From a virus, in the IMG/VR virus record IMGVR_UViG_3300035492_000030, positions 1 through 64,000 of that record: DNA of 64,000 nucleotides; one strand, 5' to 3'. The position numbers were made by a program, and so were the translations under genes. The notes under the pieces were generated by a model. The model saw only the letters and a program-made list of their open reading frames with translations, had not been told where the DNA came from and did no database searches. Positions 1-64,000 of the stretch are shown here, one piece after another. Position 1 is the first letter of the stretch, and each line of letters starts with the position of its first letter.

Positions 1-82
1 CTTAGCAATGATTTCAATTGCCTCTACACCATCAAACACAGCGTAGTGGTTTGGGGAATGGACCATATCTCTATTTTCCATA
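1..82 (-). CDS. Partial CDS (N-terminal 27 codons; gene runs off the left edge), DUF3310-like small phage protein
   Basis: ATG at 82 with AAGGAGAAG RBS upstream. MENRDMVHSPNHYAVFDGVEAIEIIAK has the P-x-HY...IE-I pattern I associate with DUF3310 (recalled, not searched). Confidence 0.45.
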
Positions 83-92
83 TTTCTTCTCC

Positions 93-1010
93 TTAAACAA
101 TATTAGAAAGAAGTGAGTCGCGTTTTTCTTTGGAGAGTAAATTTACACGACTACGTTTCTGTTGTCCAGTGATTTTATTGCGGTAACGTTGATACTTACC
201 TAGTTGGGTATAATGGAATCCGTCCTTTTCCCACACACTCATGTCAAGAATTTCATCACAATATACGTCAAAGTTTGGAAGCTTGTTATCCCAACTACTT
301 AGGATATTATAAAGCTCTTCAAGAGAAAGAACATCCATTCGGTTATAATCTTCCATCTCTTGCCACGCTTCAAGATTACCCTTTAGGCATTCAGACCAAA
401 GGTCATGTCCGGCAAATTTCTTGTGCTTGCTTTTCTTGAAAGTGGTACAGAGCTTATCTGTCATGTACTCCAGTCGGTTGGAAGTAAACCCAAACTGCTG
501 CTTTGCAATCTCCATGGTATCAATTTGACGATAGGAAGACGGTTTCGGAAGACCGTTTAGGATAAAACGTGCATTAGCTTTCTTGGTATCAAATCGCTTA
601 CTATTTTGCCCAACGACAACATCGGCCTCATTAAGAAATTCCCAAAGCTTAGAGACAAGTTCAAAGTCATCCTCGATATCTACAGCATTGCGTTGGTCGT
701 AGTAGAACACTTCGTCAGAATGTGCCCATTTACAACAGAACGAGAGCATATACCAATCAGATTCAATTTGGCTAAGGCCAACACCTTGCTGCCACATAGA
801 CCACAGATGAGCACGCAGCGGAGCCGTTTCAATATCAAAAAATAGAATCTTAGGACTTAAATTTTTTAACGCCTCTGCTTGTGGTTGCTTAAACAGTTTG
901 CGAAGATAGTCTGAAACAGTTGACTTACTGACCCCAAGTTCCTGTCCAATCTTACGCCAGCTTTTACCACTTAAAGCCATTTCTTGTGCTTTCTCTTTCC
1001 AGTCACTCAC
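93..1010 (-). CDS. DnaQ/RNase H-fold 3'-5' exonuclease with N-terminal HTH
   Basis: 305-aa ORF. HTH-like GKSWRKIGQELGVSKSTVSDYLRK; Exo I FFDIETAP, Exo II GQNSKRFD, Exo III YNRMDV. Confidence 0.65.
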   Translation of the reverse strand: MSDWKEKAQEMALSGKSWRKIGQELGVSKSTVSDYLRKLFKQPQAEALKNLSPKILFFDIETAPLRAHLWSMWQQGVGLSQIESDWYMLSFCCKWAHSDEVFYYDQRNAVDIEDDFELVSKLWEFLNEADVVVGQNSKRFDTKKANARFILNGLPKPSSYRQIDTMEIAKQQFGFTSNRLEYMTDKLCTTFKKSKHKKFAGHDLWSECLKGNLEAWQEMEDYNRMDVLSLEELYNILSSWDNKLPNFDVYCDEILDMSVWEKDGFHYTQLGKYQRYRNKITGQQKRSRVNLLSKEKRDSLLSNIV

Positions 1011-1224
1011 TAATCTTCTCCTCCAATTCTTTAATTCGTTTCTGCATTTGTTTAGCGTAGAAATATGCCACTCTTACAGCGTCTCTTAGATCCTCAACCC
1101 CGAGGCTGTCAGAAAGATAATACACATCTTGAATTGTAGCTACGTAGTTGTTGATATGAGCATTGGTTAGAACAAACTTCTTCTGTTCTTTTTTAGTCGG
1201 GAATAGTTGGACTATGTTAGTCAA
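1003..1224 (-). CDS. Hypothetical protein
   Basis: 73-aa ORF, co-oriented, overlaps neighbour ends by 8 nt on both sides (operon packing). Confidence 0.55.
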   Translation of the reverse strand: MTNIVQLFPTKKEQKKFVLTNAHINNYVATIQDVYYLSDSLGVEDLRDAVRVAYFYAKQMQKRIKELEEKISE

Positions 1225-1399
1225 GTTCGCTCTCCGAAATCAACTGATCTTCTAGCCAAAGCTGGATGACCTTATATTCAACATTTTGGGAATCACACTT
1301 TGTAGCAATAGAAATTTCAAGATTCTCTTTAATATAATCTTTAATTATGCTTTGAATATCGGATCTATGAGCTTCCCTAACAATTTCATATAGTGACAT
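1217..1399 (-). CDS. Hypothetical protein
   Basis: 60-aa ORF, co-oriented, overlapping stop/start with the downstream gene. Confidence 0.5.
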   Translation of the reverse strand: MSLYEIVREAHRSDIQSIIKDYIKENLEISIATKCDSQNVEYKVIQLWLEDQLISESELD

Positions 1400-1516
1400 A
1401 TCAAACCCCTCCTGCTTGCTGCATCATAATGTGACTATAAACTATAAATTCACATACCCATCCGTAAAACATGTAGTTCCAAAATTTATGTTCTTCTGTA
1501 ACGATTTTAGATTTCA

Positions 1517-1711
1517 TTACTCCTCCACATCAATAATCTTATCAACAGTAATTGGTTCATTCCATTCAGCAAGAACATTATCACATCCTTCAGAAACAGA
1601 GTCAAGAATCTTTTTAACCTCTTTCAGCTCACACTCAAGTCTAGATAGACGGTCGGCAATAGCATTCAACTTCTCAAAGATACGACGAAGGTCATATTCA
1701 TTCATGTACAT
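1517..1711 (-). CDS. Hypothetical protein (coiled-coil)
   Basis: 64-aa ORF, co-oriented, overlaps the upstream gene end by 14 nt. Confidence 0.5.
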   Translation of the reverse strand: MYMNEYDLRRIFEKLNAIADRLSRLECELKEVKKILDSVSEGCDNVLAEWNEPITVDKIIDVEE

Positions 1712-2234
1712 TCTTCATTCCCTCTATAAGTATATCCTCTATCTGTTTCCTGCGTCTTGCTTGCGTTGTGTGTGGAGTATAGCCTCTTTTCTCCAGCCAG
1801 TCAACATCTTTTTTCTCTTTACAAAGACGGATAGCCTCTTTGATACAAAGTGCTTCCTCAAAAGAAATTCCCATACGTTCAGCATAGGACTTTACCTTAT
1901 GAGCAGACTTGCTTACAACTGCCATGTTGTCTTTCCCTGTGCAAAGATGCTGAATGAATGGTAGTACATCATCCCAATCTTTCAAAGACACATGACCCTC
2001 TTTGTGGTCAATTTCAGCTTGAGAAATGGCTACCAGTTCACCCGTGAGTTCGCACTCAACAACACATCTAGCCTTACCCGTATAATCTTCGGGCGGTTTC
2101 ATTCCTTTAGAATTTTTATATTTTAACTTTGGAGGGTAAAATTGCCATACGGCTTTACGAAGCCCTGAACGGAGCCAAGTAAAGAACGCAACTTTATTTC
2201 TCCAGATTTCGGGGAATTCTTGCCACGGCTCCAT
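1698..2234 (-). CDS. Hypothetical protein with possible HNH-type nuclease motif
   Basis: 178-aa ORF. CVVECELTG...EIDHKEGH...DNMAVVSKSAHKVK resembles a C..C / DH / N / H beta-beta-alpha-Me layout. Weak call. Confidence 0.5.
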   Translation of the reverse strand: MEPWQEFPEIWRNKVAFFTWLRSGLRKAVWQFYPPKLKYKNSKGMKPPEDYTGKARCVVECELTGELVAISQAEIDHKEGHVSLKDWDDVLPFIQHLCTGKDNMAVVSKSAHKVKSYAERMGISFEEALCIKEAIRLCKEKKDVDWLEKRGYTPHTTQARRRKQIEDILIEGMKNVHE

Positions 2235-3214
2235 TAGGTTACTCCCATTTTATCAAGAATATCTTTTACAACAATACGATCATCTTTCCACCTACGCATA
2301 TGGGCACAGTCAAAGTACGATTGCATCATATCAATGTGGTTTGAAACTCTACCTTCTCCGGTCCAATCTGTGTACATGAATTCTTCTGGATACCAAGATA
2401 GATATAAGTCATGAATCTTCTGCCAGCATTCTTTGTCAGTCTTGAGGTCAGCAAAATCTTTAAAGAAAGATTTTTCACCGTAAGTTGCTTTGCACAACTG
2501 AGTTGGTTTGTATGAGTCAGATGGATCACCAACAGTTGCTTGATAGTAGAGCCACTTCCTGCCAAACCCATCTAGTTTATTTTTTGAGTTGAGGAACACT
2601 TGGCCAAGCCCTTCAATAAACTTAGGTTCACTCATCTTATCCCAATCATAGAGATAACCAGAACATTGCTTTGCGTCCTTGTCAATTGTACATTGAACGT
2701 AGCGTTTTTTACGCTTATAACCTTCCCAAGCATACATTGAAAGAATGTCATCGCTTTCACAGCCATTGGCTTTTTCAGCCTTATATTTCCTTAGTAAATA
2801 GTCTTTTACTTCACCAAGATGGTGTGGACGAATCATGTCTTGACGGCCAGATTTATACTTTACAGGAAGAGGAATATTGTCCCTGAAATTCCCTTCACCT
2901 TGAACGACTACCTTCAGCTCAGAGCATCCTGTTGCAGCTTGAATGTTCTTCAGCATGGCCTTAACAGTATGAAGGCAGTTGGCTATTGGCTCAACAGCTC
3001 GATCATCTTGAATTTCAAAATCATCTTCTGACCATCTGTCGTTTTGTTTAAGCCACTCTTTAAATTCAGTTCGATTGTTGAACTGCTTGCTTCGTTTAGA
3101 TTGTTTATGTGTGACAATAATAAATCGGGTTTCACAGGCTGCTGCCGCCTTGAACCCAATCAAATCTCCGTCCACGATACAAAGGCTCATATCTTCTCCA
3201 ATAAGAAAGCCCAC
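2234..3214 (-). CDS. 5'-3' exonuclease (T7 gp6-like)
   Basis: 326-aa ORF. LCIVDGDLIGFKAAAA, GCESDDILSMYAW, TIDKDAKQ and ATVGDPSDSYKP line up with the recalled T7 gp6 blocks VMDGDWLVFQAMSAAE, LEGDDVMG, SCDKDFKT, TIKGDITDGYSG. Confidence 0.65.
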   Translation of the reverse strand: MGFLIGEDMSLCIVDGDLIGFKAAAACETRFIIVTHKQSKRSKQFNNRTEFKEWLKQNDRWSEDDFEIQDDRAVEPIANCLHTVKAMLKNIQAATGCSELKVVVQGEGNFRDNIPLPVKYKSGRQDMIRPHHLGEVKDYLLRKYKAEKANGCESDDILSMYAWEGYKRKKRYVQCTIDKDAKQCSGYLYDWDKMSEPKFIEGLGQVFLNSKNKLDGFGRKWLYYQATVGDPSDSYKPTQLCKATYGEKSFFKDFADLKTDKECWQKIHDLYLSWYPEEFMYTDWTGEGRVSNHIDMMQSYFDCAHMRRWKDDRIVVKDILDKMGVT

Positions 3215-3259
3215 TAAAACATATTAAATGCTTTAGCAGGCTTTGTCAATTAAATTATT

Positions 3260-3571
3260 TTACCAACCATGAGCCATGAGATAGGCTTTAGGAACAACAC
3301 CAAACTCTTTCTCAAGATTATCTTTAGCTTCTGCGATCAGTTCATCAAGATTTTCCACCTCTGTGTAGGAATAACTCTCTGTCTTTAAAATCTTGCGACC
3401 ATAGATACAATGCTCGGCATCTGCATCGTAATACGGACTAAAAGAATCTAGACCTTTATCTTCACAAAATTCATAAACACCATGCTCATCATCACTGCAA
3501 TAATTTGGAAGATCTTCAATCTCTTCCAAAGTGTAACCAACACAAATTACTCCACGATATTCAATACCCAT
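3260..3571 (-). CDS. Hypothetical protein
   Basis: 103-aa ORF, co-oriented, RBS-like AGGAAGG upstream of the ATG. Confidence 0.55.
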   Translation of the reverse strand: MGIEYRGVICVGYTLEEIEDLPNYCSDDEHGVYEFCEDKGLDSFSPYYDADAEHCIYGRKILKTESYSYTEVENLDELIAEAKDNLEKEFGVVPKAYLMAHGW

Positions 3572-3586
3572 AATTACCTTCCTCTC

Positions 3587-3847
3587 TTAGTCATCATAAT
3601 TAGTGAGTTCTTTGTACTTTTGAACTACTGCACTTGCTTCACCACTGAACTCTTCAAATTTCTGAGCAACTTCTAGGGCCGCTGCCTTCTGAATTACTTT
3701 GATAGTTTCTTTATCAAACCCTGAGGGATTATGATCTTTGTGGAAAGTGACATCATCTTTAAACTGTTTTAGATCCTGTTTGTTAGTTTCAATTTCAGTC
3801 AGGATGTTTACAAAACGTTCAAACATTTGCTTTTCAGATACATTCAT
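3587..3847 (-). CDS. Hypothetical protein
   Basis: ORF-track 3587..3889. Internal ATG at 3847 has AAGGAG 6 nt upstream, so the shorter 86-aa form is preferred. Confidence 0.5.
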   Translation of the reverse strand: MNVSEKQMFERFVNILTEIETNKQDLKQFKDDVTFHKDHNPSGFDKETIKVIQKAAALEVAQKFEEFSGEASAVVQKYKELTNYDD

Positions 3848-3910
3848 ATTATTCTCCTTGACAAAGCTTTGCATTAGTTTGCGAACCACAAGTGATGATT
3901 GGTTGAAAGG

Positions 3911-4156
3911 TCAATCTAGACGATGAGGGTATTGCCAATAATTCGGATCAACAGGCTTACCAATAACATCTACAGGGCTTTGTTCTGGCTGTCTAACTTT
4001 ATCAAACCAATCTTGTACTTGCTCTTTGACCTTAGTTTCTTTCTTAAAGACAAGCTGAAGATGTTCTTTAATCATCTCCCATTGATCTTCATCTGGGCAC
4101 TTACCTTGAAGTTCAATAAAACCTTGTAACCAATAGCAAAAGGATTGTGCATCCAT
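3911..4156 (-). CDS. Hypothetical protein
   Basis: 81-aa ORF, abuts the next gene (4157). Confidence 0.55.
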   Translation of the reverse strand: MDAQSFCYWLQGFIELQGKCPDEDQWEMIKEHLQLVFKKETKVKEQVQDWFDKVRQPEQSPVDVIGKPVDPNYWQYPHRLD

Positions 4157-4378
4157 TTATACAGCCTCCTCAATTTTAATATACAGATGGAAATCCTTTA
4201 CTTCTTTATCAGAGTCTTCGTAAAAGAATTTCACATCCTTCCAATCACTTTCAACAATCTCTCGATCAAGAGCAAGTTCAACCTTCTTCATGATCGAATT
4301 ACATTCTTGATTACCACCAACATAAGCAAGGAGCTTTCCGATGGTCAGAAGTTCTTTTTCAGTGAAATCAATAAGCAT
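4157..4378 (-). CDS. Hypothetical protein
   Basis: The ORF-track start at 4390 is TTG. The ATG at 4378 is preceded by GGAGGAAACA. Confidence 0.55.
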   Translation of the reverse strand: MLIDFTEKELLTIGKLLAYVGGNQECNSIMKKVELALDREIVESDWKDVKFFYEDSDKEVKDFHLYIKIEEAV

Positions 4379-4433
4379 TGTTTCCTCCAATGAAGCCCTC
4401 CATATTTCAGAAGGGCTTTGAATTTAGTTTAGA

Positions 4434-5273
4434 CTAGAATGGTAGATCTTGGTCGTCAAAGTCTGGCGATGGCTCCTGCTGCTCTACAGGCTTCGGCTGT
4501 GGCTTCGGTTTCTGAGCTGGTTTTGGTTGTTGCTTAGTAGTTCCTTCCTTAGCTTCACCCTTTACATAAGCAGTAACTTCAGGAACAACTTGATCCAGAA
4601 GCATTAGAGCCATTTCCTCAACATCCTCAACATTATCTACTAGTTTACATGCGGTGAGGACAGATTGTCCAGCAGCAGCACCGACATCATATTCACTCAT
4701 GTTTGGATTGGCATCTTTATAAGCTTCCTTCACACGCTCGCTAACATCATGTAGCTGTTTTGCAACTTTAGCAATGTAGTCAAGACTGATATTACTCTCA
4801 CCTTGAATCAGGTTCATAGCAGCATTGATAGCATGACCCACTTGCACGCCAGTCATATCCTTTTTAAAGCCGCCAGAAGCGTTCTGAGAGCCTTGTGGAG
4901 TGCGTTGTTGTGGCTGAGAGGGTTTACCCTCGCCTTTCTTCACAAGCTTAATCTTGCTAGTACCGGAGTTATAATAGATTTTACCATTATACTCGTTCTC
5001 TGTTACAACAAGGCGTACTTCATCACCAACTTCAAGGGTTTGCCAATCTGGTTTTGCGTTGTTACCGTTGTTAAAGCGAATCTGCGGATCATACCCTTCC
5101 TTGGTTTTGATTGAGATGTTACCAACCCAATCACCATCAATCAGAACAGAAGCCCGATGCGTATTACCGAACCGATCATTGACAGCTTCTTTGAACATTA
5201 CACGTTCAACAACACCTTTGATAACAGTGATTTCTTCACCAGTTGCGGGGTTCTCTACCTTTGAAATTGCCAT
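4434..5273 (-). CDS. ssb: Single-stranded DNA-binding protein
   Basis: 279 aa, Gly/Pro/Gln-rich linker, acidic C-terminal tail DFDDQDLPF typical of SSB tips. Sits in the replication module. Confidence 0.7.
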   Translation of the reverse strand: MAISKVENPATGEEITVIKGVVERVMFKEAVNDRFGNTHRASVLIDGDWVGNISIKTKEGYDPQIRFNNGNNAKPDWQTLEVGDEVRLVVTENEYNGKIYYNSGTSKIKLVKKGEGKPSQPQQRTPQGSQNASGGFKKDMTGVQVGHAINAAMNLIQGESNISLDYIAKVAKQLHDVSERVKEAYKDANPNMSEYDVGAAAGQSVLTACKLVDNVEDVEEMALMLLDQVVPEVTAYVKGEAKEGTTKQQPKPAQKPKPQPKPVEQQEPSPDFDDQDLPF

Positions 5274-5275
5274 AA

Positions 5276-5449
5276 TTATTTACTCTCCTTCATTTGACGT
5301 TTGATTTGTTTCTCTAGAGCTTTCTGGCATTCAACAGCTACAATCTGAGCTGGAAGACCACGAGGTGCAATATTCTCATATTCTACGTTGGAAGTCAAGC
5401 CTGCTTCTCTAGCTTGACGACGAATAGCTTTTGCTACTTTAGCTCTCAT
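5276..5449 (-). CDS. Small hypothetical protein (57 aa, basic)
   Basis: Not in the ORF track (<60 aa). ATG at 5449 preceded by GGAGGATAAAT. Ends 3 nt before the SSB start. Confidence 0.45.
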   Translation of the reverse strand: MRAKVAKAIRRQAREAGLTSNVEYENIAPRGLPAQIVAVECQKALEKQIKRQMKESK

Positions 5450-5587
5450 ATTTATCCTCCATCAATTTAATTTGGATATTGAGATTGTCCTCCAAATACT
5501 CTTTAATAAGAGTTTGGATCGTTTCTTTGTCCATATTCTCCTCCGTTTGTTTGTATGCGTATATTTTACGGCATTTCTAAAGGTGTG

Positions 5588-6100
5588 TCAACAAGAAATT
5601 TCATTTGAAACAGCATCAATCAGCTTTCGTGCTTCTTGAATGTAGTAATCATAGTTCACATCACCTTTAAAGTCAAGAATGTTGTTACATGTCGAAACTT
5701 TCCAATCCGTGTCAATACCAAGTCTACGCCATTCTTCACCACCGTTCAAAGGAGGCATGATCTTGATTAGCTTACCACCCCCTTGCTTTACAGGATAGTA
5801 GCGGCAGATGTTTTGTTGCTCAATCACTTCACCATCTTCCATTTCAAGCACTAGACGAGATGACTTTGGTACTTTGGTTCGTAGGAAGAAATCATATTTA
5901 TCATCATGTACACGGATGAAATCCTCAAAGTCACCCATACCGAGCAAATGGTATAGAGCGGACATTGGAATAACCATAGCTGATTGATTTTTATGCCAAC
6001 CAATTTTATCAAATGGCATTACCTCATATCTACCTTTTGTTTTTATTTTACCAGACGATATAAGATTTCTAATGATTTTAACTTCTTCATCGTGCGTCAT
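5588..6100 (-). CDS. DNA polymerase C-terminal fragment (putative thumb part of split polymerase)
   Basis: 170 aa from the ATG at 6100 (GAGAGGA RBS; the ORF-track start at 6115 is TTG). GKIKTKGRYEV fits the K-G-x-E block that follows KxY in family-B polymerases. Lies directly after the HEG that terminates the polymerase ORF. Confidence 0.5.
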   Translation of the reverse strand: MTHDEEVKIIRNLISSGKIKTKGRYEVMPFDKIGWHKNQSAMVIPMSALYHLLGMGDFEDFIRVHDDKYDFFLRTKVPKSSRLVLEMEDGEVIEQQNICRYYPVKQGGGKLIKIMPPLNGGEEWRRLGIDTDWKVSTCNNILDFKGDVNYDYYIQEARKLIDAVSNEISC

Positions 6101-6740
6101 AAGGAATCCTCTCAATCATCCAACCTTTAAATTCTATCTTATTTGTCTTGTATTTAAAAAATTTACTAATACAACCTTTTAATCCGAGTTCAGAAAGCTT
6201 TTTGTAAAGCACAATTTCCTCATAATTATCTTTTCGGATTACATACTTGTATTTAGTTAAAGTCTTACTCATCAATTTGGACTGTTCATCTCTATCTCTA
6301 CGCAACCACGATTCTTTTAACTTTAAACCGTGTGAATCTCTTACACCGTTTTCCCATTCTGTTTTTAATCTTTTTGAGATTTTAATTGATGTATCTGGGT
6401 GTGTAATCATACCACCATCAGAATCATTTCTCAAATTATAACCAAAAGATTTATCGTGCGAATTGAAATAATCCATCCAGAATACTTCTCTTTCCGCAAT
6501 TATATCTTGTTCGCAAATTTCTATTATTCTGAAAATAAAATTTTCATATCCGTACTTCACCATAGATTTTAGCATGTATTCATTTATATGTTTTACAGAT
6601 TTTTTACGGAATCCTGTATTATACTGAGAATTTCTTCTGTAGAAACATTTAGTTCTACCTATATAACATTTACCATTTACGGTATTTGTTATTTTGTAAA
6701 TACCTCCACAATCCTTAAATTTTACATCTATCAATTTCAC
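6087..6740 (-). CDS. GIY-YIG homing endonuclease
   Basis: GIYKITNTVNGKCYIGRTKCFYRRNSQY (GIY...YIG...R) at the N-terminus. The start overlaps the polymerase stop by 4 nt. Confidence 0.8.
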   Translation of the reverse strand: MKLIDVKFKDCGGIYKITNTVNGKCYIGRTKCFYRRNSQYNTGFRKKSVKHINEYMLKSMVKYGYENFIFRIIEICEQDIIAEREVFWMDYFNSHDKSFGYNLRNDSDGGMITHPDTSIKISKRLKTEWENGVRDSHGLKLKESWLRRDRDEQSKLMSKTLTKYKYVIRKDNYEEIVLYKKLSELGLKGCISKFFKYKTNKIEFKGWMIERIPYDAR

Positions 6741-8425
6741 TTCTTGTCCTCTTTTACGGCAACATACGAGTTAACATCAGCAATATACATTACAGAGTAG
6801 GTGTCACCTTCCATAGTAAGACCTGTAATATCTTCCCACCATTTGACCCATTTGTCGGCTTCATCAAAATTATCAACATCACACAGATACTCAAAACCAT
6901 CTGTATTGCACATGATAATTGTTGCACCACAATGGTCAATAAGTTTTTCCATCAACATGCAAAGTGATAGCTGTCCACCAATCGTAATTGACATTGTGTA
7001 AGCAGGATCACACAGAGGGCTAAACTCGTTGTTTGAATCCCCGTACACTCCATTCAAAGCAAGCTTTAGAGCTGCGTTTGCCGCACTTCCTTTAGGGTGA
7101 CTCTTACGTTCTTCATAAAGCTCTTTATACACCTTACAGAAGGTTTCACCTAAGTGTTGAGGATAAATCTTGTTAGCAATAGCCATGTTTGGGTAATACG
7201 ATGCAACGTCAAGCGTCCGAATCTTTCGCTTATCATTGCTACGAACAGTGCCTTGAACTGCACCATGAATACCACCAACACCGTAGTCATAACGGAATCC
7301 GTTGATAACTACATTCATCGTTTCAGCTACATTGTAACACCAATAATAACTCTTTGCTCCTTTTGGGGATTTTAGTTCTTTTTCCTCAATCCAACCAAGA
7401 GGCTGCTCTTTGCGAAGCTGTGCGATTTGTTCTTCAGTTGGAACATATCGCTTATTCTTTTTATCAACTGGATCAGATAGTTTTTTCTTCTTGACCACCA
7501 TTGCTGCATATTTAGCAACTTCACCAAGATCATGTTCAAGCAAATCACTAAATACACCTTTTGTTTCAGTAATGACTTGTTTCTTGAACCAATCATGAAC
7601 GGCTTTGAACTCAGGACGATCAAATTTAATGTAAGGAAACAGACAGTCATTAATCACAATTCGATCACGTTTAGTCTGGTTAATAGTTCTACCAAACTTG
7701 TTTCGAGTGTAACAGCAACCCGGACTAACTTCTTCAAGACGACGAATGAACAGTTCTTTGCCGATCTTAGTATCATTAAAATTGGTGCAGTCAAATCCGA
7801 ATTGCTGAGTCAAATCCTCACGAAGTTTTAGCGCATCATAGGAATACCAATAGAACTTCAAAGTTTCACGAATATCATTCTTGTTATATTTTACAACAAT
7901 ATCCATTTGTTCTGGAGACAATACAGTTCCGACAGGAAACGGAAGTTCTTCAATATTCTGAGAACGCATATTAAATTCAAGCATCTTCAGAGAAGTTGAA
8001 CGAGCGGCGTTATCAAAATGGTGAACTTTAAAAAGATCAACTTGAGGAATAATTACCTCTGACTCTTTAATCTTTTTACCAAAACGGTCATCTTTCATGG
8101 AATTGATGATATCCATAGCAACTTTATACAGTTCTTTTGCTGTAATTTTAAGTTGTTCACCATCTTTCTTAGCTTTGCGTGCTTTCTCCAAAATGTAATG
8201 AATAACAGGATAGTCAAACCCCTCATTGTTAAATCCAACCATCCTATATCCACCAGCTTTTACCTTGCGAAGAAAATCAAGCATTTCTTCAGCTTCGTTT
8301 TTACGAGTGCTGATTTCAAAAACACGCTCACCTTTTCCATTAGCGTAAATTACGCCAAGGCTGAAAAAGTTCGGATAAGTCTCGATGTCGAATACCCAGT
8401 CCGTTTTAAACCACTTCTTTTGCAT
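6737..8425 (-). CDS. DNA polymerase, family-B-like, N-terminal part (exonuclease plus palm motifs A-C)
   Basis: Exo I DIETYPNFF, Exo II NNEGFDYPV, Exo III YNKNDI. Motif A LDVASYYPNM, motif B KLALNGVYG, motif C MCNTDGFEY. The ORF ends about 55 aa after motif C. Confidence 0.8.
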   Translation of the reverse strand: MQKKWFKTDWVFDIETYPNFFSLGVIYANGKGERVFEISTRKNEAEEMLDFLRKVKAGGYRMVGFNNEGFDYPVIHYILEKARKAKKDGEQLKITAKELYKVAMDIINSMKDDRFGKKIKESEVIIPQVDLFKVHHFDNAARSTSLKMLEFNMRSQNIEELPFPVGTVLSPEQMDIVVKYNKNDIRETLKFYWYSYDALKLREDLTQQFGFDCTNFNDTKIGKELFIRRLEEVSPGCCYTRNKFGRTINQTKRDRIVINDCLFPYIKFDRPEFKAVHDWFKKQVITETKGVFSDLLEHDLGEVAKYAAMVVKKKKLSDPVDKKNKRYVPTEEQIAQLRKEQPLGWIEEKELKSPKGAKSYYWCYNVAETMNVVINGFRYDYGVGGIHGAVQGTVRSNDKRKIRTLDVASYYPNMAIANKIYPQHLGETFCKVYKELYEERKSHPKGSAANAALKLALNGVYGDSNNEFSPLCDPAYTMSITIGGQLSLCMLMEKLIDHCGATIIMCNTDGFEYLCDVDNFDEADKWVKWWEDITGLTMEGDTYSVMYIADVNSYVAVKEDKK

Positions 8426-8476
8426 AGATTCCTCGTGTCCTGTGAATGGATTGGAGGGATTCTACACCCTCCTTTC

Positions 8477-9070
8477 TCAGAAGTCAAGTGAATTTTGATT
8501 AAAAGCTAATCCGTGCCTATCTGTATAACCATAACCGCAAGAATTTAACTTTTCAATTTGTTTATTTCTAAATTCAATTGCTAGTTTAAAAGCAGTATCT
8601 TCACCGTATTTATCAATACTGAAATATTTACATTTTTCAATACCGTTTTCCCTCCATCTTGTCATAAAGTATTCATTACCGCAACCGTTATTCATTCTTG
8701 TAACACCTGTCACTCCGGTAGAATTTGTACTCCTTAATTTTTGATTTCTTGAATTAATTTCATTTGTTACAATCCTCAAATTAGACGGGTTATTGTTATT
8801 TTTATTACCATCAATATGGTCAATTTGATAGTTTCCATCTAAATCGTTTTCGGAATTTAAACAGTATATTATTCTATGAACCTTATAAGATTTACCAAAT
8901 AACTTTACATCGTAATAACCTGAATGGTGAAGAAATCCAGCATCGTCACCAGCTTTAAATTTAGTATTATTAGATATTTTTCTTTTCAACCAAGTTTTAG
9001 ATTCACTATCTATATAAAAATATTTTGACATTTCATCAAATGAAATTTTATTGTATTTCATTATTATCAC
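8477..9070 (-). CDS. HNH homing endonuclease with AP2-like DNA-binding domain
   Basis: IDHIDGNKNNNNPSNLRIVTNEINSRN (HNH_3-type), then STGVTGVTR...W...AFKLAIEFR (AP2-like). Free-standing between the primase-helicase and polymerase genes. Confidence 0.8.
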   Translation of the reverse strand: MIIMKYNKISFDEMSKYFYIDSESKTWLKRKISNNTKFKAGDDAGFLHHSGYYDVKLFGKSYKVHRIIYCLNSENDLDGNYQIDHIDGNKNNNNPSNLRIVTNEINSRNQKLRSTNSTGVTGVTRMNNGCGNEYFMTRWRENGIEKCKYFSIDKYGEDTAFKLAIEFRNKQIEKLNSCGYGYTDRHGLAFNQNSLDF

Positions 9071-9077
9071 CTACATT

Positions 9078-10835
9078 TTAAAAATCAACAACCATATCTT
9101 GAGATTGCTCATAATTTTTTTGGTCATGTTCATCAACAGTAGCGTAAGGATTCGCTGTTGCAAACATATGAGTTGTTGCGTGGTCATATTTTAACCATCC
9201 AGCTTCACCTGTGTTACCAGTACGACGACACTTGACAAGCTGCACCTTAGTGGCTGAACGCTTCACGGGATCGCTGTTCATCTTGTCCCGACTAATCAAG
9301 ATCGTGTTAAACGCAATTTGATTAATGCTAGAGCTACCCATAAGGTCATATTCACTGACAGCGTGTGGATCTTCCCCAGAAGGTTTACGCATGTGCGATA
9401 CAGCAATTACACTAGTATCGGTCTGCTTTGCAAACTTCAGCAGAGTGTCCATGAACTCAATAATTGCACCGTTGTCACTGCTATTAACACCCGCTTGAAC
9501 GGGATCAATGATAATTACATCACAACCCTCGGCTTTTGCGAGATAATTTAGCTTATCAAAAATCTCAGCAGTTGAGATACTACCCTGATGGTCAACGTAA
9601 ACGAATTGATCTTTCTTAGCAAGCCCCTCAAAGAATCGACGTTTCAGAGAATCAATATCAACCATGTTTCGATCAGCAGTACGCAGATTCACACCAGCAT
9701 CAAGCGACACAAGGTCACGAACAACCTCACGCTTAGTACCTTCAAGATACATTGCACCAACTTTGAACTTAGTGTTCTCAATTAAGTTATAAACAATGTT
9801 ATTAACAATCGAAGATTTGCCAATCGACGTAAGTGCCCCGATGACCGTGATTTCGCCCTTTTCGATACCCCCGTTCATCATCTCGTTTAGATGACTCCAA
9901 GCAGCAGGGAACGGAATTTTTACATTATCATCTTCATTTTCAAAATCTTCCCACATTTGGGATAGGTGCAGAATATCCACACGACTAAAAGGAACAGCCT
10001 TCCAAAAGATTTGCTTTAGTTCGCTAACACGATTCATCCGAAGAAGATCGCAAGCGTCCTTAACATCTGCTGGGAATTTAGCAATAAATGCTTTACCCGG
10101 AGAAATCAGGCGCGCGGCTTCCTCAATATAACGTTGTCCGCTTTCATCATTGTCAAAGGCAAGAATGACTTTTTCAAAGCTGTTAATGTATTCAAAATTA
10201 GCTTTGAATTGTTTGATAATACTACCGTCGCCACAAGTTACGCTAACACAAGGAGTCCAATATTCAACCTTATTACCATCTTTGTCGGTTTGTTCACTGT
10301 AAAGAACCTGAGAAAAAGCCATCGCATCTTCTTCACCCGTGGTGATTACTAGATACTTTTGACCTTTCTCAAATACAGCTTGACCAAACATTTCATTAGT
10401 AGCTTTTACACTACCAATTGCAGCAAAGTCCTTAGTTGCAATAATTCGTTTCTTATAACCTACAATCTTACCGTCTACAGTGGACGGATAGAATCGAGTA
10501 GTTGCCTCATCTTCACCTTGAATCTCAGTGCGGACACCATACTTGCGAGAAGTAATGCGAGTAATAGCGCGAGCCTTCCAACCTCGGAACTGAATCTTTT
10601 CAATATCAGAGAAGTCTACAACTTGATTTTGTTTACTTACTACTTCCACCATTTTTACTCCTGCTTCCTCTACTTTTTCAGGATTAAAATACTTATTACA
10701 AGAGAAACAAAAGGCATCAATTATATTTCCGTCATCTGTTTCTTTAGAGTATACAGCCATTGCATCAGAGCTATCACACTCGATGCAGCTTGCATGATAC
10801 ATCAGTTCACCATTATTTTCTTCGTATTTACTCAA
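9078..10835 (-). CDS. Bifunctional primase-helicase (T7 gp4-like)
   Basis: Zn finger CIECDS...CFSCNKY. TOPRIM TTGEEDAMAF / AFDNDESG. Walker A GALTSIGKSS. Walker B VIIIDPV. Confidence 0.85.
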   Translation of the reverse strand: MSKYEENNGELMYHASCIECDSSDAMAVYSKETDDGNIIDAFCFSCNKYFNPEKVEEAGVKMVEVVSKQNQVVDFSDIEKIQFRGWKARAITRITSRKYGVRTEIQGEDEATTRFYPSTVDGKIVGYKKRIIATKDFAAIGSVKATNEMFGQAVFEKGQKYLVITTGEEDAMAFSQVLYSEQTDKDGNKVEYWTPCVSVTCGDGSIIKQFKANFEYINSFEKVILAFDNDESGQRYIEEAARLISPGKAFIAKFPADVKDACDLLRMNRVSELKQIFWKAVPFSRVDILHLSQMWEDFENEDDNVKIPFPAAWSHLNEMMNGGIEKGEITVIGALTSIGKSSIVNNIVYNLIENTKFKVGAMYLEGTKREVVRDLVSLDAGVNLRTADRNMVDIDSLKRRFFEGLAKKDQFVYVDHQGSISTAEIFDKLNYLAKAEGCDVIIIDPVQAGVNSSDNGAIIEFMDTLLKFAKQTDTSVIAVSHMRKPSGEDPHAVSEYDLMGSSSINQIAFNTILISRDKMNSDPVKRSATKVQLVKCRRTGNTGEAGWLKYDHATTHMFATANPYATVDEHDQKNYEQSQDMVVDF

Positions 10836-11108
10836 TCAAATATCCTCCAAAATTTTAATAGCTTTCTGGATCTTTTCTAGAACTTCGTCATCAACCCCAC
10901 AGTTCTCCCATTTACCAGCTTCAAAACCATCATCATACCCTTCTTCTCTTGCTTCCTCAATAGCTTTGTCCAGATAACCTTCAAGGAAATATTCCAAAAA
11001 GTCACTGAGATCAAATCCTTTACACTCAAGGACTCCATTGTAAGCCCAGTTCCTAAGCTGTTCCGGGCTATATTGGCGATAATTCTTAGAAATGTCAGTA
11101 GTGCTCAC
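10836..11108 (-). CDS. Hypothetical protein (acidic)
   Basis: 90-aa ORF abutting the primase-helicase start. Confidence 0.55.
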   Translation of the reverse strand: MSTTDISKNYRQYSPEQLRNWAYNGVLECKGFDLSDFLEYFLEGYLDKAIEEAREEGYDDGFEAGKWENCGVDDEVLEKIQKAIKILEDI

Positions 11109-11377
11109 TGCGTTTCCTCCTTGGACAAATCAAACATAATTTTCAATGATTCTGCGAATTTACCCTTTACAGGTACTAGATCAAAACATTCTTCCCTATC
11201 CCACTGCTTAAATTCATCCGTTAGGTAGTGGTAGACAAAAGTTTTTAGTAATTTCCACTCACCGTCACATTGAGCTTCAATTTGCATCTGTCGTCCACCA
11301 AAATCTACACAGACGCGCATTTCAAGGATGTTCCATTTACGACCATCAGTGGTAAAGAAGTGGGGCAAGCAGTCCAT
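11105..11377 (-). CDS. Hypothetical protein, first gene of the leftward replication operon
   Basis: ATG at 11377 preceded by GGAGGAGAAACAAT. The ORF-track start at 11413 would lie at or upstream of the predicted TSS. Confidence 0.55.
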   Translation of the reverse strand: MDCLPHFFTTDGRKWNILEMRVCVDFGGRQMQIEAQCDGEWKLLKTFVYHYLTDEFKQWDREECFDLVPVKGKFAESLKIMFDLSKEETQ

Positions 11378-11413
11378 ATTGTTTCTCCTCCAGTTTTCGT
11401 TTCGATACCACAC

Positions 11414-11441
11414 ATCTTATCAGATCCTCCGGTGGAGTCAA
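11414..11441 (-). promoter_or_regulatory. sigma70-type promoter for the leftward replication operon
   Basis: Minus strand reads TTGACT-16 nt-TAAGAT, preceded by an A/T-rich AAAATTTCTTGAAAA UP-like element. Confidence 0.6.
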
Positions 11442-11475
11442 CCCCTATTTTCAAGAAATTTTCTGTTCCTTACGC

Positions 11476-11504
11476 TTGACAACCTAGGAAACGAAGCGTA
11501 GAAT
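11476..11504 (+). promoter_or_regulatory. sigma70-type promoter, start of the rightward early block
   Basis: TTGACA (11476-11481), 17 nt, TAGAAT (11499-11504). Divergent from the promoter at 11414-11441. Confidence 0.7.
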
Positions 11505-11510
11505 GGACAA

Positions 11511-11931
11511 CGTAATGCAGAAAAAGCATTGCTCGGGGTTGGATGGGGTCAGAAATGCAACGTGCGTCCAATCTTTAAAGCTCACAAGGGAGTTGACACA
11601 AAGCAGAGTCTAGTCGAAAGAATCGGGACTCGTCAACGGGGCTGTAAGGGCCTATAAAAGCGATTCAAGAGGGTAGTCTTACCAAGACCCTCCTTGGCTG
11701 TCAGGCGTACCTGTGCGTATTGGCAGAGCCTAGAAAGGCTGTTGTTCTCGTCTCAAGTTTGGATGGCACATTTGTGCTTGACACAGGAAGAGAGTGAGGA
11801 TAACCTAAGCGTGACCTCAATCTCAGTCTAGGCTAAGAGTGTGCTCTTGGTATGGCTGGGATTAGGGGTAATCTCGCTTGGATTATCCGAACTCAGTTTG
11901 GATGGGTATTACATTTGATACAGGATTAGAA
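11511..11931 (+). ncRNA. Long structured untranslated leader / candidate ncRNA upstream of a small HNH gene
   Basis: About 420 nt with no ORF >=60 aa on either strand, visibly more GC-rich than its flanks, many hairpins (e.g. GAGGGTAGTCTT-acca-AAGACCCTC), and AGTTTGGATGG...ACATTTG repeated at 11756 and 11895. Confidence 0.45.
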
Positions 11932-12306
11932 ATGAGTAAGAAGAAAGATTTAGATGAGATATATGCAGACACTTGGAACAGACGAGACTTGATGTTAAAC
12001 GGCATTACTTACAACGAATACCTAAAGACAGACCATTGGAAATCTACGAAGCTAAAAGCACTGAAAAGACCTAACTACAAGAAATGTGAATTCTGTGATT
12101 GTCAAAAGATAGAATTGCATCACACAAGCTATAAACATTTGTTTGACAAAAGAGAGCTTTGCAATATAATTGCTCTTTGTAGGTTGCATCACCAAGAAGT
12201 ACATGACTACGCAAAACATACCGGATTCTCTGTTAGGGTTGCAACAAATCACTTGAGAAGAAAATACAAACCGGATTATACTAAAAAGAACAGGGTGCAA
12301 AATTAA
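11932..12306 (+). CDS. Small HNH endonuclease
   Basis: 124 aa from the ATG at 11932 (the ORF-track start at 11878 is TTG). CEFCDC...ELHHTSY...CRLHHQEVH is a Cys/His HNH layout. Confidence 0.65.
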   Translation: MSKKKDLDEIYADTWNRRDLMLNGITYNEYLKTDHWKSTKLKALKRPNYKKCEFCDCQKIELHHTSYKHLFDKRELCNIIALCRLHHQEVHDYAKHTGFSVRVATNHLRRKYKPDYTKKNRVQN

Positions 12307-12488
12307 TGAAGATTAAGCTTAGAAAGAATTACAAATTCATTGGTGGCCACTTGTTCAAAAATGTATCACATCTTAAAGAGTATGAAGTAGTTGACAAATG
12401 GTGTGTATCGAAGTACATTATCGATGACTCAGGGCAACGAATCTGTGTGAGTAACTCAGCATTCAAGAAATATTTCAAGGAGGTTTGA
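12306..12488 (+). CDS. Hypothetical protein
   Basis: 60-aa ORF with TAATG stop/start overlap with the upstream gene. Confidence 0.5.
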   Translation: MKIKLRKNYKFIGGHLFKNVSHLKEYEVVDKWCVSKYIIDDSGQRICVSNSAFKKYFKEV

Positions 12489-12489
12489 T

Positions 12490-12660
12490 ATGAAAGTATA
12501 TGAATTAATTGAAGTATTGAAGGAGATGGACCCACAAGCTGTTGTGGAATGTCTAGAAGACAGCTACTATATGTCATTCTCTGAAATAACCAAAGTAAAA
12601 CAAGAAGTTTTTGACATTGATGAAGATGGTAATTCAATTAATAAGGTGTTCATTCTATGA
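12490..12660 (+). CDS. Small hypothetical protein (56 aa), MKxxELIxxLKE family
   Basis: Below the ORF-track cutoff. AAGGAGG RBS. ATGA overlap with the next gene. Paralog-like to 27947..28177 and 37054..37233. Confidence 0.5.
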   Translation: MKVYELIEVLKEMDPQAVVECLEDSYYMSFSEITKVKQEVFDIDEDGNSINKVFIL

Positions 12661-12911
12661 AAATTATCGAAAACAATTGGAATCAAAGTAAAGAAGTGGT
12701 GTATAAAGGTAATACTCTAATTGTTCCGATCTGGACTAATTGGGTTGCAACAGACGCAAATGGTTTGGTAGTAGCATACAAAGGGAAACCTGTGCGAGAA
12801 GAACTTTGGTGGGAAGAAAATAGCTGTTTTGATGATATTCAATATATTGGAAAAGCAGAATTTGAAGCAAATGAAGATTGGAAACAATCCCTTGAATATG
12901 TAGGAGAATGA
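12657..12911 (+). CDS. Hypothetical protein
   Basis: 84-aa ORF, co-oriented and tightly packed. Confidence 0.55.
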   Translation: MKIIENNWNQSKEVVYKGNTLIVPIWTNWVATDANGLVVAYKGKPVREELWWEENSCFDDIQYIGKAEFEANEDWKQSLEYVGE

Positions 12912-12914
12912 ATT

Positions 12915-13016
12915 ATGAGTAAATTTAAAGTTGGTGATAAGGTAATTTGTGTAAATGATAAAGGATGGACAAAAGGTTATGTTGTAAACGGGGAGGATTT
13001 ATACAGTAGTAAATAA
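12915..13016 (+). pseudogene. Truncated or frameshifted small ORF (33 codons) that continues in the +1 frame into 13114..13473
   Basis: ATG at 12915 with TAGGAGAATGAATT upstream. The frame breaks at the G-run 12990-12993. The +1 frame is open from 12988 to 13473. Confidence 0.4.
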
Positions 13017-13113
13017 GTGTTATGAACTATGCCTGCCTGATCAAGTTAGCATCAGTTGTGTAAACGGTCCGTTTAGCAAAGATTTTAAACTTTACAAAGA
13101 GGGGAAAGAACAA

Positions 13114-13473
13114 GTGAAATTTGATATGAAAACTCAACCTTGGTTTATTCGGTTTTCGAGTGTAGAAGAGGCAGCATTGGTAGACGAATGGCTTGAAGAA
13201 AACTTTGGTAGTACCCTTAATCTTTACAGCAATAATATTATTGGTGTAACCAATACTGATAATGACGGTAATGCCTCAAATGACTACTTGTATTGGGTGG
13301 ACGAGAGTGCTTTGACAAAAACTAAACGTCATGAAATTAAACTAAATTTCAAAACTATTATTGATAGTGTAGAGTGGCCTTCTTTCAGATCAGAAAAAGA
13401 CCTAAAGATTGAAGAACTAGAAAAGACTATTGCAGAAGCTCAGAAGAAATTACAAGAACTTAAAGAGATGTGA
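13114..13473 (+). CDS. Hypothetical protein (C-terminal coiled coil)
   Basis: 119-aa ORF, GTG start with AGAGGGG RBS. May be the 3' part of a longer frameshifted gene. Confidence 0.5.
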   Translation: MKFDMKTQPWFIRFSSVEEAALVDEWLEENFGSTLNLYSNNIIGVTNTDNDGNASNDYLYWVDESALTKTKRHEIKLNFKTIIDSVEWPSFRSEKDLKIEELEKTIAEAQKKLQELKEM

Positions 13474-13520
13474 CATTGCAGGCTGTTGAGAAGAATTTCA
13501 GAAAATGTCTAATTTTCCTC

Positions 13521-13549
13521 TTGACAGCCTTTTCTTTTGTGTGTAAGAT
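13521..13549 (+). promoter_or_regulatory. sigma70-type promoter
   Basis: TTGACA-17-TAAGAT, with AGAATTTCAGAAAA UP-like element upstream. Confidence 0.65.
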
Positions 13550-13581
13550 TGCTCGCATCAACCCCTAACCGGAATCACATC

Positions 13582-14082
13582 ATGAATATCTTCTGTGTCT
13601 ATGAATGCCCTATAGAATCTGCAAAAGTACTGCCGGATAATTTGACAAATAAGATGATCTTAGAATCGGCTCAGATGCTTTGCACGGCACACGCTGTTCT
13701 TGATGGCGTGCAGAAGAAATACAAGCCTACCCATAGCAATCATCCGTGTTCGGTTTTTGTACGAAAGAGTAAAGAAAATTACAATTGGCTGTATCGTCAT
13801 TTTCAAGCACTTTGCGAGGAATATTCGTACCGGACAGGGAAGGTTCACGCCACAAGCTCTTTGCTGGAAGAATTAAAAACAGCCCCGAAAAACATTGGTA
13901 ACAACCCGCTTTCGATTGATTTTATGTGCATGGATGACAAGTACAAAAAGACCCTTGACACGCACGAGAATTACCGCATATACTTGGCTCACAAGATCAA
14001 GGATTGGGCGGAGCGTACTGAAAAACGCCCTATCATTGCAAGATGGACTAAACGTAATAAACCGGAATTCTTCAATATTTAA
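13582..14082 (+). CDS. Conserved phage protein of unknown function
   Basis: 166 aa from the ATG at 13582. MNIFCVYECPIESAKVLPDNLTNKMILESAQML resembles a widespread phage/viral N-terminal block (..D.P..AA..L.D.H..KMILE.AQ.L). Function not assigned. Confidence 0.55.
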   Translation: MNIFCVYECPIESAKVLPDNLTNKMILESAQMLCTAHAVLDGVQKKYKPTHSNHPCSVFVRKSKENYNWLYRHFQALCEEYSYRTGKVHATSSLLEELKTAPKNIGNNPLSIDFMCMDDKYKKTLDTHENYRIYLAHKIKDWAERTEKRPIIARWTKRNKPEFFNI

Positions 14083-14094
14083 GGAGATTTAAAT

Positions 14095-14271
14095 ATGTTT
14101 GATAAATCAAAATGGATTGGTCGTAAATTCAAATGTAAAAAGACTGGAGAAATCCTAGAACTAACAGAAGAAAATGTTTCTCCTCGGAGGTTTCTGAAAT
14201 TCGGAGAATGTTTTATTGATCTGGGTGATGGATATTATGCCCGCTTTGGTGGGGAAATAGAGGAGATTTAA
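14095..14271 (+). CDS. Small hypothetical protein (58 aa)
   Basis: Below the ORF-track cutoff. AAGGAG RBS 8 nt upstream of the ATG. Confidence 0.45.
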   Translation: MFDKSKWIGRKFKCKKTGEILELTEENVSPRRFLKFGECFIDLGDGYYARFGGEIEEI

Positions 14272-14273
14272 AA

Positions 14274-14408
14274 ATGACTGTAAATGGCAAATACTACTCT
14301 TGGAAAGAGATTTACAACCTTTGTGGTCTTTGTAACGAAGATTTCACATATGACTATGCAGGATCTTACGCAGACCTTGTAGCAGCAATTAAGGAGATTA
14401 AAGAATGA
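14274..14408 (+). CDS. Small hypothetical protein (44 aa)
   Basis: GAGGAG RBS. ATGA overlap with the next gene. Confidence 0.4.
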   Translation: MTVNGKYYSWKEIYNLCGLCNEDFTYDYAGSYADLVAAIKEIKE

Positions 14409-14698
14409 ACTTTCAATATGAAACAGAAATTGAATTTAATGAAGAATTGTGTTCAGCTATTATCACTCTGGATAATATAGAATATGAGCATGTTCCAGGT
14501 AGCTATTCATATAATGCAGTAAGTGATAGGGATTATTATGGTTACACTAACCTCTACTTCACTGTAAAATCTGTTGAAGTAGAAAAACAGAACGGAAGCA
14601 CATTCTACACAAATTCAAAAAATGTAATCAAGGGGCTTATTTCAGATAAATTGTATGCAAGTATTTATGATTGGCTCTTGGATCAAATGAGGAAATAA
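14405..14698 (+). CDS. Hypothetical protein
   Basis: 97-aa ORF with AAGGAG RBS. Confidence 0.55.
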   Translation: MNFQYETEIEFNEELCSAIITLDNIEYEHVPGSYSYNAVSDRDYYGYTNLYFTVKSVEVEKQNGSTFYTNSKNVIKGLISDKLYASIYDWLLDQMRK

Positions 14699-14700
14699 AA

Positions 14701-14916
14701 ATGCAACTTAAGGATAAATTTCTAGTTAAGATTTATTTCAAGAGTGGTAATTCTTATGAAACATGGTTTGATGAAATTTCTACTAAATATTCAGGGGATG
14801 AACTGAAGAGTTTGGAGTGGAAGTTTCATAAAGTAGAACAAAATATTTTCTGGTCACTGAAAGATGTTGAATTTATTCAAATTGTCAAGAAAAGTAAGTA
14901 CATATCTTTCAAATGA
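14701..14916 (+). CDS. Hypothetical protein
   Basis: ATG at 14701 with GAGGAAATAAAA upstream (the ORF-track start at 14671 is unlikely). Confidence 0.5.
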   Translation: MQLKDKFLVKIYFKSGNSYETWFDEISTKYSGDELKSLEWKFHKVEQNIFWSLKDVEFIQIVKKSKYISFK

Positions 14917-15272
14917 TTTCTAAAGAATTGCAATATTGCCTCGATAAATGTCGAGGCATCCCCTACGAAAAAGGAAAGGCTAGGGTGTTCGCAACGATCC
15001 GGGACAAGAAGGGGAAGATTGTTTCTGAGGCAGCAAACAGCTATACCCGTACCCACCCGACTATGCACAGATGTAGCAGAAAGCTGGGGTTGGTAAAAGA
15101 TTATCTCCATGCCGAGGTGTTGGCTGTGCTGAGAGCAAAAGGGAAAGGTTGTAGGTTGTACGTTGCAAGAGTTGATGCCAAGGGAAACCCTGTTCCTGCT
15201 TTTCCGTGTGTTGTATGCAGAGAGGCTATCAGGCTTGAAGGATCAATAAAATCTATCGAGTGTACAGTGTAG
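14913..15272 (+). CDS. Small cytidine/deoxycytidylate-deaminase-fold protein
   Basis: 119 aa with the zinc motifs HAEVLAV and PCVVCREAI (H-A-E ... P-C-x-x-C). Confidence 0.6.
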   Translation: MISKELQYCLDKCRGIPYEKGKARVFATIRDKKGKIVSEAANSYTRTHPTMHRCSRKLGLVKDYLHAEVLAVLRAKGKGCRLYVARVDAKGNPVPAFPCVVCREAIRLEGSIKSIECTV

Positions 15273-15349
15273 AATAGAAATTTTCAATTTGAAACCGTCT
15301 GTATTGCTTGGTAATCTATCAACAATCGGAAAACAACGAGGAATTTTAA

Positions 15350-15580
15350 ATGGAAATTGACATCCGTAAAGATATAGTGGACGAAGTTAAAATTATTCGC
15401 TTTGATGATAAAAGTGAGGAATACTACAATGCAAGCTATCTTGAGAAGGGAATTTGTATTCGTATTTATCACGATAAAGAAGATAAAGAAAAGTTTCTTT
15501 CTTTGACATCAAAACAACATGCAGAGAATCTAATCAAAGCTTTGCAAAAAGCTATTAAACTTGATTGGTGGAAAGAATGA
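15350..15580 (+). CDS. Hypothetical protein
   Basis: 76-aa ORF with GAGGAATTTTAA upstream of the ATG. Confidence 0.55.
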   Translation: MEIDIRKDIVDEVKIIRFDDKSEEYYNASYLEKGICIRIYHDKEDKEKFLSLTSKQHAENLIKALQKAIKLDWWKE

Positions 15581-15753
15581 ACTACAAAGAAACCTACCAC
15601 CTATTCCATTTCTTCATGTTTTTGATTACTGGGATGTTGTGGAGTCCAATTTGGATTTGGAGAACACTATCAAACAATCAACACAATCGAAAGGTTGAAA
15701 TGCAGATGATGCGAGAAAGCCTAGAAGAAATGAAATGTAATAATAGGAAATGA
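15577..15753 (+). CDS. Small membrane protein (58 aa)
   Basis: ATG at 15577 overlaps the upstream stop. Hydrophobic stretch HLFHFFMFLITGMLWSPIWIW. Confidence 0.45.
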   Translation: MNYKETYHLFHFFMFLITGMLWSPIWIWRTLSNNQHNRKVEMQMMRESLEEMKCNNRK

Positions 15754-15755
15754 TG

Positions 15756-15784
15756 TTGACAAGGACACCATGAGAAGGTAGAAT
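15756..15784 (+). promoter_or_regulatory. sigma70-type promoter
   Basis: TTGACA-17-TAGAAT. Confidence 0.7.
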
Positions 15785-15826
15785 ACCTGCCAGCTTGTGG
15801 TGTTTTCTTCATTTGGAGCTTTTGAA

Positions 15827-16417
15827 ATGAGCAGAGTTTATATCCAACCCTCTTGGGTCGATTCATGTTCCGACCATCTTGAGTGGTCTGGTCAGAGTCC
15901 AGACGACAGGAAGCGTAAATCTCACATGATTGGCAACAAAGCCAATCTATCTGCTTATAACGAACCAGAACAAAAGAAAAAGTCAGCTTCGAAGAAGCGA
16001 TCAGCATTTGAGCGGGCAAATTTAGCAGACGCTCATTACGAAAGACTTGAGCAATTATCAATTGAACTCGATGAAGAATTGGACAGCGGGAAATTATCTT
16101 TTGAAGATTGGTCTTGTGCAAGAAATCAACTAGACAAAAGATTAGACAAGGCTTGGCAGCGCGTCTGCTCTGCTAGAAATTGGAATCCAGCGGAAAAAGA
16201 TGATGAGATTTATTCTCTTTGCCTTGATGAGATGGAAGAAAAACACCAACAAAAAAGAACGCAAAAACCAGTTGACAACCAACAAGAACAAGATTTAAGC
16301 TTTAGTCATGAACTGATCGACAGTCTTAGTGATGGAAATTGCTTCAAGTTACCATTGCAAAAACTATTGACAGCGAAAGAAAAGATGGTTAAGATATTGG
16401 AAATCCTCAGAAACTAG
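15827..16417 (+). CDS. Hypothetical protein
   Basis: 196 aa from the ATG at 15827 (GGAG 10 nt upstream). Charged and coiled-coil rich. Confidence 0.55.
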   Translation: MSRVYIQPSWVDSCSDHLEWSGQSPDDRKRKSHMIGNKANLSAYNEPEQKKKSASKKRSAFERANLADAHYERLEQLSIELDEELDSGKLSFEDWSCARNQLDKRLDKAWQRVCSARNWNPAEKDDEIYSLCLDEMEEKHQQKRTQKPVDNQQEQDLSFSHELIDSLSDGNCFKLPLQKLLTAKEKMVKILEILRN

Positions 16418-16426
16418 GAGAGTAAA

Positions 16427-16633
16427 ATGCAAAATATCTACACTAAAGCAGAACGTACAGTAAAGAAATATACCGTTGGTGAAGCAGTAGAATCTGCAAA
16501 ACGGGCACTAAAAGGTATCCCTATGTGCATGAATACGATTGGGAACCGTGATCTAAAAGAAAAGATCACGCTTGAAGAACTTAATAATATTCGTCAATCC
16601 ATTATTGACGACTCGCATTATTATAACTACTGA
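16427..16633 (+). CDS. Hypothetical protein
   Basis: 68-aa ORF with TAGGAGAG RBS. Confidence 0.55.
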   Translation: MQNIYTKAERTVKKYTVGEAVESAKRALKGIPMCMNTIGNRDLKEKITLEELNNIRQSIIDDSHYYNY

Positions 16634-16646
16634 TTCAGGTGATAAT

Positions 16647-16820
16647 ATGTTTGTTGTAATCTACAAAGATTCTGAAGGAAACGAGGACATTTGTGAGAAT
16701 GAAAAAGGAATTAAGCTTTTCAAAACAATTGCAGAAGCACATGCTTGCATTGATTGGTTGGAAAGTGTAGGATATTGGTCAGAATCCTATCGTATTGCAA
16801 AATTGACTTTCATTGACTAA
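16647..16820 (+). CDS. Small hypothetical protein (57 aa)
   Basis: ATG at 16647 (MFVVIYKDSEGNE...) with CAGGTGA upstream. The ORF-track start at 16572 overlaps the previous gene. Confidence 0.45.
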   Translation: MFVVIYKDSEGNEDICENEKGIKLFKTIAEAHACIDWLESVGYWSESYRIAKLTFID

Positions 16821-16832
16821 GGGTGCTAGCAA

Positions 16833-17021
16833 ATGAGTATTAAATCAGAAATTAAACACTACATTGAAGGTCGGCTCCACTATACTTTGAAGGCAGGAGC
16901 AGAGATCCAAGTTTCAGAGTTTGACGAAGATGAAAACGAGACAATTAAAATTGTAAGATTGAAACAAGATGCTATAATGTATCTTGAAAGCGGCAACTGG
17001 GAAGTAGAGATTAAGGATTAA
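16833..17021 (+). CDS. Hypothetical protein
   Basis: 62-aa ORF, co-oriented. Confidence 0.5.
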   Translation: MSIKSEIKHYIEGRLHYTLKAGAEIQVSEFDEDENETIKIVRLKQDAIMYLESGNWEVEIKD

Positions 17022-17027
17022 TTAAAA

Positions 17028-17249
17028 ATGAAATTATTTGTTGGATATGTGTACACAAATGGAGAGAACCCGTTTCCTAAATTTGGAAACTATATCTTCG
17101 ACACAGAATATGACGAGGATGAAAAAGAATGCGTTGAACTTCTAATTAATGAAGGTTATACTTACAAAATTGAGAATAGAATCCTTAGAAGTATCAAGGA
17201 GGATTGTAAAGAACTAAATATCATCTCCGTTAGTAAAATTGAAGGCTAA
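17028..17249 (+). CDS. Hypothetical protein
   Basis: 73-aa ORF, co-oriented. Confidence 0.5.
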   Translation: MKLFVGYVYTNGENPFPKFGNYIFDTEYDEDEKECVELLINEGYTYKIENRILRSIKEDCKELNIISVSKIEG

Positions 17250-17253
17250 GTAA

Positions 17254-17391
17254 ATGAAACAATCTCAAATTGCAAAAGTGACTATGAGCATGGACGAATA
17301 CAAAGCAGAACAACGGAAAGAACACAAGAAAGAAAAAGAATTTCGTAAGATGCGCCGCAATAGAAAATGGCAATGGAGCGGCGGTGAATAA
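17254..17391 (+). CDS. Small basic hypothetical protein (45 aa)
   Basis: Below cutoff. GAAGG upstream. The stop lies inside the ATAGAAAATTTCAA junction motif. Confidence 0.35.
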   Translation: MKQSQIAKVTMSMDEYKAEQRKEHKKEKEFRKMRRNRKWQWSGGE

Positions 17392-17605
17392 ATAGAAAAT
17401 TTCAATTGGAAGCATAGCTAATCTTTGGTTATGCTTCTCTCAACACAAACAACGCAAGTGGTGAACAAAATGTTAGAAATGATTGCAAAGGAAATTTTGC
17501 AAATGGCAACGTGGCTTGTGTTGAAACAAATCACGGCAAACCATAAAGTAAAAGTGAACGCAAAACGCATTTACGCCTAACATTGACATTTAAGGAATAA
17601 GCCAC

Positions 17606-17986
17606 ATGTTCCACACTAATCCTGAAATCAATGCTCAAATCACTGAAGCTATTGCAATGTTCTGCAAAACTAACAAAGTGAACAAAGCAAAAACCGAGCA
17701 ATTCGTCAGCTCAATTCTTGGTATGCTTCCTAAGGCTGGGAAGCCTGTTAGCCAAGAAAGCATTCGCATCCGCAACGAAATCAAAGCAATGATTGAGGAG
17801 CTGAAGCAATTTGAGGAAGGGTTTACGGCTAAGGAGCTTGCGAAGAAGCTAGAAGCAACCCCAGTTGATACCATCAACAATCTCAAGTGGCTTGCACAGA
17901 ACGAAGGAATTATAACGGAATTCGGAAAGCTTGAGCATCAGCCAGGGCAACGTGGTCGGAGGCAGATGCTTTGGCGTGTGGCTTAA
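17606..17986 (+). CDS. Hypothetical protein, possible winged-helix DNA-binding protein
   Basis: 126-aa ORF. FTAKELAKKLEATPVDTINNLKWLAQNEGII looks like a wHTH. Weak call. Confidence 0.5.
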   Translation: MFHTNPEINAQITEAIAMFCKTNKVNKAKTEQFVSSILGMLPKAGKPVSQESIRIRNEIKAMIEELKQFEEGFTAKELAKKLEATPVDTINNLKWLAQNEGIITEFGKLEHQPGQRGRRQMLWRVA

Positions 17987-18001
17987 TCGGAAGATATCAA
18001 A

Positions 18002-18415
18002 ATGCGAAAAGAAATAACGTCAAAATTGCTTCAAACAGTTAAAGTTGTGGCTTGTGTTGATAGTGTAATATATGGGATTCCATATCTTATGCGAGAAGGG
18101 CAGTCGCCAAAAGACGTTAAAGATAAATATCGAGGAGACTGGATTTACCTTCGTAATATGTCAGGGTTTTACGGGGATAAAACCAAAGAAGAACTAGGAG
18201 TAGTAAAAGCATTTCTAGCATTCACGGGGGTGCCAAGTTATAATGGAGAATGGTTTGAAGTTGATTGGCTTTGCCCTGTATGCGGTGACTCGGATTGGCT
18301 TATTCCGTTTTATGAAGATGGTTTATACATGACAGGTTGTATGGGTTGCAAAGCTGAATTCTCCAATAGCTACCAGTTATCAGCAAATAAAAAGCTGATA
18401 GAAAATAATAATTAG
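18002..18415 (+). CDS. Hypothetical protein with CxxC zinc-ribbon motifs
   Basis: 137-aa ORF with CPVCGDSDW ... CMGCKAEF. Confidence 0.55.
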   Translation: MRKEITSKLLQTVKVVACVDSVIYGIPYLMREGQSPKDVKDKYRGDWIYLRNMSGFYGDKTKEELGVVKAFLAFTGVPSYNGEWFEVDWLCPVCGDSDWLIPFYEDGLYMTGCMGCKAEFSNSYQLSANKKLIENNN

Positions 18416-18477
18416 TCAAAATCTTTTGGTGTTGCTAAGATTTAACCATCAAAAGCAAACAACCAACGGTGACGAAA

Positions 18478-18678
18478 ATGCTTAATCAATTCATCTTCAA
18501 AAGCTGGCACGGTAGCGAAACTACAATCTCCGCTTATGACATTTTTGATGCAGAGAAACAAATACTCCAGATCATGCGTGTTTGTGATTTCAAAGGTGAT
18601 TTTGACAAGGCTTTGAAGTGTTACAAAGTCAGCGGCGGAATTAATGCAATCAAGGAAGTCCAAACAATTTACAGTTAA
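18478..18678 (+). CDS. Hypothetical protein
   Basis: ATG at 18478. C/A-rich leader shared with the gene at 19623. Confidence 0.5.
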   Translation: MLNQFIFKSWHGSETTISAYDIFDAEKQILQIMRVCDFKGDFDKALKCYKVSGGINAIKEVQTIYS

Positions 18679-18787
18679 TAGAAAAGATTTATCAGAAGCG
18701 TCTAAACCAATAGAAACAATAAATTAGACGCTCCATCGTTTCAAGGATAATCTAGCTCTAACGAAACGAACATACAGGTAAATACAA

Positions 18788-18967
18788 ATGACTTTCGAGC
18801 AGGCACAGTCACAAGCCATCCGCACCAAAGACTATTTCCCCTTCCGCATTGTTTGGATTAAGGAAGTAGACAATGGCGCCGATTATGAAGTGTATGCAAA
18901 AACAACCAAACACGGGCTGAATAAAGCAATGCGCGAAGGTTGCAAAGTATGGGTGGTTGGAAAATGA
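18788..18967 (+). CDS. Small hypothetical protein (59 aa)
   Basis: Below cutoff. ATGA overlap with the next ORF. Confidence 0.45.
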   Translation: MTFEQAQSQAIRTKDYFPFRIVWIKEVDNGADYEVYAKTTKHGLNKAMREGCKVWVVGK

Positions 18968-19149
18968 AATCTGTCATGCAATACGAATGCACTACAGTGA
19001 ATTGCGGCGGAAAAGATTATCTAGTTTATTTCTGCTATTTGTGGGATGCTGTTACTAGCTGCTGGGTATGGGATGAGGACAAGCTTTCATACAGTGAAGC
19101 TTTGGAACGATACCCTGTTTCTAAGTACGAATGGGAGTTTATTTATTGA
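18964..19149 (+). CDS. Hypothetical protein
   Basis: ATG at 18964 (MKSVMQYECTTVNCGG...), translationally coupled to the upstream ORF. Confidence 0.5.
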   Translation: MKSVMQYECTTVNCGGKDYLVYFCYLWDAVTSCWVWDEDKLSYSEALERYPVSKYEWEFIY

Positions 19150-19394
19150 TTAATTGGATTGAAATTTCAAAATTTAAAGAACCAAAATACACTGACCCTG
19201 AATATGGAGACATTTATCTTTTGTGTAAAGATTGCGGGGAAGGGACTGTACAATCTGTTTCCGTAGGTTGGTACAATCTGCAAGTAAACGGGTGGTGCTT
19301 TGCTGATTCAGACTCGTCCTATACACTCCGAGCAAGAGGCTACAGGGTGACGCATTTTGCAAAAGTGGAGAACTATCCCAAGGTGGCCAAATGA
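19131..19394 (+). CDS. Hypothetical protein
   Basis: 87-aa ORF. The start overlaps the upstream gene by 19 nt. Confidence 0.45.
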   Translation: MGVYLLINWIEISKFKEPKYTDPEYGDIYLLCKDCGEGTVQSVSVGWYNLQVNGWCFADSDSSYTLRARGYRVTHFAKVENYPKVAK

Positions 19395-19546
19395 ATAAAA
19401 GTAAATTAATATGGGCAATTACTGAACTACTGGACACAGTTAAATTCCAAGGTTTTGCTGATGGCTCTTTTAATATCTCAAAAACCCAAATGGATGGACT
19501 AGAAGAACTGATAGACGAACTCTATATTGCAGAAGATAGTGATTGA
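19391..19546 (+). CDS. Small acidic hypothetical protein (51 aa)
   Basis: ATGA overlap with the upstream stop. Followed by a terminator. Confidence 0.4.
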   Translation: MNKSKLIWAITELLDTVKFQGFADGSFNISKTQMDGLEELIDELYIAEDSD

Positions 19547-19559
19547 GAATATCAATTAG

Positions 19560-19587
19560 ACGCCAGCATTCGCTGGCGTTATTCTTT
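19560..19587 (+). terminator. Rho-independent terminator
   Basis: ACGCCAGC-attc-GCTGGCGT followed by TATTCTTT. Confidence 0.65.
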
Positions 19588-19622
19588 ACACATCAAAAGC
19601 AAACACGCCAGCAGGTACCAAA

Positions 19623-19760
19623 ATGTACAGCAAGTGCAAAGAATGCGAATCTACTCTTTGGAGTATGTGCTCCCAAGGAAAAGGAATCTGCCCGGATTGT
19701 GAAGATCTAGACCATGAGAATAAAGATTTAGAGGATCAGCTAGAGGAACTGTATCAATAG
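19623..19760 (+). CDS. Small zinc-ribbon protein (45 aa)
   Basis: CKEC...CPDC. Leader CATCAAAAGCAAACA is identical to the one upstream of 18478. Confidence 0.4.
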   Translation: MYSKCKECESTLWSMCSQGKGICPDCEDLDHENKDLEDQLEELYQ

Positions 19761-19774
19761 AAAGAATTTATCAA

Positions 19775-19804
19775 AGCTGTCTAGAAAATGTTTTCTAGAC
19801 AGCT
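19775..19804. repeat. 30-bp near-perfect palindrome (14-bp arms) in a gene junction
   Basis: AGCTGTCTAGAAAA-tg-TTTTCTAGACAGCT, immediately after the ATAGAAAGAATTTATCAA motif. Confidence 0.8.
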
Positions 19805-19872
19805 TGAGTGAACAGGCTTAACATAGGCACAACAAAACGGACAAAACGTCCAAACACAAAGGAAGAAAGAAC

Positions 19873-20094
19873 ATGGCGCTTTACTATGTAAAAGCTTTTG
19901 ATACTGTTGTTCACGGTCCTTTTAATAGTGATGAGGAGATGATGAGTTATCATTACTCAAACTTTGAAAGTGGGGATTTGCTTTCAATCCACGAAAGCAA
20001 TGAGAGCGCAGAAAAAGAGGCAAATCATAATCTGAAATGTCTACAAGACGAAGCGTCTCAACTTCTGGAGACAGATCCTGCCTATTCTAAATAG
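19873..20094 (+). CDS. Hypothetical protein
   Basis: 73-aa ORF with AAGGAAGAAAGAAC upstream of the ATG. Confidence 0.55.
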   Translation: MALYYVKAFDTVVHGPFNSDEEMMSYHYSNFESGDLLSIHESNESAEKEANHNLKCLQDEASQLLETDPAYSK

Positions 20095-20211
20095 AAAGAA
20101 TTTATCAAGATGGTTTGATGCGATAGAGATGTTTCATTAGACCATCTGAATAAATCCTTTATACTGACCACATCGAAAGGCAAAAAGCCTTTCAAAACTT
20201 GGAGAAACAAC

Positions 20212-20511
20212 ATGACCATCCAGCACACTACCGAATCCCGCGAACTGGCTCTGTACGCTGTGAACGATCGCACTTGCTACAACCAAGCTTGCGCAATCAT
20301 CGAGAGCCTGCAAAAGAAAGTCAAAGCTGGCAAGTATGACGAAAACAAAGCCCAAAAGGCATGGTATAACCTGGCTGTTTTCGCTGCTAAACGTTATGCT
20401 GTAGAATTTGACAGCGCAATAAATTGGTCTAAGATGTTTTCGGTAGCAGATCGCAAGCTTGCCGCTCTGGATTTTGCCAACCACTACAAAGAGCAAATTT
20501 TTCAAGGTTGA
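20212..20511 (+). CDS. Hypothetical protein
   Basis: 99-aa ORF with GGAGAAACAAC upstream. Codon usage visibly more GC-rich than the bulk of the window. Confidence 0.55.
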   Translation: MTIQHTTESRELALYAVNDRTCYNQACAIIESLQKKVKAGKYDENKAQKAWYNLAVFAAKRYAVEFDSAINWSKMFSVADRKLAALDFANHYKEQIFQG

Positions 20512-20579
20512 GGCTTGGCAAGCGTAAAGCGTGCAGTTATGATGGCGGCACGTTTCAACAAACTATAGGAAATCACAAA

Positions 20580-20699
20580 ATGTCTGGTAAATTCTTCTCC
20601 CAAGAAACAGCTTTCAAAATGGCTTGGACTTTTGCAAAAGCTGGTAAGGTTGTAAGGCTGAGCAAAGAGAATGGACAATGGGTCGTACTTATTAAGTAA
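20580..20699 (+). CDS. Small hypothetical protein (39 aa)
   Basis: ATG at 20580 with AGGAAA upstream. The ORF-track start at 20508 is TTG. Uncertain. Confidence 0.3.
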   Translation: MSGKFFSQETAFKMAWTFAKAGKVVRLSKENGQWVVLIK

Positions 20700-20732
20700 G
20701 TACTCCCGGAAAAAAGAATTTCAAAAAGATGC

Positions 20733-20761
20733 TTGACACACTGAAAACCACCTAGTAGAAT
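20733..20761 (+). promoter_or_regulatory. sigma70-type promoter
   Basis: TTGACA-17-TAGAAT with AAGAATTTCAAAAAG UP-like element. Confidence 0.7.
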
Positions 20762-20821
20762 GTGCAGCAAGAGAAGAGAAATGGTTCTTTCCTCAAATCA
20801 CCAAAGATAGGATTCTAGATA

Positions 20822-21178
20822 ATGGCTACCTTTACCTATAACGGCGCTACCCTCTCCTGTGAAATTAGCAGCAAAGCAAAGGAAATGAACATTGAAGCTT
20901 TCAGCATTAAGGGTGTGCGTTGGTTCCAAAAGTCTTTTGGTAACACTTACCACATTGCCTATATTTCCGCGCTTATTGATGGCACTTGGGTGGAGCTGGG
21001 ATCTACTGAAATGAGTTACGGTTATGGGGATCACTACCTTGTAACTGCTGGCGATTGGTTGATTGAGAATGGTTTCATTAATTGCGCCACTGGTTATGCT
21101 CTGGCTGGTTGTGGAGTTCGTGAAGCTCTAAATATTGAGCACTATTCCGAAGACGTGAAGCGTAAAAAAGACATGTAA
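20822..21178 (+). CDS. Hypothetical protein
   Basis: 118-aa ORF. The initiation region TAGGATTCTAGATAATG is shared with the next cassette. Confidence 0.6.
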   Translation: MATFTYNGATLSCEISSKAKEMNIEAFSIKGVRWFQKSFGNTYHIAYISALIDGTWVELGSTEMSYGYGDHYLVTAGDWLIENGFINCATGYALAGCGVREALNIEHYSEDVKRKKDM

Positions 21179-21184
21179 AAACGC

Positions 21185-21213
21185 TTGACGCATTAAAGCA
21201 GAACCACTAAGAT
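21185..21213 (+). promoter_or_regulatory. sigma70-type promoter
   Basis: TTGACG-17-TAAGAT. Confidence 0.65.
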
Positions 21214-21281
21214 AGGCAACAGAAAGCGAGGAACGGGGTACAAAGGGTGTTCCTCTCGCTTCCACCAAAGGACTCTAGATC

Positions 21282-21635
21282 ATGAAAACTACCGTTAACT
21301 TCTCCGCTTTTGTTGATGCTTTCCGTTCCATGAACCGCATGGATAACTTTTCTTATGAGGATCTGGAAGCCCTGTTCGATTATCTGGAGCAATACGAACA
21401 GGATAGCGGCGAAGAAATGGAACTCGATGTTATTGCTCTGTGCTGCGATTATGACGAAAGTGATGTTATGACTATTACTCAGGATTATCAGATCGACCTG
21501 AGCGAAGCAGATCAAGCAATCGATGAGGAAACAAAACAAGATATTATCCTCGAAACCGTTTGTGAATACTTGAACGACAATACAATAGTAGCTGGTGTTC
21601 TGGATAACGGAAACATTGTTTACGCTAATTTCTAA
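21282..21635 (+). CDS. Highly acidic hypothetical protein
   Basis: 117-aa ORF rich in D/E (YEDLEALFDYLEQYEQDSGEEMELDVIALCCDYDESD). Own promoter and a long 5'-UTR hairpin at 21224-21259. Confidence 0.6.
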   Translation: MKTTVNFSAFVDAFRSMNRMDNFSYEDLEALFDYLEQYEQDSGEEMELDVIALCCDYDESDVMTITQDYQIDLSEADQAIDEETKQDIILETVCEYLNDNTIVAGVLDNGNIVYANF

Positions 21636-21655
21636 CTAGAATTTTATCGAAGCGT

Positions 21656-21684
21656 TTGACAAGCTCAGGCGCTTCCAGTAAGAT
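21656..21684 (+). promoter_or_regulatory. sigma70-type promoter
   Basis: TTGACA-17-TAAGAT with TAGAATTTTATCGAAGCG UP-like element. Confidence 0.7.
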
Positions 21685-21720
21685 TGCTTACATACTCAGA
21701 CAGACAACGGATCAGCAACC

Positions 21721-21891
21721 ATGACAATCTCCGAAGCTTCTAAGCGTATTGCACAAGCATTGCATGACGGGCGTATATCTTTTGAAGATGCTGTTAAGGC
21801 TCAAGCCGCTATCCGTGAGCGGAAGTATTATGGTAACAGCATGACTCCCCGAGCACGTCAGAGCATCATCGAAAATCGGTTTGATATCTGA
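21721..21891 (+). CDS. Small hypothetical protein (56 aa)
   Basis: ATG about 30 nt after the predicted TSS. Co-oriented alternative to the antisense track ORF 21712..21933. No clear SD. Confidence 0.4.
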   Translation: MTISEASKRIAQALHDGRISFEDAVKAQAAIRERKYYGNSMTPRARQSIIENRFDI

Positions 21892-22017
21892 CAATAGATA
21901 AAGCCTATTGACGCGATAGAATCTTTCAATCAATAAAAAGCTTTACATCACACTCTGATTTTGGTTTAATAGCTTCAACAGCAAGGCACAACGCCTAGCA
22001 AAGCCGGAGTAACGGAC

Positions 22018-22368
22018 ATGACCAAGCAAGAAATCCTCTTCCAAGCCAAAGCTCACGAACGCTTCCAACGTGAACTGGCAGAAGCTAACAACGAACTGAT
22101 GCACTGGGACATCTCTGATGTTCTGAACGAAGAATACGAAGTTGAAGTGTTCCACGTGGAACAAACCAAGATTGAAGTAGGCTCCAAAGTGACCATGATC
22201 AATGATCTCCCGGTAGCATGGTTCAAGAACAACCGTTCCAAAACCTACCCGGTTAACCTCACTGGTATAGTGACTAAAGTGTTTAAAAATGGTCGAGTAG
22301 CCCTTCGGGTTAAGGAGCTGGACAACAAGAGCATGAACTACCCGATGACCGAGCTAACCCTCATCTAA
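22018..22368 (+). CDS. Hypothetical protein
   Basis: 116-aa ORF with GGAG RBS. Contains the 16-bp palindrome TGTTCCACGTGGAACA at 22148-22163. Confidence 0.6.
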   Translation: MTKQEILFQAKAHERFQRELAEANNELMHWDISDVLNEEYEVEVFHVEQTKIEVGSKVTMINDLPVAWFKNNRSKTYPVNLTGIVTKVFKNGRVALRVKELDNKSMNYPMTELTLI

Positions 22369-22388
22369 TTCAATTGGAGAGTGTGACA

Positions 22389-22511
22389 ATGAACATCAAA
22401 ACCACTATCAGCATGTACCTCAAACAAGCCAAGAAGTACAAAGCTATGAACCTTCCTGTGCAACGTAAGAATGCTACCGAGTTTGCTTTGTTCTATAGAA
22501 AGATGCGTTAA
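22389..22511 (+). CDS. Small basic hypothetical protein (40 aa)
   Basis: TGGAGAG RBS 7 nt upstream of the ATG. Followed by a terminator. Confidence 0.35.
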   Translation: MNIKTTISMYLKQAKKYKAMNLPVQRKNATEFALFYRKMR

Positions 22512-22529
22512 CACACAAATACATAATAT

Positions 22530-22556
22530 AGCCCCTCTCAGTAGGGGCTTTTTATT
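22530..22556 (+). terminator. Rho-independent terminator ending the rightward early block
   Basis: AGCCCCT-ctcagt-AGGGGCT followed by TTTTATT. Confidence 0.7.
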
Positions 22557-22559
22557 GCC

Positions 22560-23270
22560 TATTATTCAGCCCTCACATGAGGGCTATTACATGCCCATTA
22601 ATAGCGTGCATGGTGCACGCACAATCGCACGCTATGCGTGCTCTGCACATGTTCCACGTGGAACATACACAACGCTTTTATGCCCATTAATAGGCTGTTA
22701 TATGCTGCCCGTAACGTAGATGTGTTTGTTAAGCATATTCCTTTCTCAATATCAACTCTTTCTGTTAACCAACAGTTAACTAATACATAACACATCTTCG
22801 ATGTTATATATGCCCATATAACAACATATATGTAACACATACTCTTATGTTGTTATGGGGTATTACATTGTCTCTTATTACATGTAACACCATACAAGAG
22901 ACAATATATTAGTTCCTATATTATGCCCAGTATTAGCTGTCCATTGGACAGCACATTTAGGCGTACTCACGCCTGAATAGCCCTAATGGGCATAATGCGC
23001 CATAGGCGCTACACACTACGCCAATCCTACCCACTGGGTAGGTATAGGCTAGCGAAAGCAAAGCCCCTGTGGGGCTATCCTGGCCCATATGGGCCTATTA
23101 ATGCCCATGTATTAACCTAATGATATTTTATCATTTGATTTTATAAAATGGGTCGGCACATGGGGTGCCGTTAAACCCATCAGATACCTATCCAAGAATT
23201 ATAGAATATAGGAATATTTCTTATTGATATTATGCCCATGAAAAGCGAATAACACATGTGAATGTGTTGT
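22560..23270. repeat. Non-coding field of >=16 short unrelated palindromes/hairpins plus about 7 copies of ATGCCCAT
   Basis: See findings. Examples: 22604-22620, 22649-22666, 22818-22856, 22867-22905, 22936-22952, 22997-23009, 23026-23042, 23082-23095. ATGCCCAT at 22591, 22680, 22810, 23101, 23232, ATGCCCAG at 22923, inverted copy at 22986. Confidence 0.85.
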
Positions 23271-23401
23271 GAGATTTTTAGGGGGTTGGGTAGAAATATA
23301 AAGACGAAGTCTTATTCTTGTCTATATACTCTACCACGGATCACTACCTCCAGAGTTCATCAGTGTTTCAGACGATCAATTCTCCAAAAAAGGGGACGAA
23401 A

Positions 23402-24094
23402 TTATTTAACTGAAGGAAACAGCTTATCTGGGTGTATTCTGCACTCACTGTTATTGTTATAAGCGAGTACAGATATTTCTTTCATTGCTTTTAGAATGCT
23501 GTCTTTACCTTTCAGGAATGGGTTGTGTTCATCTCTAGTCATTAGGTGTTCAAGGTCATCCCTGATTACAATTGACTGTAGATAGTGTTCTTTAGCAATC
23601 TCCAGTAAAGACATATCACCTCTCCAAGAAAGTAGTGGATTCACTCTGATTACAATATCACCTCTAAATGGGATATTTCTGTATGACACAGACAGGATGG
23701 TTCCTTCTAAAGACTTCAACACTTCTGCAAGGTGTTTGGATTCAATACACTCGGATAGGTGTTTGATATTTCCAATGTAGTAATTCCATGCTGTAATATT
23801 TTCAGCTAGGAATGTGATTAGTTTGATTTGTCTTTTAGTGTAGTGTGATACAGCACAGGCTAGTAGATATTTGCTGTTAATTAGTGGCTTGTTCTTTATG
23901 TAAGGGTCGATGTTCTCTAAGGATTCAATCAGATGGTCTTGTGTCTTACACTCAGAAGGCCATTTGGTTTCTATTCCAATGTATTTCTTGTAGTGTGATT
24001 TCTTTCCTTTTGGTCTCTTTGTTTCTATGATTTCTCCTGTAAGATCATCAATTAGGAGTGGTCTGTGTTTCTCGTCGTGTTCCAATTTTAACAT
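23402..24094 (-). CDS. Hypothetical protein, possible wHTH DNA-binding protein; paralog of 36190..36744
   Basis: 230-aa ORF. Shares TGEII/TGEVV, WPSEC/YPSEC, ITFLAENITAWN/IKFLSLNVVAHN and VNPLLSWRG/MNPVLMYKG blocks with the 36190 ORF. Confidence 0.6.
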   Translation of the reverse strand: MLKLEHDEKHRPLLIDDLTGEIIETKRPKGKKSHYKKYIGIETKWPSECKTQDHLIESLENIDPYIKNKPLINSKYLLACAVSHYTKRQIKLITFLAENITAWNYYIGNIKHLSECIESKHLAEVLKSLEGTILSVSYRNIPFRGDIVIRVNPLLSWRGDMSLLEIAKEHYLQSIVIRDDLEHLMTRDEHNPFLKGKDSILKAMKEISVLAYNNNSECRIHPDKLFPSVK

Positions 24095-24114
24095 TTATGT
24101 TCTCCAAATATAAG

Positions 24115-24136
24115 AAACCCTCAATTAAGAGGGTTT
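24115..24136 (-). terminator. Hairpin terminator (works in both orientations)
   Basis: AAACCCTC-aattaa-GAGGGTTT with T-runs on both sides. Overlaps the stop of the 24121 gene. Confidence 0.5.
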
Positions 24137-24321
24137 TTATTATTTTCTAAATATTCTGAATATCTTTTCTTTATCTCTTTACCAATACGCCCGCCTTGGT
24201 CTAAATGCCAATCCACCTCTTTCCATCCAAACCAATATTTCTTTTGAATAGAATACACAAATTCGTGTGACTTTTCAAATCCCCTATCGTTTACTTGTCT
24301 TACAATGCGATATTTAGTCAT
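24121..24321 (-). CDS. Hypothetical protein
   Basis: 66 aa from the ATG at 24321, which abuts the upstream stop. The ORF-track start at 24405 overlaps the upstream gene. Confidence 0.45.
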   Translation of the reverse strand: MTKYRIVRQVNDRGFEKSHEFVYSIQKKYWFGWKEVDWHLDQGGRIGKEIKKRYSEYLENNKNPLN

Positions 24322-24322
24322 A

Positions 24323-24538
24323 TCAAATCTCTGAATTGTTGTAGATGAGACGCCAACACCCATTACTGAGTTGCCCAAACTGACCACCAGTAATTCTAAA
24401 GGCATGAATGAAATCTGTCAATGCTGAAAGAGATTTAAAATCCATACTACGTTGCTGTGGAGATTGTAGCTCCCCTTCAATTGCAAAGTCATTCAGAATT
24501 TCTTCGTTTTGATTTTGAGACATCTCTGTTTGACTCAT
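24323..24538 (-). CDS. Hypothetical protein
   Basis: ATG at 24538 preceded by GGGAGGTAAAGGA, overlapping the upstream stop. Confidence 0.5.
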   Translation of the reverse strand: MSQTEMSQNQNEEILNDFAIEGELQSPQQRSMDFKSLSALTDFIHAFRITGGQFGQLSNGCWRLIYNNSEI

Positions 24539-24828
24539 TCCTTTACCTCCCACACTTGATTCGCTTCCAACCATACATCCCAGACCCATTCTGAATCCAT
24601 GTGCTGTCCAACAGGACCAATTAGTTTGTAGACTCGCCCAGAAGATGTTTTCACATCTCCACCTTCCATCACTTCTTCAACAGCACTTGATACACGACCA
24701 AACCCATTCACAAGGCCGATAAGATGTTTTGTTTTATATCCACCACCATCTGTCACTGTGCGGAAAGACCAATGAGACATTTCTACAATTGGTTGTTCAC
24801 CAACACTGTTAGGCTTGAATGCAGTCAC
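24535..24828 (-). CDS. Hypothetical protein
   Basis: 97-aa ORF with a 4-nt start/stop overlap. Confidence 0.55.
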   Translation of the reverse strand: MTAFKPNSVGEQPIVEMSHWSFRTVTDGGGYKTKHLIGLVNGFGRVSSAVEEVMEGGDVKTSSGRVYKLIGPVGQHMDSEWVWDVWLEANQVWEVKE

Positions 24829-25085
24829 AGATCATTCACCTCGTCGATCCAGTTTAGAGTAAGATCAACATCTTCAAAAATTCTGTAGTCCCCAGAATTA
24901 TCTTTTCTAACTTTCATAACACGATCTTTATCGTCTACTGGTTGGAAGTGATAATAGGTTTTAGTTTCTTTTACCACCTTACCAGCAATAATCCATCCGG
25001 ATTTAGTCGCCAAAATACTCATCCCCTTTCCTCCGTTCTTGTTGTTCAGTCCAAATGATGAAGCTGATTTGATCAAGCTGTTCAT
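24825..25085 (-). CDS. Hypothetical protein
   Basis: 86-aa ORF. The alternative ATG at 25022 has a much stronger RBS (ACGGAGGAAAGGGG). Confidence 0.5.
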   Translation of the reverse strand: MNSLIKSASSFGLNNKNGGKGMSILATKSGWIIAGKVVKETKTYYHFQPVDDKDRVMKVRKDNSGDYRIFEDVDLTLNWIDEVNDL

Positions 25086-25103
25086 CTTCTATCTTGTGTA
25101 GGT

Positions 25104-25133
25104 ATTTTAGTATTGTGGAGGTAGCTATGTCAA
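25104..25133 (-). promoter_or_regulatory. Candidate sigma70-type promoter
   Basis: Minus strand reads TTGACA-18-TAAAAT. Confidence 0.45.
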
Positions 25134-25144
25134 CCTTTTCTTGT

Positions 25145-25297
25145 TCAGTCTTTTTCATTCAAAATACGCTCATAAGCTTCATCACAATTATCCATGATGC
25201 TACAGACAGATGCATCAATCAGGTCAGGAGATCCTGCGGTAAGTATAATCCACAATGTTATAAATGTAAATAAAATCAGATCATCCCAACTTTTCAT
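25145..25297 (-). CDS. Small membrane/secreted protein (50 aa), lysis-cassette member
   Basis: Below cutoff. N-terminal hydrophobic LILFTFITLWIILTAG. Overlaps the end of the 25281 gene. Confidence 0.35.
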   Translation of the reverse strand: MKSWDDLILFTFITLWIILTAGSPDLIDASVCSIMDNCDEAYERILNEKD

Positions 25298-25505
25298 TAG
25301 TTTTATTCTCCTTTGACATTTCACCTACCAGATGAAGAGCTACAGCAATCATACCAAGAACAGTTAACAGCAGAATCTTCCACCAAGGAACGTGTATAAA
25401 AATCATAATTGTAAAGAATCCAATTGCTAGTGCAACTTCTGCTATGAGAAATCCTAGAATAACCCATACAAGTAAGCCTAGACAAAACTTATAAGACAAT
25501 TTCAT
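25281..25505 (-). CDS. Multi-pass membrane protein, holin candidate
   Basis: 74 aa with 2-3 hydrophobic segments and a charged C-terminus (SKENKTNEKLG). Downstream of the endolysin. Confidence 0.5.
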   Translation of the reverse strand: MKLSYKFCLGLLVWVILGFLIAEVALAIGFFTIMIFIHVPWWKILLLTVLGMIAVALHLVGEMSKENKTNEKLG

Positions 25506-25630
25506 TTCTTTTGAATCTCTTGCAGTTTGATAATTTCTTGTTTAATCGAATGCAAATCCACCCTGTTTTGATAACCGTTAATCATTAATACCATCCAGAG
25601 GGATACCATCCACACAGTGAATGTTACCAT
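25502..25630 (-). CDS. Small membrane protein (42 aa)
   Basis: Below cutoff. MVTFTVWMVSLWMVLMI TM segment. ATGA overlap with the 25281 gene. Confidence 0.35.
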   Translation of the reverse strand: MVTFTVWMVSLWMVLMINGYQNRVDLHSIKQEIIKLQEIQKK

Positions 25631-25634
25631 GCCC

Positions 25635-25907
25635 TTATTCATTATCTTCTCCTTTCCAAATTGATTCCAATAGTTCTTTCTTTTGTTCTGTAGAAAGATA
25701 GTCTGCTCGATTGATAATTGCTGTTACAAATGAAAGAACACTATATTTGATGTTAGCTTGTTCTTTCAAGGCTTGGTTGAGCCTTTCGGTGAGTTCCTTA
25801 CGTTCTGAATTAATCATTAAATTCTCCTGCGATAAAATCGCATCGTTAATTATTTGTGTTTTCTGTTCTTCTGTTAAATTCTCTAAGAATTCTTTAAATG
25901 ATTTCAT
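25635..25907 (-). CDS. Hypothetical protein
   Basis: 90-aa ORF with a 4-nt overlap with the endolysin gene end. Confidence 0.55.
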   Translation of the reverse strand: MKSFKEFLENLTEEQKTQIINDAILSQENLMINSERKELTERLNQALKEQANIKYSVLSFVTAIINRADYLSTEQKKELLESIWKGEDNE

Positions 25908-26473
25908 TTCATAAACCGATGTTCACCAATTGTGACTACATACTCAAGCTTGTCAGACCACTTAGGATTCACCTTGTTAGGGTTGTAGTAGTGCGTAGCT
26001 CCGTTGGACACATCACCTATCTTACCATGAATCGTATCATATGCAACCACTTTAGCAGCATTCCAGTCTGATTCTTTGGGTTGTTTCTGCATATGCATGT
26101 CTTTTAGGTAACTAAATTGCTTAGGTTGATGAATAACAGATGTGATCGTGTTAGGCCATTTCTTTGAGTGTACACGATTCATAACAACGTTGGCTACAGC
26201 GAACATCCCCATAAGGCTTTCCGATCTTTCCTCGTATACAACAGCCTCAAAGAGCTTCTTGCACTGAGAACTTTGAGAGCACCAAAGGATCTTTTCTTTC
26301 AGTGTGATCTGCTTTACTGCCAGTGGAGGTAGCTTTGGAATATAAGCTGAAAAGGTTTTGTATTCAGGAACATCGTAGTCTTTCCAAACAACCCTATCAA
26401 CCAAAAATAAGGATAGTCCGATAGCTCCAGACAAGCATCCAAACTTCACCAATTCGTAAGTATTCTGGTTCAT
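25904..26473 (-). CDS. Endolysin, SleB/CwlJ-type cell-wall hydrolase with N-terminal signal-anchor
   Basis: AVVYEERSESLMGMFAVANVVMNRVHSKKWPNTITSVIHQPKQFSY matches the Hydrolase_2 (SleB) signature. N-terminal hydrophobic FGCLSGAIGLSLFLV. Confidence 0.7.
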   Translation of the reverse strand: MNQNTYELVKFGCLSGAIGLSLFLVDRVVWKDYDVPEYKTFSAYIPKLPPLAVKQITLKEKILWCSQSSQCKKLFEAVVYEERSESLMGMFAVANVVMNRVHSKKWPNTITSVIHQPKQFSYLKDMHMQKQPKESDWNAAKVVAYDTIHGKIGDVSNGATHYYNPNKVNPKWSDKLEYVVTIGEHRFMK

Positions 26474-26475
26474 CT

Positions 26476-26805
26476 TTAGAATCCTACATCCGGTTCATAT
26501 TGACATCCGCAATCCCCTGTACCAAAAGAAAAGCCAATCTTATCACCGCAATAGGGGCATCTGGTAGTATTCTCATACTCCACACTGATAAATAGCTTAG
26601 ATTCTTGCTTTGGTTTTGGCGATAGAATAAAAGCATTAGACAGCAAACCACCGCTATAGTGCTTTTTAGTGTGTTGTACTGATTTATCTTCTACTGATTG
26701 TGTGCCGTGGTTATCACCTTTACGACTGTTTGGACAAGCTAAGAATTCCCCAAACCGCCCACTACGAACAATCATGCCTTCACCGCACTTTTTACACTTG
26801 TCCAT
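26476..26805 (-). CDS. Zinc-finger protein (topoisomerase-type C4 finger)
   Basis: CKKCGEGMIVRSGRFGEFLACPN resembles zf-C4_Topoisom. A second Cys cluster follows: CPYCGD...CGC. Confidence 0.5.
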   Translation of the reverse strand: MDKCKKCGEGMIVRSGRFGEFLACPNSRKGDNHGTQSVEDKSVQHTKKHYSGGLLSNAFILSPKPKQESKLFISVEYENTTRCPYCGDKIGFSFGTGDCGCQYEPDVGF

Positions 26806-26878
26806 TTTAGACCACTCCTTGTTTTGATGTGCTTAGGATAGCAAAAAGCCCCACCGCAGTCAAGCAGCAGGGCTAAAA

Positions 26879-27253
26879 TTATTTCAAGAACATTTGTTCA
26901 TAGTACGGTTTTACGAATTTGACGAGATGTTTGTGGCAGTGGACCGTTTTATTCTTTTTGTTAGCTGTCAGATTTACATGGTGAACAATTTTTGCTGACT
27001 TGGCTTTGTTCCAAGTGTACAAATCAAATCCAAATCGTTCGTATTCTCTGCCGTGATTATCGCAGTTTTCTTGGTTGTGCAACATCACCATTGTTTTGAA
27101 CGACAGTCTGTTCTTTTCTGAACCACAGTCAAAATCAGTGAACAAGTTATCTTCAAAATAACCAAACGGAGTGAGCCAATACCCAAGAACTGATGCAAAT
27201 TCTTGTAGACTGCAAAGTTGCAAATCTTTTGTATCTTTAACTTCAAAGTCCAT
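26879..27253 (-). CDS. Hypothetical protein
   Basis: ATG at 27253 preceded by TTGGAGGAAAAT. Confidence 0.55.
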   Translation of the reverse strand: MDFEVKDTKDLQLCSLQEFASVLGYWLTPFGYFEDNLFTDFDCGSEKNRLSFKTMVMLHNQENCDNHGREYERFGFDLYTWNKAKSAKIVHHVNLTANKKNKTVHCHKHLVKFVKPYYEQMFLK

Positions 27254-27277
27254 ATTTTCCTCCAATTTAAATTTACA

Positions 27278-27589
27278 TTACAGGTAATTAATTGCTTCTT
27301 TTTTGGAAATCTTTTTACCTTTCCATTTTTGATAATAAGGTGCTTGCTCAAGAAGGTCATAAATATATACTGAGTACCACTCAAGATAAGCATTCATACA
27401 TACAACTCCTTGAGGAGAACTGTAGAAAATAACATTGTCTTCAATATTATCCTCATCTTTGATATTCAGCAAATACCACTCGCCTTCTTTTAGAATTCCT
27501 TTCTTTTTCTTCATAAGATGTTCTTCTTTACGAAGATTGTTTTCCAGCTCAATTATTTTATTTTTAAGTTCATTGATAGTATTGTTCAT
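27278..27589 (-). CDS. Hypothetical protein
   Basis: 103-aa ORF, co-oriented. Confidence 0.55.
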   Translation of the reverse strand: MNNTINELKNKIIELENNLRKEEHLMKKKKGILKEGEWYLLNIKDEDNIEDNVIFYSSPQGVVCMNAYLEWYSVYIYDLLEQAPYYQKWKGKKISKKEAINYL

Positions 27590-27611
27590 TTTAGAATTCC
27601 CCTAATCTATT

Positions 27612-27950
27612 TTAACTATGTTTTCCTTCGTACATTCCGCGAATAAATATATCTGCTGTCACTTTTACACGAAGTGGATAATCACTTTCTTTCAGGTTGT
27701 ACCCTGAGCCAGCTTTCAGCATATCTTTTGTGACCAAACTCTTGTGCTCATGTTCTAGTGATTCATAATGATCGTACATCCATTTACTGAGCTTGTCAAA
27801 TGTTTCATCTTTGAAAAGTGATTCATTTTTCAGGTAGTAGCAATAGCTCCCAACCAGCCAGAATGAGATACAGGAATTCTTGTTCTTCTTAAAACACTCC
27901 CTCACCACTTCATCATAATTTCCGTTGATTGGTTTGAATATATCAATCAT
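27612..27950 (-). CDS. Hypothetical protein
   Basis: 112-aa ORF with a 4-nt overlap with the upstream gene. Confidence 0.55.
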   Translation of the reverse strand: MIDIFKPINGNYDEVVRECFKKNKNSCISFWLVGSYCYYLKNESLFKDETFDKLSKWMYDHYESLEHEHKSLVTKDMLKAGSGYNLKESDYPLRVKVTADIFIRGMYEGKHS

Positions 27951-28177
27951 GGGTAAATTACAATTCTTTGAATAAAATCTTCTGGATCAAATTCATCTTC
28001 AATTACATCTTCCTCCGATGAGTAGTTAATTTCTAAATCATCGTCGGTGTAACAAGCCTCCGCCCCTCGAACTTCGTGATAGTAATTACCTTCTTGATCT
28101 GATTGTAAGATTACACTAATATTCCCATGAATTTTGTATAGTTCTTCAAGATGTTTAATTAGACTTTTGATTTTCAT
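27947..28177 (-). CDS. Hypothetical protein, MKxxxLIxxLEE family
   Basis: 76-aa ORF, paralog-like to 12490..12660 and 37054..37233. Confidence 0.55.
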   Translation of the reverse strand: MKIKSLIKHLEELYKIHGNISVILQSDQEGNYYHEVRGAEACYTDDDLEINYSSEEDVIEDEFDPEDFIQRIVIYP

Positions 28178-28449
28178 GATACAATCTCCACTTCAATATT
28201 CAGATTTTTAGCTTCTTCTTTGAGTTGTTCAAGTGGCATGTGCCAAAGAGATTCTTCATATTCGTCTGTAATATTATATCTGCCAATTTCAGTAATGATA
28301 CTTTGAGTGTAGCAATCTTCCATACTAAATGCACTACCAAGTCGTGAATCAGTGTCGCTAGAACTGTACAGTTCCACCCAAGACCCTTCACAACAGTCAC
28401 AAGCTGGCCGTTCATGGTAACTTTCGTCGTAAAAAGTATATAGCTTCAT
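28174..28449 (-). CDS. Hypothetical protein
   Basis: 91-aa ORF with GGAGGACTAGTAA upstream of the ATG. Confidence 0.55.
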   Translation of the reverse strand: MKLYTFYDESYHERPACDCCEGSWVELYSSSDTDSRLGSAFSMEDCYTQSIITEIGRYNITDEYEESLWHMPLEQLKEEAKNLNIEVEIVS

Positions 28450-28452
28450 TTA

Positions 28453-28566
28453 CTAGTCCTCCGAATACTGTTCTACAAATACACCGTGTCTCTTAAGGAA
28501 ATTCACACCATCCATGCTCCGATATTGTTCATCGTAGATTACTCTCTCTACACCTGCTTGGTACAT
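28453..28566 (-). pseudogene. Remnant duplicate of the dCMP deaminase C-terminus
   Basis: MYQAGVERVIYDEQYRSMDGVNFLKRHGVFVEQYSED parallels the C-terminus of the intact gene (IVDAGITEFYYKYDYRCDKGVKYLKDNNVIVYRFEED). Lies just downstream of the HEG. Confidence 0.5.
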
Positions 28567-28573
28567 CTGCTTA

Positions 28574-29296
28574 CTACAATTCAGATACGTCATTCAGTAT
28601 AGCACCTTCTCCATGAATTTCAACAGCTTTCTTATTATAAGCCATGGCTGCTTCCTGTTCGGATGCAAACTGACCTATCCAAATATATCCACCATTTCCG
28701 TCTCCAATTCTAGCAACCCAAGGTTTATTCCTATCTTTACTAAAAGATACCCCTCTATATTTTGAAGTATTCTTTTCTGTCTTTTCTTGTCGACGATTAT
28801 ATGACTGAGTACGCCTGTTTGACCATCTACAATTTTCTTTACAATAACCTCTATCTACATCAATCCTGTCTAAAGAAGTTCCTTCTGGGCGTTCTCCCAT
28901 GTCGTGTAGAAAATTTAAAAATCCATTAGGGCTTTCCTCTAACCAAGATTCTTCTTCTACAATAATCCCCCTACCACCATAATTTTCCCAACCAAGCCTT
29001 TTATCATTATAGCACCTGTGCATCATCGCAATAAAACTTTGATATTCGGGAGTATTTTTACCATCTTGATAACCACCATGCTTTCTATTTGATTCCGAAA
29101 GCATTTGACTTGTTGCGCAACCACAGGATTTTGTACTACCGTTTTTAAGACGCTGATGAGTTGTGTCATGTAAATTACCACAATCGCATTTACAAGTCCA
29201 TTTCTTTGACTTACTATAATCCTGTGCTCGGTATAAAACCGTCAGCATACCGAATTTAATTCCTTCCAGTTTAAGTTTTCGTAAAGCCATTTTCAA
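28574..29296 (-). CDS. Homing endonuclease (degenerate HNH DRID..GY..NCRW plus AP2-like domain)
   Basis: CKCDCGN...SCGC zinc motif, GERPEGTSLDRIDVDRGYCKENCRWS, then SKYRGVSF...WVARI (AP2-like). Paralog of 42612..43526. Confidence 0.65.
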   Translation of the reverse strand: MKMALRKLKLEGIKFGMLTVLYRAQDYSKSKKWTCKCDCGNLHDTTHQRLKNGSTKSCGCATSQMLSESNRKHGGYQDGKNTPEYQSFIAMMHRCYNDKRLGWENYGGRGIIVEEESWLEESPNGFLNFLHDMGERPEGTSLDRIDVDRGYCKENCRWSNRRTQSYNRRQEKTEKNTSKYRGVSFSKDRNKPWVARIGDGNGGYIWIGQFASEQEAAMAYNKKAVEIHGEGAILNDVSEL

Positions 29297-29727
29297 TCCT
29301 CTTCAAATCTATAAACTATTACGTTGTTGTCTTTTAAATATTTCACACCCTTGTCGCACCTATAATCATATTTATAATAAAATTCTGTGATGCCTGCGTC
29401 TACAATATCCACAGCACATATCTCACAGCAGGCGTGCGTACAAATTAGTGTTGCACCTACGGCAGATTCATTAGATTTGATTAGTCCAAGCAACGCATTC
29501 TTTTCACTGTGCCTAACATGTGGTTTCGTATTGCCATCTTCATCTTCCAAGCTACCCTTCATGTGTTCTGGAAGTGCATTATAACCACAAGAAATAATTC
29601 GATTATTTTTTACGATAACACTGCCCACTTTAAGCCGTTTTGAATCTGAGCATTCTGCAAAAGCTTCAGCGCACTTGAAGTATGCCTTTAGATGCTTATT
29701 TTTCACTATTCCTCCAAATAATTTCAA
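29293..29727 (-). CDS. dCMP deaminase
   Basis: 144 aa. HSEKNAL and CTHACCEICA zinc motifs. C-terminal AGITEFYY...VKYLKDNNVIV is typical of dCMP deaminases. Confidence 0.7.
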   Translation of the reverse strand: MKLFGGIVKNKHLKAYFKCAEAFAECSDSKRLKVGSVIVKNNRIISCGYNALPEHMKGSLEDEDGNTKPHVRHSEKNALLGLIKSNESAVGATLICTHACCEICAVDIVDAGITEFYYKYDYRCDKGVKYLKDNNVIVYRFEED

Positions 29728-30023
29728 ACGGTTTTCTTTAAGTGGCTGGCGAAGCCTTTCCTGCTGTTAGAGCCAGAGCATGTGTAGCTGCCACTTCCAG
29801 TATCCATCTTAGCTTGTCGAACAGTGTAGAACCCTTTTCCGTATTCTCGGTCTACTTCCGCTTGTGCTTCAGCTCGTGAACGGACATGGTAAAATTTGTA
29901 ATCACCCAGCGAAGTGACGATGTAGTATTTACTAGGAAACTTTACAATATAAGATTGTGACTCTTCGTCCCATTGTTCCATATCTTCTTGCTTTACAACA
30001 GTGATTTTGATTTCTTTAGTCAT
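29724..30023 (-). CDS. Hypothetical protein
   Basis: ATG at 30023 with AAGGAAAACAAT upstream. Confidence 0.5.
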   Translation of the reverse strand: MTKEIKITVVKQEDMEQWDEESQSYIVKFPSKYYIVTSLGDYKFYHVRSRAEAQAEVDREYGKGFYTVRQAKMDTGSGSYTCSGSNSRKGFASHLKKTV

Positions 30024-30252
30024 ATTGTTTTCCTTCAAATTCATAAGAAAGTTTCAGACAGCATTTTAGATAATTATAAAGAATAGAGTATTCTTCTTCA
30101 TCTTTAACTTTAAACCAAAGAACAGAATCTTCCACTTTAGACTTATCAAGGACAAGTTTGAGATAGATCGTGCCATCTCCATATTCTTTTTGAAATGCTT
30201 GAATGGTATTTTTATTTACCACAAAATCCTGAATTTCAATAAAATCACTCAT
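30016..30252 (-). CDS. Hypothetical protein
   Basis: ATG at 30252 (MSDFIEIQDF...) with TGGAGA upstream. Confidence 0.5.
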   Translation of the reverse strand: MSDFIEIQDFVVNKNTIQAFQKEYGDGTIYLKLVLDKSKVEDSVLWFKVKDEEEYSILYNYLKCCLKLSYEFEGKQYD

Positions 30253-30397
30253 AATAATTCTCCACATATTCTTTAGCTGCGTAGTATGTATTTCCGTATT
30301 CCATCTCACTCTTCCACTGCTGTTGAGAAAGAATAGAAAGATTCTCTACCATGTCTTCTTCGTTGTCAACATCATTTTCGATAATTTCAACAGTCAT
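30245..30397 (-). CDS. Small acidic hypothetical protein (50 aa)
   Basis: Below cutoff. Its ATG directly follows the TGA of the upstream gene. Confidence 0.4.
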   Translation of the reverse strand: MTVEIIENDVDNEEDMVENLSILSQQQWKSEMEYGNTYYAAKEYVENYYE

Positions 30398-30727
30398 TCA
30401 GAAAATCTCCATGCCTTCTACTTCACTTATGTCATTCAGTGCTTGGTACTTTGAACTGTACTTCACAAATGCGATAAAATCAAGAGGTTCTTCATCTACA
30501 CGATACCTGATACAAAAGGTTCGTAGACGGTTTTCTGGTTGAATTTTACAAGCAAACTTCGCATAGACTATATCACCTACTTTAACCGCAGCCAGACTTC
30601 GCTGTGTCACCCACCCTTTAGTTCGATATGCTACACCGGCTTTATCAAGATTACAAGCAAAGATGCGAGCAAATTTAGAAGGTGAGATGACTCGCTTTTC
30701 TTTATGATTACGATTTTTATAACCCAT
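30398..30727 (-). CDS. Hypothetical protein
   Basis: 109-aa ORF. Its start overlaps the upstream stop. Confidence 0.55.
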   Translation of the reverse strand: MGYKNRNHKEKRVISPSKFARIFACNLDKAGVAYRTKGWVTQRSLAAVKVGDIVYAKFACKIQPENRLRTFCIRYRVDEEPLDFIAFVKYSSKYQALNDISEVEGMEIF

Positions 30728-30855
30728 TATTCTTTCTCCTTCAGTTCAATCAGAGTTGTTAGTTTTGAACTAATTTCACCAAGATACAAATTAACAAAAA
30801 CTAGTTGGGTAGTCAAGGTAAAGATAAGCAAACCACTCATAAAATGATCTTTCAT
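30727..30855 (-). CDS. Small membrane protein (42 aa)
   Basis: ATG at 30855 preceded by TTGGAGGAATTTAT. TM segment SGLLIFTLTTQLVFVNLYL. Confidence 0.45.
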   Translation of the reverse strand: MKDHFMSGLLIFTLTTQLVFVNLYLGEISSKLTTLIELKEKE

Positions 30856-30923
30856 ATAAATTCCTCCAAATTTAGGCGTAAAGAAAGACGACCCCGCTAT
30901 AATAGCCAAGCCGTCTTCTTGTG

Positions 30924-31745
30924 TCAAGCGTTTTGTGGTTTTACATCTTTATTAAAATCTGCTTCATTGAACTCTTTATAATTTTCAATTACAACAGGAT
31001 CGATCTTAGGTTGTTTCTTCTGAGCTTTCTGCATTGCTTTCTTTTCCTTAGCTGCTCGTTGGTCTAGAACTTTGTGTAGGGTAGATTCTACTGCATCAGC
31101 GATTAGCTCGTCAAGAGATTTCATTTCTTGAACATTTTCGCCTTTTGCTTTGAGTTCTTCAAGTTGCTCAGAGAATTTATCTTCACGATACATGGAAAGC
31201 ATTTCAAGACGCTCCGCAAGCTGTTCATCGTCAAAGTAAAATGGGGTGCCTTTAATTACATCCTCAATCTCACCTTCGCTAAGATACCCACTGTACACCT
31301 TTTCATACAGCTTACGCAACTGACGACGAGAGAAATTTGCGTGCTCGAAAATATCCGTATCCTTTGCACGACCAAACCCATAAGTAGAGGTGTGGATCAT
31401 GAGACTAGATGTGTCATCAAGAATGAATTCCTCACAGCTAAGTGCAATGATGCTGCCAGCACTCGCACAAGATGGGCCAATCACAGCAACAGTGTGAGCT
31501 GCTGTGTTACGCAGTGCTCGATTGAACAGCATGGCCGTATCCATACATCCACCGTCAGTACATAGATCAAGGACGACGGTGTCTTCTGGTAGAGCGGAGT
31601 TAATCACATCAAATTCTTCGCTGTATTCGTCAGGATAGCCAATATCTTCATGTAGACGAATTACATAAGTATTGATAGTTTGTTGATTGGTTTTAATGCG
31701 AGATTGTTTACCTTGCATTGGAATAATTAGCTGTTGTTCGTTCAT
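30924..31745 (-). CDS. ClpP/S49-like serine protease with C-terminal coiled-coil/basic tail
   Basis: 273 aa from the ATG at 31745 (AAAGGAGGTAAATAAT RBS). CTDGGCMDTAMLFNRAL...VIGPSCASAGSIIAL resembles the ClpP-fold Ser region. Confidence 0.6.
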   Translation of the reverse strand: MNEQQLIIPMQGKQSRIKTNQQTINTYVIRLHEDIGYPDEYSEEFDVINSALPEDTVVLDLCTDGGCMDTAMLFNRALRNTAAHTVAVIGPSCASAGSIIALSCEEFILDDTSSLMIHTSTYGFGRAKDTDIFEHANFSRRQLRKLYEKVYSGYLSEGEIEDVIKGTPFYFDDEQLAERLEMLSMYREDKFSEQLEELKAKGENVQEMKSLDELIADAVESTLHKVLDQRAAKEKKAMQKAQKKQPKIDPVVIENYKEFNEADFNKDVKPQNA

Positions 31746-31746
31746 A

Positions 31747-32538
31747 TTATTTACCTCCTTTAGATTTTTCATACTCTTGGAATGCCATACCCCACATCTT
31801 AGCTTCTTCTGATCGCACACAGTATTCCCAAGAATCAAAGTTAATGAGTGTAATCGGCAGTTTTGCAAATTCCGCAACATCCAACAGAAACTCAAGACCT
31901 GAATTCTTTTTAAGGTCTTGTTGCATAATATCGCCAGTTACAACAAGCTTAGAATTCACACCTTGACGACCAACAAGACTCTTTGCAACCTCCGGCTCAA
32001 GGTCTTCAGCCTCGTCTACTAGAATGAATGCATTGTCCCAAGACCTACCCTTCACATGCTCCAAACTTAAAAGCTCTATCTTACCGTTGTTGATAAACGC
32101 TTCGTAATTACCAAGACCAAGGCGAGTCTTTAGTGTATCCGTAATTGGAGCACACCAAGGTTCTAGTTTATCATTCTTATCCCCTTTAAGGAAGCCGATT
32201 GATTTACCTTTACCTTCTGCCGGACGTGCGATGATGATACGGTCAACTTTCTTATCAAGAAGCATATCAGCAGCAATCATTGAGGGGATAAAGGTTTTCG
32301 AGGAACCCCATACTCCGACACAAATCACAAATGACTCATTCTGTACTGCACTAATATACTGCCGTTGCTTTTCATTCATTGGGCGTAGCGGAGGCCGATT
32401 TTGACGTGTTGCATCAACAGCACGCTCTTTAATATGCTCGGGAAGTCCTCCATTACGAGTGCGACGGGTATTTTTGCGAGGAACTTCAACAATATCACCA
32501 TCTACATCAATTTGTACAGTGCGCTTGCCCATAATCAC
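31747..32538 (-). CDS. phoH: PhoH-like ATPase
   Basis: Walker A GVWGSSKT, Walker B FILVDEAEDL, VVTGDIMQQDL (PhoH GD.xQ.DL block). Confidence 0.75.
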   Translation of the reverse strand: MIMGKRTVQIDVDGDIVEVPRKNTRRTRNGGLPEHIKERAVDATRQNRPPLRPMNEKQRQYISAVQNESFVICVGVWGSSKTFIPSMIAADMLLDKKVDRIIIARPAEGKGKSIGFLKGDKNDKLEPWCAPITDTLKTRLGLGNYEAFINNGKIELLSLEHVKGRSWDNAFILVDEAEDLEPEVAKSLVGRQGVNSKLVVTGDIMQQDLKKNSGLEFLLDVAEFAKLPITLINFDSWEYCVRSEEAKMWGMAFQEYEKSKGGK

Positions 32539-33008
32539 TTACCCTCTTGCTGCTTGAGAATGTTGAAGATACAAATATCTTTATTACGATTAAAGCAATT
32601 ATAACTTCTACCTAACATCTTAAGCTTCTCCCACTCCATATCATACAGTTCTTCTTTCGTGTAATTCTGTACAGCAAGATGTTTTTCTCGCCACACCCTT
32701 ACAGAAGACATTCCTGCCAGATTTGCATTGAGAGTAGAATAGTCTAGTTCCCAGTGCTTGTAAACAAAAAATTGCAGTTTTTCACATAGCTCTGCAAAAG
32801 AAGGAGCTTCGATAACAAGCTCTGTAGCATTAGGCTTGAATTCTACAAGCTGAGGAAGGTCATCTTTCTGTTTTACAAGTGTACACTCTACGAGGGTTGG
32901 TTGCAAGACAAGAGCAAAACGTTTGTTGTCTAGCGTCCACCCATCACGAATAGCGTTGGTAAATTCAGATAGGAATGATACAGGGTTGTTTGCAACAATG
33001 TTTTTCAT
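32535..33008 (-). CDS. Hypothetical protein
   Basis: 157-aa ORF with a 4-nt overlap with phoH. Confidence 0.55.
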   Translation of the reverse strand: MKNIVANNPVSFLSEFTNAIRDGWTLDNKRFALVLQPTLVECTLVKQKDDLPQLVEFKPNATELVIEAPSFAELCEKLQFFVYKHWELDYSTLNANLAGMSSVRVWREKHLAVQNYTKEELYDMEWEKLKMLGRSYNCFNRNKDICIFNILKQQEGK

Positions 33009-33175
33009 TAATAGTCCTCTTCATATTCTACATCATTGAATCCCAGAAGATTGAACATCTGCACAAGCTCAGTTTTATCATCTTCTTGAGAGAACCAAAA
33101 ATGTTTTACTAGCTTATCTTCTTTGTAAACATCAATAGAAAAACCATCACATGCTTCTAATACAACTACTTTCAT
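33005..33175 (-). CDS. Small acidic hypothetical protein (56 aa)
   Basis: Below cutoff. Fills the 33009-33178 gap. Overlapping stop/start with the 32535 gene. Confidence 0.4.
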
Positions 33176-33178
33176 ATC

Positions 33179-33559
33179 TTATTCTCCCTTGTCACTGAAG
33201 ATATCACGAATTTCATTAAAATTAATTTTACGGATTTGGAATTTATCATTCACACGAAGATGTTCAAACCCGTTAGGATTGAATGCAAGACCCTTCCCTT
33301 CTCCTGTAACATAAACCATCTGACCTTTACACTCCTCCAGATTGTTTACGTTAAAGAATAGAAGAAGTTGACGAATCATCTCACAACCATATGCAGTACC
33401 AACACGGGTTTTACGCTCTTTATCGTAATCATCAAGGCAAATACCACCAACACCCTGACTAAAACCATCTTCATAATCAACAAAGACCCAGAAGTTTAGA
33501 ATACCACGTTCTTTAATTTCAAGAGTAGCACTCTTTACTTTGGCAAGTTTCTTTTCCAC
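33179..33559 (-). CDS. Hypothetical protein
   Basis: 126-aa ORF, co-oriented. Confidence 0.55.
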   Translation of the reverse strand: MEKKLAKVKSATLEIKERGILNFWVFVDYEDGFSQGVGGICLDDYDKERKTRVGTAYGCEMIRQLLLFFNVNNLEECKGQMVYVTGEGKGLAFNPNGFEHLRVNDKFQIRKINFNEIRDIFSDKGE

Positions 33560-33563
33560 AATT

Positions 33564-34085
33564 TTATTCCTCCACAGCTTTAGCTTTACGAGAACGACGT
33601 TGTTTCTTTGGTTGTTCTTCTACAAGATTAGTATCTTTGAACAGGTGGCGTGTAAAGTTTTCTTCTGGGATATTACTGGCTGCACTAAGTTTCCTAATCT
33701 GATTCAACTCTTCTTTGGTAAGTGGACCATCGTCTAGTTCATAGACAACATTCTGTTCTTTTTCAACAGCTTCCACAAAAGCATCTTGTTGAACAACTTT
33801 TTCTTTTGGGTCATCCATCTCTCCCTCTGCTACAAAACTCAGCACGTTTCCGTGGGCGGCTTCAACGATTTCTGCAACCTTTTTCAGAACAAGCTCTTTA
33901 GCATTTTCATCTGTCTTAGCAAGAGTGTCTTTATACAGAGTAGTGATTTCTTTTTCATTGCTCAGAGTGCCACAGAAGAATCCAACCTTGTGTTGGAATT
34001 TCACAAGCATAAAGCCTTGCTTTTGTTCTTGACGCAGAGTGTTGATGAAGGTGTTGAATGTGGAAGTTGAAATATTTTTAATCAT
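33564..34085 (-). CDS. Hypothetical protein (basic C-terminal tail)
   Basis: 173-aa ORF ending in KKQRRSRKAKAVEE. Confidence 0.55.
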   Translation of the reverse strand: MIKNISTSTFNTFINTLRQEQKQGFMLVKFQHKVGFFCGTLSNEKEITTLYKDTLAKTDENAKELVLKKVAEIVEAAHGNVLSFVAEGEMDDPKEKVVQQDAFVEAVEKEQNVVYELDDGPLTKEELNQIRKLSAASNIPEENFTRHLFKDTNLVEEQPKKQRRSRKAKAVEE

Positions 34086-34379
34086 TTAGTTAATCTCCTG
34101 TTTATTAGTTGGTTTTGGTAGCTCAACCACTTTAGTAATATCTTCTAAAGAATCTATTAGCTCGTATGTAGCTAATGAGATCGCCTCATTGTACCGTCTA
34201 CATTCTTCACTATGCAAGAACTTATCTACACGTTCAAAATCCTGCGGTGAAATGTGTTCATAAAGAATCTTGTAAAATTCTTTCTCTAGTGCAGTTAAGT
34301 CAAGTTGATGAAGCAATTGTAGCACATCTGGTTTATCAATGTAAAGGCTTTTCAAACTATCAAGAATTATTGTACTCAT
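34086..34379 (-). CDS. Hypothetical protein
   Basis: 97-aa ORF that abuts its neighbours. Confidence 0.55.
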   Translation of the reverse strand: MSTIILDSLKSLYIDKPDVLQLLHQLDLTALEKEFYKILYEHISPQDFERVDKFLHSEECRRYNEAISLATYELIDSLEDITKVVELPKPTNKQEIN

Positions 34380-34555
34380 CTTAGAATAATACTCTTGTCA
34401 ATACAAATATAAGGGTCGCTACCTGCTACACGAACAAGTATACCCCCTTTTTCAGAACAATTTAAAATCTTTCCCTGCTGTTCACTACCTTCCCGAACCA
34501 CAATGAGAAGAAGTATAATTGATGCTGTAACAAATATTGCAGTAAATATGTTCAT
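34376..34555 (-). CDS. Small membrane protein
   Basis: ATG at 34555 preceded by GGAGGAAGAA. TM segment IFTAIFVTASIILLLIVV. Confidence 0.5.
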   Translation of the reverse strand: MNIFTAIFVTASIILLLIVVREGSEQQGKILNCSEKGGILVRVAGSDPYICIDKSIILR

Positions 34556-34764
34556 TTCTTCCTCCAAACTTTAATAATTGCAAAGATAGCAGTAATAGGC
34601 CAAAAAGCAGCTCCAACGAATACACCACAACGAAATAGCTTTTCTCGTTCAATAATATCTTGTGGAGCTGTTCCAAGAAGCTTGTCGTCTTTCCACTCCC
34701 TCATTGTAGCATGATCTACAAGAAAAGCAACAACGCAATACAGAATTACAAGAATAGTTGTCAT
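34552..34764 (-). CDS. Membrane protein
   Basis: 70-aa ORF with two hydrophobic segments. ATGA coupling to the downstream gene. Confidence 0.5.
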   Translation of the reverse strand: MTTILVILYCVVAFLVDHATMREWKDDKLLGTAPQDIIEREKLFRCGVFVGAAFWPITAIFAIIKVWRKK

Positions 34765-34949
34765 TGAAGTTCTCTTTTACTGTAGGAGTTTTTATTTTCT
34801 TCGTCAAACAGTTCTGACAGAACTTCTCGCATAAGAGCCATTTCTGCTTTCCCGTGCACCGGCAGGCCACTTCCTCCGCCGTAATACTCTTCTGCAATTT
34901 CATTCAATTTAATTATAATTTTATTCATAAATTCTTTAGTGGGTTTCAT
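34761..34949 (-). CDS. Hypothetical protein
   Basis: 62-aa ORF with a 4-nt overlap. Confidence 0.5.
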   Translation of the reverse strand: MKPTKEFMNKIIIKLNEIAEEYYGGGSGLPVHGKAEMALMREVLSELFDEENKNSYSKRELQ

Positions 34950-35140
34950 CGAATTTCTTTTCCTCCTTTGATTGTGTCAATACATTTATCTACATGAATT
35001 GGCGCTATATAACAGTCCATAATGTATTTAATATTCTTTAGATACAATTCATTCCCAACCTCTTCTCTTACAAATTGACTGAAAGCATGGAAGCTGTCAG
35101 TCGGTTTTGGTTGTTTCTTGGCAGTCATATTAGTGTCCAC
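34946..35140 (-). CDS. Hypothetical protein
   Basis: 64-aa ORF with a 4-nt overlap. Confidence 0.5.
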   Translation of the reverse strand: MDTNMTAKKQPKPTDSFHAFSQFVREEVGNELYLKNIKYIMDCYIAPIHVDKCIDTIKGGKEIR

Positions 35141-35489
35141 AATTCATCCTCTCGTTATGCCACTCTAGAAGCAAGCCGACTTCAGCATAAGCTGGAAAGC
35201 TTGAATTCAATGCTACCAACTTCTTCAACGTAGTGCAACCACTATCCTCCAAATATTCTTTCAAATCAATATTCAACTTTGTAGCAATTCGTTTCAAATA
35301 TTTCGTCTCTGTGTTCGGGATATGAGAAGCAGGTAGACGCACACCAAGCCGACTACCTAAATTTCTCCAATAATTTTCATCAAGAAAATCCTGCTTGAGA
35401 TGTTCTCCAGCTTTCTTCTTTTCTTCACGAGCAATACGAGCTTTCTCAAGAGCTTCTGCTCTTTGTTCAGGTGTTAGATTTCCAAGCAT
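35130..35489 (-). CDS. Hypothetical protein, possible DNA-binding protein
   Basis: ATG at 35489 preceded by TTGGAGGATAAA. LTPEQRAEALEKARIAREEKKKAG looks like a helix-hairpin-helix-type N-terminus. Weak call. Confidence 0.5.
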   Translation of the reverse strand: MLGNLTPEQRAEALEKARIAREEKKKAGEHLKQDFLDENYWRNLGSRLGVRLPASHIPNTETKYLKRIATKLNIDLKEYLEDSGCTTLKKLVALNSSFPAYAEVGLLLEWHNERMNCGH

Positions 35490-35602
35490 TTTATCCTCCA
35501 ATTAATTTAAATTGTTCTAAGGCATACACAGCGAAGGGTACAATATCGAACGCAATTTTAACATATCATTTTCCTTAGTATCAATGTTTTTCATAGGCAA
35601 TT

Positions 35603-35836
35603 CTACAGCGTTTCTAAAGGCTTTGCAAGCCAATCCATTTCTTCTTCCTCATTATGCAACACCCAGCCATCTTCTTCAAGCTCTTTTGCACAATCAAGGC
35701 AGTAACTTCCGTAGTGAATGCAGTGTTTATAACCATCGTAGTCACATGTGGTTGCGGCTAAAGTAAGGTTAACACAAAGCTCGTTCCCTTCTTCATCCTC
35801 TAACAGTTCGTGTCCACACGACAAGTAGTGTGTCAT
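35603..35836 (-). CDS. Hypothetical Cys-rich protein
   Basis: 77-aa ORF with a 4-nt overlap with the upstream gene. Confidence 0.5.
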   Translation of the reverse strand: MTHYLSCGHELLEDEEGNELCVNLTLAATTCDYDGYKHCIHYGSYCLDCAKELEEDGWVLHNEEEEMDWLAKPLETL

Positions 35837-36033
35837 TTTGGTTCCTCTAGTGGCCCACAGAATTCAATTCCATCTTCTTTGGTGTACGGATCATCCCAAC
35901 ATTCAAACACATCATTATAAGAAGCCCCTTTCTTGAGCTTATCAATCCACACACCCCATTTATCCCTCATCCAATACCACCCATCTTCTGTTGGAATCTC
36001 TTTAGTCCATTGTTGCACGGTAGTGTTCTTCAT
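35833..36033 (-). CDS. Hypothetical protein, first gene of the leftward 36.0-23.4 kb block
   Basis: 66-aa ORF with GAGGAGGACTCATAA upstream of the ATG. Confidence 0.55.
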   Translation of the reverse strand: MKNTTVQQWTKEIPTEDGWYWMRDKWGVWIDKLKKGASYNDVFECWDDPYTKEDGIEFCGPLEEPK

Positions 36034-36189
36034 TTATGAGTCCTCCTCTGATTGAATGTGAAACAAGCATAGCACAACGAAGAAAAGGAATGCAAGCTCT
36101 TTGTTGGAGAAATCTCTATACAAGATGTTGTTGACATTGTACTCGGTGTTGGTGTATCCTTACCTTTCAGATTACACAAAGGAGGTAGT

Positions 36190-36744
36190 ATGAGCTTTGA
36201 AAACGTAAAAGATAAGAACGTAGTTCTTGTAGTCAACACAGAAACAGGAGAGGTTGTTTCAAAAGTCCACACCAAAGAAAAGTTTGCACCACTACCGTTG
36301 GTATTTACAGAGAAGGGTAAATATGTTGGTGTGGATGTAAAATACCCAAGTGAATGTCTGTGTGCTGAACAATATTTTGATGCAGTATGTCAATTGGACG
36401 GACTTGCAACCAACAAAGTGAAGGTGAACACAGAAATGGTTCTTGACAACGTAGCAGAGGGGTTGTGGTCTGTTGGCGATGTTAAGATGATTAAATTCTT
36501 ATCCTTGAATGTAGTAGCGCATAACAGGGTATTCACAACCACTAAGGAGATTGAAGAATCTCTTAACGTTAGGAGTAGTCATCTGTCAAGATGGTTTAAG
36601 AACAACACAGGAATTTGTAAGGTAGTGAAGAAAAGAGGTACATTGATCATTGACATGAATCCTGTGTTGATGTATAAAGGCTCAGAAGAGTGGAGATCCT
36701 ACCATCTCTCTGTATGGTGTTCACAAATCCCTTATATTAAGTAG
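36190..36744 (+). CDS. Hypothetical protein, possible wHTH DNA-binding protein; paralog of 23402..24094
   Basis: 184-aa ORF with AAAGGAGGTAGT RBS. Conserved blocks shared with the 23402 ORF (see that entry). Confidence 0.6.
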   Translation: MSFENVKDKNVVLVVNTETGEVVSKVHTKEKFAPLPLVFTEKGKYVGVDVKYPSECLCAEQYFDAVCQLDGLATNKVKVNTEMVLDNVAEGLWSVGDVKMIKFLSLNVVAHNRVFTTTKEIEESLNVRSSHLSRWFKNNTGICKVVKKRGTLIIDMNPVLMYKGSEEWRSYHLSVWCSQIPYIK

Positions 36745-36862
36745 GTATGGATCACCTTTTCAGTATTGGTGTGGGCTTCAGGGGTTTTGAAGTTACCACG
36801 CATGGTAAGTTTGACAAGTAAGTGGTTAAGATGGTTAAATTTTGAACACTTTTGGGGGTAGT

Positions 36863-37054
36863 ATGAAACGTGATTGTGATGTTTGCACAGGAAGTGGTGT
36901 CGTGGTGTCTGAGGGAGATACCTATGATTGTTACCATTGTGGTGGGAAAGGAGAGGTAGAAGGTTGTATTTGTTTTGCACGAGAACCTTTTGAGTGTTCG
37001 TGTGGTGGATGGGATGATGTAGATATAGACCAATGGTATGGAGATGATTACTGA
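36863..37054 (+). CDS. DnaJ-type CxxCxGxG zinc-finger mini-protein
   Basis: 63 aa from the ATG at 36863, with CDVCTGSG and CYHCGGKG repeats. Confidence 0.5.
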   Translation: MKRDCDVCTGSGVVVSEGDTYDCYHCGGKGEVEGCICFAREPFECSCGGWDDVDIDQWYGDDY

Positions 37055-37233
37055 TGAAGATTAAAGAGCTAATCAAAGAGTTACAGAAATACGATCAAGA
37101 AGCTATTGTATGGGTGTGGCAAAAGTCATTTCTTGGAGAGGAAAGTGGACAGAACAGAATCTATCGCAGTAAGCTGGAGTTTGTAACACAGTCTAAAAAC
37201 AATGTTCTTAAAATCTACTTGGATGGAGAGTGA
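37054..37233 (+). CDS. Small hypothetical protein (59 aa), MKIKELIKELQK family
   Basis: Below cutoff. ATG overlaps the upstream TGA. Paralog-like to 12490 and 27947. Confidence 0.45.
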   Translation: MKIKELIKELQKYDQEAIVWVWQKSFLGEESGQNRIYRSKLEFVTQSKNNVLKIYLDGE

Positions 37234-37235
37234 TA

Positions 37236-37715
37236 ATGAGTGAGCATGAGAAGTGTGTTGGTGAATCTGATGAATGGTATACTCCTAAATCTATTTTTGA
37301 TGCGATTGGCCTTACTTTTGACCTAGACCCGTGTTCACCAAGCAAAGAACATTGGACCCCGGCAAAGAAATTCTATACAAAGGAAGACGACGGACTGTTA
37401 TCGGAGTGGCAAGGTTTGGTGTGGATGAACCCTCCTTTTGGCGGTAGGAACGGACAAGTCCCTTGGCTTAGGAAATTCATTTCTCACGGAAATGGGATTG
37501 CACTTGTTGCAGCAAGAACTTCGTCTGGATGGTTCCATGAAATTGCTCCTCAGATGGATGGAATGCTTTTTCCAAAAGGAAAGACAAAATTTGTAAAACC
37601 AGACGGGACGATTGGAAAGTCACCCGGCACAGGCGTTGTGTTGTTTTCTTTAGGTCAGGTTGCATCAAATGCGCTTAAAAACAGCGGTCTGGGGATTTAT
37701 CTTGATATTAAATAA
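37236..37715 (+). CDS. dam: DNA N6-adenine methyltransferase (phage Dam-type)
   Basis: SDEWYTPKSIFDAIGLTFDLDPCSP and WMNPPFGG (NPPF catalytic motif). Confidence 0.75.
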   Translation: MSEHEKCVGESDEWYTPKSIFDAIGLTFDLDPCSPSKEHWTPAKKFYTKEDDGLLSEWQGLVWMNPPFGGRNGQVPWLRKFISHGNGIALVAARTSSGWFHEIAPQMDGMLFPKGKTKFVKPDGTIGKSPGTGVVLFSLGQVASNALKNSGLGIYLDIK

Positions 37716-37738
37716 TCCCTGAATTTATAAATTAAGTC

Positions 37739-37767
37739 TTGACAAAGAAACTTTAAGTTGATAGACT
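37739..37767 (+). promoter_or_regulatory. sigma70-type promoter
   Basis: TTGACA-17-TAGACT with GAATTTATAAATTAAG UP-like element. Confidence 0.6.
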
Positions 37768-37808
37768 ATAAGAAATCCAAGCAATTAACAAAAATAAAGG
37801 AATTTCTT

Positions 37809-37958
37809 ATGTCTTACACAGAGCTAGATGAACATGATTTGAAATACATTATAGAAGAGGAAGAAGAAACTAAAGAGCCTAAATTTAGATGGGAGTATTC
37901 TCATGAGTCTCTTACTGAATCAAACAGCATCTTTAAAAGAATTCTTCCTGATTATTAA
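37809..37958 (+). CDS. Small acidic hypothetical protein (49 aa)
   Basis: ATG at 37809 with AAGGAA upstream. Confidence 0.4.
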   Translation: MSYTELDEHDLKYIIEEEEETKEPKFRWEYSHESLTESNSIFKRILPDY

Positions 37959-37965
37959 ATATAGC

Positions 37966-37994
37966 TTGACAATATGAAATATTTATGTTATATT
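37966..37994 (+). promoter_or_regulatory. sigma70-type promoter driving a short non-coding transcript
   Basis: TTGACA-17-TATATT. Confidence 0.65.
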
Positions 37995-38000
37995 TGGCAC

Positions 38001-38172
38001 TGAATGACTAATAGCGTCAAGAAAGTAAATTTCATAACGTTTCTCCTCCAAAACGGGAATGTCACGAACACATATTCCTCCTACTGTGTTCATATAATAC
38101 CCGTAAACAAACCGCGCAATGTGGTTTAGCCTTATCCACTTATTCCTCCTAGAGAGGATAAGGCTTTTTCTT
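38001..38172 (+). ncRNA. Candidate sRNA of about 170 nt with three CCUCC (anti-SD-like) motifs
   Basis: Bounded by the 37966 promoter and a strong intrinsic terminator. TTCTCCTCC at 38041, ATTCCTCCTA at 38075 and 38142. No plus-strand ORF. Confidence 0.5.
38128..38172 (+). terminator. Rho-independent terminator
   Basis: AGCCTTATCC-18 nt-GGATAAGGCT followed by TTTTCTT. Confidence 0.75.
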
Positions 38173-38310
38173 ATGTTGTGTAAATGTACAGGCTGATGTA
38201 CGGGCGTCAACCGCTTAAACGATGCCAGAACGCGAAAGCGTCGCGGAACTCGCCGGAGATCGTGGGTAAGGCCGGCATGTCGGAGATCAGTACCGACTAC
38301 ACAACATAAT
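38171..38310 (+). other. GC-rich multi-hairpin element closed by a 12-bp stem
   Basis: TTATGTTGTGTA (38171-38182) pairs with TACACAACATAA (38298-38309). Inside are about 5 hairpins, two with the same CGGAGATC 5' side. Confidence 0.6.
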
Positions 38311-38350
38311 AAAGAGCCTTAGATAATAAATATTAAAAGGACAATGAATT

Positions 38351-38740
38351 ATGAGTGGGAATAAAAACCCAAGTCACAAGTTTCCGAAAAACAATGATTT
38401 TGGAAACAAAAATGGTAGTCCAGCAAAAACAAGGATTACCAAATCAAAGCTTCGTAAGCTGGCAGACAAACTTCGTGAACGTGAAGACATTGCTCTTGCA
38501 ATCGTTGACCGCTCTCTTGCAGAACAAGAAGTAGCTAATGATGTTGTGTCTACTGCCAAGTGGGTGCTAAATAGTATCGTTACCATTGAAAAGGCTGCTT
38601 CAGCAGAAGAAATTTCTAACTTCAATGCAAGGATGAAGGGTAGAGAGTCTGACGAAGAAGAACAGACCCCTGAAGAGATTGCAGCAGAGGCACCTAAGAG
38701 ACTATCCCTCGTCTATCAAGCACCAGACGATGAGGATTAA
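38351..38740 (+). CDS. Hypothetical protein (possible small terminase subunit; weak)
   Basis: 129-aa ORF. Basic N-terminus (KNNDFGNKNGSPAKTRITKSKLRKLADKL) and acidic C-terminus. Function is inferred only from composition and neighbourhood. Confidence 0.55.
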   Translation: MSGNKNPSHKFPKNNDFGNKNGSPAKTRITKSKLRKLADKLREREDIALAIVDRSLAEQEVANDVVSTAKWVLNSIVTIEKAASAEEISNFNARMKGRESDEEEQTPEEIAAEAPKRLSLVYQAPDDED

Positions 38741-39004
38741 AGAATTTACCTGAGAAGATTGGGAGTTCCTAGTCGTTCCAAACAAGATCGTTTGGCAGGT
38801 AAACCAAATCCGGCTCGGCCGGTATCTTCGCAATTATAGCCTAGTTCCGAAGATAGCCCGATAAACCAAAGGCAATTTTATATTGCTACTATCGGGCGAT
38901 TTAATTCGTGCATACTAAATGTTGCACATATGTGGGGAGGGGAATCGCTTATGGATTCTCGGATAGTGAGCAGGTAGCTGTGGCTACACTATCACGATTT
39001 CTAT

Positions 39005-39088
39005 GCGGGAGTAGCCGAGGGGAGCTTCTAACTCCTTATCCGTAAATGGAGCTGAAAATGTGCGTTCGACTCGCACCTTCCCGTGCCA
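39005..39088 (+). other. tRNA-like fragment with canonical T-arm and encoded CCA but aberrant D-arm
   Basis: GTGCG-TTCGACT-CGCAC T-arm, acceptor-like GCGGGAG/TTCCCGT, ...GCCA end, GGGAG-CTTCTAA-CTCCT anticodon-like arm. Cannot be folded into a standard cloverleaf. Confidence 0.3.
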
Positions 39089-39093
39089 AATTT

Positions 39094-39171
39094 GCCGATG
39101 TAGCATAGATGGATATGCACTAACCTTGTAAGTTAGATCAGGTGGGATCGTTACCTTCACCATCGGCACCA
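39094..39171 (+). tRNA. tRNA-like gene, anticodon UGU (Thr), non-canonical T-arm
   Basis: Acceptor GCCGATG/CATCGGC 7/7 bp. D-arm GCAT-AGATGGAT-ATGC. Anticodon arm CTAAC-CTTGTAA-GTTAG. Discriminator A plus encoded CCA. The T-arm GTGGG/TTCAC has two G-U pairs and a 9-nt loop. Confidence 0.45.
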
Positions 39172-39199
39172 ATTCTATCTATCTTAGGAATTTATAATA

Positions 39200-40024
39200 A
39201 TGAAAACATTGAGCCTAGTAGATAGCGATATTTACTACAATATCTATACAGAAAGTGAATATCCACAAGGAACAACTCTTGTTGTTCATAACAGAACATC
39301 AGATGTATTATTCGTAACGCACTCAGCTACTCAACCTGATCCAGATACACTTCTCTGTGAATTTATTGCTGTTGGTCAAACTGTAGTAGTTCATGCCAAC
39401 GGTCTTCCTATCTGGATTAAAGGTAGTAATGGTCCTATTGTTGTCCAAGCAATTACAGAAAAACTTGTTGCTCCTTTTGAAGTGAGTGACCTTCCTCATG
39501 ATGTATTTACATGGGATCAAGAAGGGTATCGTAGACTTAGGGTAGACAGCGGTCAGACAAGCTTCTTCACAGGCCGGCAAGGTAGAAGCTTTAAAGAATT
39601 CAGTATTGCAGCAGCAGGAACATATTTGATTCAGGTAGTTGTTCCAGTGGATACTGTTCTGTGGAATGTTAGTTTGACAGTTGATGCAGGCAGCGTTAGA
39701 TTTGCTACCTATTCTGGTGGTACACCTTCAGTAACACTCACTGATCCAATCCCATCTATTCCTAAAAATACAATGTCGTCAAGACCTACTCCCCTATACA
39801 CCCTACAAAATACTCTTGTGGGAGGTGTAGCTACTTTAACAGGCGGCACTCTGATTGACGTTGCAAGAGTTGTTACAAGTGGGGCTACAGCACAACAAAC
39901 AACAGTAGGTAGTAGCCCATTCAGCGAACGTGGTGTTGGTATCGGCACTTATCATTTTGTGTTGAACAACTTTAGTAATGGTACAGCAACTGGTGTCCTA
40001 AGCCTCTATTGGGAAGAGCGTTGA
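39200..40024 (+). CDS. Putative virion structural protein (tail-fibre-associated / receptor-binding candidate)
   Basis: 274-aa ORF, Thr/Ser/Gly/Val-rich beta-type composition, immediately upstream of the tailspike cassette. Confidence 0.5.
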   Translation: MKTLSLVDSDIYYNIYTESEYPQGTTLVVHNRTSDVLFVTHSATQPDPDTLLCEFIAVGQTVVVHANGLPIWIKGSNGPIVVQAITEKLVAPFEVSDLPHDVFTWDQEGYRRLRVDSGQTSFFTGRQGRSFKEFSIAAAGTYLIQVVVPVDTVLWNVSLTVDAGSVRFATYSGGTPSVTLTDPIPSIPKNTMSSRPTPLYTLQNTLVGGVATLTGGTLIDVARVVTSGATAQQTTVGSSPFSERGVGIGTYHFVLNNFSNGTATGVLSLYWEER

Positions 40025-40045
40025 AAATAAGTAGTATTATAGAAG

Positions 40046-40081
40046 CCTCTTGAAATCAGAAAAATTTCTTGAGGTTTTTAT
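40046..40081 (+). terminator. Rho-independent terminator
   Basis: CCTCTTGAAAT...ATTTCTTGAGG (2 internal mismatches) followed by TTTTTATT. Confidence 0.55.
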
Positions 40082-40105
40082 TAATTCTATTTAAGAGAAT
40101 TCAAT

Positions 40106-40375
40106 ATGAAAATCTCAATAATTATTTTTTCAATATTTCTCATTCTATCTTGTTCTGTTTTTAATCCAGCTACACCAAAGATGGTGAGGAATACATCGAC
40201 GATCACGATTGTTGAGAATCCACATATTAAAACAGATGGTTACGCAAGATGGTATGGTGACGTCTGTTTCATAGAGTTGAAGAGATATCCTGTATGTCTT
40301 GCTCATGAAGTAAGGCATTGCTTAGAAGAACATTTTCATCCTGAAGGAATATACAGTTCTGAGGATTGTAATTAA
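40106..40375 (+). CDS. Small lipoprotein with HExxH motif
   Basis: Signal peptide plus lipobox MKISIIIFSIFLILSC. LAHEVRHCLEEHFH (HExxH...H). Confidence 0.55.
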   Translation: MKISIIIFSIFLILSCSVFNPATPKMVRNTSTITIVENPHIKTDGYARWYGDVCFIELKRYPVCLAHEVRHCLEEHFHPEGIYSSEDCN

Positions 40376-40392
40376 ATATTTTGGAGAAATAA

Positions 40393-42210
40393 GTGACAAA
40401 TCTTACAGAAAATAGCGTATGGGAAAGTGGAATCTATCAACTAGAAACAGATGATCCTACCCTCGGCGGTCCTCCCGGTTTTAATCTTGGTGAGCCAGTA
40501 ACGGGACATGCTAATGCTCAAGCCCAGCAACTAGCTAATAGAACCTCTTATCTAAAAAATACACATGAAGTTTTTGTTTCTGATCTCGCCAACGCAACCG
40601 ACCCGGCGAAGGGGGCGGGGTTAGTTGGGTGGAACCGTGGAACCGTGCATAGTGAGTCCCGCGACTTGGGTGAAAAAGCTAGAACAGAGCAACGATCTGT
40701 TCTCGACTTCATCCCGAAATCGCAGCACTCGGCAATCCTGGGTGGCACTTCTACGTGGGACGCTTCTGCCGCCGTCAACTACGCAATCAGAGAATTGGGC
40801 GGTGGCGAGATCTTAATCCCTAAAGGAGTCAGGCTTGCCATCGCTGCGCCTATAGACATTATCAGGGGCACACTACTGAAAGGTGGTGGTCCTTTCGATG
40901 ACGCGGCCGGAGTCGGTTCCAAGATATACTTGCTACCGGGATCGAACTGCCCCATGCTCCGAACTCCAGCAGCGATCCTTGGAGCATCTGCTGCGACCCA
41001 TTTCATGGGACTGGAGAATCTACTTTTCGACGGCAACAAATCCGGTCAGACGGTTGAAAGTGAAGCTGTCCAGTTCCACGGGGTATGGGTTGGTAGTTGG
41101 TTGCGCAATATAGCAATCCACAATGCGCTTGGGTCCGCGCTCACTCTACAGGCAGGCAGCGACCTAGAGATTGATCACCTATGGATTCTCGGTACTCAGT
41201 CCGAGTCTGGTTATGCGTTTGACACGAACAAGGATATTGCTACAGGTGCGCAAGGTCTACTGAATATCAATCACATGTACGTCGAGAATACCAGCAACAA
41301 GGCTGGTGGCGCACCGCGCACGGTTGAAGCTGATCGGGGGAAAAACATCCGACTGCACCGCCTGGTTACGTGCAATATCAACGAGGTGCACACCGAGGGT
41401 GCTTTGAGGCCGATAGACCTTGAGGCCAACCATTTAGTACGTATCGGCAAGGTTTCTGCGGCTTTCTGCGGAGTCGCTGCTGAAGCGGACAGCGCCATCG
41501 TGCGCAACGTCGGAAACGGGAATAGATCAATATCCATCGGGGCAATGGAGTCTTATCGGCACGCAGATGGAACTAAGTTCGTCGGACTATCGGCAGGAAC
41601 AACGTCGAACAACTTCCAAGAACTCCCTATGGAGAATCCAACCGTCCCATATGTTGGCGGGTATACGGCGGTCAATGCTGATGGCTACGGAACGCAACGC
41701 CAAGCGCCGACGATCTTCTCCCGCTCCGGTGGCGTCCAAGCCGTAGGGGGCGCAGCAACATCTACTTGGCGTTTCTACAATTCCACATTGGGATCAAGTC
41801 ACTATCTCAAGCAGAACGGGCAAACTCTTTCCATTGGATCGAATTGGCTTCAACCAAGCTCCGCTGACAAGAACTTCATCGACATTTTTAGTTCAGGTAA
41901 TGCGGGTGACAGGGTAGACATCAACGTCCCGTTCCGACTTCCAGCAAGATCTTCTGCAAACACAATTGCAGCCACGGCAATGTGGCGTTGCGATACAAAT
42001 GTCGGCTTTGGTGTTGGTCCAGTGTACCAACGATCCGTAGGGTCTAATGCTGACGCAGACACTATAGCGACAGTTAGAAGGGGATCAGGTGCTCCTACTA
42101 TTTCTGCAGATTATATCGGCCAGCAATATGTGGACATCACGAACAGGGCTGGCTACATGGCGGTTAACTTTGGCACAGGCGCGACCGACTGGAAGCAAGT
42201 AACTGCATGA
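40393..42210 (+). CDS. Tail fibre/tailspike with conserved N-terminal anchor and GC-rich beta-helix-like (depolymerase-type) body
   Basis: 605 aa, GTG start with GGAGAAATAA RBS. N-terminus SVWESGIYQLETDDPTLGGP...ANAQAQQLANRTSYLKN is a common tail-fibre N-terminal block. GGGEILIPKGVRLAIAAPIDI fits a pectate-lyase-type start. GC content rises sharply from about 40575. Confidence 0.7.
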   Translation: MTNLTENSVWESGIYQLETDDPTLGGPPGFNLGEPVTGHANAQAQQLANRTSYLKNTHEVFVSDLANATDPAKGAGLVGWNRGTVHSESRDLGEKARTEQRSVLDFIPKSQHSAILGGTSTWDASAAVNYAIRELGGGEILIPKGVRLAIAAPIDIIRGTLLKGGGPFDDAAGVGSKIYLLPGSNCPMLRTPAAILGASAATHFMGLENLLFDGNKSGQTVESEAVQFHGVWVGSWLRNIAIHNALGSALTLQAGSDLEIDHLWILGTQSESGYAFDTNKDIATGAQGLLNINHMYVENTSNKAGGAPRTVEADRGKNIRLHRLVTCNINEVHTEGALRPIDLEANHLVRIGKVSAAFCGVAAEADSAIVRNVGNGNRSISIGAMESYRHADGTKFVGLSAGTTSNNFQELPMENPTVPYVGGYTAVNADGYGTQRQAPTIFSRSGGVQAVGGAATSTWRFYNSTLGSSHYLKQNGQTLSIGSNWLQPSSADKNFIDIFSSGNAGDRVDINVPFRLPARSSANTIAATAMWRCDTNVGFGVGPVYQRSVGSNADADTIATVRRGSGAPTISADYIGQQYVDITNRAGYMAVNFGTGATDWKQVTA

Positions 42211-42252
42211 TGCCGGCACCTGACTTGGAGTCAGGTCTCTCCACCCTCTAAG

Positions 42253-42277
42253 GCCCCGCACTGCGGGGCTTTTTCTT
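42253..42277 (+). terminator. Rho-independent terminator
   Basis: GCCCCGC-act-GCGGGGC followed by TTTTTCTT. Confidence 0.75.
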
Positions 42278-42490
42278 GGGCTGACCAGGCCTCGGGCGCC
42301 CATCGGGCGCATCAGCCACCGGCAATCCGCCATCTGTCGTGACGCCATACTGGCCCGCAACGACCATTGCGGGTTTATTGTTAGAATGTCAGCACAATAC
42401 AACTGGACTCGACCATGCTAGACCTTCGTGGTATCAGGATTGACATAAAAGCTATCAGTGATTCTGTAGGGTATAATTTACACCGAGATA

Positions 42491-42520
42491 TTGACAAATA
42501 GAAGTAATATTTGCTAATAT
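42491..42520 (+). promoter_or_regulatory. sigma70-type promoter upstream of the HEG/terminase genes
   Basis: TTGACA-18-TAATAT. Confidence 0.55.
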
Positions 42521-42611
42521 ATGTTTTATTGACTCGTTGTGAAACGCTCCGCTTTATTTGAAAGACACGTCGAGATGACGCTCAGTTTCTTAGATTTATA
42601 GGAGACTGAAT

Positions 42612-43526
42612 ATGATAGAAGATAGGCCGAAGGGATTTGTTGATTACACAGGGTTTAAAACTGGTAAAGTAACAGTCCTTGAATTCCACTCTTGGCATGT
42701 TCAACCAAGTGGTCAACGAAAGTCTAAATGGCTTTGTCAGTGTGACTGCGGAAACAAGTTTGTTGCTCTTGGATACAACATTAAGAAAGAAGGTCATACT
42801 ACTTCTTGTGGTTGTGAAAAGAAAGTAACAATTAAAAAGTTTTGGGCAAAAGTAAATTCAGGTGAATGGGTTCCAGAGAAACTTATTGGTGAAAGATTTG
42901 GTAGGCTTTTTGTAAATGGATTCAGTCATTGGCATGAAAGCGAATCACAAAGAACATCCGTATGGGATTGCACTTGTGACTGCGGTAATACAGTGAAGAT
43001 GCGACGTCCATATCTAATGAGTAATGAAGTTTCAAGCTGTGGTTGTTATAAATCAGAAATTCTTTCCGCACTGCAAACAAAACACGGGATGCATGGAACA
43101 CCTACTCATAAATCTTGGACGAAGATGAAAGAGCGGTGCCTATCAGAGTACTATAAAGAGAAAGAGTATTATCAAGACAGAGGTATTACAATCTGTCAAG
43201 AATGGATTGACTCTTTTGAAGCGTTTTATGCAGACATGGGCGAACGACCAGAGGGAACTTCTTTAGATAGGATTGACCCTAATAAAGGTTACTATAAAGA
43301 AAATTGTCGATGGTCTGATCTTACTATCCAAGCGTACAATCGCAGGATGAACACCAATAACACATCAGGTAGGACTGGCGTCTATCAACTTAAAAACGGC
43401 AACTGGCAAGCAATTATTGTCCACTATAAAGAAAGAATCACATTAGCATATGATGTTTCCTATGAGGAGGCTTGTAAAGCGAGAGAAGAAGGAGAGTTGA
43501 AATACTATGGCTGGACAAAACAATGA
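42612..43526 (+). CDS. Homing endonuclease (degenerate HNH plus AP2-like), paralog of 28574..29296
   Basis: Two CxCDCGN...SCGC repeats, GERPEGTSLDRIDPNKGYYKENCRWSD, NTSGRTGVY...WQAII (AP2-like). Its 3' end overlaps the terminase start. Confidence 0.65.
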   Translation: MIEDRPKGFVDYTGFKTGKVTVLEFHSWHVQPSGQRKSKWLCQCDCGNKFVALGYNIKKEGHTTSCGCEKKVTIKKFWAKVNSGEWVPEKLIGERFGRLFVNGFSHWHESESQRTSVWDCTCDCGNTVKMRRPYLMSNEVSSCGCYKSEILSALQTKHGMHGTPTHKSWTKMKERCLSEYYKEKEYYQDRGITICQEWIDSFEAFYADMGERPEGTSLDRIDPNKGYYKENCRWSDLTIQAYNRRMNTNNTSGRTGVYQLKNGNWQAIIVHYKERITLAYDVSYEEACKAREEGELKYYGWTKQ

Positions 43527-45030
43527 AAATATAATTGGACCTCAGTCAAAATTTCAGCAGGACTACTTGGCTTCAGATGCTAGGATTCTGGTAGCGGGGG
43601 GTGCAGCCGGCTCATCGAAGAGTCACATAGGCCTTATGAGACATTTGAGATGGATGGATGATCCACTCTATCGCGGTTTCTGTATCCGTAAAAACTCAAC
43701 TGCTATTATGAAAAGCGGCGGTCTTTTTGACGCCGCTGTTCACTTATATTCTCAAGTTGATGATATTAAGATTAAGATGAAGGACCAGCGTATCGTGTTC
43801 TCATCAGGAGCTTCAGTGTCATTTTCGCACTATGAAAATGATAAAGCCGGTCAGCTATATCATGGTCTAGAACTTAGTAATGTGTTCTATGACGAGTGTA
43901 CACACGCATCAGAAAGTCATATTTGGTGGCTTATTTCTCGCCTAAGAACTAAAGCTAACATGGACCCTTCAATCTGGCTTTCATGCAACCCTGATCCTGA
44001 TAGTTTTTTATTCGATTGGGTTAAATGGTGGTTATACCCAGAAGGCCATGAAAAACATGGATTGCCTGACCCAGAAAAGAACGGAAAAGTTCGTTGGATT
44101 CTTCGTAGAGAAGGAGTTATGTTTTGGGGTGACTCTAAGGAAGAAATGATTATCAAATATGGTAATCCAAACCTTCCAATGGATCATCCAAAACAAGTTA
44201 AACCTCTGAGTTTTCAAGTTGTTCTTGGTACAATTTACGATAATCCGTGGCTAATAGAAAATCAACCCGAATACTTGGCTTCACTTGAAGCACTTCCCGA
44301 TGTTGAGAGAAGAAGACTTCTACTTGGTGATTGGACAGCTCGTGAATCTGCTTCAACATTCTTCTCCAGAAGCTGGGTAAAAGAGACAGTCGAAGAGCCT
44401 CCGCAATCTGAAATTGTAAAAACTGTTCGTGTTTATGACTTCGCTGGAACGCTCAAATCAGATTCAAACCCTTCCCCGGATTACTTTGCAACAGTTAAAA
44501 TGAGTAAATTAAAATCTGGCGAATACTTTGTACATGATGTACAGAGAACCAGACTTAGGTTTGGTGACTGGAAAGAATTTATTCTCCGAAATGCTTATTC
44601 TGACGGACCTAAAGTTGATGTTGTGCTTCCTGTTGACCCTAACCCAGCAGCTAAAGCCGCTACAACAATTCTGTCGCGTGAGATTGCTGAAGAGGGGTTT
44701 TATGTGCGCACTGTTAAAAGTAGCACAAGTAAACTCGATAGATTTAGGCCATTCTCATCATTGGCAATGAATGGTAGCGTAGTGTTCCTTAAAAATTGTG
44801 GAACAGACTACGAGAATAAAATCTATAGCGACTTAGGATTTGTATATAAAGAGCTTGAAGGTTTTACTGGCCAGCGCCGTGGAGGAGAATCGGGTCATGA
44901 CGATATTGTCGACTGTCTGTCCGACTGTGTACATATTCTAGCTCAAAAAGTTACAATCCCGAACTTCTTAGGTGGACTTCAGTCAGCAAGCTCATCTCTA
45001 ACAACATCTAACCCATTCGTAAGGAACTGA
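43507..45030 (+). CDS. terL: Terminase large subunit
   Basis: Walker A VAGGAAGSSKSH, Walker B NVFYDECTH, C-terminal nuclease-like VRVYDFAGT...HDDIVD. Upstream of the portal gene. Confidence 0.8.
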   Translation: MAGQNNENIIGPQSKFQQDYLASDARILVAGGAAGSSKSHIGLMRHLRWMDDPLYRGFCIRKNSTAIMKSGGLFDAAVHLYSQVDDIKIKMKDQRIVFSSGASVSFSHYENDKAGQLYHGLELSNVFYDECTHASESHIWWLISRLRTKANMDPSIWLSCNPDPDSFLFDWVKWWLYPEGHEKHGLPDPEKNGKVRWILRREGVMFWGDSKEEMIIKYGNPNLPMDHPKQVKPLSFQVVLGTIYDNPWLIENQPEYLASLEALPDVERRRLLLGDWTARESASTFFSRSWVKETVEEPPQSEIVKTVRVYDFAGTLKSDSNPSPDYFATVKMSKLKSGEYFVHDVQRTRLRFGDWKEFILRNAYSDGPKVDVVLPVDPNPAAKAATTILSREIAEEGFYVRTVKSSTSKLDRFRPFSSLAMNGSVVFLKNCGTDYENKIYSDLGFVYKELEGFTGQRRGGESGHDDIVDCLSDCVHILAQKVTIPNFLGGLQSASSSLTTSNPFVRN

Positions 45031-45098
45031 GGGATGGGGGTTAAATTATTAATTACCCTATTCGTAAGAAATTAAATTTCGCCAAAGGAGCGTAATAC

Positions 45099-46568
45099 AT
45101 GGCAGAAGAAAATACGCTAACCCAAGGCGTAGAAAGCACTATCCCACGATTAAAACTTGGGCAAACTTCTTATAACGGCCTTTGGACACTAGGTGGTAAT
45201 GTCTTTGAAGACTGCCAACAGGAGCTAAGGTGGCCTCACGCAATCCACACATACAAGAAGATGGCAAAGGATGCTACTATTGCTCCCGCTCTAAATCTTG
45301 TAGAAATGGCAATTGCTCGTGTACCTTGGACTGTTAAGATTCCAGAAGGTTATGAAGACCAACTAAAAGATAAAGCTGAATTCCTTCGTCAATGCATGAA
45401 TGATATGGAACATTCTTGGGGTGCTTTCATTCGTCAATGCGTTACATTCAATCGTTACGGATTCTCTGTCCATGAGAAAGTGTATCGGAGGCGACTGAAA
45501 CAGAAAGGAAGTAAATACAATGATGGATTGATTGGCATTCAATCCCTGCCGATCATTGCTCAAGACACCATTGATTCTTGGGACTGGGATGATGAAGGGC
45601 GTAAGCTCACTGGCCTGTATCAGCTTGTTGTTAAGCCAACGGGGAAAGATAAAGTACAATACATTGGTATTTCCGATGATGTATTTATCCCTAGGAAGAA
45701 GTTTCTACATTTCCGTAATCAGCCAATTAAAGATGACCCCTGCGGACAATCGCCATTGGCAAATTGCTGGTGGGCTTGGAAGTTTAAGACTGCGTTGGAA
45801 GAACAAGAGGCTATGGGTATTAGCTCTGATCTTCGTGGTCTGCGTGTTCTTTATATCCCGCCTCGTTACATGGCAGAAGATGCTTCTCCTGAAGACAAGG
45901 CTGTTTATGAAGAATATAAAAAGATCATGCGTAATATTCACATGAATGAGCAGAGTGGTCTTATTCTTCCGCAGGTATTGGATGAGCAAGGTGAACAGTA
46001 TTTTAAGTTTGATGTAATCTCTATTACTGGCCAAAAGGCACATGACGTTCACGCTGTAATCAATCGTTATAAAAATGAGATTATCAGTTCTCTGATGGCT
46101 TCTCAACTTGTTCTTGGTCAAGATGGGGGAGGTTCTTTTAGCCTCGCTGAAAGCCTACAAGGTATTTCAGATATGGCTGTTGAGTCCAAGTTAATTGAGA
46201 TTCAAGAACAGCTTAATCATGACCTTGTACCTCAGCTATTTTCACTAAATGGTTGGAGCACAGAAGTTCTCCCATACTTTGAATTTGGTCGAGTTAAAGA
46301 CACTGATCTCGATGTTCTGTCGAAGTATGTGCAACGTGTTGCAAGCGTTGGCCTCCTTCCGAAGACTCCAGATGTTGTCAACTATCTCACTGAAGAAATG
46401 GGTGTGCCTGCTCAATTCGCCCCAGATGAAGACCAGATGGAAATGGATGCACTGATGACTGGTGCAACTAGCAGGGCTGGTGATGGACTTTCAACACCGG
46501 GAGAGGGTACGTCAACAAGTGTGATTGGTGCAGACGATGCTTCTGCTGGAAATATGGAGAATAGTTGA
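45099..46568 (+). CDS. Portal protein
   Basis: 489-aa ORF between terminase and prohead protease. Acidic/Gly-rich C-terminus. Assigned by position and size. Confidence 0.65.
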   Translation: MAEENTLTQGVESTIPRLKLGQTSYNGLWTLGGNVFEDCQQELRWPHAIHTYKKMAKDATIAPALNLVEMAIARVPWTVKIPEGYEDQLKDKAEFLRQCMNDMEHSWGAFIRQCVTFNRYGFSVHEKVYRRRLKQKGSKYNDGLIGIQSLPIIAQDTIDSWDWDDEGRKLTGLYQLVVKPTGKDKVQYIGISDDVFIPRKKFLHFRNQPIKDDPCGQSPLANCWWAWKFKTALEEQEAMGISSDLRGLRVLYIPPRYMAEDASPEDKAVYEEYKKIMRNIHMNEQSGLILPQVLDEQGEQYFKFDVISITGQKAHDVHAVINRYKNEIISSLMASQLVLGQDGGGSFSLAESLQGISDMAVESKLIEIQEQLNHDLVPQLFSLNGWSTEVLPYFEFGRVKDTDLDVLSKYVQRVASVGLLPKTPDVVNYLTEEMGVPAQFAPDEDQMEMDALMTGATSRAGDGLSTPGEGTSTSVIGADDASAGNMENS

Positions 46569-47581
46569 TGCCTTGGTCAAAAAATGATGTGCCGGCGGCA
46601 GCCAAAAACCTAAAAGGGAAAGCTCTTGAAATCTTTGTAGCGGCTGCTAATGCAGCCCTCAAAGAATATGATGGTGATGAAGGTAGAGCTATTGCCACAG
46701 GGTTGGCTGCTGCTAAGAAAGAAAAAGAGAAAATTAAGAAAGCTGAATACACCAGAAACGAAGATGGTACTATTGAATATCGTGGGGAGAAATACCCCGG
46801 CTTCAATAAGCCAAAGAAAGATTCTGGTGATAAACAAGGTAAAGTTCTTGTAAAGCGTGGTGATAAAATTAAGGTTGTTCGCTTTGGCGATCCATCTCTT
46901 TCCGACAACGGCAGTGTAGAAGCTAACGATGCTTTCTATGCTCGTTTCGGTGGTCAAGATGGTATGGATGATCCTTTCTCCCCTTTGTATTGGTCGGCTC
47001 GTTGGCTTTGGCCTCGGGGTAAGATGAAGGGTAAAGGTCCAAAGGAATTCTTTTCTATAAATAAATCAAAAAGTATTTCAGAAATATTGACAGAAAAAAT
47101 TAATTCTGTTATTATTAAATATTTCGGGAGTACAGAAAAAGAAGAGATTCCTACCGAAGTAATTAAAACATCAGAAGAGATGGTGTCATATGAAGTCGTA
47201 TATGAACCATTCATTAAAGATGCTCATGGTCAATGGATGAGTGATACCACTCTACAGAAAGCTTGTGAGAATTTCAACGAGAATCTGAAGAAAGGTGTTG
47301 TTCAACCAAACCTATTCCACCTAGAAAATACCAAAGCATTCACCATTGAAGATTCTTGGATTCAGAAAGAACTTGATGTAGTTGTTGAAGCTACAGGTGA
47401 AAAGATCAAAGCCGGTACTTGGATTTGTAAACTCAAATATCATGACAATGACCTCTGGACTCTGAAGAAGGCTGGGGTGGTTGGTGGTGTGAGTATTGGT
47501 GCTCGGGGTAATGTTAATCACGAAACAGGTGAAATTACCAATGTAACTTTTGATGGAGACTCTGATGACTCTAGTAATTAA
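46568..47581 (+). CDS. Prohead protease (XkdF-like) with N-terminal ChaB-like domain
   Basis: N-terminus WSKNDVPAAAKNLKGKALEIFVAAANAAL (ChaB-like). C-terminus VYEPFIKDAHGQWMS...FHLEN...GTWICKLKYHDNDLWTLKKAGVVGGVSIGARG resembles the XkdF family. Confidence 0.6.
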   Translation: MPWSKNDVPAAAKNLKGKALEIFVAAANAALKEYDGDEGRAIATGLAAAKKEKEKIKKAEYTRNEDGTIEYRGEKYPGFNKPKKDSGDKQGKVLVKRGDKIKVVRFGDPSLSDNGSVEANDAFYARFGGQDGMDDPFSPLYWSARWLWPRGKMKGKGPKEFFSINKSKSISEILTEKINSVIIKYFGSTEKEEIPTEVIKTSEEMVSYEVVYEPFIKDAHGQWMSDTTLQKACENFNENLKKGVVQPNLFHLENTKAFTIEDSWIQKELDVVVEATGEKIKAGTWICKLKYHDNDLWTLKKAGVVGGVSIGARGNVNHETGEITNVTFDGDSDDSSN

Positions 47582-48518
47582 AACATCTGGAGAACAAGAG
47601 AGTTCTCCACATCTCGCTATCACTCACGCCGCTCAAGGCTTTAGCGCAAACAACCGTCATGTATCTCTGCTAATGAAGTCAGTAGACGAACTGAGTGATG
47701 AAGTAAAACAACAAGTTATTAAAGCTCTTGAAAATCTTGGTATTAAAGATTCTTCTGAGATTAATAAAGCTGCATTCTATAGTCAGATGCGTAATGCTAT
47801 GCAAGAGGCAGTGAAAGAGAAGTTTGGCGATGATAAAGAATGGATTTATGTAGAAGACTTCAACGATGAAGTTGTTGTGTTCTGCAATGAGAAAGGACTC
47901 TACATCGTCAACTACACGTCGAATCCAGATGGTTCTGTTGAACTGGAAGATTTGGCTACTCCAGCTACAAGTAACATTGTCTATGTTCCGCAAGAAGGCA
48001 AGATGCTGCTGTCGGAAGATGCTGAGGACAAGCTGGAAGAGGGTGTCTACTCCCTGATGAAATCGTGCGTAGAGTCTTCTACCACAGTTGAGCATCTGCA
48101 AAAGATGTTTGAACATAAACATAATGAGGAAATTATCTTGCAAGAAGAAATCCAAAAAGCTGTAGCTGAGGTAGAAACTCTGCTGAAAGCACAAGTAGCT
48201 GATCTTACTGAAAAACTAGAGAAGGCTCAAGCTAAAGTTGCTGAATATGAGCAAGCTGAAAAAGAAGCTGTTGAGAAAGCACGCAAAGATGCTATTGCTT
48301 CTGTTGAGAAAGATGAAGCTAAAGCAGAAGAACTTTTCAAATCGCTTGAAGCTCTTTCACAAGACGCATTTGATGTTGTAATTAAGAGTCTGAAAGCTAA
48401 AGAAGAAAAGCTGGAAGATTCCGACCTGTTTGTTCAAAAGAGCAAAAACTCTGACGTTGAACACGAAGAAGTTAATGGCACTGCTGCCATCCTAAAAGCC
48501 AAATACGCACAACAATAA
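47550..48518 (+). CDS. Scaffolding protein
   Basis: 322-aa ORF, E/K/A-rich coiled coil (KLEKAQAKVAEYEQAEKEAVEKARKDA), between protease and capsid genes. Start codon uncertain. Confidence 0.6.
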   Translation: MMETLMTLVIKTSGEQESSPHLAITHAAQGFSANNRHVSLLMKSVDELSDEVKQQVIKALENLGIKDSSEINKAAFYSQMRNAMQEAVKEKFGDDKEWIYVEDFNDEVVVFCNEKGLYIVNYTSNPDGSVELEDLATPATSNIVYVPQEGKMLLSEDAEDKLEEGVYSLMKSCVESSTTVEHLQKMFEHKHNEEIILQEEIQKAVAEVETLLKAQVADLTEKLEKAQAKVAEYEQAEKEAVEKARKDAIASVEKDEAKAEELFKSLEALSQDAFDVVIKSLKAKEEKLEDSDLFVQKSKNSDVEHEEVNGTAAILKAKYAQQ

Positions 48519-48539
48519 TAAAATCTGGAGAATTAAAAT

Positions 48540-48938
48540 ATGACTATCGTTGCTCAAGATACCGCTCGTCTTTCTAATCTTGTCAAGCATGAACTGTGGC
48601 CTGAAACTGGTTACTGCCGTAAAGTTGTCACTGTGAACGAAGCTGCTGAAGCAACCTACGCAGTAGGCACTGTCCTCGGTAAAGTAACTGCCGATGGTAA
48701 GTACAAGATTGCCGTTCAAACCGCTATTGATGGTAGTGAAATTGCTGATGCTGTTGTTCTCGGTGATTATACCATCGCTGCTGCCACTGACACTCAAGTT
48801 CTTGTTCTAGTTAAAGGTCCAGCCGAAGTTAGCCAAGACGCTCTGGTTCTGGATGCCACCTATGACCAAGATGCTGAGAAAGCTGCTGTCTACGCTGCTC
48901 TTGAAGCCAAAGGCATCAACGTCCTCACCACTGTATAA
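48540..48938 (+). CDS. Head decoration protein
   Basis: 132-aa Ala/Val/Thr-rich ORF directly upstream of the E-type major capsid gene. AVGTVLGKVTADGKYKIA fits decoration-protein families. Confidence 0.55.
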   Translation: MTIVAQDTARLSNLVKHELWPETGYCRKVVTVNEAAEATYAVGTVLGKVTADGKYKIAVQTAIDGSEIADAVVLGDYTIAAATDTQVLVLVKGPAEVSQDALVLDATYDQDAEKAAVYAALEAKGINVLTTV

Positions 48939-48975
48939 GATAATTAACAATAATAACTAAAGGAAATATTTGACT

Positions 48976-49995
48976 ATGGCTATCATTCGTTCTCTCAGCA
49001 ATCCTTTTGAAATTCAGGATTGGACTCAAGAGCTACTTGTTGTTCCTAACATCTACGGTAAAGTTCAACAAATGGGTCTGTTCGACGTTGAATCTGTTGC
49101 TACCCACACTGTTACTTTCGAGCAAATCAACCAGTCTCTAGGTCTGATCGGTGACAAAGTTCGTGGTGAGCGTAACAACGTCTCCAAAGATTATACCCGC
49201 CTGCTCCGTGCATACGCAATCCCCCACTTCCCGCTAGACGATGCAATCAAACCTGAAGACATTCAAGGTAAGAGTGCTTATGGTGGTAGCGGTGCTGGTG
49301 TACCAGAAGTTCTAGACCAAGTTCGTGCTCGTAAACTGGAGCGTATTCGTCGTTCCCATGCACAAACTCTGGAAGTTGCTCGTATGAAGGCTCTGACCAC
49401 TGGCGACATCTATGCTCCTAACGGCACTGTCGCTGGTAACTTCTACACCGACTTCAGCGTCTCCCGTAAAGAAGTTGACTTCGACATGGATACCGGCACT
49501 ACTGAAGTGCAGCTGAAGATTGAAGAAGTTGTTGCCCACATTCAAGACAACCTGTTCACTGGTGATGTTGCCACTGAAATCGTTGCTCTGTGTTCTCCGG
49601 GCTTCTTCAACCGTCTAATTACCCATCCGACTGTAAAAACTGCTTATCAGTATTACACCTCCACTCAAGAGCCTCTGCGTAACCGTCTGGGCACTGGTCT
49701 TGATCGTGAGTTCGTGTTTGGTGGTGTTCGCTTCATGGAGTATCGCGCTACTGTTGCTGGCAGCCCTCTGGTTCCTGCTAACGATGCCTACTTCTTCCCG
49801 CTGGGTACTTTCGATGTGTTCAAAACCTACTTTGGCCCAGCCAACCGTTTCGACACTGTGAACACCCTCGGTATGGAAGCCTACATGTTTGAGTTCCGTA
49901 ATCAAACCGACACCGAGATTCAGCTCCAGTCTGAATCCAACTTCATCAACATTATCCGTCGTCCACAAGTTGTTGTACGTGGTTACACTGGTTAA
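48976..49995 (+). CDS. Major capsid protein (lambda gpE-like)
   Basis: 339 aa from the ATG at 48976. High-expression codon usage. Followed by a strong terminator. The N-terminal block IRSLSNPFEIQDWTQEL.VVPN..G.....GLF matches the recalled gpE-family layout. Confidence 0.75.
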   Translation: MAIIRSLSNPFEIQDWTQELLVVPNIYGKVQQMGLFDVESVATHTVTFEQINQSLGLIGDKVRGERNNVSKDYTRLLRAYAIPHFPLDDAIKPEDIQGKSAYGGSGAGVPEVLDQVRARKLERIRRSHAQTLEVARMKALTTGDIYAPNGTVAGNFYTDFSVSRKEVDFDMDTGTTEVQLKIEEVVAHIQDNLFTGDVATEIVALCSPGFFNRLITHPTVKTAYQYYTSTQEPLRNRLGTGLDREFVFGGVRFMEYRATVAGSPLVPANDAYFFPLGTFDVFKTYFGPANRFDTVNTLGMEAYMFEFRNQTDTEIQLQSESNFINIIRRPQVVVRGYTG

Positions 49996-50007
49996 TGATT
50001 GATTCGT

Positions 50008-50047
50008 AGGGAGGGGGAGGGACAATTCCCTCTCCTCCTTATTTTTA
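50008..50047 (+). terminator. Rho-independent terminator after the capsid gene
   Basis: GGGAGGGGGAGGG-acaatt-CCCTCTCCTCC followed by TTATTTTT. Confidence 0.7.
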
Positions 50048-50061
50048 CATAAGGAGTCCCT

Positions 50062-50505
50062 ATGGCTTTAACAGATGTTGATAAGGTTAGGTTGCTAATT
50101 GGTATTGGGCCTAACTCACCATTCAATAGTTTTATGACCGATGAAGAGATTCAATGGTTCTTGGACTATAATGGTGGTAACGTAATTTATGCTGCAAGAA
50201 TGGCAGCAGTTGCTCTTTCATTACAATTATCTGGAGTATCATCACGCGAAAGGGTAGGTGACATAGACGTGTGGAATAATGTCTCCACAGCATATCTCAA
50301 AGCTCTTGATAACTTCATTAAAGATGCTTCAGCTAATACTCTGCCGAATGGTTTGATGCCATATGCTTCAGGGATTAGCTGGTCTGATATGAAAGCTAAT
50401 GACAACAACCCTGATAACGTTCGTAGTCCATTAACTCAAATTCGTCTTTGTGATGAAACAGGAAGCTTCTACAACGATCCATTCTCTGTTCCTTGTAATT
50501 GCTAG
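50062..50505 (+). CDS. Head-tail connector protein (gp6-like)
   Basis: 147-aa ORF in the first position after the capsid gene. LTDVDKVRLLIGI...DEEIQWFLD looks like an adaptor N-terminus. Confidence 0.45.
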   Translation: MALTDVDKVRLLIGIGPNSPFNSFMTDEEIQWFLDYNGGNVIYAARMAAVALSLQLSGVSSRERVGDIDVWNNVSTAYLKALDNFIKDASANTLPNGLMPYASGISWSDMKANDNNPDNVRSPLTQIRLCDETGSFYNDPFSVPCNC

Positions 50506-50513
50506 GAGGAGAG

Positions 50514-50984
50514 ATGAAACTAGAAGTTGATAAATCTGTTTGGAATAAGCTAAAAAAGAACCTTATAAAAGATGATGTTGAGCTGAGGATTGGTTTCTTT
50601 GAGGGAAGCAGGTACGGCCCCGAGAACGACAATCTGCCGGTTGCGCAAGTAGCTAAATGGAACAATGAAGGTACAGAGAAAGCCCCTCCTCGTGCATTTA
50701 TGAAAGATTGGGCTGACACGCTTAAAACAAATATGTACAAATCTTATTTAAATGATGCTGTTAAAAGTATCTATGAGGGTTCGAGTACATATTCAGCTCA
50801 GTATCAAATTCTTGGACCTGTTTTTAGAGAAGACCTCCAAGAGACTATTGAAAGATGGACAACCCCACCTAACGCACCGCTTACAATTGAACTCAAAGGG
50901 TTTAACAACCCACTTATTGATACAGAGACGATGTTGAATTCGGTAAGCTGGATGGTTGCTAAATCTGGAAGTAAGGAGGATTAA
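50514..50984 (+). CDS. HK97 gp10-like head-tail joining protein
   Basis: TAGGAGGAGAG RBS. RIGFFEGSRY...LPVAQVAKWNNEGTEKAPPRAFM matches the gp10-family signature (..NE.GT...P.RPF). Confidence 0.55.
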   Translation: MKLEVDKSVWNKLKKNLIKDDVELRIGFFEGSRYGPENDNLPVAQVAKWNNEGTEKAPPRAFMKDWADTLKTNMYKSYLNDAVKSIYEGSSTYSAQYQILGPVFREDLQETIERWTTPPNAPLTIELKGFNNPLIDTETMLNSVSWMVAKSGSKED

Positions 50985-51352
50985 TGCTAGTACCAAACTT
51001 CCTCCTGACTAAAACAGTTCCAATCACCATCTATCGCAAAACACAAGGTTCTTATGTTGATGGTATTTATGTTCCCGGCACAGAAACTCAAGTCACTAGG
51101 AATGTGAACATTCAACCACTAAAACCTTCTGAAATTATGCTAATGCCAGAATCAGAACGTACTAAGGAATGGTATAAACTCTATTGTGCTGAAGATCTGC
51201 TCACTCTACAAGAAGGAGCTTCTGGTCACGACGCAGATGAATTTGTCTGGCAGGGTTATCGCTATCGTATTATGAAAGTGAAAAACTATGCGATGGGGAT
51301 TCTGAACCATCACTGCGCATATGCCAGTCGTATAAGTGTTACACCAAACTAA
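50984..51352 (+). CDS. Neck/tail-completion protein (unassigned)
   Basis: 122-aa ORF with ATG/TAA overlap, in the connector module. Confidence 0.45.
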   Translation: MLVPNFLLTKTVPITIYRKTQGSYVDGIYVPGTETQVTRNVNIQPLKPSEIMLMPESERTKEWYKLYCAEDLLTLQEGASGHDADEFVWQGYRYRIMKVKNYAMGILNHHCAYASRISVTPN

Positions 51353-51361
51353 GGAGAGAAA

Positions 51362-52009
51362 ATGAATCTATACTCCACTCTCCGAACAGGTATTAGGAAT
51401 GTTGTTCTGAAAGCATTGTCTGTTGACTTTCCAACAATGCCTTGCATTTTCACCCATCAAAGTGGCCCTGAACCAGCAGAAAGCTATTCAGCAATATACG
51501 TTCTATCCACAAGGCAAGTTGGGCATAGTCAAAACTCCACGCTAACCAGCACCACAGAAGAACTATCTTTTGGTGTTGTATATGAAGCTGATATTCAAAT
51601 TAGTTTCTTTGGTAGTTTGTCTGGTGATGCTATTCATAGTTTTGTACAGAATATAAATAATAATCCAGTTGTTCTTGAAGAAATTAAAAAGAATAATCTC
51701 GGGTTTATGCGTAAAACACAGATTAGAAGTAATCCACAAAAAAGAGATACACAGTGGGTTGATTCTTTCAATATTACGCTGACAGTCAACTATATTGTTG
51801 GTACTACTCAGTTGGTTGATGTTGTTGAGAATGTGATTATTGAGTCTCAATACAATGATGTTATTCCTCCTTTTGGTACGAATGCTCAACTGGTAAGTGC
51901 AACCAATAGTCAACTAGATATTATTTGGGAACCATCTTTTGATGGCGAACAAACATTTAATGGTACTGTTAGCTATGACTCTGACGGTGCTTATACAGTT
52001 ATTCCTTAA
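51362..52009 (+). CDS. Neck/tail terminator candidate
   Basis: 215-aa ORF with AAGGAGAG RBS, last connector-module gene before the sheath region. Confidence 0.45.
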   Translation: MNLYSTLRTGIRNVVLKALSVDFPTMPCIFTHQSGPEPAESYSAIYVLSTRQVGHSQNSTLTSTTEELSFGVVYEADIQISFFGSLSGDAIHSFVQNINNNPVVLEEIKKNNLGFMRKTQIRSNPQKRDTQWVDSFNITLTVNYIVGTTQLVDVVENVIIESQYNDVIPPFGTNAQLVSATNSQLDIIWEPSFDGEQTFNGTVSYDSDGAYTVIP

Positions 52010-52026
52010 AATTATAAGAGGTATAA

Positions 52027-52830
52027 ATGCAAGATAAAGAAGCTACATTTTATCTCTATAAAATAACAAATAAAGTGAATAATAAAGTTTATATTGGGGT
52101 TACTAAAAATCCAAAACTCCGGCATAGACAACATATGACAAAACTCTCTGTTAAAAATCTTGTTGCTAAGGCAGTTAAAAAGTACGGGAAAGAGAATTTT
52201 GAATTTGAAGTTTTATGTATTGGCACTAAAGAGTATATATGCTCGTTGGAACAAAAGGCCATTGAAGTCTATAACTCAAATGCCGTCACAGGCCACGGTT
52301 ACAACATTGCCTCTGGTGGTTATGGCGGAAGCCTTCCACGACGAGGAAAGGTCAGTTCAAGAAAAGATGATAAGTCAGTGTATGTTTCTGGGTTTTGGTT
52401 TCCTAATAAGAGAACTGCTTTACTTACGTTGAACTGGACTAACTCAAAATTTCGATACAGACGCGACATGGGGTTTCTTGGTGAAACTTTTATTCAAACC
52501 AGAGTAGAGCTACCTAACAGAAATACAATAACCTCTGTACCGATTTATTATAAAGGATTTTGGTTTTCTGGTATAAACAAAGCATGTGAAGTGTACAACA
52601 TGAACTCAGAGGCAATAAAGAAAGATATAAGAAATCGTCGTTTTGAACAATCCGATGAAATTCAAAATTTTAATATTGCAAGAAAATATCTGGTGCATGG
52701 TAAACCTTACACAACACTGAAAGATGCTTCACAGGATCTTGATATTCCTATCACGACCCTAAAAGGGAGATATGATAGAAAGAAAGATACTATTAATTAT
52801 TCATATACATACATTAAAGAGGATGTATAA
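52027..52830 (+). CDS. GIY-YIG homing endonuclease
   Basis: FYLYKITNKVNNKVYIGVTKNPKLRHRQH. Paralog of 54190..55047 (shared VSGFWFPNKRTA block). Confidence 0.8.
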   Translation: MQDKEATFYLYKITNKVNNKVYIGVTKNPKLRHRQHMTKLSVKNLVAKAVKKYGKENFEFEVLCIGTKEYICSLEQKAIEVYNSNAVTGHGYNIASGGYGGSLPRRGKVSSRKDDKSVYVSGFWFPNKRTALLTLNWTNSKFRYRRDMGFLGETFIQTRVELPNRNTITSVPIYYKGFWFSGINKACEVYNMNSEAIKKDIRNRRFEQSDEIQNFNIARKYLVHGKPYTTLKDASQDLDIPITTLKGRYDRKKDTINYSYTYIKEDV

Positions 52831-54123
52831 ATGTCAGAACTTGACTCAATTATTTCTATTCAAATCACCCGAGAGACAACTCCAGTTTCAGTTGCATCTT
52901 TCCAAATCCCCCTAATTCTTTCACAGCACACTAATTTCTCTGAGCGTTATCGTGTATACACCGATATTGATGCCGTTGCTGATGATTTCGATTCTACCGA
53001 CAAAGCATATGTTATTGCTCAGAAGATTTTTGGTCAATCAGGTGCTCGCGTTCCATCCATTGTAATTGGTCGTCGCCAAGTAGATGAAGTTGATGGCAGC
53101 ATTGCAACTGTTTCTAACAACACTGCATACGCTGTAACAATCAACGACACCGCTTTCAGTTTTACTTCTGACGGTACTGCACTTGCTACTGAAATCGTCG
53201 CTGGCCTGAAAGCTGCATTCGATGCTGCACCTATCGCTGGAATCACTTTTACTGACAACCTTGATGGTACTTTCTCTGTTGCTGTGACTACCCCAGGCAC
53301 TGCTTGGAGTATTACCAGCTCCGCTAACGTCACCCTTGCTCATGTTGCTCCAACTGAAACTTGGGTTGAAGCTCTTGATGCTGTAACCAATGTAAATGAC
53401 ACTTGGTATGCTCTTGTTGCCGAAACTCATGTACAAGCTGATGTAGAAGCTCTTGCTGCTGCGATTCAATCTCGTCGTAAGATCTATGGTACATCCACTC
53501 AAGACGCAACTGTGCCTACTTCTGGTACTACTGATATTGCATATGTTCTTGATGCTCAGAACTACGGTCGTACATTCGTTGTATATCTGCCTACCGCAGA
53601 TACTCAGTATCCTGAAGCAGCTTGGATTGGTAGCCAACTTGCCTACACTCCGGGCAGCAACGATTGGGACTTCAAACGTGGCACTGGTGTTACGGTGAGT
53701 GGTCTTACTGACTCTCAGCGTGCCTTCCTGCGCGGTAAAAACTGCAATATGTTCACCACTGTTGCTGGCGTCGATATCTTCCAAGATGGTAATATGGCAG
53801 ATGGTCGCCCAATTGACGAGCAAATTATTGTAGACTGGACTTATGCTCGTCTACAAGAATCTATTTTCTTCCGTCTAATCAATAGCCTGAAGATCCCGAT
53901 GACTCAGGCAGGGCTTGTCATTGTAGAAAATGAGATTCGTTCTGTTCTGGCACAAGGTGAAGCCAACGGTGCATTTGATCGTGGTTGGTCAGTACAAACT
54001 CCGAATGTTCTAGACATTCCAGCTAACCTTCGCGCTCAGCGTACAGCAGGTACTTTCGTATTCCGTGCTCGTCTTGCCGGTTCGATCCGTCGCATTGTAA
54101 TCGAAGGGTTTTTGTCGGTATAA
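52831..54123 (+). CDS. Tail sheath protein (DUF3383-type)
   Basis: 430-aa ORF upstream of the tube genes, high-expression codon usage. Assigned by position, size and recalled family resemblance. Confidence 0.6.
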   Translation: MSELDSIISIQITRETTPVSVASFQIPLILSQHTNFSERYRVYTDIDAVADDFDSTDKAYVIAQKIFGQSGARVPSIVIGRRQVDEVDGSIATVSNNTAYAVTINDTAFSFTSDGTALATEIVAGLKAAFDAAPIAGITFTDNLDGTFSVAVTTPGTAWSITSSANVTLAHVAPTETWVEALDAVTNVNDTWYALVAETHVQADVEALAAAIQSRRKIYGTSTQDATVPTSGTTDIAYVLDAQNYGRTFVVYLPTADTQYPEAAWIGSQLAYTPGSNDWDFKRGTGVTVSGLTDSQRAFLRGKNCNMFTTVAGVDIFQDGNMADGRPIDEQIIVDWTYARLQESIFFRLINSLKIPMTQAGLVIVENEIRSVLAQGEANGAFDRGWSVQTPNVLDIPANLRAQRTAGTFVFRARLAGSIRRIVIEGFLSV

Positions 54124-54128
54124 ATCTA

Positions 54129-54158
54129 TTGACTTTCTCCTCCTTGTAATGGTAAGAT
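54129..54158 (+). promoter_or_regulatory. sigma70-type promoter for the HEG
   Basis: TTGACT-18-TAAGAT. Confidence 0.55.
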
Positions 54159-54189
54159 ATAGTTTCTTATTTATTACTTGGAGGAGTAA

Positions 54190-55047
54190 ATGTCAGAGAT
54201 CAAGGAAACACCCTACTACTTGTATAAGATTACCAATAATGTGAATGGTAAGTTGTATATTGGAATAACTAAAAATCCAAAAGCCAGAAAGCGCCAGCAT
54301 TGGAACTTTGAAAGAAAGTTTAATGGTAAAACTATCAATATTTTATACCAAGCCATGCGAAAATATGGTTTGGAGAATTTTGATTTTGAAGTAATCTGTA
54401 TTGGAAATAAAGACTATATTCTTGACCTAGAAGTGAAAGCTATCTCTGCTTACCGAACTACAGAAAAGAAATTTGTATATAACATTAAACCGGGTGGTGA
54501 GAGTGGTCGTGGTTACACTGTAACTGATACTCCGAGAGATGTTCCTGTTTTTGTTTCTGGGTTTTGGTTTCCTAATAGAAGGACGGCAGTTAAAAAGCTA
54601 AACATAACTGTTGCAGTCTATAAGAATAGGCAAAGATCTGGCACTCTTGGAGATGTTTGCAGGAAAGTAGAAAGAAACAATATTAGATGTAAAGTTCTCA
54701 ATGCTAACAAATATAAGTCATGTTATGTTGGAGGATTTTGGTTCCCTGATCTAGAAACGGCCATTGAGAAACTAAATAGGCCAGAATCTACACTCAGAGC
54801 CAGAATTAGGAAGGGTTTAGTGAATGCTGAGCCTAATAAAAGAATTCCTCATAATAAAGGAAAGAAATCACCCATACATGATAGTAACCATCCAAGTGCA
54901 AAACCTGTTTATGTAGAAGGTGTAGTTTATGGTTGCATAAAAGAAGCAACATCTGCTACTGGTTATTCAAAATATATTATTACAAATAGAATTAAAGAAT
55001 GTCATCCAGACTTCAAATTTATTAAAGAGGAATTAAATAGTGGCTAG
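54190..55047 (+). CDS. GIY-YIG homing endonuclease
   Basis: YYLYKITNNVNGKLYIGITKNPKARKRQH, with GFWFP repeats. Confidence 0.8.
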   Translation: MSEIKETPYYLYKITNNVNGKLYIGITKNPKARKRQHWNFERKFNGKTINILYQAMRKYGLENFDFEVICIGNKDYILDLEVKAISAYRTTEKKFVYNIKPGGESGRGYTVTDTPRDVPVFVSGFWFPNRRTAVKKLNITVAVYKNRQRSGTLGDVCRKVERNNIRCKVLNANKYKSCYVGGFWFPDLETAIEKLNRPESTLRARIRKGLVNAEPNKRIPHNKGKKSPIHDSNHPSAKPVYVEGVVYGCIKEATSATGYSKYIITNRIKECHPDFKFIKEELNSG

Positions 55048-55567
55048 TTCTAGTTTTATTGGCAACTACAGCCCCGAGTCAGTGGTTGTAACAATTGCAA
55101 AAGGTAATTTCGTACACCAAGTCACAGGCTTTGCGGACGGGACTTTCCTATCTGCCGAGAGACTTGTACCTTCGTCAACTCCGTACATTGGAAGCGACCT
55201 AACGGGGGGTAGGGTGAAGCGTCGTAACCATTCTATGAATGTCACCCTGACTCTGCACAGTCTTGCATCGTCGAATCTTGTACTGCAAAGTCTACAACAG
55301 GCCGATGCTGATGCTGACAGTAATCAGTGGATTTTCAGTATGACCATTAAGGATCTTTCTGGTCAAACACTAATCTTTTCTGACCAGTGCTGTATCCAAG
55401 CTCCACCAACAAAATCATTCTCCACCGAAGTTGATAGTCTTGATTGGGCAATCTTCATGTTCAATGGTGAAGCTCGGATCGGCGGTAATACCGTACTTGG
55501 TGAAGCAGAAATTCAAGCAATTGAAGCTACCGGCGCAATTACTATTGAAGATTCTTGGCGCGCGTAA
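55040..55567 (+). CDS. Tail tube protein (paralog 1 of 3)
   Basis: 175 aa, GTG start with AGAGGA RBS. NYSPESVVVTIAKG N-terminus shared with the next two ORFs. Confidence 0.55.
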   Translation: MASSSFIGNYSPESVVVTIAKGNFVHQVTGFADGTFLSAERLVPSSTPYIGSDLTGGRVKRRNHSMNVTLTLHSLASSNLVLQSLQQADADADSNQWIFSMTIKDLSGQTLIFSDQCCIQAPPTKSFSTEVDSLDWAIFMFNGEARIGGNTVLGEAEIQAIEATGAITIEDSWRA

Positions 55568-55624
55568 TGTTTAAGGGAAAGAGGGGTGTACAAAATACCC
55601 CTCCTCTCTTTAAGGAGGATTCCC

Positions 55625-56125
55625 TTGAGTTTATTTACATATAATCCCGAATCTGTAAACGTCCTTATCGCAGGGCTTGTAAACGTAACAGGGTTTGTTG
55701 ATGGCACGTTCGTTGATGTTACTAAAGATGTTGTCCCTTTCTCTGCTGCAAGAACAGCAGATGGAACTGTAGCAAGAATGTACAACAACGATCAAACCTA
55801 TACAATCACCCTCACACTCCATTGTGGTAGTAATTCAAATGATGTACTAACTAAGCTTTGGCAACTTGATGAAATCACCCAAAGGGGTAAATTCCATCTA
55901 CTAATTAAAGATTTCAGTGGAAGTGATTTATTCTTTTCCACAACAACTTGGATTGAAGGTATACCAACCATCTCCAAGAGCAATGGAATTGATAGCAGAA
56001 TTTGGGTACTAAGAAGCAGCCAAGCAACAACCAATGTTGGCGGTAACATGGAGCCGAGTAAGCTCCTAGAAGATATTACCAATCTAGCAATTTCATCTCT
56101 GCCAGCAATTGAAGGGATTTTGTAA
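55625..56125 (+). CDS. Tail tube-like protein (paralog 2 of 3)
   Basis: TTG start 6 nt after AAGGAGGA, giving (M)SLFTYNPESVNVLIAGL, homologous to the other two N-termini. Confidence 0.5.
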   Translation: MSLFTYNPESVNVLIAGLVNVTGFVDGTFVDVTKDVVPFSAARTADGTVARMYNNDQTYTITLTLHCGSNSNDVLTKLWQLDEITQRGKFHLLIKDFSGSDLFFSTTTWIEGIPTISKSNGIDSRIWVLRSSQATTNVGGNMEPSKLLEDITNLAISSLPAIEGIL

Positions 56126-56126
56126 A

Positions 56127-56612
56127 ATGGCTAATTCTTTCACGGTAAATACCTATAGTCCAAAGGATGTATCTTTGTCATTCGGTGGTTATCAAATTGC
56201 TGGTTGGGATAGTATCACTATCACTAGAACATCCCCAAGTTTCATCACTGTCAAGGGTATTCGTGGTAAACATACTCGTGTTCCTTCAGGTGACACTTCA
56301 GCTACCATCACTGTAAATATCCTGCAAACTTCCCCAAGTAACGATGTGCTCTCTGAAGTGCACAGGCAAGATATTGAAACTGACACTGGTCGACTTGATA
56401 TTATGCTCAAGGATAATAGTGGTAATAGTGTGTTCTCATCAGATGAAGCATACATCACTTCCTATCCTGAGACAACTTATTCTGGTAACTTTGAATACCG
56501 CACTTGGACAATTTATTGTCAAACCACTAAATCATATGTTGTTGGCGGTAATAGTTATCCAGAAACGAATCTTTTTAATGCGGCACTAAATGTTGTAAGA
56601 AACATCTTTTAA
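56127..56612 (+). CDS. Tail tube-like protein (paralog 3 of 3)
   Basis: ATG at 56127. MANSFTVNTYSPKDVSLSFGG. Confidence 0.5.
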   Translation: MANSFTVNTYSPKDVSLSFGGYQIAGWDSITITRTSPSFITVKGIRGKHTRVPSGDTSATITVNILQTSPSNDVLSEVHRQDIETDTGRLDIMLKDNSGNSVFSSDEAYITSYPETTYSGNFEYRTWTIYCQTTKSYVVGGNSYPETNLFNAALNVVRNIF

Positions 56613-56645
56613 TTTTCTTCTTTTCTTTCCGAGGTATAAATAATT

Positions 56646-56978
56646 ATGGCTACTAAGCTAAATCTAGCAGAGATTGCTCTGCCACAAACCACTGTTGAAC
56701 TGAACGGTGAAGAATATATGATTGAGGCTCTACCTGCAACTTACGCTCTTGAGTTTATGGAGAAATACCAAGTTGCTATTGAGAGCGGCAAGCCTGATTT
56801 GAAGATTATGAAAGAAGTAATCTGCAAGTCAGTATATAAAGATAACAAGCTGATTGATGGTAAGCGATTCGATATTGTCTTTGCTCGTAAATTCCGTCTT
56901 ATTTCTGAACTTTATCAGGAAATTCTAAAGTTCAACTTTGAAGACCTTTTTACTCAAGGCGAAGATTCCGAGGAGTAA
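56646..56978 (+). CDS. Tail assembly chaperone (G-like, short form)
   Basis: 110-aa acidic ORF between the tube and tape-measure genes. Confidence 0.6.
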   Translation: MATKLNLAEIALPQTTVELNGEEYMIEALPATYALEFMEKYQVAIESGKPDLKIMKEVICKSVYKDNKLIDGKRFDIVFARKFRLISELYQEILKFNFEDLFTQGEDSEE

Positions 56979-57214
56979 GTTCTTCAGGGTCTTCGCAACT
57001 CTCACCGCTTGAAAGAAAACTTCAAGAAGAATTCTCCCAAAGATGGGAAGTGTATCGTGTAGCCACACATGAACTCGGTTCAATTTCTTTTGTTAAAGAT
57101 GTTGACAGGTGTTCATTGAAACAGCTTTACGATATGTTAGAAGTATTGGATGTATATGATGCATTAAAGAAAGCAGCTCACGATAAAATGCTTGCTGAAT
57201 CAAAACAAAAATAA
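56646..57214 (+). CDS. Tail assembly chaperone, -1 frameshift extension (GT-like long form)
   Basis: The -1 frame is open from 56942 to the stop at 57212-57214, with no start codon of its own. T5 run CCTTTTTAC at 56945-56953. Confidence 0.5.
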
Positions 57215-57226
57215 AGAGGTATATTT

Positions 57227-59245
57227 ATGGCAGCAGGTGGAGCCGTCACGCGCTATTTTGCTACGTTAGGGTTCAAAGTAGATAAGAGTGAACTTGCTAA
57301 TATTGACCGCACGTTATCTAATATCGAAAAGAAGCTAAGAGCTTTTGGTAAGAATATTGATAAACACCTTAACATCACTTTGAAAGTTGATAAGGTGGAT
57401 ATTGATAAGAATAAAATGAGAGCTGCTGTAGGCAACACTCTCGACTGGATTAGCAAGAATACAGTATTTGAAGTAAGCAGATTCGCAGTAAATGACAGAG
57501 CACTACAGGCTGCACTAACCAGAGCTAACAGATTGGCAAATGGTAGGATGCGTCAAACCACTCCTGCCACGCAACCAACTGTTAATCCACAAGTTGCCCC
57601 TGCTCAACAAACAAGACCAACAAGAGCTGAAGCAAGTTACTCTAGGGCCAACTACCTTCACGCTGGTGGAGCAGCAGGAGCTTTTGCTCGTTATGGTGCA
57701 GCAAGCCTCCCTTTCGTTGGTGGTGTGTATGGTCTTACCACGTTAAACCAGAATATTCAAGAGCTACAATCAACTGAGATTGCAGCAGGTAGTATCTTTG
57801 GAGACAGAGCACAAGAAGCTCAAAAATGGCTAGAACAACAGGCAGACTATGTAGGTTTTAACTACATGGAAACAATGCCAATCTTCAGTTCATTCATGGC
57901 TTCCGGTATGCCTTTGATGGGCTATGACCAATCTAAAGGTGTATTCCAGTCATTAACAGAATTTGGCCGTACTCGTGGTGCTGATGCCGTTAGTATGAAG
58001 CGTGCCATGTATGCAATTCAGCAGATGGCAGCTAAAGGTCAAGTGATGACCGAGGAATTGAAAAACCAGCTGTCAGAGGCAAAAGGTTTTGGTGAATCTC
58101 GTCAAATCTTCGCTGAAGCGTATCAAATTCAAACAGGTGGTAGTCTCACTGGTCAAGAAGCCTCTGCTGCACTTATTGACGCCATGCAAAAAGGCCAAGT
58201 TAAGTCGGCAGACATTCTACCAATTGTTGCTAGACTTATGTCAGAAAGGGCTGCCGGTGGTTTGGAGGCTGCTAGAACTAGCCTCACAGCAGAGCAGATG
58301 CGTTTCCAGAATGAACAGACAAGACAGCTCAGAGCTTTCACTGAAGCTGGTGGTAGTAGTGGTTTTGCTAGACTATTCAGATCAATGACTGTTGCATTGA
58401 AAGAAGGTCAGCCTCTTATTGAAGGTATGGCTCGTGCTTTTGATGAAATGAGTAAGTATGCTGCATTTGTATTCCAACTTCCACAATCCTTTAAAAGAGC
58501 TTTTGAAGGGAGAGATAGTTGGGTTGCAGATATGATGGGTGAGGCTAACGTTCAAATTGCTAAAGATTTCTATGAAGGATTAAAAGAACTTGCTGGCGCC
58601 ATTAAAGAGACTCTAGGCATTGCGTTGGATGGATGGAAGCTCATTTTTGAAACATTTGGGGATGATTTCTTAGGTTTTATCGTAACAATTAAAGATGTCC
58701 TTCTCTATTCATTTAAGATTATCAATTCTGCGATTAAAGGTGATTTAGACGCAGCTAGCAGATTTAGTGATGCTATGTTTGCCAGTATGATGGGTGCTGA
58801 TGCTGAAACAGTAAAAGCGATTGCAGAAGGCAAACCAACCCCTGCAATGCAGAATGCTGGCAATGTTAATCCTATGCAAATGGCAGTCGGTGCGCTTACT
58901 GGCCTACAAAATCTTCCAAGGGCTGAAGGGCTAATGGAAGTCTTTACTAGGGCTGGTGCTGGTTTTGATTATCAGAGGCAATATGACAAGGCTCGCAACA
59001 TTGCTGTAAATGATCCCACATCTGTCTATTACATGAACCCAAAAGGTTTTGATCTAGATGCACAACATTCTTTCAGAGCTGCAATGGATTCTAATTACAC
59101 CCCAGACCAAGGAACAGGTCTTGCCCCTACTGAGATTAATGTTACTGTACAGGCTGTTCCGGGTAGGGAGGTTGATGCAGAAGCTACTGGTAATGTCATC
59201 GCAACCAAGATTAAAGAAGCTCTACAATTCTTCACAGAAAAATAA
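57227..59245 (+). CDS. Tape measure protein
   Basis: 672 aa. MKRAMYAIQQMAAKGQVMTEELKNQLSEA matches the tape-measure N-terminal domain signature. Position after the chaperone. Confidence 0.75.
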   Translation: MAAGGAVTRYFATLGFKVDKSELANIDRTLSNIEKKLRAFGKNIDKHLNITLKVDKVDIDKNKMRAAVGNTLDWISKNTVFEVSRFAVNDRALQAALTRANRLANGRMRQTTPATQPTVNPQVAPAQQTRPTRAEASYSRANYLHAGGAAGAFARYGAASLPFVGGVYGLTTLNQNIQELQSTEIAAGSIFGDRAQEAQKWLEQQADYVGFNYMETMPIFSSFMASGMPLMGYDQSKGVFQSLTEFGRTRGADAVSMKRAMYAIQQMAAKGQVMTEELKNQLSEAKGFGESRQIFAEAYQIQTGGSLTGQEASAALIDAMQKGQVKSADILPIVARLMSERAAGGLEAARTSLTAEQMRFQNEQTRQLRAFTEAGGSSGFARLFRSMTVALKEGQPLIEGMARAFDEMSKYAAFVFQLPQSFKRAFEGRDSWVADMMGEANVQIAKDFYEGLKELAGAIKETLGIALDGWKLIFETFGDDFLGFIVTIKDVLLYSFKIINSAIKGDLDAASRFSDAMFASMMGADAETVKAIAEGKPTPAMQNAGNVNPMQMAVGALTGLQNLPRAEGLMEVFTRAGAGFDYQRQYDKARNIAVNDPTSVYYMNPKGFDLDAQHSFRAAMDSNYTPDQGTGLAPTEINVTVQAVPGREVDAEATGNVIATKIKEALQFFTEK

Positions 59246-59254
59246 GGAGGCTCA

Positions 59255-60112
59255 ATGTCTTTCAGTTTGAAATGGGGTGACGAGTCTCCCGAGAATGCTG
59301 GATTCATCTACTTCGATGCTGTTACCAACTGGCAACAAAACTACTCTGGCAAAGTCACAAGTCACCCTGTAGATGGCGGTGGGAATATCTCTGACCACTT
59401 CATCAGGGATAACCCTAAGTTCACGCTGTCAGGTGTAATTTCTAGTATTGATTTGTCAGTTAATTCTTGGCTAATTGCTGATCCCGTAGATCAATCTACA
59501 CCCCTAAACGTCAGAGTTGCGCCTGCTAGTGTGAATGTACAGTCCACGGATTTGAGTGTTCTGAACAGGTTTATTCCTAACAGTCTTGGTCAATTCATTC
59601 CAGATAATCTCCCGTCCGTAGAAAGTGATTCAAGTAGAGATGCTGGGCAACAGATTGTTGAATCTGTAAAAGACGCACTGATTCGACTCATCTACAGCGG
59701 TAAGACTTACAACGAAACAACTAAGCAGTTTGACAGCATTGTAAACACTGTAACTATATACGAATATGGCGGTCAGAACGGAACTTCTATTGTCAGAGCA
59801 TGGCCTGAATTCCCCACCGAAAAGCTAGTTGTAACTAACGTAGTTTTTAGGGAAGATGTAAACACAGGTCAAGGTCTTTACTGTGATATTACTTTCGAAC
59901 AAGTTGAATTTGTTTCTTTACAGAAAGTTGAGATTCCTAAACGGGTTGTTTCTTCTTTGAATAAGAAAGCCGCTGGAAAGAAGAATGTCTGCAAGTGTGA
60001 CAGCTCTGTTAAAGACACAACAGATCCCAATAACGCAGATCCTCAAGCAAAGAAGAATACAATCCAAGATCTAGACCCCCAGAGAACTACTGTACAGGAG
60101 ATTAATCAATGA
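59255..60112 (+). CDS. Baseplate/tail-tip protein (unassigned)
   Basis: 285-aa ORF with AAGGAGG RBS. VTSHPVDGGGNISDHFIRDNPKFTLSGVIS is a recurrent motif in post-tape-measure proteins. Confidence 0.5.
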   Translation: MSFSLKWGDESPENAGFIYFDAVTNWQQNYSGKVTSHPVDGGGNISDHFIRDNPKFTLSGVISSIDLSVNSWLIADPVDQSTPLNVRVAPASVNVQSTDLSVLNRFIPNSLGQFIPDNLPSVESDSSRDAGQQIVESVKDALIRLIYSGKTYNETTKQFDSIVNTVTIYEYGGQNGTSIVRAWPEFPTEKLVVTNVVFREDVNTGQGLYCDITFEQVEFVSLQKVEIPKRVVSSLNKKAAGKKNVCKCDSSVKDTTDPNNADPQAKKNTIQDLDPQRTTVQEINQ

Positions 60113-60435
60113 CACAATACGTTGATATTCCATTGTCTCCTGATCCGTTCTACGAGCTGTCAATCTCTCTGGAAGGTAACTCATATATCATTGAGTTTGT
60201 TTATAATGAACGTGCTCAGTTATATTTCATAAGTCTTTACAATTCAGACAGAGAACCTATTGTTTTGGGGCAAGCTCTTATTCCTGAGTATCCAATCTTT
60301 CTTGATTACAATCTTCCAAATCTTTCTGGATACTTCTGGTTGTTGAAGAAAGCAACTCTTGTAAGCGAACCTTATAAAACTTACCCAGACAGCATTCACC
60401 AATACTATGATCTTGTTTATATTTTAGGAGAGTGA
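60109..60435 (+). CDS. Baseplate-module hypothetical protein
   Basis: 108-aa ORF with a 4-nt overlap. Confidence 0.5.
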   Translation: MTQYVDIPLSPDPFYELSISLEGNSYIIEFVYNERAQLYFISLYNSDREPIVLGQALIPEYPIFLDYNLPNLSGYFWLLKKATLVSEPYKTYPDSIHQYYDLVYILGE

Positions 60436-60439
60436 TTTA

Positions 60440-60783
60440 ATGGTAGACTTAGTACAAAAGGATAGAATTTACGAACTGAAGGTTGGTGACACGTCTACAG
60501 GGAACGGTCTGCTCATTACGAACAATCTTCAAATCAGTTTTGATGTTAGTAAATCTAGCAGTAACAAAGACCGCACCAATTCAGCCACAATCGAAATCGT
60601 GAATCTCAGTGATGAAAGCTTAAAGCTGATTGACGTAGATTATCCCTTTGCTTCTTTGAGCGCGGGTTATCGTGCTATTGGATTGAAGCAACTTATTTCT
60701 GGGCAAGTAACTGATGTTTCTACCAGAAAGAACGGCACGGACAGAATCACGCAGTTGACTATCGGAAGTGCTTATACAAAGCT
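60440..60783 (+). CDS. Baseplate hub-like protein, exon 1
   Basis: The ORF reads to a stop at 60791, but a td-like intron begins after T60783. See the intron entry. Confidence 0.6.
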
Positions 60784-60853
60784 TAAAATTTAGGCTCTTT
60801 TAACAGTAATGTTAATCGAAAATTCTCTAATTGCCGGAAACTCCTGCTAGGTG

Positions 60854-60883
60854 TTGACTACCGAGATATTATAGTGATATAAT
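60854..60883 (+). promoter_or_regulatory. sigma70-type promoter inside the intron, upstream of the HNH ORF
   Basis: TTGACT-18-TATAAT. Confidence 0.55.
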
Positions 60884-60984
60884 ATACTCACGTAATGTAA
60901 TGGTTACGGTGTGGTAAAAACGTCAACAATAGGGACAATCGGCAGCTAAAAATCTTGTCCTTGAATACCAGTAGAGGAAATCTT

Positions 60985-61704
60985 ATGTCTGAATCTGAAG
61001 TAATAAAATTTGAAAAACTATACAAAATTTTACCGGACTTTCCAAACTACGCTGTAACGGAAGATGGTGAAGTTTTAAATGTGAAAACGGGGAAAATTAT
61101 TTCTCAATTTCTTTGTGGAATTCCTCCATATTATTCAGTAAATTTTACTATAAATGGAAAGAGCAAGCAACAGAGGGTGCATCGAGTGGTTGCGATGGCT
61201 TGGTTAGTCAACGATGACCCTGAAAATAAAATTCAGGTAAACCATAAAGACGGAAACAAGCTAAACAACCATGTAGATAATCTTGAATGGTGCACTCCAT
61301 CTCAAAATCAACAACATGCCATTTCCACAGAGCTAAAGAATTCAAGTTACAAAATGCAAAATGCCTCATTGACCGAGGCCCAAGCCCATAGTATTTGTCA
61401 GTTACTTATGGATGGTTGGACAACTAAAGATGTTGCTGTTAAATTTGAAATTCCTAGATCAACAGTTTTAAAAATTAGGTGTGGTGATGTTTATAAGGAT
61501 ATTAGAAGTCTATATGACATACCAACCAATAAAAAATATAATCTATCTGAACAAACAGTAAGATGGGTTTGTGAACAAATTATTAACGGGTTTAGTGATA
61601 GTGCCATTGCCGATATGGCTAATAATAAAGCAATTACTACAATCATGGTTAAGAAGATTAGATATAAGATTAGGTTTAAAAGTATATCTTCTGAGTACTT
61701 TTAA
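60985..61704 (+). CDS. Intron-encoded HNH homing endonuclease
   Basis: 239 aa from the ATG at 60985 (AGAGGA RBS). VNHKDGNKLNNHVDNLEWCTPSQNQQHA. N-terminal NUMOD4-like YAVTEDGEVLN. Confidence 0.8.
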   Translation: MSESEVIKFEKLYKILPDFPNYAVTEDGEVLNVKTGKIISQFLCGIPPYYSVNFTINGKSKQQRVHRVVAMAWLVNDDPENKIQVNHKDGNKLNNHVDNLEWCTPSQNQQHAISTELKNSSYKMQNASLTEAQAHSICQLLMDGWTTKDVAVKFEIPRSTVLKIRCGDVYKDIRSLYDIPTNKKYNLSEQTVRWVCEQIINGFSDSAIADMANNKAITTIMVKKIRYKIRFKSISSEYF

Positions 61705-61866
61705 CCAAGATATAAGTTCAACGACTAGTCGAAAGACGTACACCCAAGTGGGTGGAAATGGGAATCTCCTCGAACTGAGGATGAAGATATAGTCTGATCT
61801 GCATGGAGACATGCAGCAGCTTGAATAAAGCGGGGGAGGCGTAACGACCCTCCCTGAACACTAATG

Positions 61867-62413
61867 TAATCACGAGCTAATTTCAAAGACACTTCCTCCG
61901 GGTAAAGCTAGAGATGCTTTTGAAGAGCTGGCTAAACAGATTGGTGTTAGTAGAACTGTTTTTAATAGTGTAAATCTTGAAAGTCCGATCATCAATGGTT
62001 ATCCCCTGTCTGGAACAAAGCGTGAAATGCTTGACGAATTGTCAGAGAAGTATAGCGTTGACTGGCAGATTGATGACGATACACTGTATGTTCATGACTC
62101 TGACCGTGGTAACTCTGAAAAGTTTGAATTAGCTTATGTAGTGTCAAAGTATACAGGGTTGGTTGACAACGCTTACAGAACTTCAGGTGATGTCAGGCGA
62201 TCTGAAAAAGATAAAGTCAAGAAACCCAGTATCCAATTCAAAATGATGTTGAATCCGGATATTGTTGCCGGATCTATTATCAAACTGGACGACACCTTAA
62301 TTAAAGGTTGGATTAAAGTTGATTCACTCAGGCATTGGGGTGGTTGGAGAGATACACCGTGGTATACGGAAGTACAAGGGTCAATGATTGAGAAGGTGGT
62401 GAATAATGGCTAG
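61867..62413 (+). CDS. Baseplate hub-like protein, exon 2
   Basis: The frame is open from 61865 with no start codon until 62027. It continues exon 1 in phase (junction codon CT|T). Confidence 0.6.
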
Positions 62414-63143
62414 GGAAGCATCCTTACAAGAATTACTTGGTGCATCTTTTCAATCCCAAATTAACAACGTTTACACTAGCATCCCATGCATTGTTGTTGG
62501 TGTAAATCTAACCACATCTACAGTGGATATTCAACCATCAATCAATCAGAAATTAAAAGATGGTAGTGTTCTAGAACGTCCAGTTATCCTCGGTGTTCCA
62601 ATCTCATTCCCTGTGTCTAAAACAGCAGGTATTACATTCCCAATTGAAGTTGGTGATACAGGCATGGCTGTATTCTCAATGAGGGATATGGGTGCGTGGA
62701 AAGCTGGTAATGGTAGGCCGGCAAGTCCTTTGAACAATGCCAAGATGGATAAGAGTGACGCTATCTTTATTCCCGGTATTCAACCTCTATCTGTAGCTGT
62801 AAATGATCCAGCAAAGAGGGTGTTGGCTCATAGTACAACTGACACCGTGGTTGTCAATAACATTGGCTCTGGCAATGAAGTTGAAATTCGCCTGACGGCT
62901 AATGGTGACATTGAGATAAATGCCCCTACTAAAGATGTTACTGTAAATTGTCAAACATCCAATATTAATGCCAATGAAAGTGTTTCTGTTGATGCCCCAG
63001 ATATTTATTTCTTTGGGAATATCACACACCAAGGGAGCTACACCGCCGTAGGCACTATGACATTTAACGGTATTGATTTTGGAACACACAAGCATGTTGG
63101 CGTTGATCCGGGAGCTGGTACTTCTGGTGGACCTACTAATTAA
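62406..63143 (+). CDS. Baseplate central spike (OB-fold N-domain plus beta-helix)
   Basis: 245 aa. IPCIVVGV...VDIQPSINQKL.DGSV.ERPVILGVPISFP...GDTGMAVFSMRD resembles the gp138-N/gpV-type spike N-domain. Confidence 0.55.
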   Translation: MAREASLQELLGASFQSQINNVYTSIPCIVVGVNLTTSTVDIQPSINQKLKDGSVLERPVILGVPISFPVSKTAGITFPIEVGDTGMAVFSMRDMGAWKAGNGRPASPLNNAKMDKSDAIFIPGIQPLSVAVNDPAKRVLAHSTTDTVVVNNIGSGNEVEIRLTANGDIEINAPTKDVTVNCQTSNINANESVSVDAPDIYFFGNITHQGSYTAVGTMTFNGIDFGTHKHVGVDPGAGTSGGPTN

Positions 63144-63154
63144 AAGGAGTCATT

Positions 63155-63520
63155 GTGGACTTACTGATGGATTCAAGTGGAGACTTAGTTTTCCACAACG
63201 GCACTTTAACTCAAGAATACACAACTCAACCATTCACCCAAGTGGTGGCTCAGAGACTAGTTATTAGACTGAGAACATGGGAGACAGAATGGTTCCTTGA
63301 TACTGAATACGGTGTTCCATATTTCGATATTATCGGTAGAAAGGTTCCAAAAAGTAGAGTTGATAGTATTCTTCAACAAGAAATTCTAGCAGAGCGTGGT
63401 GTGAAGGAAATTGTATCTTTCACTTCCACTCTACAAAACAGACAATATTCAGCTTCATTTCGTGTCAAAGTGAGCACAGGTGAAACTACAGATGTAATTA
63501 CAATTACTCCAACAAGTTAA
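63155..63520 (+). CDS. Baseplate wedge protein (gp25/W- or XkdS-like)
   Basis: 121 aa, GTG start with AAAGGAG RBS. LVIRLRTWETEWFLDTEYGVPYF motif. Sits between the spike and baseplate-J genes. Confidence 0.5.
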   Translation: MDLLMDSSGDLVFHNGTLTQEYTTQPFTQVVAQRLVIRLRTWETEWFLDTEYGVPYFDIIGRKVPKSRVDSILQQEILAERGVKEIVSFTSTLQNRQYSASFRVKVSTGETTDVITITPTS

Positions 63521-63532
63521 GAGAGGTTGTGG

Positions 63533-64000
63533 ATGGCGAATTTCGGCCTCAGTAACGAGGGCTTTACCCTCAAACGTTTACAAGACATTTTAAACGAACA
63601 AAGACAAAAAGCTGTAGAGCTTTTTCAAGACCTTGTGCAGCCGGGTGATGTCGTAGACACATCAGATAGCTCAGCTCTTGGTAGGATTATTGCTCTAGAT
63701 GCTGCTGGTGATGCTGATCTTTGGGAAGTGGCTCAAATGCTTTATAGTGCATTTGATCCAAACTCCGCAACAGGTATTGCCCTTGATAACATTGTTGCTT
63801 ACGGCGGTATATCACGTTTTGGTGAATCATTCACTACAGCAGTGGCACTATTTGCTGGTGACAACGGCATTCTGATTCCTTCAGGTAACACTGTTAAAGC
63901 ATCTATTAGCAATAATCAATTTACAACAGTGGATAGCGTAGCTCTTTCTCCATCTGCTGCTTCTGGTGTTACAGTTACTATCCTTTCTGTTACAAACAAC
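63533..64000 (+). CDS. Baseplate J-like protein (partial; runs off the right edge)
   Basis: MANFGLSNEGFTLKRLQDILNEQRQKA...SSALGRIIALDAAGDADLWEVAQMLYSAFDPNSATGIALDNI is typical of the gpJ/gp47 N-terminus. Confidence 0.6.
   Translation, partial: MANFGLSNEGFTLKRLQDILNEQRQKAVELFQDLVQPGDVVDTSDSSALGRIIALDAAGDADLWEVAQMLYSAFDPNSATGIALDNIVAYGGISRFGESFTTAVALFAGDNGILIPSGNTVKASISNNQFTTVDSVALSPSAASGVTVTILSVTNN

Follow-up and report, generated by a model that had tools for sequence, protein, structure and literature searches.

A probable mobile group I intron with a T4 td-like core and an HNH endonuclease gene in the baseplate-hub gene of an uncultured phage

Introduction

Does a tail gene that reads as two pieces, with an endonuclease gene between them, yield a single protein by RNA splicing? 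The question is raised by a locus in a 64,000-nt stretch of DNA from an uncultured phage (the window), where an open reading frame beginning with the ATG at 60440 runs into an in-frame TAG (60791–60793) and a second frame, open from 61865 to a stop at 62411–62413, begins without a start codon (in a reading-frame scan its first ATG lies at 62027). A preliminary description had reported both frames, correctly, and had taken the DNA between them for a td-like group I intron with an HNH endonuclease gene. Rfam matches, restoration of the reading frame, covariation and comparison with td together leave little doubt that positions 60784–61866 are a mobile group I intron of subgroup IA2, with a core like that of T4 td, inserted in phase 2 of Leu115 of a baseplate-hub gene. 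The element is 1,083 nt long and contains a homing-endonuclease gene of the HNH type; all features described here lie on the + strand.

Removal of the insert restores a baseplate-hub reading frame

Exon 1 (60440–60783) comprises codons 1–114 and the first two bases of Leu115 and aligns with residues 1–115 of homologues, and exon 2 (61867–62413) runs from the third base of Leu115 to the stop and aligns with residues 116–296. Joining 60783 to 61867 gives 344+547 = 891 nt, the uninterrupted frame of 296 codons plus stop that had been claimed; at the junction the end of exon 1 (...ACAAAGCT) meets the start of exon 2 (TAATCACGAG), and the product around Leu115 reads ...GSAYTKLNHELISK.... The TAG lies 8 nt inside the intron, such that unspliced RNA would be translated to 117 residues only. 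We infer from this arrangement that the hub transcript is probably spliced; an exact search for the spliced junction among JGI metagenome contigs, which are mostly DNA assemblies, gave 0 matches.

The identity of the host gene as baseplate hub-like is supported by the spliced product, which matches PHROG 196 (2.9e-58, residues 6–289), Pfam PF22759 (E217_GP41; 32.6 bits, cut-off 27) and hub chains in the PDB (9zd7 gp85, 6e-80; Phi92 gp137; Pam3 gp19; aligned over residues 5–291). The gene order around it runs tape measure, Dit-like, Pam3 gp18-like plug, hub, gpV-like spike and wedge.

Homologues of the spliced product are single genes. Seven of them (P0001–P0007) are uninterrupted proteins of 296 aa, 85–91% identical to the product and covering 100% of it, and the alignment across the junction (...AYTKL/NHELISK, the slash here and below marking the intron position) is gap-free, with N116 and H117 invariant. 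Among GenBank phages, 333 of 335 matches cover at least 80% of the spliced product as one piece. The preliminary description had named homologues split into two separate genes among the outcomes that would speak against splicing; the comparison returned single uninterrupted genes across the junction. In a related 82-kb contig (L001) the genes stand in the same order and the hub gene (encoding P0001; 80% nucleotide identity) is one continuous ORF, with the empty site AAGCTAAATCA at the intron position (L001 10330–10360). A search of IMG/VR for related loci with the spliced hub protein found nothing. Megablast of the region and its surrounding 24.5 kb against GenBank phages matched only the P7–P9 core, in other introns, and over that 24.5 kb the phage itself has no match at the level that megablast detects (roughly at least 85% identity).

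The insert contains a complete, covarying group I core

Each core string quoted in the preliminary description occurs once in the region, at the position claimed: the P, Q, R and S motifs (AATTGCCGGAAACTCC at 60829, AATCGGCAGC at 60937, GTTCAACGACTAGTC at 61716 and AAGATATAGTC at 61784), the hairpin CTGCATGGAGACATGCAG (61799–61816), GGGGGAGG at 61832, CCCTCCC at 61848, and the two intron ends (TAAAATTTAGGC at 60784 and CTGAACACTAATG at 61854–61866). The four motifs stand in order, and the P3-P4-P6 and P7-P3'-P8 parts of the core are present together with the P3/P7 pseudoknot.

P1 (60780–60796) is a helix of 7 bp, placed by the Rfam alignment, in which the internal guide sequence UUAGGCU pairs with the last four bases of the exon and the first three of the intron; the splice site is held by the wobble U60783.G60793, and this U.G is found in seven of seven sequences. 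The remainder of the 5' ribozyme half (60800–60957), in which the pairs were mapped and then counted, comprises P2 (60800–04/60811–15), the 5' strand of P3 (60822–27), P4 (60832–37/60939–44), P5 (60842–45/60931–34), a P5a/b/c extension (60853–60927), and the 5' strands of P6 (60945–46) and P6a (60952–57). The 3' half (61706–61866) opens with the 3' strands of P6a (61706–11) and P6 (61716–17), followed by P7 (61723–27/61790–94), P7.1 (61728–37, with a GAAA loop), P7.2 (61741–54), the 3' strand of P3 (61760–65), P8 (61767–81), P9 (61799–61816), P9.1 (61819–31) and P9.2 (61834–54), and closes with the terminal G at 61866, which is kept in all six complete introns. As read from the sequence, the UAA at the start of exon 2 could pair with U60790–A60792 to form P10.

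This fold was evaluated in seven sequences, with the structure drawn from one of them, so that the percentage paired is inflated while the counts of compensatory changes are not. Across the set 92.7% of cells pair, against 39–50% in controls with the partners slid; 41 of 102 pairs are changed on both sides, and none of 500 shuffles reaches the observed score. Compensatory changes are seen in P1, P2, P3, P4, P5a, P5b, P5c, P7.1, P7.2, P8, P9, P9.1 and P9.2. Pairing reaches 100% in P4, P6 and P7 and 97% in P3, with compensatory changes within both P3 and P4; P1 is 100% paired, and at one of its pairs exon and guide have changed in compensation from A-U to G-C. P7.1 (100% paired, two of three pairs changed on both sides) and P7.2 (91% paired, four of five changed on both sides) are the extra helices between P7 and the 3' strand of P3 that mark subgroup IA2, and the assignment to IA2, td type, is supported. 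With its U.G-bearing P1, its terminal G, helices P3–P9 including P7.1/P7.2 and their covariation, the element bears out the earlier reading as a td-type group I intron.

The Rfam search suggested in the preliminary description gave a divided answer. In E-value mode both halves match Intron_gpI (RF00028), at 61640–61816 (49.0 bits, E=4e-11) and at 60774–61000 (29.4 bits, E=3e-5), and these are the sole intron matches within the 64 kb; at the gathering threshold the whole window gives no match, the better half scoring 49.0 bits against a cut-off of 50. Each half falls below the cut-off because the 720-nt ORF in the P6a loop splits the alignment.

Two accounts of the locus dispense with splicing. 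That a free-standing HNH gene was inserted, leaving two hub halves that assemble as separate polypeptides, is very improbable: gene callers do give a 117-aa ORF and then an HNH gene in all these contigs, and there are several free-standing endonuclease genes in the window, but the head of exon 2 has neither a start codon nor a ribosome-binding site (its first ATG comes 160 nt later), joining at the exon boundaries gives back the exact frame, and the ORF is flanked by the two halves of a complete, strongly covarying group I core, for which a free-standing gene has no need. We attach scarcely any weight to a decayed, non-splicing remnant in a broken hub gene, whether from a defective or an assembly-chimeric genome. 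The Rfam score just below threshold can be argued in its favour; against it, a second sample independently yielded an assembly of the same locus (L003, SRR11791770, with 4,854 nt identical to the window), the HNH ORF and all core helices are intact, the hub is an essential tail protein present in single copy, and the compensatory changes in four further phages demonstrate selection on the fold.

Two other kinds of element were ruled out, an intein by the in-frame stops from 8 nt into the insert onward, and a group II intron by the full set of group I core elements, with neither a reverse-transcriptase ORF nor domain V seen.

The 3' half parallels T4 td, while host gene and endonuclease differ

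The likeness to T4 td that the preliminary description had drawn for both intron ends holds on comparison with NC_000866 (5' end GGGT/TAATTGAGGCC; 3' end GAGATATAGTCTGCTCTGCATGGTGACATGCAGC...CTGAACATAATG/). Both introns start with UAA and have the U.G pair in P1, and the 3' halves are parallel element by element: P7 (GACUA/UAGUC) and the P9 stem are identical to those of the self-splicing td intron, the R and S motifs differ from td by one or two bases, P7 is followed by P7.1 and P7.2 before the 3' strand of P3, and P9.1, P9.2 and the tail UGAACAnUAAUG are present. Both also have an endonuclease ORF in the P6a loop. In contrast, the 5' halves have no sequence similarity except in the P4 and P6 motifs, and the three-way P5a/b/c extension of ~85 nt was not found in the 5' half of td. 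The host gene here encodes a tail structural protein rather than thymidylate synthase, and the endonuclease is an I-HmuI-like HNH protein, whereas that of td (I-TevI) is GIY-YIG.

A second point of reference is the DNA-polymerase intron of SPO1/SP82, likewise a group I intron in an essential phage gene and with a homologous intron-encoded HNH protein (I-HmuI/I-HmuII, HNH nicking enzymes), although host gene and phage lineage are different. The closest DNA matches to the 3' core come from DNA-polymerase and terminase introns of Schitoviridae, Litunavirus, Autographiviridae and V5-like phages, which occupy other host genes and can be aligned in the P7–P9 half alone; in Acinetobacter phage nACB1, whose intron and HNH gene split a DNA polymerase gene, identity is 78.6% over 90% of the 3' core. 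The 3' ribozyme half is shared by 969 phage records, while a "distant" blastn search with the 5' half gave only two weak matches.

The intron encodes an HNH protein behind a structured promoter-like motif

The HNH homing-endonuclease gene (60985–61704) is an intact 720-nt ORF for a 239-aa protein, identical to P0121, a public-database entry from a JGI sample. The protein matches Pfam PF13392 HNH_3 (31.0 bits, cut-off 24.8, 2e-7), PHROG 59 (1.9e-48) and, over residues 21–130 with the HKDGNK...N...W motif aligned, I-HmuI (1U3E; E=2.8e-11), so that its designation as an HNH endonuclease stands on HNH_3 above cut-off and the I-HmuI match. An N-terminal DNA-binding motif of the NUMOD4 type (PF07463) scores 17.7 bits against a cut-off of 23.4; the C-terminal DNA-binding region, which has helix-turn-helix matches, gives no alignment with I-HmuI.

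The preliminary description had placed the ORF, with a promoter of its own, in the P6 loop. More precisely, the ORF lies in the P6a loop, and the promoter-like motif is not in P6 but in the P5a/P5b extension, ~100 nt upstream of the ORF. This predicted promoter, the sigma-70-like TTGACT-N18-(TGa)TATAAT (60854–60883), has 11 of 12 consensus matches and an upstream TG and shares bases with the 5' strand of P5a and the 3' strand of P5b; the pattern TTGAnT-N17/18-TGnTAnnnT is kept in eight of eight related introns. Between motif and ORF, a hairpin P6b (UCCUU/GAGGA, 60958–60978; 92.9% paired, both sides changed in two pairs) takes the Shine-Dalgarno sequence of the HNH gene into its stem, and may regulate that gene.

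From these features we infer two modes in which the gene might be expressed. We lean towards a promoter-like motif that is a by-product of RNA structure, with the HNH protein translated from tail-operon pre-mRNA or from the excised intron and gated by P6b. Pairing and compensatory changes support P5a, P5b and P6b, and a GAGGA belonging to the ORF stands 6 nt ahead of its ATG, although on this account the 17–18 nt spacing in all eight introns would be a tight coincidence, and the last T of the -10-like hexamer persists in L005, where no partner for it was found by eye. Plausible, if not our expectation, is a working sigma-70-type promoter from which the endonuclease would be made independently of tail-gene transcription, as I-TevI of T4 is expressed from promoters within the td intron. 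The consensus matches with the extended -10 TG favour this, as does the conservation of motif, spacing and ~100-nt distance to the ATG in every one of the eight introns while the surrounding stem covaries. Yet TTGAC is the P5a 5' strand and UAGUGAUA a GNRA-type tetraloop with its closing pairs, so that RNA structure alone could conserve both; the host may use another type of promoter; and a transcript from the motif would still hold the hairpin that pairs the Shine-Dalgarno sequence.

Related introns occupy the hub and tape-measure genes of other phages

Four other diverged metagenomic phages (L004, L005, L006 and L010/L011) have an orthologous intron with an HNH gene at the same codon position, xxG CT/T AAY CAY, encoding HNH proteins 60–80% identical to that of the window. 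In L007, L008 and L032 the tape-measure gene contains a sister intron, inserted at GAAGAGCT/TAAAGG. Presence is patchy: relatives with 85–91% identical hubs are without the intron, while L004, at 84% over exon 1, has it, a distribution consistent with gain and loss through homing. The HNH proteins diverge in step with the hubs, which fits long vertical residence and recent homing equally well, and inspection of the exon flanks by eye gave no clear co-conversion signature. A scan of IMG/VR for the P7'–P9 pattern returned 52 loci, none in a hub gene, one in a tape-measure gene (L032) and possibly another (L036). The P3–P4 string occurs among JGI metagenome contigs in one unrelated intron (L065), whose host gene gave no match to hub, HNH or tape-measure queries.

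The hub site (ACA RAG CT/T AAY CAY) and the tape-measure site (GAA GAG CT/W AAA GGC) have the common core GAGCT/TAA.

That one intron lineage (guide UUAGGCUC, one HNH family) colonised both hub and tape measure via this core, and in addition carries a promoter in its P5 extension, is a combination we regard as unlikely. Colonisation of the two genes would have proceeded by reverse splicing or by retargeting of the endonuclease. Were both parts true, one stretch would serve as DNA promoter and as structured RNA, and the introns would offer a natural system for intron jumps to new sites, with a possible splicing gate on baseplate assembly.

Discussion

The features of the locus suggest the following course of splicing and homing. 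The ribozyme would fold within the tail-gene transcript, and an external guanosine would attack after U60783, held as a U.G pair with the internal guide sequence; the freed exon 1 would then attack after the terminal G61866, with the exon 2 UAA aligned on the guide as P10, and ligation of the exons would give an mRNA for the 296-aa hub. On unspliced RNA, ribosomes would be stopped by the TAG 8 nt into the intron. The I-HmuI-like HNH protein, whose cutting or nicking activity and target are predicted from its sequence, would presumably nick or cut intron-less hub alleles of co-infecting relatives, and repair would copy the intron in (homing).

The intron clearly belongs to a known kind of element, of which it is a new example, and its host gene is an unusual one. 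A limited, non-exhaustive literature search found no earlier report of an intron in a baseplate-hub gene; in calling the host unusual the preliminary description overstated the rarity, in that introns in tail and capsid genes are documented. Group I introns lie in tape-measure, tail-tube and terminase genes of Bacillus cereus-group prophages (PMC2504315) and in capsid and minor-tail genes of Cluster J mycobacteriophages, where splicing was shown by RT-PCR (PMC3706429). As in those phages, related introns here sit at different sites or genes (hub and tape measure); the baseplate hub is not among their named host genes, splicing of the present element is predicted from its sequence, and the lineage of the window's phage, with its E217-type tail module, is unrelated to theirs.

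The finding leaves the understanding of how group I introns work unchanged. One consequence is for annotation: in every contig examined the hub gene appears in gene calls as a "hypothetical" protein of 117 aa and an orphan C-terminal piece, with an HNH gene between them, and recognising the intron corrects this throughout an entire clade of uncultured E217-type myoviruses. The baseplate hub is thereby added to the virion genes known with group I introns, and the hub and tape-measure introns form a compact set of seven sequences, rich in covariation, that is usable for the study of site-switching and of the evolution of HNH targets.

An intron separates two exons of a baseplate hub gene

The reading frame that begins at 60440 reaches a TAG codon at 60791–60793, and a second frame, downstream of it, contains no stop from 61865 until 62411–62413. 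Joining T60783 to T61867 (344 + 547 = 891 nt) produces one frame of 296 codons plus stop, as claimed in the preliminary description, whose strings and coordinates were each located, one copy in the region. TAA heads both the intron and exon 2, such that cutting at any of four positions would yield one and the same mRNA; of these, only 60783/60784 with 61866/61867 gives the 5′ splice site a preceding U and the intron a terminal G (exon 1, 60440–60783; intron, 60784–61866; exon 2, 61867–62413).

The protein conceptually translated from the joined exons matches PHROG 196 (“baseplate hub”, 2.9e-58, residues 6–289) and exceeds the cut-off of Pfam PF22759 (E217 gp41 hub), while a profile of its uninterrupted homologues (below) aligns end to end with solved hub chains (9zd7 gp85, 6e-80; Phi92 gp137; Pam3 hub gp19). 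Together with the order of the surrounding tail genes (tape-measure protein, Dit-like protein, Pam3 gp18-like plug, hub, gpV-like spike, wedge protein), these matches bear out the proposed identity of the host gene. Comparison with intron-less homologues, a check suggested at the outset, returned uninterrupted 296-aa hubs from a large protein database (85–91% identity, 100% coverage), whose alignment has no gap across the junction AYTKL/NHELISK and in which N116 and H117 are invariant. By tblastn, 333 of 335 matching GenBank phage records show the spliced hub as a single unbroken stretch; the best match is Pseudomonas phage vB_PsaM_M1 (48.9% identity, residues 4–285). An 82-kb contig from a related phage (L001) shares this gene order, and its hub gene (80% nucleotide identity) is intact, with the empty site visible.

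Ribozyme fold and covariation

At the gathering threshold Rfam gave no match anywhere in the window, whereas E-value mode recovered both halves of Intron_gpI (RF00028), at 60774–61000 (29.4 bits, E = 3e-5) and 61640–61816 (49.0 bits, E = 4e-11, against a cut-off of 50), the only intron matches in 64 kb; the halves are scored separately because the model is unable to span the 720-nt ORF. The Rfam alignment, together with manual placement, gave the helix positions. The 5′ part comprises P1 (60780–86/60790–96, with U60783·G60793 inside), P2 (60800–04/60811–15), the 5′ strand of P3 (60822–27/61760–65), P4 (60832–37/60939–44), P5 (60842–45/60931–34) with a three-way P5a/b/c extension (60853–60927), and the 5′ strands of P6 (60945–46/61716–17) and P6a (60952–57/61706–11). 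The 3′ part continues with P7 (61723–27/61790–94), P7.1 (61728–37), P7.2 (61741–54), P8 (61767–81), P9 (61799–816), P9.1 (61819–31) and P9.2 (61834–54), ending at the terminal G (61866).

For covariation, the 5′ and 3′ parts of seven introns were joined and aligned, and pairs of the window-derived structure were counted, the structure thus being taken from one of the seven; a few columns near loops are misplaced in this MAFFT alignment. Standard pairs occupy 92.7% of cells (39–50% when partners are slid by 1–3 columns), both sides have changed in 41 of the 102 pairs, and none of 500 shuffles equalled the alignment in pairing, compensatory counts or covariation score. The helices with compensatory changes are P1 (between exon and guide sequence), P2, P3, P4, P5a, P5b, P5c, P7.1, P7.2, P8, P9, P9.1 and P9.2; P6, P6a and P7 are invariant across the seven sequences and so provide no evidence for or against the fold. 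The Rfam half matches, complete helix set and covariation uphold the group I assignment, and 60784–61866 is very probably a group I intron of the hub gene that functions or did so until recently, and is predicted to splice and to home.

The intron-encoded endonuclease and a promoter-like motif

The ORF at 60985–61704, preceded by GAGGA 6 nt 5′ of its ATG, encodes a 239-aa protein that exceeds the Pfam HNH_3 cut-off and matches PHROG 59, with weak matches to NUMOD4 and helix-turn-helix domains. Its only solved relative is I-HmuI (1U3E; 2.8e-11), a nicking homing endonuclease from the SPO1 polymerase intron, in agreement with the HNH assignment first made. The gene does lie inside an intron loop, more precisely that of P6a rather than P6, the P6a 3′ strand directly following its stop codon. 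The Shine–Dalgarno sequence of the HNH gene is paired within a conserved hairpin, P6b (60958–62/60974–78); this hairpin is 92.9% paired in the seven sequences, with two pairs changed on both sides, and may gate HNH translation.

The promoter reported for this gene, TTGACT-18-TATAAT, exists as a motif (11/12 matches to consensus, with TG upstream), located not in P6 but in the P5a 5′ strand and P5b 3′ strand, about 100 nt 5′ of the HNH ATG. TTGAnT-N17/18-TGnTAnnnT is conserved in 8/8 related introns and the stem between the hexamers covaries. That this is a working promoter embedded in the ribozyme is a tentative reading, on balance somewhat doubtful; the motif coincides with the P5a helix and a UA-GUGA-UA tetraloop, and its conservation would also fit RNA-structure constraints acting alone.

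Relationship to T4 td and other phage introns

We compared the intron with the T4 td gene (NC_000866), against which the td strings given in the preliminary description proved correct. The 3′ halves are parallel element by element: P7 (ACGACUA), P7.1 and P7.2 (loop AAGU), the S motif (GAGAUAUAGUC in td, AAGAUAUAGUC here), an identical P9 stem (CUGCAUG/CAUGCAG), P9.1 and P9.2 (loop containing UAACGAC), and the tail UGAACAUAAUG. In contrast, the 5′ halves have only the P4 and P6 motifs in common, and the P5a/b/c extension was not found in td. Local alignment also placed the window P5b hairpin (GUGA loop; 60863–60889) against the td P2 hairpin, GAGUAUAAG-GUGA-CUUAUACUU, a likeness that could reflect chance or a shuffled module.

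Relatives of the 3′ half occur in 969 phage records, the closest being Acinetobacter phage nACB1, whose intron and HNH gene reside in a DNA polymerase gene rather than a hub gene. At megablast level, no GenBank phage matches the phage of the window itself; across 24.5 kb of its structural module (39500–64000), the sole megablast match to any GenBank phage is the ~85 nt intron core (61716–61800). Another intron, on an unrelated metagenomic contig (JACCDK010766601.1), has exactly the P3-J3/4-P4 string of the present intron, AAATTCTCTAATTGCTGGAAACTCC (1265–1289); the gene that it interrupts matched none of the window hub, HNH and tape-measure proteins.

Orthologous and sister introns

The same locus was assembled, with equal sequence, from another sample (SRR11791770). 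A database entry (P0121) is identical to the HNH protein, which has further relatives at 80%, 63%, 61% and 60% identity. Related HNH genes lie between hub exon 1 (116–125 aa) and exon 2 in contigs L004, L005, L006 and L010/L011, which also have the order tape measure, Dit, plug, hub; all hub introns occupy the site xxG CT/T AAY CAY.

In related phages, sister introns interrupt the tape-measure gene at the EEL/KGQ motif (contigs L007, 2813–3805; L008, 2821–3974, also L009; L032, about 4005–5142), with more distant HNH relatives (54%, 48% and about 40% identity) and with the guide sequence and P5 extension of the hub intron. The window tape-measure gene is intact at this site (GAG GAA TTG AAA, 58052–58063). 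Hub and tape-measure sites share GAGCT/TAA, and their introns share the guide sequence UUAGGCUC, which suggests that a similar target may have allowed movement between the two genes. Occupancy is patchy: hubs 85–91% identical are encoded by uninterrupted ORFs (seen at the DNA level in L001), and the intron is present in L004 (84% over exon 1) and in more distant phages (56–64%). HNH divergence approximately tracks hub divergence, so that recent homing and long residence punctuated by occasional loss are equally likely.

Other putative mobile and RNA genes

On either side of the tail-sheath gene (52831–54123) are GIY-YIG-type endonuclease-like ORFs, at 52027–52830, assigned from tblastn with the L001 GIY-YIG protein, and at 54190–55047, confirmed by Pfam GIY-YIG; both probably encode free-standing homing endonucleases. 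Tblastn with a GIY-YIG and an HNH protein of related contigs gave further weak matches at about 6318–6701 (−) and about 8660–8890 (−), and endonuclease genes seem abundant in the window. A tRNA match at 39094–39168 (+) (RF00005, 38.5 bits, family cut-off 29) appeared in E-value mode and is absent from the gathering-mode list. L001 has its own GIY-YIG gene 3′ of the sheath gene (3712–4398, +) and an opposite-strand CapR-domain ORF (11650–12621, −) between its spike and sheath-initiator genes, a position without such an ORF in the window; these close relatives differ in mobile genes.

Group I introns in phage virion genes

An intron in a baseplate gene had been regarded as unusual, a view that makes such introns seem rarer than they are. 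Prophages of the Bacillus cereus group carry group I introns in tape-measure, tail-tube and terminase genes (PMC2504315), and Cluster J mycobacteriophages in capsid and minor-tail genes, with splicing established by RT-PCR (PMC3706429); Jug phages have them in many essential genes (PMC12880540). The full-text literature searched yielded no earlier case from a baseplate-hub gene. It is well supported that the hub-gene intron adds to the group I introns already known in phage virion genes.
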